Assembly: GCA_964588635.1 (NCBI GenBank)
Contig: CAZPQP010000003.1
Coordinates: forward strand, 1 to 32,220
From: an uncultured Bifidobacterium sp.
GTDB taxonomy: Bacteria > Actinomycetota > Thermoleophilia > Gaiellales > F1-60-MAGs149
Reading direction: 5' to 3'
Length of the DNA stretch: 32,220 nt
The notes below the pieces were generated by a model. That model was not told where the DNA came from and did not search any database. It worked only from the letters and a program-made list of their open reading frames with translations. This document shows positions 1 to 32,220 of this stretch, in pieces (the stretch's first letter is position 1; every line of letters begins with the position of its first letter). A program made the position numbers and the translations under genes.

Positions 1-1634
1 ACGCCGAGGCGTTCACGATCGTCGACGTCAACACCGGCCGCTTCGTCGGCAAGGGACGGCTCGAGGACACGATTCTGCACAACAACCTGGAATCCGCCCG
101 CGAGGTCGTCCGGCAGCTGCGGCTGCGCGACCTGGGCGGCATCATCGTCATCGACTTCGTCGATATGGAGTCCAAGACGAACCGCGACCAGGTCATCGCC
201 GCGCTCAAGGAGGAGCTCGCGAAGGACCGCTCGAAGGTCTATCTCGTCTCGATCAGCCCGCTCGGTCTCGTCGAGATGACACGCCAGAACGTCACCGACG
301 GCGTGCGCGAGATCATGACGACGGAGTGCCCGTGCTGTGCGGGCGAGGGCCGCGTCCTCAGCGATGAGACGATCGCGCTCGACAACCTCCGCACGCTCCG
401 CCGCCAGGCGACGCTCTCCGGCTCGGAGGCCTTCCTCGTGGAGGTCAACGCGCAGGTCGCCGCACGCATGATCGGCCCCGGCGGCACGCGCCTCGAGGAG
501 CTGGAGAAGGACACCGGCAAGCACTTCTCGATCGTGGCCCGCGATGACGTGCCGCGCGAGCGCTGCGAGTTCGTCAAGCACGGAAAGATCAGCGAGGTGC
601 TCGAGGACGCCATTCCCGTCGAGATCGGGCAGGAGCTCGAGGTGGCGCTGAGCGAGCCGCACATGTACCAGGCCGCGGACGCCGTGACCGTGATGGAAGG
701 CGGCTACCGCGTGGTCGTCGCCGGCGCCGGTCCGTACCTGGGCGAGACGCACAAGATCAAGATCGAGCGCGTCGGCCGCCTCGAGGCGCACGCCGTGCTG
801 CTCGATGCCGCGCCGATCACGGAGGAGGAGATGATCAAGATGGTCGATCCCCGCTCCGACGTGCATGAGCCGCCGCGGCTCGTCGGCGAGCGCATCGACC
901 TCGAGGGCAAGAAGCGCAAGGGCAAGCGCAGCCGCACGCCGTCGGCCACCATCGACACGCCGACGGGCGACATGACCGCCAGCGTCGGCGAGGAGACCGA
1001 GCCGCTGGACAAGCCGATCGAGCCCGAGGTCGCCGAGGACGCCGTTCTGCTCGATGAGGACGGCAACCCGGTGGTCAAGCCGAAGCGTCCGCGCAGCCGC
1101 CGCAAGACGGCCGCCGAGCGCGCCGCCGAGGCCGACGGCGATGAGTCCGTGGAGGTCGACGCCGAGTCCGATGAGGACGGCGACGAGGATGATGGCGAGG
1201 CGACGGCCGATGGCGCGCCGCGCAAGCGCCGTCGTCGCGGCCGTCGTGGCGGCGCGCGCCGTCGTACCGGCACGGGCGAGGCGGGGGAGTCCTCCGATGG
1301 CGACGGCGGCGGCGACGCGGCCGACGCCGGCGAGGCGGACACCGCCGCCGCCCCGGCCGACGGCGATGCTCCCGCCCGTCCGAAGCGCCGCCGCAGCCGT
1401 GGCGGACGCGGCCGCTCGTCCGGCAGCCGCAGCACCGCAGGTGCCGCTGCCGACGGTGGCGACAGCCCCCAGAGCGACGCCGCTGCGAAGGCCGAGCCCA
1501 AGCCGCGCGCACCGCGGGCGCCGCGGGGCGACAAGCCGGCGGGCGATGCGAAGCCGGCGGCCGAGCCGAAGCCGAAGGCCCCGGCCAAGAAGAAGAAGGG
1601 CCTGCTCGGCAGGATCCTCGGCAAGGACGATTGA
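1..1634 (+). CDS. rne: Ribonuclease E/G family endoribonuclease, 5'-truncated by the window edge, with a long acidic/basic low-complexity C-terminal tail
   Basis: The frame starting at nt 3 is open into the 165..1634 ORF. It reads [12 protein letters not shown]...[28 protein letters not shown], which matches the RNase E catalytic core (E. coli [28 protein letters not shown]). The CPCCAGEG Zn-link motif is present. An Arg/Asp/Ala/Pro-rich tail is typical of actinobacterial RNase E. Confidence 0.9.
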   Translation, partial: [543 protein letters not shown]

Positions 1635-1724
1635 TCAGGTGGCAGGGGAGCGGAGCCTCGTGCCCCGCTTCTCTGCTACGTTCCCGCCCGTTGCCGCACG
1701 TCGCGGCCCGTCTTGAGGTCAACC

Positions 1725-2072
1725 ATGTTCGCAGTCATCGCAGTCGGCGGTAAGCAGTACCGCGTCACCAAGGGCGAGTACCTCGTCGTCGATCGCCTGG
1801 CGGTCGACGAGGGCGGTACGTTCACGCCCGACGTCGTCCTCGCCTCCGACGGCAAGAAGACCGCCGCCACCGCCGACGCCTGCAAGGGCGTCAAGGTCTC
1901 GGCGCGCGTGCGCGAGCACAAGCTCGGCCCCAAGATCAACATCCGCACGTACAGGGCGAAGAAGAGCAGCTCGCGCCGCATGGGCTACCGTTCGCGGCAG
2001 AGCGTGATCGAGATCGAGTCGATCGCCTTCGGCAAGAGCACCCCGGCCAAGGAGGCTGACAATGGCGCATAA
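1725..2072 (+). CDS. rplU: 50S ribosomal protein L21
   Basis: [25 protein letters not shown] is a classic L21 N-terminus. GAGG lies 5 nt upstream of ATG 1725, so the ORF-track start at 1713 is probably too early. The gene sits just upstream of rpmA. Confidence 0.93.
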
Positions 2073-2319
2073 GAAGGGCCTCGGCTCCTCCAAGAACGGC
2101 CGCGACTCCCAGTCCAAGCGGCTCGGCGTGAAGGTCTTCGGCGGACAGACGATCCGCGCCGGCGGCATCATCGTTCGCCAGCGCGGCACGAAGTTCAACC
2201 CGGGTGCCGGCGTCGGCCTCGGCGTGGACCACACGATCTACGCCACGCAGGACGGCATCGTCGAGTTCGGCCAGCGGCGCGGCAAGCGCATCATCTCGGT
2301 CGTCTCGACCGAGGCCTAA
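2062..2319 (+). CDS. rpmA: 50S ribosomal protein L27
   Basis: [29 protein letters not shown] is the canonical L27 N-terminus. It overlaps the rplU 3' end, the usual rplU-rpmA arrangement. Confidence 0.96.
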
Positions 2320-2333
2320 GCCGGGAGCCGCCC

Positions 2334-3662
2334 GTGTTCTCCGACCGGGCGACGATCTACGTCGCGGCGGGACGCGGTGGCGATGGCGCCGTGGCGTTCC
2401 GGCGCGAGAAGTTCGTGCCGCGGGGCGGCCCGTCCGGCGGTGACGGTGGCAACGGCGGCAGCGTCGTGCTCGTCGCCGACGCCTCGCTGCGTGATCTGAC
2501 GGCCGTTCGGCACCATCCGCACCTCACGGCCGACGACGGCCACGGGGGCGAGGGGTCCAACCGCACGGGCGCCATGGGTGTCGACCTGGTCGTGCCCGTA
2601 CCCGTAGGCACGCAGGTGCTGGACGAGGAGGAGACGCTGATCGTCGATCTCGCCAAGCCCGGTGCCACGGCGATCATCGCGCACGGTGGGCGAGGCGGCT
2701 CGGGCAACCGGCGCTTCCGCACGGCCGTGCGCCAGGCGCCGCGCACGGCGGAGCTCGGGGGCCTCGGCGAGGAGCTCACGCTCACGCTGCAGCTGAAGCT
2801 GCTGGCCGACGCCGCGCTGCTCGGCTTCCCCAACATCGGCAAATCGTCGCTGCTGCGCCGCATCTCGAACGCCAAGCCCAAGGTCGCGGACTACCCGTTC
2901 ACCACCATCGAGCCCGTCCTGGGCGTGGTCGATCTCGCCGTGGACCGGCAGATCACGGTCCTGGACGTGCCGGGCTTGCTCGAGGGGGCGGCCGAGGGGC
3001 ACGGGCTGGGGCTGGACTTCCTCGCCCACCTCGAACGCGCGCGATTGCTGCTGCACGTCGTGGACGCTGGCCTGGACGTGGACGAGGCCGTCGCCGGCTT
3101 CGTGGCGATCCACACCGAGCTCGCGAACTATCAGGAGGCGCTGGCGCTGCGGCCGCGCATCATCGTGCTCAACCGCATCGACCTGATCCCCGAGGAGGAT
3201 CGCGCCGAGCGGATCGGTGCGTTCACCAACGCGCTTACGGCCCTCGGCGACGTCCCGGCGATGCGGAACGTTCTGCGCGCCGACGAGACTGGCGCGTTGG
3301 TTCTGGTTCCCGTCTCGTGCGCCACCGGCGAGGGTGTGCCGGAGCTGCTCAGCACGCTCGCGCGCGTGGTGCCCGAGCCCGAGGCCGAGCCCGAGGTCGA
3401 GGAGCAGCTGGCGCAGTACCTCGTCTACCGCCCGGGTCGCACCGGGGGCTCGCAGGTGCGCGTCCTGCGCGACGAGACGGGCGTGCGCATCGTCGGCACG
3501 CCCATTGAGGACGCGGTCCAGAAGGCGACCGACGACTACGCCCAGCAGCTGCTCTGGGACTACATCGAGGAGCGGCGCCTGCTGCCGCTGATGGTCCGTG
3601 CCGGAGCCAAGAAGGGCATCATCGTGAAGATCGGCGACCGCGAGGTGCCGTTCCGTGTCTAG
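2334..3662 (+). CDS. obg: GTPase Obg/CgtA
   Basis: It has the Gly-rich Obg fold (AGRGGDGAVAFRREKFVPRGGPSGGDGGNGGSV). G1 is GFPNIGKSSLL, G3 is DVPGLLEGA, and G4-like is NRID. A C-terminal OCT-like domain is present. rplU-rpmA-obg synteny is conserved. Confidence 0.94.
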   Translation: MFSDRATIYVAAGRGGDGAVAFRREKFVPRGGPSGGDGGNGGSVVLVADASLRDLTAVRHHPHLTADDGHGGEGSNRTGAMGVDLVVPVPVGTQVLDEEETLIVDLAKPGATAIIAHGGRGGSGNRRFRTAVRQAPRTAELGGLGEELTLTLQLKLLADAALLGFPNIGKSSLLRRISNAKPKVADYPFTTIEPVLGVVDLAVDRQITVLDVPGLLEGAAEGHGLGLDFLAHLERARLLLHVVDAGLDVDEAVAGFVAIHTELANYQEALALRPRIIVLNRIDLIPEEDRAERIGAFTNALTALGDVPAMRNVLRADETGALVLVPVSCATGEGVPELLSTLARVVPEPEAEPEVEEQLAQYLVYRPGRTGGSQVRVLRDETGVRIVGTPIEDAVQKATDDYAQQLLWDYIEERRLLPLMVRAGAKKGIIVKIGDREVPFRV

Positions 3663-4224
3663 CCGGATCGGCGTGCTCGGCTCGATCTGCAACCCGCCGC
3701 ACCGGGGTCACGCCACGCTCGCGCGCTGCGCGGCCGAGCAGCTGGGACTCGAGCGCGTGCTCCTGATCCCCACGGGGACGCCCGCCCACCGGGACGAGCC
3801 CGCGGTGGATGCCCGCACGCGCCTGCGGCTCGCCGAGGCGGCTGCGGCCGACGAGCCGGTGCTGGAGGCCTCCGCGATCGAGGTGGAGCGTCCGGGGCCG
3901 TCGTTCATGGCGGACACGCTGGCCCTCCTCGCGCTGCAGGTCGGCGCGGCAGAGCTTGTGCTGCTGCTCGGGGCCGATCAGTACGCCGCTCTCGACACCT
4001 GGCACGACCCGGCAGGAATCCGCCGCCTGGCATCGCTCGCCGTGGCCCCGCGTGCGGGCTCCGTCCTCGACCTCGATCCCGGGGTGGAGGAGATCGCGAT
4101 GGAGGTGGTCGACATCTCCAGCACCGAGATCCGTCGCCGCGTCGCCGCGGGGCAGTCGATCGACGGGCTCGTCTCGCCCGGCGTCGAGGCCCTGATCGCC
4201 GAGCTCGGCCTCTACCGCGCGTGA
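3655..4224 (+). CDS. nadD: Nicotinate-nucleotide adenylyltransferase
   Basis: It has the IGVLGSICNPPHRGH nucleotidyltransferase (H/T)xGH motif and a C-terminal ISSTEIR motif. The GTG start overlaps the obg stop by 8 nt. Confidence 0.88.
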   Translation: MSSRIGVLGSICNPPHRGHATLARCAAEQLGLERVLLIPTGTPAHRDEPAVDARTRLRLAEAAAADEPVLEASAIEVERPGPSFMADTLALLALQVGAAELVLLLGADQYAALDTWHDPAGIRRLASLAVAPRAGSVLDLDPGVEEIAMEVVDISSTEIRRRVAAGQSIDGLVSPGVEALIAELGLYRA

Positions 4225-4655
4225 ACAAGCGGTTGCGGGGAACGCCGCGGGTGATACCCTCACGGCATGACGTGCATCGAGGACATCCGCTGAGCGACAG
4301 CGCGCAGCTCGCCGAGCTGGCCGCCGAGTACGGCGCCGAGAAGCTCGCGACGGACATCGTCCTGCTCGACATGCGAGGGGTCGTCGACTACACCGACTTC
4401 TTCGTGGTCATGAGCGGGCGCAACACCCGCCAGGTGCAGGCGATCGCGGAGGAGGTGGCCTTCAAGCTGAAGAAGGAGCACGGCCTCCTGCCCGTCCGGA
4501 CCGAGGGCATGAAGGAGGGGCAGTGGGTGCTGATCGACTTCGTGGATATCGTCGTCCACGTCTTCGATCCCGAGGCCCGCGAGCTGTACCGCCTCGACGA
4601 GCTGTGGGGTCAGGTGCCCCATCGCGACGTCGAGGAGGCACCGGCCGAGGCGTAG
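4221..4655 (+). CDS. rsfS: Ribosome silencing factor RsfS (iojap family)
   Basis: AEKLATDIVLLDMRGVVDYTDFFVVMSGRNTRQVQAIAEEV...WVLIDFVDIVVHVF is typical of RsfS. A GTGA overlap with the nadD stop suggests start 4221. An alternative in-frame GTG at 4272 cannot be excluded. Confidence 0.85.
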   Translation: MNKRLRGTPRVIPSRHDVHRGHPLSDSAQLAELAAEYGAEKLATDIVLLDMRGVVDYTDFFVVMSGRNTRQVQAIAEEVAFKLKKEHGLLPVRTEGMKEGQWVLIDFVDIVVHVFDPEARELYRLDELWGQVPHRDVEEAPAEA

Positions 4656-4696
4656 CGGCGGCCTCGCCGTCGGTCGTTGCTATTCTGCGGTTCCCC

Positions 4697-4769
4697 GGGG
4701 CCATAGCTCAGCTGGGAGAGCGTCTGGCTGGCAGCCAGAAGGTCAGCGGTTCGATCCCGCTTGGCTCCA
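4697..4769 (+). tRNA. tRNA-Ala (anticodon GGC)
   Basis: A cloverleaf was read by eye. Acceptor GGGGCCA pairs with TGGCTCC, including the G3:U70 alanine identity pair. The anticodon loop is CTGGCAG, the T arm contains GGTTCGATCC, the discriminator is A, and CCA is not encoded. Confidence 0.88.
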
Positions 4770-4803
4770 CTCGGTCGACCGTGACGGCGCCGGGCGCGCC
4801 GGC

Positions 4804-5109
4804 TCACGCGTAGCGATCGCCGCGCATCACCTCGACGGTGGTGGTCCAGGCGATCGTCGCGTAGTGCGGGAAGTACGCCTCGGCGAGACGCTGCATGATC
4901 GCCTCCGCCACGTCAGCGGAGCAGAGCACCTCGATGCGGACGTTGCCGCCCTCCAGATCGCCGACGCGGCGATCACGCGGACCGGCACCGCGGGCCACCG
5001 ACAGCGTCCAGCCCGTGGCGCCGGCGGTGCGGAGATCGCGCAGCAGGCGATCCTCCAGGATCGCCTCCGACACGATCGTCACCAGGTGGACGCTGCTGCG
5101 TGCGCTCAT
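4804..5109 (-). CDS. sbtB: PII-like signalling protein, SbtB-like (101 aa)
   Basis: MSARSSVHLVTIVSEAILEDRLLRDLRTAGATGWTLSVARGAGPR...NVRIEVLCSADVAEAIMQRLAEAYFPHYATIAW parallels cyanobacterial SbtB ([28 protein letters not shown]...IKFEILTE..AEEIADRVAVKYF, recalled from memory). An ATGA overlap (5106..5109) links it to the upstream SbtA-like gene. The longer 262-aa ORF-track version is an artefactual extension. Confidence 0.75.
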   Translation of the reverse strand: MSARSSVHLVTIVSEAILEDRLLRDLRTAGATGWTLSVARGAGPRDRRVGDLEGGNVRIEVLCSADVAEAIMQRLAEAYFPHYATIAWTTTVEVMRGDRYA

Positions 5110-6095
5110 CCGATCACCACCTCCGCGATCGCCAGATACAGGGGGATGCCGATCACGAGATTGAACGGGAACGTCATACCCAGACTCGCGGTCAGGTAGA
5201 GGCCGGGATTGGCCTCGGGCAGGGCAAGGCGCACCGCGGCCGGCGCGGCGATATACGACGCGCTCGCCGAGAGCACGCCGAGCACCGTCGCCGTGCCGAC
5301 GGAGAGCCCCAAGGCGCCGCCGAAGCCCACGCCGAGCGCGCCCATCGCGATGGGGAACGCGATCGCGAAGATCGGCAGCCCCGGCCCGGCGGTGCGCAGG
5401 TCCCCGATGCGGCGCCCGGCCAGCGTGCCGAGCTCGATCAGGAACAGGGTGAGAACCCCGACGAACAGCGCACCGAAGAAGGGCTCGATACGGGTATAGC
5501 CGGCGGGTCCCGTCAGCGCACCGAGGACGAGTCCGCCGAGCAGCAGGAGCACGGACTTGCCGGCGAGGATCTCGCGCAGCGAAGCTCCCCACGAGACCGT
5601 GCGTCCAGCGCCACGGCCGGCGAGGAGCAGTCCGACGACGATGCCGGGCACCTCCATCACGGCCAGCAGCGTCGTGACGTAGCCGTCGAAGGCGACCGCA
5701 GAGGCCTCGAGGAAGACAAGCGCCGCGGTGAAGGTCACCAGCGACGTCGAGCCGTAATGCGCGGCAATCGCGCCGCGGTCGAGCGGGCCCAGCTGCGTGA
5801 GCAATCGCAGCGCGAGAAAGGCGAGAAGGGGGATCAGCAGCCCCAGCACCACTGCCGCGACGACGGGGACGACCACCTCGTGCAGGCCTGCTTCGCGGAG
5901 GGCCACGCCGCCCTTGATGCCGATCGCCAGCAGGAGGTACATCGAGAGGAACTGGTAGACGGCATCGGGCAGGCGCAGATCGCCGCCCACGGCGACGGCG
6001 AGCAGGCCGAGCGCGAATCCGAGCACGGGCGGCGACATGAGATTGTCGAGCGCGAGACTCAGCGTGTCCGTGGTCACGGCCTCAGTATGGCGCAC
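5106..6095 (-). CDS. sbtA: SbtA-family (Sbt_1) putative sodium-dependent bicarbonate transporter, short-loop form
   Basis: It is a polytopic membrane protein. LMSPPVLGFALGLLAVAVGG..., AHYGSTSLVTFTAAL and SASASYIAAPAAVRLALPEANPGLY parallel Synechocystis SbtA segments (GGLFGAVSGSTMAAAL, ASSSDISGPPTLRAGIPSANPSAY, recalled from memory). It is paired with a PII-like gene. The start is uncertain: GTG 6095 or internal starts. Confidence 0.78.
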   Translation of the reverse strand: MRHTEAVTTDTLSLALDNLMSPPVLGFALGLLAVAVGGDLRLPDAVYQFLSMYLLLAIGIKGGVALREAGLHEVVVPVVAAVVLGLLIPLLAFLALRLLTQLGPLDRGAIAAHYGSTSLVTFTAALVFLEASAVAFDGYVTTLLAVMEVPGIVVGLLLAGRGAGRTVSWGASLREILAGKSVLLLLGGLVLGALTGPAGYTRIEPFFGALFVGVLTLFLIELGTLAGRRIGDLRTAGPGLPIFAIAFPIAMGALGVGFGGALGLSVGTATVLGVLSASASYIAAPAAVRLALPEANPGLYLTASLGMTFPFNLVIGIPLYLAIAEVVIG

Positions 6096-6125
6096 GCCCC
6101 CGGGGCCGAGACCCGGCCCGGGTAA

Positions 6126-7529
6126 TCAGCGTCGCCTGCGCAGCGGGCGGCGCGTCTTGCGCTGCTTCGACCGCGGCGGCCGCGTCGGCGCCGGCGCGGC
6201 GACGGGCGGAGCGGGGCTCGGCGGCGCCGGGACGGCGGGCGTGGCCGGGGCTGGTGCCCGCAGGTCGGCGGCCGGGTTCGGCTGCGTGACGCGTGGCGGC
6301 GCGGCGCCGAGCAGCGTCTCGCCCACGTAGCCGGTCGTGGTCGTACCCGGTGGGATCGCGAAGATCGCCGAGGCCGTGTGGGTGATGTACTCGTTGAGCG
6401 CATCGTTCGCGGCCAGCCGGGTCTGCATCGTGATGAACTGCCGACGCGGATCGCGCTGGTACGCGATGAAGGCGAGACCGGCGTCGAAGGACCCGTCGGC
6501 GGCCAGGCCATCGTGGAACGAGTAGCCGCGGCGCAGGATGCGCTCGTTCTCGCTCTCGGTGCCCGTGCGGGGGTTCGCCACGCGCACATGCGATGTGAGC
6601 GGTGTCAGCTCGTTGCGCACCGGATCCGTCTCTCGCGTACCGCCGAAGGGCGCCCCGCTGGCGCGACGCCGTCCCATCACGTCCTCCTGCTCGGAGAGGA
6701 CGCTCTCGTCCCACGTCTTCATGATCATCACGACGCGGCGGTACACCTGATAGGTGCCGCCGGCCAGCCACACTGGACCGTCGGCGGGATCCACCCAGAC
6801 GTTGCGGGCCATCCGCGTCGCGTCCGTCGGGTCGAGGTTGGCCGTGCCGTCCTTGAAGCCGAACAGGTTGCGGCCGGAGCCATCCGCGGGATTCGCCGGC
6901 GGCTCGTTGAACCCGGCCTGTGTCCACCGGACAACGGCGCGACCGGCTGCCAGACGCGCCAGCGTGCGCAGCCCGTGCTCGGCGACGAGGCGGGTGCCCG
7001 CGCAGCACTGCACCGACAGGTCGCCGCCCGAGCGGGCGGGCACCAGCGCGTCACCGGCGAAGGCGGGCAGGTCCACAAGCGCGGCGGGGCGCTGGGGCGC
7101 CAGGCCGAAACGGTCGTCGAACAGCGAGGGGCCGAACCCGATCGTTATCGTCAGCTGGTCGGCGCGCTGGCTGAGGGCCTCGCCGGTGTCTGCCGGCGCC
7201 TCGTCGGGCCGCGCCGCGTCCGGCAGCGGCTGCCCGCGGGTCAGCAGCGTGATCGCCGCCTGCCATTCCTGCAGGAGCTCGATCAGCTGCGCGCGCGTGG
7301 TGCCGGCGACGAGGTCGAAGGCCGCGAGCTGCAGATGCTCCGGTGCGGGCGTGGTGATGCCAGCCTGGTGGATCCCGAACGGATCGACGGCGGCGTGGGG
7401 ATCGCAGGCCGGATCGACTGCAGCGGCGGCCCTGTCGATCAGGCCGGCGGGCTGGGCGAGCAGCGCGGCGGCACCGCCGGTGACGGCGGTGGCGATCAGG
7501 TTGCGACGGGTGATGTGCGGGATGTCCAT
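6126..7529 (-). CDS. Tat-exported Dyp-type peroxidase (EfeB-like) with a Pro/Ala-rich and polybasic C-terminal extension
   Basis: A twin-arginine signal (MDIPHITRRNLIATAVTGGAAALLA) is present. The Dyp GXXDG motif appears as GFKDGTANL. DPFGIHQAGITTP, HVRVANP and FIAYQRDPRRQF are typical of the EfeB/YcdB class. A GGAG SD lies 6 nt before the ATG. Confidence 0.85.
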   Translation of the reverse strand: MDIPHITRRNLIATAVTGGAAALLAQPAGLIDRAAAAVDPACDPHAAVDPFGIHQAGITTPAPEHLQLAAFDLVAGTTRAQLIELLQEWQAAITLLTRGQPLPDAARPDEAPADTGEALSQRADQLTITIGFGPSLFDDRFGLAPQRPAALVDLPAFAGDALVPARSGGDLSVQCCAGTRLVAEHGLRTLARLAAGRAVVRWTQAGFNEPPANPADGSGRNLFGFKDGTANLDPTDATRMARNVWVDPADGPVWLAGGTYQVYRRVVMIMKTWDESVLSEQEDVMGRRRASGAPFGGTRETDPVRNELTPLTSHVRVANPRTGTESENERILRRGYSFHDGLAADGSFDAGLAFIAYQRDPRRQFITMQTRLAANDALNEYITHTASAIFAIPPGTTTTGYVGETLLGAAPPRVTQPNPAADLRAPAPATPAVPAPPSPAPPVAAPAPTRPPRSKQRKTRRPLRRRR

Positions 7530-7547
7530 GGACGACTCCAGGTGGAT

Positions 7548-7577
7548 TGACTACACCGGAGACGGCCAGGCACCCAA
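7548..7577 (-). promoter_or_regulatory. Candidate sigma-70-type promoter for the Dyp peroxidase gene
   Basis: On the minus strand it reads TTGGGT (7577..7572), an 18-nt spacer, then TAGTCA (7553..7548). GGAG (7540..7537) and ATG 7529 follow. This is pattern matching only. Confidence 0.3.
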
Positions 7578-7590
7578 AATCTCACGAGGG

Positions 7591-7613
7591 CTTCCTGAGG
7601 GATTCTCAGGAAG
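7591..7613 (-). terminator. Hairpin after the ABC operon (9-bp perfect stem, 5-nt loop)
   Basis: CTTCCTGAG-nnnnn-CTCAGGAAG lies immediately downstream of the permease stop (7621). On the minus-strand transcript a TTTT run follows 11 nt after the stem, which is not an ideal U-tract. Confidence 0.4.
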
Positions 7614-7620
7614 CGAGCGG

Positions 7621-8334
7621 TCAGGGCAGGTCCATGCGTCCGAGTCGCCAGCCGGCGACGAGCACAGCGGCGATCGTCGTGAGCACGAGGACGATCGCAC
7701 CGCTCGGCGCCGACAACGTGGGGACGAGCCCGGACTCGAGACCGTACAGGCCGCCATCGGTGATCGCACGGCCCCAGGCGGTCAGGCTGAAGCGCTCCGC
7801 GGAGGGCGCGACCGTGGCGATCGAGCCCTCCCAGATCAGGATGTAGATGATGCCGGCGATCAGGGCGCGGCGCAGCAGCAGTCCGACGGCGATGAAGACG
7901 GCCGCGTAGGCGGTGGCGATCAGCACCGTTCCCGCGAGGGCCCGGGCGATGTTGTCGCCGCCGACCCCGAGGTGGATGCCGAGGTACGTCACGGCCACGA
8001 GCGCCGGGGACAGCAGCACGATCGCGCAGACCGCCGCGGCGAGCGTCTTCTCGGCGACGATGCGCAGCCGCGACAGGCGGGCGGTGGCGAGGTACACGAT
8101 GGTGCCGCCTTCGCGCTCGTCGCCGATCGCGGTGACGGCCAGCACGAGTGCCACGAGCGGCGCCACGGTCGAGACGAGCAGGCGGCCCACGATGATCGCC
8201 TGCGTGTCCGGCGTCACGTCGCCGCGCAGCACGGAGAGGAGGACGAAGAACGGCACGGCGCCGACGGGGAGCAGGAGCGCGAGCGACCGTCGGCGCAGCA
8301 GCAGCGCGCGGATCGTGATCACGGTGACGGTCAT
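7621..8334 (-). CDS. ABC-2 type transporter permease (second pair)
   Basis: It is a 237-aa hydrophobic multi-span protein. A 4-nt overlap links it to the upstream ATPase stop. The style is that of an ABC-2/NosY-like permease. The substrate cannot be inferred. Confidence 0.7.
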   Translation of the reverse strand: MTVTVITIRALLLRRRSLALLLPVGAVPFFVLLSVLRGDVTPDTQAIIVGRLLVSTVAPLVALVLAVTAIGDEREGGTIVYLATARLSRLRIVAEKTLAAAVCAIVLLSPALVAVTYLGIHLGVGGDNIARALAGTVLIATAYAAVFIAVGLLLRRALIAGIIYILIWEGSIATVAPSAERFSLTAWGRAITDGGLYGLESGLVPTLSAPSGAIVLVLTTIAAVLVAGWRLGRMDLP

Positions 8335-9263
8335 CGGCGGACTCCGCGGGCCCGCTCGGTCAGGTAGGCGTAGATGCTCTCCAGATCCTCATCCGTCGGC
8401 TCGACGGCGCGCAGTTCGGCGGCCACGTCGCGCGCCAGCCCCGGCAGCGCAAGAGCCAGCTCGTCGGGGCGATTCGTCGCCACGAGCAGCGACGTCGCCT
8501 CGACCTCGACGCGCTGCACGCCCTCGAGCTCGGCGATCGCGGCGGCCAGCGGGCGCGGGCGATCCGTCTCCACGCGGATGCGGCGCGGGCGCTCCTCCAT
8601 CAGCGCCCGCAGCGCCGGCGGCGAGCCCTCGGCGACCAGCCGGCCGTTCACGAGCACGAGCACGCGGTCGGCCACGCGCTCCACCTCGCCCAGCACGTGG
8701 CTGGAGAACACGGTGGCGACGCCCTCGGCGCCGAGTCGATGGAGCAGCGCGATGACGCTCTCCCGCTGCTGGGGGTCGAGCCCGTTGAGCGGCTCGTCGA
8801 GGATCAGCACGCGCGGGCGGTGGACGAGCGCCTGGGCGATCTTGACGCGCTGGCGCATGCCCTGGGAGAAGCCCTTGACGTCGCGCTCGGCGACGTCGGT
8901 CAGATCGACCGTCGCGAGGGCCGCTGCCGCCGCAGCACGCGGCTGAGGTACGCCGCGCAGGCGGGCGCAGGCTTCGACGAAGCCCCGGGCGGTCAGCCCC
9001 GACCAGACGCCATCGCCATCGGGCACCAGCCCGAGCAGCGCGCGGGCCTCGCCGCTGCGGCGAGGGTCCCGCCCGTCGATGCGGACCGTGCCCTCGTCGG
9101 GGCGCGCAAGCCCTGCGGCAAGGCGGATGGCGGTCGACTTCCCCGCGCCGTTGTGGCCCAGCAATCCGGTCACGCCGGGCTCGATCGCGAACGAGACGTC
9201 GCCGACGGCCACGGTGTCGCGGTACCACTTGGAGACGCGGTCGAACTCGAGCAGCGGCGTCAT
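8331..9263 (-). CDS. ABC transporter ATP-binding protein (second pair)
   Basis: The start MTPLLEFDRVSKWY is at ATG 9263. Walker A is GHNGAGKST, the signature is FSQGMRQR and Walker B is VLILDEPLNGLD. The C-terminal domain is DUF4162-like. The 578-aa ORF-track form is an upstream artefact. Confidence 0.9.
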   Translation of the reverse strand: MTPLLEFDRVSKWYRDTVAVGDVSFAIEPGVTGLLGHNGAGKSTAIRLAAGLARPDEGTVRIDGRDPRRSGEARALLGLVPDGDGVWSGLTARGFVEACARLRGVPQPRAAAAAALATVDLTDVAERDVKGFSQGMRQRVKIAQALVHRPRVLILDEPLNGLDPQQRESVIALLHRLGAEGVATVFSSHVLGEVERVADRVLVLVNGRLVAEGSPPALRALMEERPRRIRVETDRPRPLAAAIAELEGVQRVEVEATSLLVATNRPDELALALPGLARDVAAELRAVEPTDEDLESIYAYLTERARGVRR

Positions 9264-10156
9264 GCGCCACGCCGCCGGTAGCGCAGGGCCAGCACCAGGA
9301 CACACACGGCAACGACGATCGCGTTGGCGACCAGCAGCGGTGCGAGCTCTGGGCGATTCGCGGCGACGAACGGTCCGTCGCCGCCGGTGATCTGCTCGCC
9401 GCCGATCATGATCTGCGCGAGCCACACGGGCAGTGCCTGCAGGTTGAGGATGCGGGCGTTGTTGCCGAGATCGGCGACCTCCGCCAGCACGCCGGACACC
9501 ATGCCGGAGATCACGATGAGCAGGATGAACCCGACGCTCGCGAAGGCGCGACGGCTCGTCAGGGACGCCACCGCCAGCCCCATCAGCGTGTAGACGAAGG
9601 CGATCAGGAGACCGCCGCCGATGATCGCCGGCACCTCCCGCAGGTGGCTCTCGATGTAGCCGAGCGGGTGCGTGGCGAAGAACACGTTGCCGACGTACAG
9701 GATCAGCAGCGGCAGCATGGTCACGGCCAGCAGCGGCACGAGCGAGGCGACGATCTTGCCGAGCACGTACTCGCGGGGACTCATCGCCGTGGACAGGTAG
9801 AGGTCGAGCACGCGGCTGCGGCGGTCCGGGCAGATCGTCTCGGGGATGACGATGGCGGCGTACGCCCAGATCGCGAACCCGATGAACGTGTAGTAGAAGG
9901 CGTACGGCACCACATCCGTCGGCAGCTGCTCCGCGATCTCGCCGCCGAGCAGGGCCTTCAGGCCGAGGACCGTGACGGCCGGGCCGAGGGCGATCAGGAT
10001 CAGGCCGACAGGGACGACCTTGGCCGTCCACGGACGGCGTGCCCCCAGCGAGCGCAGGGCGCTCCACTTGGCCATCGAGGCGACGGCGCGTCGGGTGGAT
10101 CCGCGCACCTCACCCTCGTACGGCCGGTAGCGCACGTCGTGGATGCGCGCGCTCAC
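9260..10156 (-). CDS. ABC-2 type transporter permease (first pair)
   Basis: It is a 298-aa multi-span membrane protein. ATGA-type overlaps occur at both ends, with ATPase genes at 10153..10156 and 9260..9263. Confidence 0.7.
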   Translation of the reverse strand: MSARIHDVRYRPYEGEVRGSTRRAVASMAKWSALRSLGARRPWTAKVVPVGLILIALGPAVTVLGLKALLGGEIAEQLPTDVVPYAFYYTFIGFAIWAYAAIVIPETICPDRRSRVLDLYLSTAMSPREYVLGKIVASLVPLLAVTMLPLLILYVGNVFFATHPLGYIESHLREVPAIIGGGLLIAFVYTLMGLAVASLTSRRAFASVGFILLIVISGMVSGVLAEVADLGNNARILNLQALPVWLAQIMIGGEQITGGDGPFVAANRPELAPLLVANAIVVAVCVLVLALRYRRRGA

Positions 10157-11073
10157 CCGATCGCCTCCAGCAGCTCGTCCTCGATCGAGGGGCCTGCGGG
10201 ATGCAGGCGCCGCAGGCCGCTGCCGGTCTCCGCGGCGGCATCGCGCACGATGGCGCGATCCTCGTCACGGGCGATGCGGGCGCGGAGTCGCTGCTCGCCC
10301 GCGGGTTCGGTCGCGACGCCGCGATCCTGCAGCGCGGTCAGCAGTGCTCCGGGATCGCCGACGGTCTCGATCAGGAGCTCGTCATCCTCGCCTGCGTTCG
10401 CGGCCAGCGGGCGATCGAGCGTGACGCGGCCCTGTCGCAGGACGACGACGTGGTCGCAGGTGCGGCGGATGTCGTCGAGGATGTGCGACGAGATCAGCAC
10501 GCGGACGCCGAGATCCTGCGAGACGCGGCGGATCACCTCGAGCATCTCCGAGCGCTGGGCGGGATCGAGGCCGTTCGTCGGCTCATCGAGGATGATCAGC
10601 TCGGGGGCGTGGACGAGCGCCTGGGCGATCTTCACGCGCTGCCGCATGCCAAGCGAGAAGGAGCCGATCACGCGGGAGCGCTCCTCCTCGAGACCGACGG
10701 CGAACAGCACCTCGGAGGCGCGGCGGATGGCGTCGGCCCGCGACAGCCCGCGGAGCTCCGCCAGATGGCGCACCAGATCGGCTGCGGTCAACTCGGGCGG
10801 CAGGCACTCGTGCTCCGGCGCGTAGCCGATGCGGCGCCGGATGCGATCGCCGTGCGTGCGCGCGTTCTCGCCGAGCACGTCGATCTCACCGCCGTCGAGG
10901 CGCACGAGGCCGAGGATGGCCTTCATCAGCGTGGACTTGCCGGCGCCGTTGCGTCCGAGGAGTCCCGTCGCCGGCGCGTCGATGCGCACGGTCACGTCGT
11001 CGAGGGCGACGACGCTGCCGTAGCTGCGCCGCGCACCCCGCACCTCGATCGCCGGAGTCACCGCCACGTGCAC
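10153..11073 (-). CDS. ABC transporter ATP-binding protein (first pair)
   Basis: Walker A is GRNGAGKST, the signature is FSLGMRQR and Walker B is LIILDEPTNGLD. The C-terminal domain is DUF4162-like. The start is one of three closely spaced GTGs (11073, 11067, 11061). Confidence 0.9.
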   Translation of the reverse strand: MHVAVTPAIEVRGARRSYGSVVALDDVTVRIDAPATGLLGRNGAGKSTLMKAILGLVRLDGGEIDVLGENARTHGDRIRRRIGYAPEHECLPPELTAADLVRHLAELRGLSRADAIRRASEVLFAVGLEEERSRVIGSFSLGMRQRVKIAQALVHAPELIILDEPTNGLDPAQRSEMLEVIRRVSQDLGVRVLISSHILDDIRRTCDHVVVLRQGRVTLDRPLAANAGEDDELLIETVGDPGALLTALQDRGVATEPAGEQRLRARIARDEDRAIVRDAAAETGSGLRRLHPAGPSIEDELLEAIG

Positions 11074-11088
11074 AGCCTACGCGTTCGC

Positions 11089-11128
11089 GCCGGTGGGTTG
11101 CGGACACGCTGGTCCGCAACCCACCGGC
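11089..11128 (-). terminator. Perfect 17-bp-stem hairpin between the rhodopsin stop and the ABC ATPase start (terminator or attenuator-like, no U-tract)
   Basis: GCCGGTGGGTTGCGGAC-ACGCTG-GTCCGCAACCCACCGGC. It starts 15 nt after the rhodopsin stop codon and ends 16 nt before the ABC start codon. Confidence 0.55.
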
Positions 11129-11142
11129 GACGACGCGGAGAG

Positions 11143-11853
11143 CTAGGCCGTCGCCTTGTGCGAGCTCTTGACGCCGGTCACCAGGACGATGCCGAACGCG
11201 ACCTTGGCGAGCACGTCGATCACGGCGAAGACCAGGATCTCGCCGGTCAGGCTCAGCGCACCCGTGCCCTCGGTGCCGAGCACCCAGAGGATCGGGTAGA
11301 TGAACCACAGCACCGTGAGGATGCCGAGCAGCTTCGTGAAGAGCGGCTTCGACGCGGCATCCAGGTGGGCCTTGACGGGGCTGAACAGCGCCCACAGGAC
11401 GAGCAGGAAGAACACGCAGCTGATCGCGTACCAGATCCACTTGTCGCTGTGGTCACCGCGCAGCGATGCGATCAGACCGGTGGCGATCATCAGCACGTCG
11501 GCACCGAGCACCCAGCCGATCAGGCCGTTGCGGGCGCGGGCGGCGTCGCCGCCACCCGTGAGCGGTGCAAGGCCGACCGTCAGGAGGCCGAGCAGCAGCA
11601 GCGGCGTCGTGACGACCCAGTCGACGTAGCGGGCGTAGAAGATCTGCTGGCCCGCGACCTCGACGACGCCGGTGCCGGTCGCCATCGCGAGGTAGGCACA
11701 CGCGGCGATCGCGCAGACGAAGAAGCTCGCCGTCACGTGGTGCCGTTCATTGTTGGGAAGGCTGAAGCCGATCGCGGCGATGATCACTGCGCCGATTGCC
11801 ATTCCCGCCGTCCCGAGCCAGAGGATGAGCTCCTGCGTGGACGTCAGTTCCAT
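11143..11853 (-). CDS. Microbial (type 1) rhodopsin, bacteriorhodopsin-like, DTG motif
   Basis: It is 236 aa with seven hydrophobic segments. Helix C reads ARYVDWVVTTPLLLLGL (BR: ARYADWLFTTPLLLLDL). Helix F reads VLWFIYPILWVLGTEG (BR: VLWSAYPVVWLIGSEG). Helix G reads VFAVIDVLAKVAFGIVLV (BR: LFMVLDVSAKVGFGLILL), with the Schiff-base Lys at residue 217 (codon 11205..11203). An AAGGAA SD lies about 10 nt before the ATG. Confidence 0.9.
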   Translation of the reverse strand: MELTSTQELILWLGTAGMAIGAVIIAAIGFSLPNNERHHVTASFFVCAIAACAYLAMATGTGVVEVAGQQIFYARYVDWVVTTPLLLLGLLTVGLAPLTGGGDAARARNGLIGWVLGADVLMIATGLIASLRGDHSDKWIWYAISCVFFLLVLWALFSPVKAHLDAASKPLFTKLLGILTVLWFIYPILWVLGTEGTGALSLTGEILVFAVIDVLAKVAFGIVLVTGVKSSHKATA

Positions 11854-11964
11854 GGGTCACCTGTTCCTTGTCGCGCTTGTGCGCCGGAGGTATACCGGGC
11901 ATGAGAATCTTCGCAGGCGGTGGGGGGCGCGACAGGACAGGATTCCGTCATCCCCGTTTTCGTG

Positions 11965-11990
11965 CCAATCTGGATCCGGATCCACATTGG
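11965..11990. promoter_or_regulatory. 26-bp near-perfect palindrome (candidate dimeric-regulator operator), copy 1
   Basis: CCAATcTGGATCC|GGATCCAcATTGG. The 14-bp core TGGATCCGGATCCA is perfectly self-complementary and each arm has one mismatch position. It lies in the divergent rhodopsin/leuS intergenic region. Confidence 0.4.
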
Positions 11991-12001
11991 TCTGTTTCGT
12001 G

Positions 12002-12027
12002 CCAATCTGGATCCGGATCCAAATTGG
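12002..12027. promoter_or_regulatory. 26-bp near-perfect palindrome (candidate operator), copy 2
   Basis: CCAATcTGGATCC|GGATCCAaATTGG lies 37 bp (about 3.5 helical turns) from copy 1. Confidence 0.4.
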
Positions 12028-12092
12028 TCGATTTCGTGCACGTTTTCTGCGCAAACCCCGGTGGACCGCGGCGGCGCGACGGACGGACTCCG

Positions 12093-12098
12093 TATCCT
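12093..12098 (+). promoter_or_regulatory. Candidate -10 element (TATCCT), consistent with a leaderless leuS mRNA
   Basis: The TANNNT-type hexamer is followed by exactly 6 nt and then GTG 12105. There is no SD upstream of that GTG. This is pattern matching only. Confidence 0.25.
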
Positions 12099-12104
12099 GC
12101 CGAC

Positions 12105-14606
12105 GTGGAGCGATACGACCCCCAGGCCGTCGAGGCGCGTTGGCAGCGGGTGTGGGCCGACGAGAAGGCGTTCGAGACGCCCAATCCGGCCGATCCGGCG
12201 TCCGATGACGCGCCGCGCGCGTACGTGCTGGAGATGCTGCCGTACCCGTCCGGCGATCTGCACATGGGCCACGTCACCAACTACACGATGGGCGACGTCG
12301 TCTCGCATTTCCGCCGCCGCACCGGGCACAGGGTGCTCCATCCGATGGGCTACGACTCGTTCGGCCTGCCCGCCGAGAACGCGGCGATCAAGACCGGCGG
12401 CAAGCCCGCTGAGGTGACGGCCCGCAACATCGCGCGCATCCGCGAGCAGATGCTGCGCATGGGCTGGTCGATCGACTGGAGTCGCGAGCTCTCGACCTCG
12501 GATCCCGCGTACTACAGGTGGACGCAGTGGATCTTCCTGCGCATGTTCGAGCGCGGGCTCGCCTACAAGCGCGGCGCTGCCGTCAAGTGGTGCCCGCAGG
12601 ATCAGACGGTGCTTGCCAACGAGCAGGTCGTCGACGGTCACTGCGAGCGCTGCGGCACCGAGGTCGAGGCGCGTGATCTCGAGCAGTGGTTCTTCCGCAT
12701 CACCGACTACGCCGATCGGCTGCTCGACGACATGGAGAAGCTCGAGCAGTGGCCCGAGCGCGTGCTCACCATGCAGCGCAACTGGATCGGGCGCTCGCAT
12801 GGTGCCGAGGTGCAGTTCACCGTGGTCGGCGGCGACGAGGCGATCCCGGTCTTCACGACGCGCCCCGACACGCTGTTCGGCGCCACGTTCTTCGTGCTCG
12901 CGCCCGAGCACCCGATGATCGGCGACCTCGTTCGCGGCACCGACGCCGAGGCCGAGGTGCTGGACTACATCCGCCGTCGCGGTGCCGAGTCGGTGGCCGA
13001 CCGCATGCGCGACGATCGCCCCAAGACGGGTGTCGACACGGGCCGCCGCGTCCTCAACCCCGTGACGGGCGAGGAGATCCCGATCTGGGTCTCGGACTAC
13101 GTGCTCGTGGAGTACGGCACCGGCGCGATCATGGCCGTGCCCGCGCACGACGAGCGCGACCACGCGTTCGCGCTCGCCTTCGGGCTGCCGATCCGCCAAG
13201 TCGTGGCGGCCGCCGACGGCGCCGACGTGGACGTGCAGGCGCAGGCCTTCACCGGCGCCGGCGACGACGCGGTGCTCGTGAACTCGGGGCAGTTCGACGG
13301 CATGACGGTCGCCGAGGCCAAGAACGCCGTGCCGGCCTGGCTGGCCGAGGACGGCCGCGGTGAGCAGAAGACCGCCTACCGCCTGCGCGACTGGCTCGTC
13401 TCGCGCCAGCGCTACTGGGGCGCGCCGATCCCGATCATCGACTGCCCGTCGTGCGGCCTCGTGCCCGTGCCCGACGCCGATCTACCCGTGCGCCTGCCGG
13501 ACATCGAGGATTACGCGCCCAAGGGCCGCTCGCCGCTGGCCGCCGCGGAGGAGTGGCGCGCCGTGCCGTGCCCGTCCTGCGGGGCCGCCGCGCAGCGCGA
13601 GACTGACACCATGGACACGTTCGTCGATTCCTCGTGGTACTACCTGCGCTACGTCAACGCCCATGACGACCTTGAGGCCTTTGCCAAGGGAGACGTCGAT
13701 TGGTGGCTCCCCGTCGGGCAGTACATCGGCGGCGTCGAGCACGCGATCCTGCACCTGCTGTACAGCCGGTTCTTCACGAAGGTGCTGTTCGACGCGGGCT
13801 ACCTCGGCTTCGAGGAGCCGTTCGCCAACCTCTTCACGCAGGGGATGATCTACAAGGACGGCGCGAAGATGTCCAAGTCCAAGGGCAACGTCGTCGCCCC
13901 GGACGAGATCGTCAACCGCTACGGCGCCGACGCCCTGCGCATGTACGTGCTGTTCATGGGCCCGCCCGAGCAGGACAAGGAGTGGTCCGACAGCGGCGTG
14001 CTCGGTCCCTCGCGCTTCCTCGACCGGCTGTGGAAGGCCGTCGACCGCATCGCGGCGGAGACGTCGGGCGGGCCGCTGCCCGCACCGCCGGCCGGTGCCG
14101 ACGGCGGTGCGCTCGAGCTGCTGCGCCTCACCCACCACTCGATCCAGCGCGTGACCGAGGACATCGACCGCCGCCTGCAGTTCAACACCGCGATCGCCGC
14201 CGCGATGGAGCTGCTCAACGGCATCGAGAAGCAGCGGGATGCGCTGCTCGGCGATCCGATCGGCGGTCAGGCGCTGCGTCACGCCGCCGGCACGCTGGTG
14301 TGCCTCGTGCAGCCGTTCGCCCCGCACATCGCGGAGGAGCTGTGGGAGACCCTCGGTGGCTCCCGTCTGTGGGAGACGCCGTGGCCCGCCGCGGATCCGG
14401 CGCTGCTCGTGGCCGATACGTTCGAGTGCGTGGTACAGATCAACGGCAAGCTGCGCGAGCGCGTGCAGCTCGGCTGCGGACTGCCGAAGGACGAGGTGCT
14501 GGCGGCGGTGAAGACGCTGCCGAAGATCAGCGAGCAGCTCGAGGGTCGGGAAGTGGTCAAGGAGATCGTGGTTCCCGACAAGCTCGTCAACATCGTCGTC
14601 AGGTAG
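12105..14606 (+). CDS. leuS: Leucine--tRNA ligase
   Basis: VERYDPQAVEARWQRVWADEKAFE is a typical LeuS N-terminus. The HIGH motif is HMGH (PYPSGDLHMGHV) and KMSKS is intact (KMSKSKGN). A CP1 editing region is present. The ORF-track start at 11868 runs through the non-coding repeats and was rejected. Confidence 0.92.
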   Translation: MERYDPQAVEARWQRVWADEKAFETPNPADPASDDAPRAYVLEMLPYPSGDLHMGHVTNYTMGDVVSHFRRRTGHRVLHPMGYDSFGLPAENAAIKTGGKPAEVTARNIARIREQMLRMGWSIDWSRELSTSDPAYYRWTQWIFLRMFERGLAYKRGAAVKWCPQDQTVLANEQVVDGHCERCGTEVEARDLEQWFFRITDYADRLLDDMEKLEQWPERVLTMQRNWIGRSHGAEVQFTVVGGDEAIPVFTTRPDTLFGATFFVLAPEHPMIGDLVRGTDAEAEVLDYIRRRGAESVADRMRDDRPKTGVDTGRRVLNPVTGEEIPIWVSDYVLVEYGTGAIMAVPAHDERDHAFALAFGLPIRQVVAAADGADVDVQAQAFTGAGDDAVLVNSGQFDGMTVAEAKNAVPAWLAEDGRGEQKTAYRLRDWLVSRQRYWGAPIPIIDCPSCGLVPVPDADLPVRLPDIEDYAPKGRSPLAAAEEWRAVPCPSCGAAAQRETDTMDTFVDSSWYYLRYVNAHDDLEAFAKGDVDWWLPVGQYIGGVEHAILHLLYSRFFTKVLFDAGYLGFEEPFANLFTQGMIYKDGAKMSKSKGNVVAPDEIVNRYGADALRMYVLFMGPPEQDKEWSDSGVLGPSRFLDRLWKAVDRIAAETSGGPLPAPPAGADGGALELLRLTHHSIQRVTEDIDRRLQFNTAIAAAMELLNGIEKQRDALLGDPIGGQALRHAAGTLVCLVQPFAPHIAEELWETLGGSRLWETPWPAADPALLVADTFECVVQINGKLRERVQLGCGLPKDEVLAAVKTLPKISEQLEGREVVKEIVVPDKLVNIVVR

Positions 14607-14688
14607 CGGCGCCTTCGCGCGCGCGTCCGCGCGCATCCCGTGCGGATTCGGCGCTCGCCCGCGCAGGGTGGGGCGGCAGGCTTGCGTC

Positions 14689-15285
14689 ATGCCCCCGCTC
14701 GACCGCCGAACGCTCCTCCTCGGACTCGCCGCCATCCTCCTCCTGGCGGCGGCAGTGACGTTCATCCGCGGTCGCGGGGGCGATGCGCGCCCGCCGGTGC
14801 CGGTCCCCGCAGCCACCGCTGCGGCCGACGGCGCCGGCGGTGTCGCGCCGGCGGCCGAGGAGCCGCTGATCGTCCACGTGACGGGCGCGGTGCGGCGTCC
14901 GGGGGTGTACCAGCTGGCCGAGGGCACGCGGATCGTCGATGCCATCGCCAAGGCAGGTGGCATCACCGCCAAGGCCGACGCGGTGACGGTCAATCTGGCG
15001 GCGCTCCTGATCGACGGTCAGCAGATCGTCGTGCCCGAGGCCTTCACGCCCGGCGCGGGCGCGGCGCCCACGGGGGAGGGACCCGCGGTGAGCGGCGTCG
15101 TGCACCTCAACAGCGCCGACGTCGTCGCGTTGGACGCGCTCCCCGGCGTGGGGCCCGCCACGGCCCAGCGCATCGTCGAATGGCGCACGCAGAACGGCGG
15201 CTTCCGCAGCGTCGACGACTTGGAGCAGGTGCCGGGCATCGGACCGGCCAAGCTCGACGCGCTGCGCGATCTCGTCGCGCCGTGA
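14689..15285 (+). CDS. comEA: ComEA family DNA-binding protein (TM anchor, SLBB domain, tandem helix-hairpin-helix)
   Basis: LIVHVTGAVRRPGVYQLAEGTRIVDAIAKAGG is the SLBB domain. VHLNSADVVALDALPGVGPATAQRIVEWRTQNGGFRSVDDLEQVPGIGPAKL is the HhH domain. The start is ATG 14689 or GTG 14668. Confidence 0.85.
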   Translation: MPPLDRRTLLLGLAAILLLAAAVTFIRGRGGDARPPVPVPAATAAADGAGGVAPAAEEPLIVHVTGAVRRPGVYQLAEGTRIVDAIAKAGGITAKADAVTVNLAALLIDGQQIVVPEAFTPGAGAAPTGEGPAVSGVVHLNSADVVALDALPGVGPATAQRIVEWRTQNGGFRSVDDLEQVPGIGPAKLDALRDLVAP

Positions 15286-16697
15286 CCCTGGCGCGGGCGT
15301 CCGTGCCCGACTTGCTCGGGCCGTCGCTCGCCGCGGGCGCGCTGCTCGCGCTGGCTCCGTGGGGAGTGAGCGTCGCGCTGGTGGTGTGCGGCGGCACCTG
15401 CCTCGGGGCGTGGCGCGTGCGTCGGCTGCGGGCGCCCGCGATCCTCGCCGGCGTGCTGCTGGTCGGCTGCCTCGCGGGGCAGCTGCGACTGCAGGTGCTC
15501 GATGCCGATCCGCTCGGCCCGCGTGTGGGGCATGCGCTCGTCGACGCCCGCGTGGTGGTGGATGAGCCGTGGCGTGGTGGTGGGTACGGCCGCATGGCGC
15601 TCGGTCGCGTGCTCGGAGCCGGGGGAGGACCGGTGCTGCTGCGCATCGAGGGGAGCGCGGGGCCTGCGCGCGGCGCCATTCTGCGCGCGTCCGGGGGGCT
15701 GGAGCGGCCGCGGGGTCCGAGTCGGGGCTTCGACGAGCGCGCCTGGCTCGCCCGTCAGGGTGTGCAGGCGGTGCTGCGCCTGCGGGAGTTCGAGGTGGTC
15801 GGTGCCCGCGGTGGCGCCTGGGGCGTCAGCGACCGGTTGCGCGAACGTGCCCTGGCAGCCGTCGCCCAGGCCGGCACGGGGGACGCGGTGCAGGTCGACG
15901 TGGGTCTGGCCTTCGGGGGCAGCGCGGGTATGAGTCAGCCGGCCGTGGAGGCCTTCCGTGCGTCGGGCCTCGCGCATCTGCTCGCCGTGAGCGGGGGCAA
16001 CGTGGCGCTGCTGGTGGTGATGGTGGTCGTCGTGGTGTGGCTCGTCGGCGGCACGCGACGCCATGCGCTCTGGATCGCCCTCGCCGTGATCGTTCTGTAC
16101 GGCGGCGTCGTCGGGCTCTCCCCGAGCGTCGTCCGGGCGGGAATCGCGGGTCTGATCGGGTGCCTGGTCTGGCTGCTCGGCCGACCGCGCGACGCGTGGC
16201 GGGCGCTCGGCCTCGGGCTGGGAGCGCTGCTGGCATGGAACCCCCACGCGATCCTCGACCCGGGGCTGCAGCTCTCCTTCGCGGCGGTCGCGGGCATCCT
16301 GCTCGTCGTCCCGCGGGTGCGCCCGTGGGCCCAGGCAAGCGGCGTACCCGAGCTGCTGGTCGGCGCCGTGGCCGTCACGACGGCGGCGACACTCGCCACA
16401 GCGCCGATCTCGTGGTGGCACTTCGGACGCGCGACCATCCTCGCTGCGATCCCCGCCAACCTGCTCGCCGCACCGGCCGTCCCGTTCGCGCTCTGGAGCG
16501 CCCTGCTCGCCACGATCGTCACACCGATCGCGCCGGCGGCCGGCGCCGGCCTGGCCTGGTGCTCGCAATGGCCCGCGGCGTGGATCCTGCGCTGCGCGTG
16601 GATCGGCGCCGCGCTCGCCGACCGGACGCCGGCGTGGCTGCTGCCGCTGCTCCTCGCGGGCGGCGCAGCGGGCCTCGCCGTGCGGCGGCGGCACTAG
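15282..16697 (+). CDS. comEC: ComEC/Rec2 family channel protein, short form (471 aa) without a metallo-beta-lactamase domain
   Basis: A GTGA overlap links it to the comEA stop. The competence-domain motif is FRASGLAHLLAVSGGNVALL. It is a polytopic membrane protein. The protein ends right after the membrane domain. Confidence 0.8.
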   Translation: MTLARASVPDLLGPSLAAGALLALAPWGVSVALVVCGGTCLGAWRVRRLRAPAILAGVLLVGCLAGQLRLQVLDADPLGPRVGHALVDARVVVDEPWRGGGYGRMALGRVLGAGGGPVLLRIEGSAGPARGAILRASGGLERPRGPSRGFDERAWLARQGVQAVLRLREFEVVGARGGAWGVSDRLRERALAAVAQAGTGDAVQVDVGLAFGGSAGMSQPAVEAFRASGLAHLLAVSGGNVALLVVMVVVVVWLVGGTRRHALWIALAVIVLYGGVVGLSPSVVRAGIAGLIGCLVWLLGRPRDAWRALGLGLGALLAWNPHAILDPGLQLSFAAVAGILLVVPRVRPWAQASGVPELLVGAVAVTTAATLATAPISWWHFGRATILAAIPANLLAAPAVPFALWSALLATIVTPIAPAAGAGLAWCSQWPAAWILRCAWIGAALADRTPAWLLPLLLAGGAAGLAVRRRH

Positions 16698-16706
16698 GAT
16701 GGAGCC

Positions 16707-17690
16707 ATGTCCGAGTCGGCACTCGCTCCCGTCTACCTGCTCGGCGGCACCGACCGCGGCAAGGTGCGGCGTGCGCTCGAGCGCCTCAAGGAGCGCTTCG
16801 GCACCGATGCGATCGACCACTTCGACGCCTCGGCCTGCGATCCGGGCGACGTCGCCAGCTCCTGCCTGCAGCAGGGGCTGTTCGTGGATCAACGGCTCGT
16901 GATCGTCGAGGGCTGCGACGCATGGGTCAAGCCCCGACGCGCCGGCCGGCTCGATCCGCTCATCGCGTACGTGGAGCAGGCGAGTCCGTCCACGACGCTC
17001 GTCATCGTGATCGACGCGCCGGCCGATCCGAGGAAGCCGGTCTGGCCGAAGGACGATCCGCTTCTCAAGGCGATCGCCAAGACGGGTGGCAAGAACGCGA
17101 TCCTGCTGTTCGAGGCACCCAAGAGCGCGATCTTCGCCCGGCAGGAGGCCGAGCGCCTGGGCGTCAGGCTCGATCCCGAGGCGATGCAGCGCTTCACCGA
17201 GCTCGTGGGCGATCACCCCGAGGAGATCACCGGCGAGTTCGAGAAGCTGTCCACGTTCGCGAACGGCGAGCAGATCGACGTGACCGTGGTGGAGACGATG
17301 GTGGCCGCCCGGCACGACGACGCGCCGTGGGCACTGCTCGATGCGATCACGCAGCGCGACCGGCGTAGCGCCGTGCGCGAGCTGACCAGGCTCTTCGCCG
17401 GCGATGTCGAGCCGCACCGCGTGCTGCCCCAGATCACGCGCCACGTCGAGCTCGTCCGTCGCACCGTGGAGCTGGCCGAGGATGGCCGTCCCAGCAAGGA
17501 GCAGCTCGCCAAGCAGCTCGGCGTCGCCCCCTTCCGCGCGCAGAAGATGCTCGTCGCCGTCGGGCACTGGACGCCGAGCGATGCCAGCCGCGCGATGAGC
17601 CGCATGCACGAGGCCGACGCGGCGATGAAGGGCATGTCGCGCATGCCGCCGAGCCTGGTTCTGGAACGGGCCCTGGCCGAGTCGCTGTAG
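16707..17690 (+). CDS. holA: DNA polymerase III delta subunit
   Basis: It is 327 aa. The N-terminus (APVYLLGGTDRGKVRRALERLKERF) and the conserved position after comEC are typical of holA. A GGAG SD precedes the ATG. Confidence 0.75.
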   Translation: MSESALAPVYLLGGTDRGKVRRALERLKERFGTDAIDHFDASACDPGDVASSCLQQGLFVDQRLVIVEGCDAWVKPRRAGRLDPLIAYVEQASPSTTLVIVIDAPADPRKPVWPKDDPLLKAIAKTGGKNAILLFEAPKSAIFARQEAERLGVRLDPEAMQRFTELVGDHPEEITGEFEKLSTFANGEQIDVTVVETMVAARHDDAPWALLDAITQRDRRSAVRELTRLFAGDVEPHRVLPQITRHVELVRRTVELAEDGRPSKEQLAKQLGVAPFRAQKMLVAVGHWTPSDASRAMSRMHEADAAMKGMSRMPPSLVLERALAESL

Positions 17691-17703
17691 TCTGTCCCCG
17701 TCC

Positions 17704-17774
17704 GGCGACGTGGCCGAGTGGCTAGGCAGCGGCCTGCAAAGCCGTCCACACCAGTTCGATTCTGGTCGTCGCCT
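17704..17774 (+). tRNA. tRNA-Cys (anticodon GCA)
   Basis: Acceptor GGCGACG pairs with CGTCGCC. The anticodon loop is CTGCAAA, the T arm is CCAGTTCGATTCTGG, and the discriminator is U (a Cys identity element). CCA is not encoded. Confidence 0.85.
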
Positions 17775-17781
17775 CTCGCAC

Positions 17782-17806
17782 CCCGGAGACCCCAGCGGTC
17801 TCCGGG
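17782..17806 (+). terminator. Hairpin downstream of tRNA-Cys (10-bp stem, 5-nt loop)
   Basis: CCCGGAGACC-CCAGC-GGTCTCCGGG. No T-tract follows. Confidence 0.35.
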
Positions 17807-17864
17807 AACGCGCCCATCTCGAGGAGCCCGGCATGCAGTCGCACGACACCCAGAGCCCGCGCCG

Positions 17865-19205
17865 GTGAATCCCTACGCCGAGGAGCAGGTCGCTGGTCGG
17901 AGGGTCGTGCTGGATCGGCTCGATCGCGACGGGGCGGCACTCGCCGAGCTGCTGCGTGACCGCGGTGCCGACGTCTGGGTCGCCGATCATGCGCCCGATG
18001 TCGATGTGCCAGAGGGCGTGACGCTCGTGCACGAGCGAGCAGCCGCGGCCCAGCGAGCCGATCTGCTGCTCCTGGACTGCTGGACGGCGGAGACGGCGGC
18101 ACACGTCGTGCAGGCGCGGGAGCGGGGCATCGCCGTGGGCTGTCTCGCCGACCTCGTGCTGCACGAGTGGCCCACGCCCGTCATCGGTGTGACCGGGACG
18201 GCAGGCAAGACGATGACGACCCGGCTCATCGCGCATCTCCTCGAGGCGGCGGGCTGGGATGCGCTGGTGCCGCCGCTCGGGCGCGCCGAGAACGCCTGGC
18301 CGAGCGCCGACACGCTCGTCGACCTGATCGACGGGCGCACGCCCGATGTGCTCGTCGTCGAGCTGACCAGCACGCATCTGGCATACATGTCCGCCAGCCC
18401 CGGGACCGCCGCCGTCACCATGCTGGGGGTGGACCACGCCGAGCTGCATGGCGGCGAGGGGCGCTACATCGCCAGCAAGCAGCGGATCCTGCTCCACCAG
18501 CGCCCCGGGGACAGCGCCATCCTGCCGCGGGACGCCGACGCACTCGTACCTCGGGCGGGCGTGCGGGTCCTGCGCTTCGATGCCTCCGAGCCGCTCGCGC
18601 AGGCGAGCCGCGTGGCACCGCACCACCGATCCAACGTGGCCTGCGCGGTCACCGTCGTGCGTGACGCGCTCGGCGTCGACGTGGAGCAGGCGGATATCGA
18701 CTCCTTCGCCGCGCCCGTCTGGCGCGGCGAGTGCATCGGACGGAGCGGCGACGTCGCGGTCTTCCACGACGGCATGGCCGCGACGCCGGCCAAGGCCTCG
18801 GCGTTCGTCCGCTCGCTGCCCGATCGCTCCTCAGTGCTGATCGTCGGAGGGCTCGCAGAGATGGCGAATGGCCCCGTGCACGGGTCGCCGGCGGAGCAGC
18901 GGCAGCTGCGCGAGGCGTGCATCGAGATCAGCCGCGCCGCGCAGTGCGTCGTGCTGATCGGTCCCGCCGCCTCGCAGGTCGCGCCGCTGCTCGCTCAGTC
19001 AGGTGCCGGCGACGTGCGGATCGGTCCCGATCTGCACTGGGCCGCTGCCGAGGCGATGCGCGCGGCGGAGGGGGCCGGGCAGATCGCCTGGGTGCCGGCC
19101 TATCCCGTCGAGCTGCAGGACCGCGAGCGCTTCGCCGACCTGATCGGCCGGGCAGCCGTCGCCGCCGGGCGCGATTGGGCCCCCGCGGCACGCCCTGCGA
19201 ACTGA
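17865..19205 (+). CDS. Mur ligase family protein, MurD-like paralogue outside any dcw cluster
   Basis: A MurD-like N-terminal Rossmann segment is present (GRRVVLDRLDRDGAALAELLRDRGADVWVAD). The P-loop is VIGVTGTAGKTMTT. ELTSTHLAYM matches the ELSSFQL motif and GVDHAELHG matches NITxDHLDxH. The C-terminal domain has FHDGMAATPAKA. The ORF-track start at 17718 overlaps the tRNA, so GTG 17865 was chosen. Confidence 0.7.
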   Translation: MNPYAEEQVAGRRVVLDRLDRDGAALAELLRDRGADVWVADHAPDVDVPEGVTLVHERAAAAQRADLLLLDCWTAETAAHVVQARERGIAVGCLADLVLHEWPTPVIGVTGTAGKTMTTRLIAHLLEAAGWDALVPPLGRAENAWPSADTLVDLIDGRTPDVLVVELTSTHLAYMSASPGTAAVTMLGVDHAELHGGEGRYIASKQRILLHQRPGDSAILPRDADALVPRAGVRVLRFDASEPLAQASRVAPHHRSNVACAVTVVRDALGVDVEQADIDSFAAPVWRGECIGRSGDVAVFHDGMAATPAKASAFVRSLPDRSSVLIVGGLAEMANGPVHGSPAEQRQLREACIEISRAAQCVVLIGPAASQVAPLLAQSGAGDVRIGPDLHWAAAEAMRAAEGAGQIAWVPAYPVELQDRERFADLIGRAAVAAGRDWAPAARPAN

Positions 19206-19588
19206 TGGGCATGCGACCGATCGTGGTCTACGACGACACGTGTGGGATGTGCCGCAACAGCGTGCGCTGGGTCCGCCGCCTCGACTGGCTTCATCGTCTC
19301 GACGACCTCGGCTACTCGGTCGCGGTCGAGCGGTATCCCGAGATCGGGCGCGGACAGCTGGGCGACGGCCTCCGCGTCCGCTACCCCGATGGCAGCGTGG
19401 CGCTCGGGGTCGATGCGGTCCGGGCGATCGCCGTCCGCACGCCGCTTGGCGCCCTCGGCGCGTGGACCCTGTACCTGCCCGGCATCCACGAGCTCGGTGC
19501 GCGCGGCTACGGGCAGCTCGCCAAGCGCCGACGCCCCGAGGGTGCGGCGTGCCCGCTACCGGCTCGTTACGACTGCGGCTCGGTGTAG
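19205..19588 (+). CDS. DCC-family (DUF393) putative thiol-disulfide oxidoreductase
   Basis: MGMRPIVVYDDTCGMCRNSVRWVRRLD carries the DxxCxxC signature of the DCC1-like family. TGATG links the start to the Mur-like stop. ATG 19211 is an alternative start. Confidence 0.72.
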   Translation: MGMRPIVVYDDTCGMCRNSVRWVRRLDWLHRLDDLGYSVAVERYPEIGRGQLGDGLRVRYPDGSVALGVDAVRAIAVRTPLGALGAWTLYLPGIHELGARGYGQLAKRRRPEGAACPLPARYDCGSV

Positions 19589-19929
19589 GCGATCACGTAC
19601 GCCTTGCGGACGGTCTCGGCGATGTCCCACTCGCCGACCCAGTTCTCGGGCGTCGAGATCACGGCGCCGGGCGTGATCACCGTCTCCGCGCCGTCCTCGT
19701 CCCGGAGCACACCGCTGCCCGCGAGCACGGTGAAGATCTCGCGGTAGCCGTCGCGGCGCGCGGCGAACGCGCCCGGCGTGCACTCCCAGACGCCGGCCTG
19801 GCTATGGGCATCCTCGTGGAGCACCTTGACCGACTCGACGGGCTCTCCGCGCGTCGCGTTCGGCTTGGGGCCGATGACGTCGAGCTCGAGCGCGAGCGGG
19901 TCGTTGAAGCTGGCGGCGTTCGGGGCCAT
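19567..19929 (-). CDS. Small cupin-domain protein (DUF861/cupin_3-like)
   Basis: It is 120 aa. GVWECTPGAF...EIFTVLAGSGVL..DG..TVITPGAV resembles a single cupin barrel. A GAGGAG SD lies 6 nt before ATG 19929. The 185-aa ORF-track form was rejected. Confidence 0.6.
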   Translation of the reverse strand: MAPNAASFNDPLALELDVIGPKPNATRGEPVESVKVLHEDAHSQAGVWECTPGAFAARRDGYREIFTVLAGSGVLRDEDGAETVITPGAVISTPENWVGEWDIAETVRKAYVIAYTEPQS

Positions 19930-19988
19930 CGTGGACTCCTCCATCGGGAACAGACGGAGTCTGCCACGCCGACGGCTAGGCTGCACCC

Positions 19989-20390
19989 ATGGATGACCCG
20001 CTGAAGGACCACGAGAACTCGCCCCTCGACGACGCGATCGGCCTGTCCTATGTCGGCCGTGAGGGCGATGACATCGTGATGCGTCTCGATCCCACGCATG
20101 CCGCACTCGGCTACGTCGAGCCACCGATGCTGCACGGCGGCACGCTGGCCACGCTCGTGGACACCGCGGGCTGGTACGCCGTGATGGCGAAGGCGCCGGC
20201 CACGTGGGTGGCGGTCGATCTGCGCAGCGACTTCCTGCGCATGGCCGACCTCTCGCCGCTCAAGGTGACGGGGCGCTGCCTCCGCGCTGGTCGCACCCTC
20301 GCGGTCTGCGATGTCACCGTCGCGCCGTGGGACGCGCCCGAGAAGACCACCTCGGTCGGTCGCATCCAGTTCATCCGCACGGGCGACTGA
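19989..20390 (+). CDS. PaaI-family hotdog-fold thioesterase
   Basis: It is 133 aa. NSPLDDAIGLSYVGREGDDIVMRLDP...MLHGGTLATLVDTAGWYAV is typical of PaaI/YdiI thioesterases. Confidence 0.72.
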   Translation: MDDPLKDHENSPLDDAIGLSYVGREGDDIVMRLDPTHAALGYVEPPMLHGGTLATLVDTAGWYAVMAKAPATWVAVDLRSDFLRMADLSPLKVTGRCLRAGRTLAVCDVTVAPWDAPEKTTSVGRIQFIRTGD

Positions 20391-20424
20391 GTCGCGCCGC
20401 GACCCGCGTCGGTACCCTAAGCGC

Positions 20425-21276
20425 ATGGACAATCTGATCGACGGCAAGGCGGTCGCGGCGAAGGTCCGCGCCGAGGTGGCGGAGCGCACGAAGAAGCTCC
20501 ACGACGAGACCGGCATCCTCGCCGGCCTCGCGGTGATCATCGTCGGCGAGGACCCGGCATCGCAGGTCTACGTCGCCAACAAGCACAAGGCGTGCCACGA
20601 GGCCGGGATGCACTCCCTGGAGATCGTGATGCCCGCGGAGACCACGCAGGCCGAACTCGAGGCCAAGATCGACGAGGTCGCCAGCGACCCCGCGATCCAC
20701 GGGATGATCGTGCAGATGCCGCTGCCGGATCACCTCGACACCGATGCGGCGCTCAACCGCATCCCGTTCGACAAGGACGCCGATGGCCTCACCGCCGACG
20801 CGATGGGCCGCCTCATGACGCTTCAGCCCGGCCCGCTGCCCTGCACGCCCGCCGGGTGCATCGAGCTGCTCAAGGCCTACGGCGTCGAGATGAAGGGCGC
20901 GCACGCCGTCGTCATCGGCCGCTCCGAGATCGTCGGCAAGCCGCAGGCGCACCTCCTGCTCAAGGAGGACTGCACCGTCACGATCTGCCACTCGCGCACG
21001 CGGGATCTGCCCGGCATCTGCAGCCAGGCCGACATCCTCGTCGCCGCCGTCGGCCGCCCGAAGATGATCGGCGCGGACTGCGTCAAGGAGGGCGCCGTCG
21101 TCATCGACGTCGGCATCAACCGCCTGCCCGAGGGCCTCTGCGGCGACGTCGACTTCGATGCCGTGCAGCCGAAGGCCGGTCTGATCACGCCGGTGCCCGG
21201 CGGCGTCGGCCCGATGACCATCGCGATGCTGCTCAAGAACACGATCGAGGCAGCCGAGCGCTCCGCCGGCCGCTGA
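20425..21276 (+). CDS. folD: Bifunctional methylenetetrahydrofolate dehydrogenase/methenyl-THF cyclohydrolase
   Basis: MDNLIDGKAVAAKVRAEV..., GLAVIIVGEDPASQVYVANKHKAC, VIGRSEIVGKPQAHLL and TPVPGGVGPMTIAMLLKNT are canonical FolD segments. Confidence 0.95.
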   Translation: MDNLIDGKAVAAKVRAEVAERTKKLHDETGILAGLAVIIVGEDPASQVYVANKHKACHEAGMHSLEIVMPAETTQAELEAKIDEVASDPAIHGMIVQMPLPDHLDTDAALNRIPFDKDADGLTADAMGRLMTLQPGPLPCTPAGCIELLKAYGVEMKGAHAVVIGRSEIVGKPQAHLLLKEDCTVTICHSRTRDLPGICSQADILVAAVGRPKMIGADCVKEGAVVIDVGINRLPEGLCGDVDFDAVQPKAGLITPVPGGVGPMTIAMLLKNTIEAAERSAGR

Positions 21277-21283
21277 GGACGAG

Positions 21284-21580
21284 ATGTCCGACGTCGAGCT
21301 GACCCCGGATGAGGTGCGCCACGTCGCGACGCTCGCGCGGCTCGGGCTCGACGACGCCGAGGTGGAGCGCCTCGGGCGGGAGCTCACCGGCATCCTGGCG
21401 CACGTCAACACGATCGCGGCCCTGCCGATCGCCGACGTGCCGCCGACGAAGCACTCGCACGAGAATGCCGACTCGCTGCGTCCTGACGTCTCGCGCCCCG
21501 GCGTGTCGCGCGAGGATGCCCTGCGCAACGCACCCGACCCGACCGCGGATGGGTTCCGCGTGCCGCCGATCGGAGCCTAG
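21284..21580 (+). CDS. gatC: Glutamyl/aspartyl-tRNA amidotransferase subunit C
   Basis: LTPDEVRHVATLARLGLDDAEVERLGRELTGILAHVNTI is typical GatC. gatA follows it. Confidence 0.9.
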   Translation: MSDVELTPDEVRHVATLARLGLDDAEVERLGRELTGILAHVNTIAALPIADVPPTKHSHENADSLRPDVSRPGVSREDALRNAPDPTADGFRVPPIGA

Positions 21581-23038
21581 GTGGCGGGCATCGACGTCAT
21601 CGGGCTCACGGCCGAGCGCGCCATGGGCATGCTGCGGGCGGGGGAGTGCACCTCCGAGGAGCTGGCGCAGGCGTACCTCGATCGCATCGCCACGGTCGAC
21701 GGCGACGTCCACTCGTACCTCCACGTGGACCCGGAACGCACACTCGCGGCAGCCCGGGCGCAGGACGCGGCGGGCGGCGACGCCCTCAGCGGCGTGCCGA
21801 TCGCGTACAAGGACCTGCTGTCCACGAAGGATGTACCCACCACGGCGGGCTCTCGGATCCTGGAGGGCTTCGTCCCGATCCAGGACGCCGACGTCGTGGC
21901 GCGCGGCAACGAGGCCGGCCTCGTCAGCCTCGGCAAGACCAACCTCGATGAGTTCGCGATGGGCTCCTCGACCGAGCACTCGGCCTACGGGCCGACGCGC
22001 AATCCGTGGGACCTGACGCGCGTGCCTGGCGGCTCGTCCGGCGGTTCGGCCGCGGTCGTCGCCTCGGCGTGCGCGCCGTGGTCGCTGGGCACCGACACGG
22101 GTGGCTCGATCCGCCAGCCCGCGGCCTTCTGCGGCCTGGTCGGCCTGATGCCCACGTACGGGACCGTCTCGCGCTTCGGCGTGATCGCCTTCGCGTGCTC
22201 GCTCGAGCAGGTCGGGCCGATGACGCTGACCGTCCGCGACGCCGCGCTGCTGCAGCAGGTGATCGCCAGGGATTCGCCCAACGACGCCACCTGCACCGGA
22301 CCGCGCGAGCCGATCCAGGTGCCCGAGGTCGGGCGCCTGGATGGCATCCGCTTCGGCGTGCCGTGGGCCGAGCTCGAGGAGGGCGTCGAGCCCGGAATCC
22401 GTGCGCGCTTCGACGAGTCGCTGGCCATCGCCAAGAGCCTCGGCGCCGAGATCGTCGACGTCGAGCTGCCCTATTCCCGTCATGGCCTCGCCGCGTACTA
22501 CGTGATCGCCCCGGCCGAGGCCTCGGCGAACCTGTCGCGCTTCGACGGCGTCCGCTACGGCCTGCGCGTCGACGGCAAGGACATCCGCTCCATGTACGAG
22601 GCCACGCGCGACGCGGGCTTCGGGGCCGAGGTCAAGCGGCGCATCATGATCGGCACCTACGCCCTGTCGGCCGGCTACCACGACGCGTACTACGTGCAGG
22701 CGCAGCGCGTCCGCACGCTGATCCGCCAGGACTTCGACAACGCCTTCACCGGCGTCGACGCGATCCTGCTGCCCACCGCGCCCACCACGGCGTTCCCGAT
22801 CGGCGCGCGCCTCGACGATCCGCTCGCGATGTACGCCAACGACATCTTCACGCTGCCGGTCAACCTCGCGGGGATTCCCGCGCTCTCGCTGCCGAACGGC
22901 CTCAGCGACGGCCTGCCCAGCAGCCTGCAGATCATCGGGCCCGCCTACTCGGAGAACCTGCTCCTGCGTCTCGGCGCGGCCTTCGAGGCCGAGCACCAGT
23001 TCGACTTCGTCCCGGCGGCCATGCGAGGCGGCCGGTGA
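21581..23038 (+). CDS. gatA: Glutamyl/aspartyl-tRNA amidotransferase subunit A
   Basis: The amidase signature GGSSGGSAAVVA is present, with GTDTGGSIRQPAAFCG. The GTG start abuts the gatC stop. Confidence 0.95.
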   Translation: MAGIDVIGLTAERAMGMLRAGECTSEELAQAYLDRIATVDGDVHSYLHVDPERTLAAARAQDAAGGDALSGVPIAYKDLLSTKDVPTTAGSRILEGFVPIQDADVVARGNEAGLVSLGKTNLDEFAMGSSTEHSAYGPTRNPWDLTRVPGGSSGGSAAVVASACAPWSLGTDTGGSIRQPAAFCGLVGLMPTYGTVSRFGVIAFACSLEQVGPMTLTVRDAALLQQVIARDSPNDATCTGPREPIQVPEVGRLDGIRFGVPWAELEEGVEPGIRARFDESLAIAKSLGAEIVDVELPYSRHGLAAYYVIAPAEASANLSRFDGVRYGLRVDGKDIRSMYEATRDAGFGAEVKRRIMIGTYALSAGYHDAYYVQAQRVRTLIRQDFDNAFTGVDAILLPTAPTTAFPIGARLDDPLAMYANDIFTLPVNLAGIPALSLPNGLSDGLPSSLQIIGPAYSENLLLRLGAAFEAEHQFDFVPAAMRGGR

Positions 23039-24504
23039 GCACGCCCTGGCAGAAGGACGGGTACGAGGCCGTGATCGGCCTCGAGATCCACGTGCAGCTG
23101 AACACCGCGTCGAAGATGTTCTGCTCGTGTCCGAACCAGTTCGGGGACGAGCCCAACACCAACGTCTGCTTCGTCTGCCTGGCGCACCCCGGCGCGCTGC
23201 CGGTGGCCAACGCCGAGGCGGTGCGCCAGTCCGCCCGCGTCGGTCTCGCGCTCGGCTGCCGGATCCCCGACGTGTCGGAGTTCAGCCGCAAGCAGTACTT
23301 CTACCCCGACAGCCCGAAGGCGTACCAGATCAGCCAGTACGACCAGCCGCTCTGCGCCGAGGGCCTGTTCCGCGTGCCCGGTGCCGATGGCTTCGAGGTG
23401 CGGATCACGCGCGCCCACCTCGAGGAGGACGCCGCCAAGATGATCCACGCGGGTGGCGACAGCGGCCGCATCTCCGGCTCGGCCGGCTCGGTCGTCGACT
23501 TCAATCGCGTCGGCACCCCGCTGCTCGAGATCGTCACCGAGCCCGACATCCGCTCGCCCGAGGACGCGCGGCGGTTCCTCACGCTGCTGCGCGCCACGGT
23601 CGTCGCGATCGGCGCCTCCGAGTGCGACATGGAGAAGGGCTCGCTGCGCGCCGACGCCAACGTCTCGATCCGCCCGATCGGCTCCACGGAGTACGGCACG
23701 AAGACCGAGCTCAAGAACATGAACTCCTTCCGCTTCCTCGAGCGCGGCGTGGAGGCCGAGCTGGAGCGACAGCTCGGCCTGATCCAGGCGGGCGAGAAGA
23801 TCGAGCAGGAGACGCTGCACTTCGATCCCGCCAGCGGCACGCTGTCCTCGCTGCGCTCCAAGGAGCAGGCGCACGACTACCGCTACTTCCCCGAGCCCGA
23901 CCTGCTGCCCGTCACGCAGGATCAGGCGTCGCTGGCCGCGCTCGCCGCAGAGCTGCCGGAGCTGCCCGTGGCCCGCTTCGAGCGCCTCACCGAGGCCGGC
24001 ATCGTCGAGGCCACGGCGCTGGTGCTCGCGACCGACACCGAGCTCGCGGCCTACTTCGACGACCTCGCGGCCCGCACGGGCGACATCAAGGTCGCCTCGA
24101 ACTGGGTGATGGGCGAGCTGCAGGCGCACCTCAACGCCGACAACCTGTCGGCTGCCGCAAGCCCCGTCACACCCGCGCGCCTTGCCGAGCTGATCGCCCT
24201 CGTCGTCGACGGCACCATCAACCAGACCGCCGCCAAGGAGGTCTTCGCCGCCTTGGTCGAGGATCCGCAGGCAACGGCGTCCGGCGTGGTGGAGGAGCGC
24301 GAGCTGGCCCAGGTCGGCGGCGACGACGCCCTCGGCGAGATCATCGACGCTGTGCTCGCGGCGCACCCTGACGAGGTCGAGGCCTTCAAGGGCGGACGCG
24401 AGCAGGTGATCGGCTTCCTCGTCGGTCAGTGCATGAAGCAGAGCGGTGGCCGCGCCGATGCGAAGGCCCTCCAGGGGCTCCTCCGTGCGCGCCTGACTGC
24501 GTAG
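23035..24504 (+). CDS. gatB: Glutamyl/aspartyl-tRNA amidotransferase subunit B
   Basis: YEAVIGLEIHVQLNTASKMFCSC..., HLEEDAAK and NRVGTPLLEIVTEPD are present. A GTGA overlap links it to the gatA stop. The 832-aa ORF-track form is an upstream artefact. Confidence 0.95.
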   Translation: MSTPWQKDGYEAVIGLEIHVQLNTASKMFCSCPNQFGDEPNTNVCFVCLAHPGALPVANAEAVRQSARVGLALGCRIPDVSEFSRKQYFYPDSPKAYQISQYDQPLCAEGLFRVPGADGFEVRITRAHLEEDAAKMIHAGGDSGRISGSAGSVVDFNRVGTPLLEIVTEPDIRSPEDARRFLTLLRATVVAIGASECDMEKGSLRADANVSIRPIGSTEYGTKTELKNMNSFRFLERGVEAELERQLGLIQAGEKIEQETLHFDPASGTLSSLRSKEQAHDYRYFPEPDLLPVTQDQASLAALAAELPELPVARFERLTEAGIVEATALVLATDTELAAYFDDLAARTGDIKVASNWVMGELQAHLNADNLSAAASPVTPARLAELIALVVDGTINQTAAKEVFAALVEDPQATASGVVEERELAQVGGDDALGEIIDAVLAAHPDEVEAFKGGREQVIGFLVGQCMKQSGGRADAKALQGLLRARLTA

Positions 24505-24565
24505 CGGTGCGCGAAACCCGCAGGCGCGGGTACCATGCACGGGCGTACAGACGGGAGAGAAGCGC

Positions 24566-25477
24566 ATGCAGTCCGAGAAGATCTGGTTCGACGGGGAGCT
24601 CATCGACTACGAGGACATGAAGGTCCATGTCCTGACGCATGCCCTGCACTACGGCTCTGGCGTCTTCGAGGGCATTCGCGCCTACGAGACCGACCGCGGC
24701 CCCGCCGTCTTCCACCTGAGCGACCATGTCGCCCGCCTGCGCCGCTCCGCCGAGCAGTACTTCATGCAGATCCCGTACGCCGATGAGCACATCGGCGAGG
24801 CGATCCACGAGACGATCAAGGCCAACAGCCTCCCGTCCTGCTACATCCGCCCGCTGGTGTTCCGCGGCGCCGGGGAGATGGGCGTCAACCCGCTCAACTG
24901 CCCCGTGCACACGATGATCGCGGTCTGGAAGTGGGGGGCGTACCTCGGTGACGATGCGATCAAGAACGGCATCCGCTGCATGATCTCGTCGTGGCGGCGC
25001 ATCGGCCCGAACATGATCCCGGCGACGGCGAAGGCCTCCGGGCAGTACCTCAACTCGCAGCTCGCGAAGATGGAGGCCCTCAAGCACGGCTACGACGAGG
25101 CGATTCTCCTCAACGAGGCCGGCCTGATCGCCGATGGCTCGGGCGAGAACGTGTTCGCGGTGATGAACGGCAAGCTCTACACGCCGCCGATCAGCGCCTC
25201 CTGCCTGCCGGGCATCACGCGGCACGCGGTGATGGAGATGGCCGAGACGATCGGCATCGAGACGGTCGAGCGCGAGCTCACGCGCGCCGAGCTCTACTTC
25301 GCGGATGAGGTCTTCCTGACCGGCACGGCCGCGGAGGTCACGCCCGTGGCGTCGCTCGACGACCATCACATCGGCAAGGGCCCGATCACGCAGCAGATCC
25401 AGGACATCTTCTTCGCCACGGTGCACGGCAAGCACGAGCTGTCGAAGACGTACCTCGAATACCCGAAGGGCGCGTGA
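24566..25477 (+). CDS. ilvE: Branched-chain amino acid aminotransferase (fold type IV)
   Basis: It is nearly colinear with E. coli IlvE: IWFDGELIDYEDMKVHVLTHALHYGSGVFEGIRAY, AKASGQYLNS (catalytic Lys), PGITR and LTGTAAEVTPV. Confidence 0.9.
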   Translation: MQSEKIWFDGELIDYEDMKVHVLTHALHYGSGVFEGIRAYETDRGPAVFHLSDHVARLRRSAEQYFMQIPYADEHIGEAIHETIKANSLPSCYIRPLVFRGAGEMGVNPLNCPVHTMIAVWKWGAYLGDDAIKNGIRCMISSWRRIGPNMIPATAKASGQYLNSQLAKMEALKHGYDEAILLNEAGLIADGSGENVFAVMNGKLYTPPISASCLPGITRHAVMEMAETIGIETVERELTRAELYFADEVFLTGTAAEVTPVASLDDHHIGKGPITQQIQDIFFATVHGKHELSKTYLEYPKGA

Positions 25478-26604
25478 GCCCCGCCGGCGAGCCGATCCCG
25501 CTCGCGCAGCCGGACATCGGCCCGCGCGAGGAGGAGCTCGTGCTCGAGGTGCTGCGCTCGGGCATGCTGTCGCTCGGCCCGATGGGGCCGCGCTTCGAGC
25601 GCGCCTTCGCCGACTGGGTCGGCACGAAGCACGCGGCGGCGGTCTCGAGTGGCACCGCGGGGCTGCATCTCGGGCTCGTGCGCGCGGGCGTCGGCCCCGG
25701 CGACGAGGTCATCACGTCGCCGTTCTCGTTCATCTCGTCGGCCAACTGCGCGTTGCACGCCGGCGCCGACGTGGCGTTCGCCGATATCGATCCCCGCACG
25801 TTCAACCTCGACCCCGCCGCGCTCGAGGCGGCGATCACGCCGCGGACCAAGGCGATCGTCCCCGTCCACATCTTCGGGCTGCCGTGCGACATCGAGGCGA
25901 TCTCCGCGATCGCCGCGAAGCATGGCCTCGCGATCGTGGAGGACGGTGCCGAGGCCCTCGGTGCCGTGCGACAGGGGCGCAAGATCGGCACGCACGGTTC
26001 GCCAACCGTCTTCGCGTTCTACCCCAACAAGCAGATGACCACCGGTGAGGGCGGCATCGTCACCACCGATGATGACGACGTCTACGAGGACATCCTCAGC
26101 CTGCGCAACCAGGGGCGCGCCGATTCCGGGGCGTGGCTCGAGCACGACCGTCTCGGCTGGAACTACCGCATGGACGACCTCTCGGCGGCTGTGGGGCTCG
26201 CGCAGGTCGAGCGGCTCGACGAGATCCTCGGCAAGCGCGCTGCGGTCGCGGATCGCTACGCGGCGCTGCTGCCCGAGATACCCGGCGTGACGCTGCCCAG
26301 CGTGGTGGAGGGCGATGTCCGATCGTGGTTCGTCTACACGGTGCTGCTCGAGCCGGGCGTCGATCGCAACGCGGTGATCGGCCTGCTCGCGGAGCGGGGC
26401 ATCGCCTCCAAGCCGTATCTGCCGTCGATCCATCTGCAGCCGTTCTATCGGGCTCGGGGCCATCGCGAGGGCGAGTTCCCCGTCAGCGAGGCGATCTCGG
26501 CCCGCGCGCTTGCACTGCCCTTCTTCGGCAATCTGTCGCTTGAGCAGCAGGAGCGCGTAGCCGCCGAGCTCGCCGCTGTACTGGCGGATCCACCGGTAGT
26601 CTGA
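25474..26604 (+). CDS. DegT/DnrJ/EryC1/StrS family PLP-dependent (sugar) aminotransferase
   Basis: SSGTAGLHL, SFISSANC and FYPNKQMTTGEGG (PLP Lys) are typical of the family. A GTGA overlap links it to the ilvE stop. Confidence 0.85.
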   Translation: MSPAGEPIPLAQPDIGPREEELVLEVLRSGMLSLGPMGPRFERAFADWVGTKHAAAVSSGTAGLHLGLVRAGVGPGDEVITSPFSFISSANCALHAGADVAFADIDPRTFNLDPAALEAAITPRTKAIVPVHIFGLPCDIEAISAIAAKHGLAIVEDGAEALGAVRQGRKIGTHGSPTVFAFYPNKQMTTGEGGIVTTDDDDVYEDILSLRNQGRADSGAWLEHDRLGWNYRMDDLSAAVGLAQVERLDEILGKRAAVADRYAALLPEIPGVTLPSVVEGDVRSWFVYTVLLEPGVDRNAVIGLLAERGIASKPYLPSIHLQPFYRARGHREGEFPVSEAISARALALPFFGNLSLEQQERVAAELAAVLADPPVV

Positions 26605-26609
26605 GCCGC

Positions 26610-27656
26610 ATGGCAGCGTTCGTCTCGACGCCGGTGGTGGCGTACACGACCACAGCCGCGTGGATCGCCGCACCGGCGATCGGCACGGGCAGCTTCGCGT
26701 GGCTCGAGGTGGGCAAGCAGGACGGCGACGTGCGCACCGTGGCGTCGTTCCGTGGCGACCGGCTGCTGGTCCGCTCCGCCGGCCGCACGATTCCCGTCGT
26801 CCACGAGCCGTGCACCACGAAACCGTGCAACACGGTGCAGGCGCCGAGCAGCGAGGGTGATGGCTCGTTCGCCTACGCCGTCGCGTTTCCGGGCACGGGT
26901 GGGTACGTCGCCAACGTCACTGCGGGTGGCACGTCGAACGTGGTGGCCGAGGATCAGACCGATCCGCACGACATCGCCACGCCGCATCTGGTGACCGCGG
27001 CTGGGACGACGGTGGTCTGGGTCGACAACAACGCCATTTACAGCGCGCCCAGCGCCGGCGGACCGGCCACCGCGCTCGTGGCCCCCGAGCAGGCCGGTGG
27101 CACCATCACGTCAATCGCGACCAGCGCGGCGGGCGTCGCCTGGTCGGCCAAGGCGACTGCCGGTGGCACGCTGATCGGTGTGCGCGATGCGGGCGGCGTC
27201 ATCGCGACGCGGGCGGCCGAGCCGGATACCGCGATCGCGACGCTCTACTCCGTCGGCCTCGCCGATGACGGCACGGTCGTGGCGATCCGGCGCACGCTCG
27301 CGAAGGGGAGGCAGCAGATCGCCCTCGTGGCGTACGCGACGGACGGAGCGGCGCGCACACTCCTGACATCTGTCCCGTTCGGCAAACGGGATCCCTTCGA
27401 GCTGACGCGCCCCTCGGTGATGGGCTCGCGCGTTGCCGTGCGCCTGCGCGGCGGTCGCGGCGGCGCGAACGACGAGCTGTGGGTCGCCGATCTGGTGACG
27501 GGGCGCTCCGGGCGGGTCACCTCGGTGCCGCGGACGGAGGCGCGCCTCACGGATCCTTCGCTCGGCGGTGGACGTCTGGTGTGGGCGAAGGACGAGCTCA
27601 CGTCGCGGGGACGGCTGCTGCGCGCCCGCCTCTACAGCGCCGCCGTCAAGCCCTAG
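26610..27656 (+). CDS. Hypothetical protein, probably beta-propeller-like, no recognisable signal peptide
   Basis: Third codon positions are strongly G/C, like the neighbouring genes. Short beta-strand-like segments recur (VVWVDNNAIYS, GVAWSAKA, VVAIRRTL, IALVAYATDG, ELWVADLVTG, RLVWAKDE). I recognise no family motif. Confidence 0.5.
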   Translation: MAAFVSTPVVAYTTTAAWIAAPAIGTGSFAWLEVGKQDGDVRTVASFRGDRLLVRSAGRTIPVVHEPCTTKPCNTVQAPSSEGDGSFAYAVAFPGTGGYVANVTAGGTSNVVAEDQTDPHDIATPHLVTAAGTTVVWVDNNAIYSAPSAGGPATALVAPEQAGGTITSIATSAAGVAWSAKATAGGTLIGVRDAGGVIATRAAEPDTAIATLYSVGLADDGTVVAIRRTLAKGRQQIALVAYATDGAARTLLTSVPFGKRDPFELTRPSVMGSRVAVRLRGGRGGANDELWVADLVTGRSGRVTSVPRTEARLTDPSLGGGRLVWAKDELTSRGRLLRARLYSAAVKP

Positions 27657-30409
27657 AACGGCGAGACGAACAGGGTGATCTTGGTGTCGCGCGGCACCTT
27701 GCTGTTCGGCGATGGCTCCATGCTGAAGACGCGATCGGAGGGATTGAGCACACCATCCGCATTGATCGCACCGGCCACGAGTCCGGCCTTGGCGATCTCC
27801 GTGCGCGCCTCTTCGACGGTCTTGCCCGCGACGTTCGGCACCAACGAGCCCTTGTAGTCGCCGCTGGCGGAGATCGTGATCACCGAGCCGAGCGGCGCCG
27901 GCTTGCCGGGAGACGGGCTCTGCGCGACGACGGAGCCGAGCGGCAGCCCCTCCGCATCCTGCTGGTCGACGATCACGACGCGGAACTGCGCGGCCTGGAG
28001 GCGGGCGATCGCGGCCTCGGTGAGGCTGGGTTGGCTATCGGTGGCCACGACGCTCGGCACGAGGATCGAGGGGATCTTGCGCGCGATGATCAGCGTGACG
28101 ACGCTGCCCGGCTCGACGGCGCTGAGCGGGGACGGCGACTGCACCACGACGGTGCCCGGCTTCTCCCCGGGCTGCGCAGGGCGGTACTGGAAGCGGATCT
28201 GCAGGCCGGAGCCGTTGGCGATGGAGTTCGCCTTGCGCTTGTTCGACGCGGAGAAGTCGGGGACCGAGATCAGGTTCGATTCGCACGGCCCCATCTCCAT
28301 CGGGGCGAGTGTCTGGTCCCAGACGACGACCTGCGCGTACTTGCAGCCCGGGGGGACGCGCTGCCCGGTGCGCGGATCGACGGAGACGGGGATGGAGGCC
28401 TTGCCGACCGGATCGGGCCAGTCTTCGACCTCCTGTCCACGCAGCGAGGCGCGCATGTACTGGCCCCATATCAGGGCGGGGAAGGTGCCACCGTACACCG
28501 GTGAGCCGTTGAACTGCGTGCGCATCGGCCGCGCCGGATTCTCATAGCCGACCCAGGTGGACACCGTCCGCTGCGGGGTCGAGCCGACGAACCACGCGTC
28601 CTTGAAGTCGGAGGTGGTGCCGGTCTTGCCCGCCGCGGGCCGTCCGATGTTGGCCGCCTTGCCGGTGCCGTAGCGGATCACGCCGCGCATCGACTGCGTG
28701 ACCTCGAGCGCGTCCTCCTCCGGCACGGCCTGCACGGCGACCGGGGTGTTCACGAGCTCCCGCCCGTCGGGGAAGATGATGCGCTTGATCGAGACCGGTT
28801 CCATCGACGGATCGGTGATGCCCGAATCCGGCGTGTGGAAGAGGATCGATCCGCCGACGCGCTGCCCGTTGTTGGCGATGGTCGCGTAGGCGTGCGCCAT
28901 CTCCAGGGGGGTGACGCCGACGAACAGGCCGCCGAGCCCGATCGCGGGCTGGCCCTCGTCGATCGGGGAGATGATGCCGAGCCGGTGCGCGACGTCGGCG
29001 ACCACCGACGGCTTGATCAGCATGGTCAGCTGCGCGAACACGGTGTTGTCGGAGAGGGCCATGGCCTCCGGCAGCTGCAGGTCCTTGCCGTACTCGTCCT
29101 CGCTGTTGGTGACGTACCAGAACTGCCCGCCGCCGAGATCGAACAGCTGCTTGGCGGAGTGGAACGTGGTCGCGGGGCGGACGCCCTTCTCGAGCGCTGC
29201 GAGGTACACGAACGGCTTGAACGCCGAACCGGGCTGGCGGTGCGCATCGGCGGGAACGTTGAACTGGTGCCGCACCGAGTAGGGCTTGCCGCCGGCCATG
29301 GCGAGCACCTCGCCGGAGCGCGGGTCGATCGAGACGATCGCGCCCTGCGGCATGCGCTCGCCCTGCAGCTGGTCCGCGAGCGCCTGCTCGGCCAGCTGCT
29401 GCTCCCGCAGGTTGAGGGAGGTGATGACCTTCATGCCGCCGCCGAAGGTCTGCGCCGTGCCGAAGCGGTTGACGAGCTGCTCCGTGATGAACTGGGCCCA
29501 GTAGGGATAGTTGGTGTCCAGCGGCTTGGGCTCGATCCGGGCGATGGGGAGCAGCCGGCGCCCCTGCTCGACGGCGGCCGTGTCCGCGTCGATGAAGCCC
29601 TGATCCGCCATCGTCTGCAGGACGAGGTTGCGGCGCGCGAGCGCGGCTTCCGGGTTGCTGATCGGGTCGTACGTCGAGGGGGACTTGAGCACGGCCGCGA
29701 GCAGGGCGGAGTCGGCCGGATCCAGGTTGCGCGCCGACGTGCCGAAGTAGTACTTCGACGCGCTCTCGACGCCGTACGTGTTGTGTCCGAAGTACACGGT
29801 GTTGAGGTACGCGGTGAGGATCTTGTCCTTGGGCCAGCGCTGCTCGAGCTGCCAGGCCAGCGAGGCCTCGCGCACCTTGCGCTGCACGGTCTGGGTGCTG
29901 GTCAGGTACGTGTTCTTGACGAGCTGCTGCGTGATCGTGCTGGCGCCCTCGTTGGTGCCGGAGGCGAAGCGATTGAAGACGGCGCGGGCGATGCCGGGGA
30001 GGTCGACGCCGTTGTGGTCGTAGAAGCGCTTGTCCTCGACGGCGACGACGGCGTCCTTCATCACCTTCGAGATGCCATTGCTCGGGACGATGACGCGCGA
30101 CTGGTCGGAGCGGAGGATCGCGATGCGTCGCGGCGTCCCCGTCTCGCCCGTGACCCAGATCGAGCCGTCCTGGGCGAGGCTCGTCGTGCGCCCGTCGAAC
30201 TGGCGGAGATCGGGCAGGTTGGTGGTGATGGCGGTGACGAAGCCGTAGGTCGCGGCGGAGGCGAAGACCAGGCCGACGAGGAAGGCGATGACGGAGACGC
30301 GCAGCCAGCGCCAGCGCCGTCGTCGGGGGTCGTCGACCACACCGGGCTGATCCGGCAGTTCGAGGACGAGGCGTCCGTAGCGGCGGAGAGTCGGTTTGCG
30401 TCGGGCCAT
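27653..30409 (-). CDS. Class A penicillin-binding protein (transglycosylase/transpeptidase) with three C-terminal PASTA-like domains
   Basis: An N-terminal TM anchor is present. GT51 motifs are EDKRFYDHNG and GASTITQQ. Transpeptidase motifs are SAFK (SxxK), SDN (SxN) and KTGT. Three ~60-aa repeats in the C-terminus end in QSPSP.../AQSPSPG.../MEPSPNS..., like PASTA domains. Confidence 0.9.
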   Translation of the reverse strand: MARRKPTLRRYGRLVLELPDQPGVVDDPRRRRWRWLRVSVIAFLVGLVFASAATYGFVTAITTNLPDLRQFDGRTTSLAQDGSIWVTGETGTPRRIAILRSDQSRVIVPSNGISKVMKDAVVAVEDKRFYDHNGVDLPGIARAVFNRFASGTNEGASTITQQLVKNTYLTSTQTVQRKVREASLAWQLEQRWPKDKILTAYLNTVYFGHNTYGVESASKYYFGTSARNLDPADSALLAAVLKSPSTYDPISNPEAALARRNLVLQTMADQGFIDADTAAVEQGRRLLPIARIEPKPLDTNYPYWAQFITEQLVNRFGTAQTFGGGMKVITSLNLREQQLAEQALADQLQGERMPQGAIVSIDPRSGEVLAMAGGKPYSVRHQFNVPADAHRQPGSAFKPFVYLAALEKGVRPATTFHSAKQLFDLGGGQFWYVTNSEDEYGKDLQLPEAMALSDNTVFAQLTMLIKPSVVADVAHRLGIISPIDEGQPAIGLGGLFVGVTPLEMAHAYATIANNGQRVGGSILFHTPDSGITDPSMEPVSIKRIIFPDGRELVNTPVAVQAVPEEDALEVTQSMRGVIRYGTGKAANIGRPAAGKTGTTSDFKDAWFVGSTPQRTVSTWVGYENPARPMRTQFNGSPVYGGTFPALIWGQYMRASLRGQEVEDWPDPVGKASIPVSVDPRTGQRVPPGCKYAQVVVWDQTLAPMEMGPCESNLISVPDFSASNKRKANSIANGSGLQIRFQYRPAQPGEKPGTVVVQSPSPLSAVEPGSVVTLIIARKIPSILVPSVVATDSQPSLTEAAIARLQAAQFRVVIVDQQDAEGLPLGSVVAQSPSPGKPAPLGSVITISASGDYKGSLVPNVAGKTVEEARTEIAKAGLVAGAINADGVLNPSDRVFSMEPSPNSKVPRDTKITLFVSPF

Positions 30410-30445
30410 GTCGTTGGCGCCCGTCCGGGCACGTGCTCATGGTAT

Positions 30446-30470
30446 CCCGCGCCCGCACCGCCGGCGCGGG
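30446..30470. promoter_or_regulatory. Inverted repeat (8-bp arms, 9-nt spacer) in the 77-bp divergent PBP/tyrS intergenic region
   Basis: CCCGCGCC-CGCACCGCC-GGCGCGGG is flanked by -10-like hexamers on opposite strands: TATTCT for tyrS at 30471..30476 and TACCAT for the PBP on the minus strand. Confidence 0.25.
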
Positions 30471-30486
30471 TATTCTCCAGTGCTGG

Positions 30487-31689
30487 ATGTCGGATCACCT
30501 TCGCCCACTGCTGCGCAACGCCGTCGACGTGCTCCCGGAGGGCGCGCTGGCGAAGCGCCTCGAGGAGGCTGACGCCGCTGGGCGCCCATTGCGCATCAAG
30601 CTCGGCGTCGATCCCACGGCGGGCAGCGTCACGCTCGGCTGGTCCGTCGTGCTGTCGAAGCTCCGCGCCTTCCAGGATGCCGGCCACCTGCCGGTCCTGA
30701 TCATCGGCGACTTCACCGCGCGCGTGGGCGACCCGTCGGGCAAGTCGAAGACCCGCCCGATGCTGACGGTCGAGCAGATCAAGGCGAACGAGGCCGACTA
30801 CATGCGCCAGTTCGCCAAGATCCTGGACATGGACCGCATCGAGATCCGTCACAACTCGGAGTGGCTCGGCGAGCTGGGCGCGAACGGCCTGCTCGAGCTC
30901 GCGTCGCGCGCCACGCTGGCGCAGATCCTCGAGCGCGACGACTTCTCCAAGCGCTACGCCGCGCAGACGCCCATCTCGCTGCAGGAGCTGATGTACCCGC
31001 TTCTGCAGGGGTACGACTCGGTCGTGATCGACGCGGACTGCGAGATCGGCGGCACGGACCAGAAGTTCAACCTGCTGGTCGGCCGCGACCTGCAGGAGCA
31101 GTGGGGTAAGCCCGCGCAGTCGATCATGACCCACGCCCTGCTCGTGGGCACCGACGGCACGCAGAAGATGAGCCAGTCGCTGGGCAACTACATCGGCGTC
31201 GAGGATCAGCCGGGCGACATGTACGGCAAGACGATGTCGATCCCGGATGCGGCGATGCCCATGTGGTTCCGCCTCGCGTCCGGGCTCCCGGAGGACGACG
31301 CGGAGCAGCGCATCGCGGCGCTGGCGGCCGGGGAGCTGGAGCCCGTCGAGGCCAAACGGGCGCTGGCCTGGGCGATCGTGGCGCGCTTCCACGACGAGGC
31401 GGCGGCCGAGCAGGCGGCGGAGGGCTTCCGCCGCCAGTTCGCCGAGCATCAGATCCCGGCGGACCTCCGCGAGGCGGCGATCGGACCCGAGCCGATCGTG
31501 CATGTGCCGGCGCTGCTCGTCGACCACCTCGGCGTCGCCTCCCGGGGCGAGGCCCGGCGCCTGATCACCGGCGGTGCCGTGCGTCTCGACGGCGAGACGG
31601 TCGAGGAGATCGACCTGCCGCGCGATGCGGTGATCGGCCGGGTGCTGCAGCGCGGACGCCGCGACTTCGTGCGCCTGATCGCGGGCTAG
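30487..31689 (+). CDS. tyrS: Tyrosine--tRNA ligase, TyrZ/Thermus-type (about 400 aa, C-terminal S4 domain), with non-canonical signature motifs
   Basis: [60 protein letters not shown] is colinear with Thermus TyrRS ([60 protein letters not shown], recalled from memory). [19 protein letters not shown] and the S4 motif [17 protein letters not shown] are also present. Confidence 0.85.
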   Translation: [400 protein letters not shown]

Positions 31690-31959
31690 CGCCCGTCGCG
31701 CGCGTGGGGCGGCGACGACCGCCGTGTCGGCATGCCTGGACCCTGCGAGGCAGGTGCCTCCGGTGATCCGTCTTACGATGTGGGACGAATTCGGCGCCGT
31801 CACGGTTCTACCGGCGCACCCGTCCGCGCGTGTGCGGTAGTGTGCGCCCTGTCGCGTGGGAAGCGGCGGTTCGCCGTCTCCTCCTGCGCTGCATGCCGCG
31901 GTGCATCGTGGTGGTCCTCCTCGGAGGTCTGCTATGTTCCCCGGTCGCGCCATCTGGGC

Positions 31960-31985
31960 GTGTGGTCTTTGAAAACCGAGCAATG
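31960..31985 (+). promoter_or_regulatory. rRNA operon leader element, boxA-like antitermination motif
   Basis: TGTGGTCTTTGAAAACCGAGCAATGG resembles the conserved actinobacterial rrn leader/boxA region (TGTTGTTTGAGAACTCAATAG type). It lies about 200 nt upstream of the 16S 5' end. Confidence 0.35.
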
Positions 31986-32044
31986 GAACGACCATCGGAA
32001 TCCTCGGATTTCGTGTGGTCGTCTAACGAGTTTTATGCCAGCGG

Positions 32045-32066
32045 CAGTGGATCTTCGGATCCACTG
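32045..32066 (+). other. Perfect 9-bp stem hairpin with a UUCG tetraloop in the pre-16S leader
   Basis: CAGTGGATC-TTCG-GATCCACTG. Confidence 0.6.
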
Positions 32067-32163
32067 GACGCAGCGTGATGCTGTCTGCCGACGTCATGTC
32101 GGGTGGCACATCACGCACTCTAAACAGCCAGAAGCCGGCGCTTGCGCCGAGTTTCGAAAGGCT

Positions 32164-32220
32164 TTCACGGAGAGTTTGATCCTGGCTCAGGACGAACGCT
32201 GGCGGCGTGCTTAACACATG
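32164..32220 (+). rRNA. rrs: 16S ribosomal RNA, 5' end only (continues beyond the window)
   Basis: AGAGTTTGATCCTGGCTCAGGACGAACGCTGGCGGCGTGCTTAACACATG is the universal 16S 5' region (27F primer site). The exact mature 5' end was not determined. Confidence 0.92.

Follow-up and report, generated by a model that had tools for sequence, protein, structure and literature searches.

A type-1 rhodopsin with a DTG motif in a freshwater Thermoleophilia actinobacterium: a probable donor-less outward proton pump

The stretch of DNA analysed here, 32,220 nucleotides long and referred to below as the window, carries on its minus strand a rhodopsin gene that diverges from leuS and is followed downstream by ABC-2 transporter genes. 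The gene and its flanking features are:

11088..11129, minus strand: stem-loop with a perfect 18-bp stem directly past the rhodopsin stop codon, terminator-like, without a U tract
11143..11853, minus strand: rhodopsin coding sequence, ATG to TAG, 236 amino acids plus stop (ORF list, PF01036 match, AlphaFold2 model)
11854..12104, no strand: intergenic region separating the start codons of the divergent rhodopsin and leuS genes (leuS: GTG at 12105)
11958-12031: two 37-nt tandem units, each with a 26-bp palindrome, within the leuS-rhodopsin intergenic region

RNA folding of positions 11070-11150 on the minus strand gave -60.3 kcal/mol (z-score -7.6), and none of 200 shuffled sequences was as stable. 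This hairpin was overlooked in the earlier note on this DNA, which had been made from the sequence without database searches, and a consensus terminator scan did not call it because it has no T run. The divergent intergenic region on the other side of the gene presumably holds the rhodopsin promoter; a promoter scan found no sigma-70 consensus promoter for the rhodopsin gene. As judged by eye, GATGACGG and TGCGAA motifs recur upstream of the rhodopsin gene in most related MAGs. The 26-bp palindromes were found only in a contig of the same species (L006), and the pair of 37-nt palindromic repeats was rejected as a conserved operator, since it is missing in relatives with a 94% identical rhodopsin. 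Rfam searches around the gene returned only chance matches below threshold, to miRNA hairpin models from plants and animals, and all of these lie on the palindromes or the hairpin. With a divergent region upstream and a strong hairpin downstream, the rhodopsin gene appears to be transcribed alone. That it is functionally coupled to the ABC-2 transporter genes downstream was rejected on account of the strong hairpin between them and of two unrelated genes inserted in four relatives. Genes for SbtA and a P-II protein lie about 5 kb from the rhodopsin gene in the window, and in one Mycobacterium MAG the opsin has DabBA and P-II genes beside it; a connection with the uptake of inorganic carbon was also rejected, as these associations were seen only in those two lineages and are anecdotal.

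The 236-amino-acid product was confirmed to be a type-1 (microbial) rhodopsin. In the Pfam search residues 6-228 matched PF01036 (Bac_rhodopsin) with an E-value of 7e-54 and 183 bits against a cutoff of 24.6, and NCBIfam held no match for the protein. The AlphaFold2 model (pLDDT 92, pTM 0.88) has seven helices and a B-C beta-hairpin, and Lys217, which aligns with Lys216 of bacteriorhodopsin (BR), sits in the last helix (202-235). The closest solved folds are those of RxR, SsGHR, CyR, CsR, and BR (TM-scores 0.83-0.92), all of them proton or anion pumps. The Pfam match and MAFFT alignments with BR thus bear out the earlier reading of this ORF as a BR-like rhodopsin. The same MAFFT alignments were used to define residue equivalences, and the positions considered below are encoded as follows:

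11203..11205, minus strand: Lys217 (AAG), the retinal Schiff-base lysine, BR Lys216 (codon check and alignment)
11239..11271, minus strand: Glu195 through Glu205, matching the proton-release pair Glu194/Glu204 of BR (alignment)
11587..11589, minus strand: Gly89 (GGC), at the BR Asp96 position, without a carboxylate donor (codon check)
11620..11622, minus strand: Asp78 (GAC), equivalent to BR Asp85, Schiff-base proton acceptor and counterion (codon check and BR alignment)
11725..11727, minus strand: Ser43, aligned with BR Thr46 and with His37 of PspR and SpaR
11737..11742, minus strand: His38-His39, where helix B ends on the cytoplasmic side, corresponding to BR Lys41/Phe42, SpaR His32/His33, and PspR Gly32/His33

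Arg75, Asp78, Thr82, Gly89, and Asp119 correspond to BR Arg82, Asp85, Thr89, Asp96, and Asp115, the residues Trp183/Tyr186/Pro187/Trp190 to BR Trp182/Tyr185/Pro186/Trp189, and Glu195, Glu205, Asp213, and Lys217 to BR Glu194, Glu204, Asp212, and Lys216, while Tyr142 occupies the position of BR Trp138. Every BR-equivalent residue listed in the earlier note was recovered in this way, including Gly at Asp96 and Tyr at Trp138, and the codons it gave for Asp78 (11622..11620) and Gly89 (11589..11587) match the codon check. The motif at BR positions 85, 89, and 96 is therefore Asp/Thr/Gly (DTG; Asp78, Thr82, and Gly89), and it is invariant in the family. Asp78 was unchanged in 116 of 116 family members, and position 89 was Gly in all 116 members of at least 225 amino acids, including sequences down to 50% identity. 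Glu195, Glu205, and Asp213 were likewise invariant among these members, and the retinal-pocket residues Trp79, Trp183, Tyr186, Pro187, Trp190, Asp119, and Met122 were conserved in the alignment. Across the 116 homologues, the acceptor, counterion, retinal-pocket, and release residues are all present and are invariant or nearly so. The BR alignments thus support the earlier description of a pump scaffold of the BR type in which the donor position has no carboxylate.

The DTG motif was found in all of the 120 best homologues, which are 50-95% identical to the window rhodopsin and come from MAGs of freshwater Thermoleophilia/Gaiellales, Solirubrobacterales, and Mycobacteriales. A near-identical protein is encoded on the Lake Loclat MAG contig of the same species (L006). 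The rhodopsin gene is under strong purifying selection, with dN/dS values of 0.008-0.24 against orthologues (0.008 against L006 and 0.06 against L007 and L009); for the nearest orthologues, with dN/dS of 0.008-0.06, dS was 0.25-0.5. The leuS/rhodopsin/ABC gene order is kept in 14 related MAG loci, and the GC3 of the rhodopsin ORF (0.93) lies within the range of the neighbouring genes (0.83-0.95). Because of the matching GC3, the conserved gene order, and the dN/dS of 0.008-0.24, the gene is not a recent import, in agreement with what had been proposed from its third codon positions.

The novelty implied in the earlier note was overstated. He et al. (bioRxiv 2022.08.01.502354) described DTG opsins of Actinobacteria ("MycoR") in the same collections of lake MAGs, namely in Mycobacteriales and Solirubrobacterales MAGs of stratified freshwater lakes, and the near-identical protein on L006 also speaks against novelty. 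The "MycoR" taxa are covered by our homologue set at 50-58% identity and cluster with the window protein in a single clade (bootstrap about 0.9); the MAG labels in this clade are Mycobacterium, Mycobacteriaceae, Solirubrobacterales, and Thermoleophilia, many from the same lake series. This likeness is drawn from the motif, the taxa, and the lake MAG source. The window rhodopsin belongs to this already described freshwater actinobacterial DTG group, although its own sub-clade (236 amino acids, Thermoleophilia/Gaiellales labels, leuS/ABC order) is not named in the text of He et al. Their study (10.1101/2022.08.01.502354) contains no functional experiments on "MycoR", and our literature search found no functional study of any member of the actinobacterial DTG clade.

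In neighbour-joining (NJ) trees with bootstraps, the family formed its own clade (bootstrap about 0.9). Membership in PspR/SpaR, MpR-like, GHR, ASR/XeR, or BR/RxR was rejected, since each of these clades is bootstrap-supported without the family. The earlier note had raised the possibility that the protein falls inside a characterised clade, and in the NJ tree the family lies outside the characterised PspR/SpaR, MpR-like, and TTG clades. The nodes above the family had support of at most 0.07 each, in a topology that sets it beside the DTG/DTS/TTG groups. Across bootstrap replicates, the sister group held DTG/DTS sequences more often than BR-type ones, with PspR included in 28% and BR (or RxR) in about 5%, and the family HMM scored the TTG pump, the Pantoea DTG protein, and the Methylobacterium DTG protein all above BR. 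The deeper placement thus appears to lean to the DTG/DTS radiation over BR, at node support of 0.07 or less. This goes against the earlier impression that the protein resembles BR more than the DTG proteins of Pseudomonas and Pantoea: pairwise identities to reference rhodopsins are 31-42% throughout, the HMM scores and bootstraps point the other way, and the protein shares with the DTG/DTS group its typical His at BR position 42 (PspR His33). Nor is the Pseudomonas/Pantoea group proteorhodopsin-like, as the note had called it, since the PspR structure paper sets it beside the trimeric BR/HR/ASR group (PMC8927995).

Donor-less DTG/DTS outward proton pumps are a recognised kind (Harris 2015; Suzuki 2022) with two crystal structures, and PspR, PaR, SpaR, and SacR have been reported to pump H+ outward and to be reprotonated in a pH-dependent manner. 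Of these, PspR, PaR, and SpaR ("mirror proteorhodopsins", PDB 7W74 and 8ANQ) share with the window rhodopsin an Asp-Thr-Gly/Ser motif without a carboxylate donor, His at BR position 42, a BR-like Schiff-base region, and Glu at BR position 194, and the His32-His33 pair of SpaR is fully matched by His38-His39. In contrast, they are only 35-42% identical to the window rhodopsin, and their clade (bootstrap 0.95-0.97) does not include the window family. They also have Phe at BR position 189 instead of Trp190, and at the BR Glu204 position, where the window rhodopsin keeps Glu205, PspR has Thr and SpaR Ser199 (PMC10154332). Their hosts are Gram-negative Proteobacteria in which blh is usually adjacent, whereas the host of the window gene is actinobacterial. 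The top sequence match among solved structures (140 bits), and one of the top matches in structure (TM 0.92/0.86), was the glycylhalorhodopsin SsGHR (TTG, PDB 8XX8), which likewise has Gly at the BR Asp96 position, where it is reported to open a cytoplasmic cavity. However, SsGHR is an inward anion pump with Thr at the BR Asp85 position, where the window rhodopsin has Asp78, and it has Gln at BR positions 42 and 46, whereas the window rhodopsin has His at 42 and, unlike SsGHR, keeps Glu205. The DTD pumps (bacteriorhodopsin, archaerhodopsins, Rubrobacter RxR, and cyanorhodopsins) share the fold (TM 0.83-0.90), the retinal pocket, the Arg82/Asp85/Asp212 complex, the Thr/Ser193-Glu194 and Glu204 release pair, and Phe219, but at 36-40% identity they differ by Asp96 in place of Gly and by Lys41/Phe42 in place of His-His.

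The His38-His39 pair, which was overlooked in the earlier note, is invariant in 116 of 116 family members. His at BR position 42 was found in 38 of 50 representative sequences with Gly or Ser at position 96, against 9 of 52 with Asp96. In the PspR crystal structure, His33 hydrogen-bonds a water beside the motif glycine Gly84 (PMC8927995), and for the His that SpaR and PspR have at the BR Thr46 position, the role of a donor or a gate has been suggested. The window family has Ser at this position in 97% of its members (Ser43 as against His37 in PspR and SpaR), a feature that the earlier note had likewise overlooked, and it has an invariant Phe220 at the BR Phe219 position, where a Tyr (PspR Tyr213) is conserved in 95% of DTG/DTS proteins. 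Because of Ser43 for His37 and Phe220 for Tyr, the PspR uptake path is not simply transferable to the window rhodopsin. Taken together, the key residues form a mosaic of a BR-like release side and, with Gly89 and His38-His39, a DTG/DTS-like uptake side.

We therefore consider the probable product of the gene to be a donor-less outward proton pump of the DTG type that binds retinal and is driven by light, in a freshwater Thermoleophilia (Gaiellales-like) actinobacterium. A donor-less outward pump was among the options of the earlier note, and it is the best reading. In such a pump, photoisomerisation would pass the proton of the Lys217 Schiff base to Asp78, within a BR-like complex of Arg75, Asp78, Thr82, and Asp213, and a proton would be released to the outside through the BR-type Glu195/Glu205 pair. 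The Schiff base would then be reprotonated straight from the cytoplasm, with no internal carboxylate, and the uptake route might be a water-filled cavity that Gly89 opens, with Ser43 and His38-His39 along its walls. If reprotonation were direct in this manner, the turnover rate should depend on cytoplasmic pH. A further suggestion, which we regard as rather unlikely, is that the family represents a third, mechanistically distinct kind of donor-less pump, in which BR-type early release by Glu195/Glu205 is combined with a His38-His39 uptake relay in helix B, in place of Asp96 as well as of the His37 gate of PspR and SpaR. Were this the case, the pH profile would be unlike that of the acid-active "mirror" pumps, for example with useful pumping at a pH of about 8.

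A donor-less rhodopsin whose photocycle is slow can serve as a sensor, and the window rhodopsin could accordingly be a photosensor whose long-lived intermediate signals to a partner encoded elsewhere. The carboxylate donor is missing as in SRI, SRII, and ASR, a CarH/LitR-like B12-binding HTH protein adjoins the family rhodopsin in a Mycobacterium MAG, an ECF sigma factor adjoins it in 9 Solirubrobacterales loci, and actinobacterial DSE rhodopsins were judged possible sensors (PMC10865882). However, Pfam scans of the main ORFs found no transducer or signalling gene adjoining the rhodopsin, either in the window or in those related loci that were inspected, and neither the window nor the syntenic relatives have a gene of the Htr, MCP, or ASRT type next to the rhodopsin gene. 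The regulators that do adjoin family members are of types known from light-induced expression and would fit regulation of the opsin gene better than signalling by the opsin. Furthermore, no family member deviates at the release glutamates or at Asp213, whereas ASR and the xenorhodopsins, whose clade (bootstrap 1.0) does not include the family, have Pro at BR Asp212 and have lost the BR-type release pair, and the characterised DTG/DTS proteins pump. A sensory role is therefore improbable.

The outward-pump reading also requires retinal, which would have to be made by genes in another part of the genome or taken up from the environment. Searches of six-frame ORFs with a Blh HMM (derived from Blh sequences, three of them proteobacterial and 74 actinobacterial/archaeal) and with CrtY, CrtB, and CrtI queries found no blh or crt gene in the 32-kb window, nor within 10 kb of the gene in its 14 closest relatives; together with the Pfam scans, this upholds the earlier observation that the window holds neither a retinal-pathway gene nor a transducer. 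Among loci L006-L050, only L033 (blh and a cyclase) and a distant Swaminathania locus matched the retinal-gene queries. A Solirubrobacteraceae family member adjoins blh (PF15461) and a lycopene cyclase. Two further Blh homologues on long contigs belong to a crtY-blh-crtB-crtI cluster of another actinobacterial lineage, with no tie to the rhodopsin family. According to He et al., most freshwater Actinobacteria outside acI-A and acI-B lack a beta-carotene cleavage gene and would need external retinal. Both this report and the missing blh and crt genes would agree with an apoprotein that has no chromophore supply in its host, either a relic or a protein dependent on scavenged retinal and contributing little alone, but we find this quite improbable. 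Purifying selection at dN/dS of 0.008-0.06 against the nearest orthologues, with dS of 0.25-0.5, is unlike a relic; scavenged retinal would be compatible with the proton-pump explanation; and the search covered 32 kb of the genome, which is too little to infer a genome-wide absence.

The Methylobacterium populi DTG rhodopsin MpR has been reported by others as a Li+/Na+ pump, and the signature of MpR-like proteins consists of carboxylates close to where helix B ends on the cytoplasmic side (E32, E33, and D35 in MpR numbering). That the window rhodopsin is a light-driven Li+/Na+ pump of this type is very improbable: the DTG motif is common to both, and the family HMM gives Methylobacterium DTG proteins 199-202 bits, about the top among references, but the signature is missing (the D35 position is the invariant His39 and both Glu positions are variable), MpR-like proteins carry Asp and Gly/Ala at BR 194 and 204 instead of Glu195/Glu205, and the MpR-like clade (bootstrap 0.96-1.0) does not include the window family.

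Since DTG/DTS pumps are recognised and actinobacterial DTG opsins have been catalogued from freshwater metagenomes, the gene adds no new category. Its clade, which is large and strongly conserved, is a well-defined test case: it unusually pairs a release side resembling that of BR with an uptake side made up of His-His and Gly, from which the His37 gate is missing. The pH dependence of this clade bears on whether "acid-only" mirror-proteorhodopsin behaviour holds for all Gly/Ser-donor pumps, and also on light energy harvest by abundant freshwater Thermoleophilia and Mycobacteriales. The clear-water lakes in which genes of the DTG clade concentrate have a pH of about 8.

The opsin open reading frame of the window (11143..11853, minus strand) runs from ATG to TAG, encodes 236 aa and matches Pfam PF01036 (Bac_rhodopsin) along its length (E 7e-54). 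From 54 family sequences, AlphaFold2 gave a model (pLDDT 92, pTM 0.88) with seven helices and a B-C beta-hairpin, and the closest solved folds are RxR, SsGHR (a TTG pump), cyanorhodopsins, CsR and Halobacterium bacteriorhodopsin (BR), with TM-scores of 0.83-0.92. In MAFFT alignments with BR, each BR-equivalent residue named in an earlier note was confirmed, and the codons given there hold (D78, GAC, 11622..11620; G89, GGC, 11589..11587; K217, AAG). The BR reference was checked only by the known residue at each BR position of the alignment; the ASR reference was an exact match to PDB 1XIO.

Residues of the window opsin and their equivalents (the first four lines from MAFFT alignments)
R75, D78, T82 and G89, for BR R82, D85, T89 and D96
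D119 for BR D115; Y142 for BR W138
W183, Y186, P187 and W190, for BR W182, Y185, P186 and W189
E195, E205, D213 and K217, for BR E194, E204, D212 and K216
Schiff-base region and retinal pocket: identical to BR
Extracellular side: Thr194-Glu195, Glu205 and Trp190, like BR, RxR and CyR
BR Glu204 position: Glu205 here; Thr in PspR; Ser in SpaR and Pantoea
Cytoplasmic side: Gly89 and His38-His39, like SpaR His32-His33 and PspR His33
BR Thr46 position: Ser43 here; His37 in PspR, SpaR and MpR-like proteins
BR Phe219 position: Phe220 here, as in BR; Tyr213 in PspR

Judged by its sequence, the window opsin is an ordinary, well-conserved member of the catalogued actinobacterial donor-less DTG/DTS branch (named by the residues at BR positions 85, 89 and 96). 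He et al. reported 130 DTG opsins in MAGs of freshwater Mycobacteriales and Solirubrobacterales, the majority of them drawn from four clear-water lakes where the surface pH is ~8, and named the cluster "MycoR", grouped with Saccharibacteria DTS rhodopsins; function was not assayed there (bioRxiv 10.1101/2022.08.01.502354). Our literature search found no experimental study of any actinobacterial DTG rhodopsin. The window opsin was not placed in any characterised clade sharing both motif and function, but its clade and motif are already on record. The only distinctive feature is a mosaic, in which a BR-type release pair and the His-His pair occur without His37 and Tyr213.

The characterised DTG proteins PspR and PaR, and likewise the DTS protein SpaR, are reported to pump protons outward with no carboxylate donor and to be reprotonated from the cytoplasmic solvent in a pH-dependent manner (PMC8927995; PMC10154332). 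In the PspR crystal, His33, His37 and Tyr213 hold a water beside the motif Gly, within hydrophilic cavities open to the cytoplasm (PMC8927995). In contrast to PspR and SpaR, the window opsin has Ser43 and Phe220 in place of His37 and (in PspR) Tyr213. His at BR position 42 accompanies Gly or Ser at position 96 in 38 of 50 representatives and Asp96 in 9 of 52, counts that are phylogenetically non-independent. The window opsin is probably an outward proton pump with direct cytoplasmic reprotonation, with transport, direction, route and pH dependence all predicted from residues: Asp78 would be the proton acceptor, Glu195 and Glu205 would release the proton as a BR-type pair, and reprotonation would come straight from the cytoplasm, via a cavity that Gly89 would open and that Ser43 and His38-His39 would line. 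Alternatively, the protein could be a sensor, as the lack of a proton donor and the regulators adjoining the opsin in some relatives might suggest, but this is unlikely given that no transducer lies close by and that the release pair has been retained.

The DTG motif is found in 120 of 120 best homologues (50-95% identity), and Gly89 is not a single-sequence accident. Among the 116 homologues of at least 225 aa, Gly89, D78, T82, R75, E195 and E205 are invariant, as is the His38-His39 pair, which the earlier note had overlooked; D213 and K217 are invariant but for one homologue each, and Ser43 is conserved in 97% of the family. The dN/dS ratio of the opsin was 0.008 against the same-species contig L006, 0.06 against the related loci L007 and L009, and 0.13-0.24 against remoter orthologues, at a synonymous divergence of 0.25-0.55, and therefore the gene is under strong purifying selection.

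As the earlier note had stated, no blh or crt gene is present in the window, and none was found within 10 kb of the opsin in the 14 nearest relatives. In one Solirubrobacteraceae locus (L033, 10798-12772, on a 1.59-Mb contig), a family opsin is directly followed, in convergent orientation, by blh (PF15461, E 1e-50) and a gene for a lycopene cyclase, and therefore the family is connected with the synthesis of retinal in one lineage or more. In our search, this Blh was closest to proteins of other Actinobacteria and next to haloarchaeal Brp/Blh proteins. That the window opsin is a chromophore-starved apoprotein is improbable, since strong selection speaks against a relic, and reliance on scavenged retinal would fit pumping too.

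The solved structure that matched best in sequence was SsGHR (8XX8, TTG, inward anion pump; 140 bits), followed by SyHR, a cyanorhodopsin, RxR and cruxrhodopsin-3, with BR at 108 bits; PspR was absent from the best 60 matches. Pairwise identity to every BR-side reference was 31-42%. The family HMM scored SsGHR (209 bits), Pantoea DTG (204), Methylobacterium DTG (199-202) and RxR (200) highest, in that order, with CyR (192), ASR (181), SpaR (176), PspR (168) and BR (162) lower. An NJ tree was made from 141 sequences with 200 bootstraps, using those 50%-identity representatives that were closest to the query and named references drawn from PDB alignments and plasmid records. The window family formed a single clade (support 0.905; in a further run, 175 of 200 replicates), outside the clades of PspR/SpaR/Pantoea (0.95-0.97), Methylobacterium MpR-like proteins (0.96-1.0), SsGHR and a relative (1.0) and ASR/XeR (1.0). 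Since these clades exclude it, the family is a separate branch. All nodes above it had support of 0.07 or less, and its sister group contained an uncharacterised DTS representative (P0127) in 55% of replicates, PspR and SsGHR in 28% each, MpR-like proteins in 26%, ASR in 18%, CyR in 8% and BR or RxR in 5%. These frequencies lean towards a position closer to the DTG/DTS/TTG radiation than to the BR-type DTD pumps, a question that NJ cannot resolve, and they do not favor the closer resemblance to BR proposed in the earlier note. Nor is the DTG group proteorhodopsin-like, as had been stated there; it was placed beside the BR/HR/ASR trimeric rhodopsins (PMC8927995). The observation behind that note is confirmed, and its overall interpretation is supported in part, with the outward pump as the probable reading. 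TTG relatives are anion pumps (PMC11532467), and a second DTG/DTS clade, MpR-like, is reported to pump Li+/Na+; an MpR-type cation pump is very improbable here, as the MpR signature is absent.

A scan of species-representative genomes gave 45 related opsin loci, 44 of them on MAG contigs. The closest (L006), on a 2.3-kb contig from a MAG of Lake Loclat labelled "uncultured actinobacterium", is listed at 100% identity, yet its dN is slightly above 0, and it therefore differs at ~1 residue. Loci at 90-94% identity come from Thermoleophilia or Actinomycetota MAGs of other lakes, those at 69-83% from MAGs labelled Gaiellales or Thermoleophilia, and those at 49-58% from Solirubrobacterales, Solirubrobacteraceae, Mycobacterium and Mycobacteriaceae; the window LeuRS shares 95-96% identity with the LeuRS of the Thermoleophilia MAGs. 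Two GC-rich MAG contigs with this actinobacterial opsin (L017 and L046) carry the public title "Bifidobacterium breve", which looks like a taxonomic mislabel; L017 has the leuS gene order of the Thermoleophilia type. The order leuS (divergent), rhodopsin, first ABC transporter genes recurs in 14 loci as far as the contigs reach, and synteny of the rest of the ABC-2 cluster, the DyP peroxidase and SbtA is kept only in the closest relatives. Together with an opsin GC3 of 0.93, in line with neighbouring genes, this recurrence indicates that the opsin is resident in the lineage, and the earlier view that it is no obvious recent import holds.

Features around the opsin
4804-6095, minus strand: SbtA-type bicarbonate transporter (PF05982) and P-II-like partner, ~5 kb from the opsin
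11088-11129, minus strand: hairpin with a perfect 18-bp GC-rich stem and no U tract, 14 nt past the opsin stop and before the ABC ATPase gene (-60 kcal/mol, z-score -7.6)
11854-12104: divergent intergenic region, 251 bp, between the opsin start and the leuS start (GTG 12105)
11958-12031: two tandem 37-nt units, each with a 26-bp near-perfect palindrome, CCAATCTGGATCCGGATCCA(C/A)ATTGG (chance expectation, no copies)
11868-14606, plus strand: longest leuS ORF, with a TTG start at 11868, reading through the palindromes
Housekeeping genes of the window: RNase E/G, Obg, NadD, SbtA and P-II protein, DyP, ABC-2 transporters, LeuRS, ComEC, HolA, FolD, GatA, class A PBP and TyrRS

The hairpin site appears to be the insertion point of two unrelated genes in four relatives; given these insertions, the hairpin and the divergent region upstream, the opsin is most likely transcribed as a single gene. 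In the four relatives (L010, L014, L016 and L018) the distance between the opsin and the ABC ATPase gene is ~2.4 kb greater, and the gap in L010 (10847-13300), the only one inspected, holds an enolase-like ORF and an opposite-strand ORF, kinase-like by eye. The palindromic units also occur in the same-species contig and are missing from relatives with a 94%-identical rhodopsin, and they thus look like a variable insertion instead of a conserved operator. From alignment with orthologues, the true leuS start is most likely GTG 12105 (VERYDPQAVEARWQ...). No sigma-70 consensus promoter was found upstream of the opsin. When 11854-11957 was compared by eye with the equivalent regions of the related loci L007-L013, the motifs GATGACGG and TGCGAA, ~30 nt apart, were seen ahead of the opsin start codon in the majority of related MAGs, and could be promoter or regulator sites.

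The SbtA/P-II neighbourhood is syntenic in L007 and L009, and a link of light-driven proton-motive force to inorganic-carbon uptake is speculative. In one Mycobacterium MAG contig (L058, 94 kb), a CarH/LitR-like regulator gene with HTH_17 and two B12-binding domains (8914-9693) is convergent to a family opsin, with DabB, DabA, a P-II protein and carbonic anhydrase just upstream, an arrangement seen in that locus only. In addition, nine Solirubrobacterales loci (L059, at 8843-9427, L020, L021, L027, L031, L039, L040, L044 and L060) have an ECF sigma factor gene that directly follows the opsin in convergent orientation, with an RskA-type anti-sigma gene nearby in L059 and L060; this arrangement may be related to light- or stress-dependent regulation.
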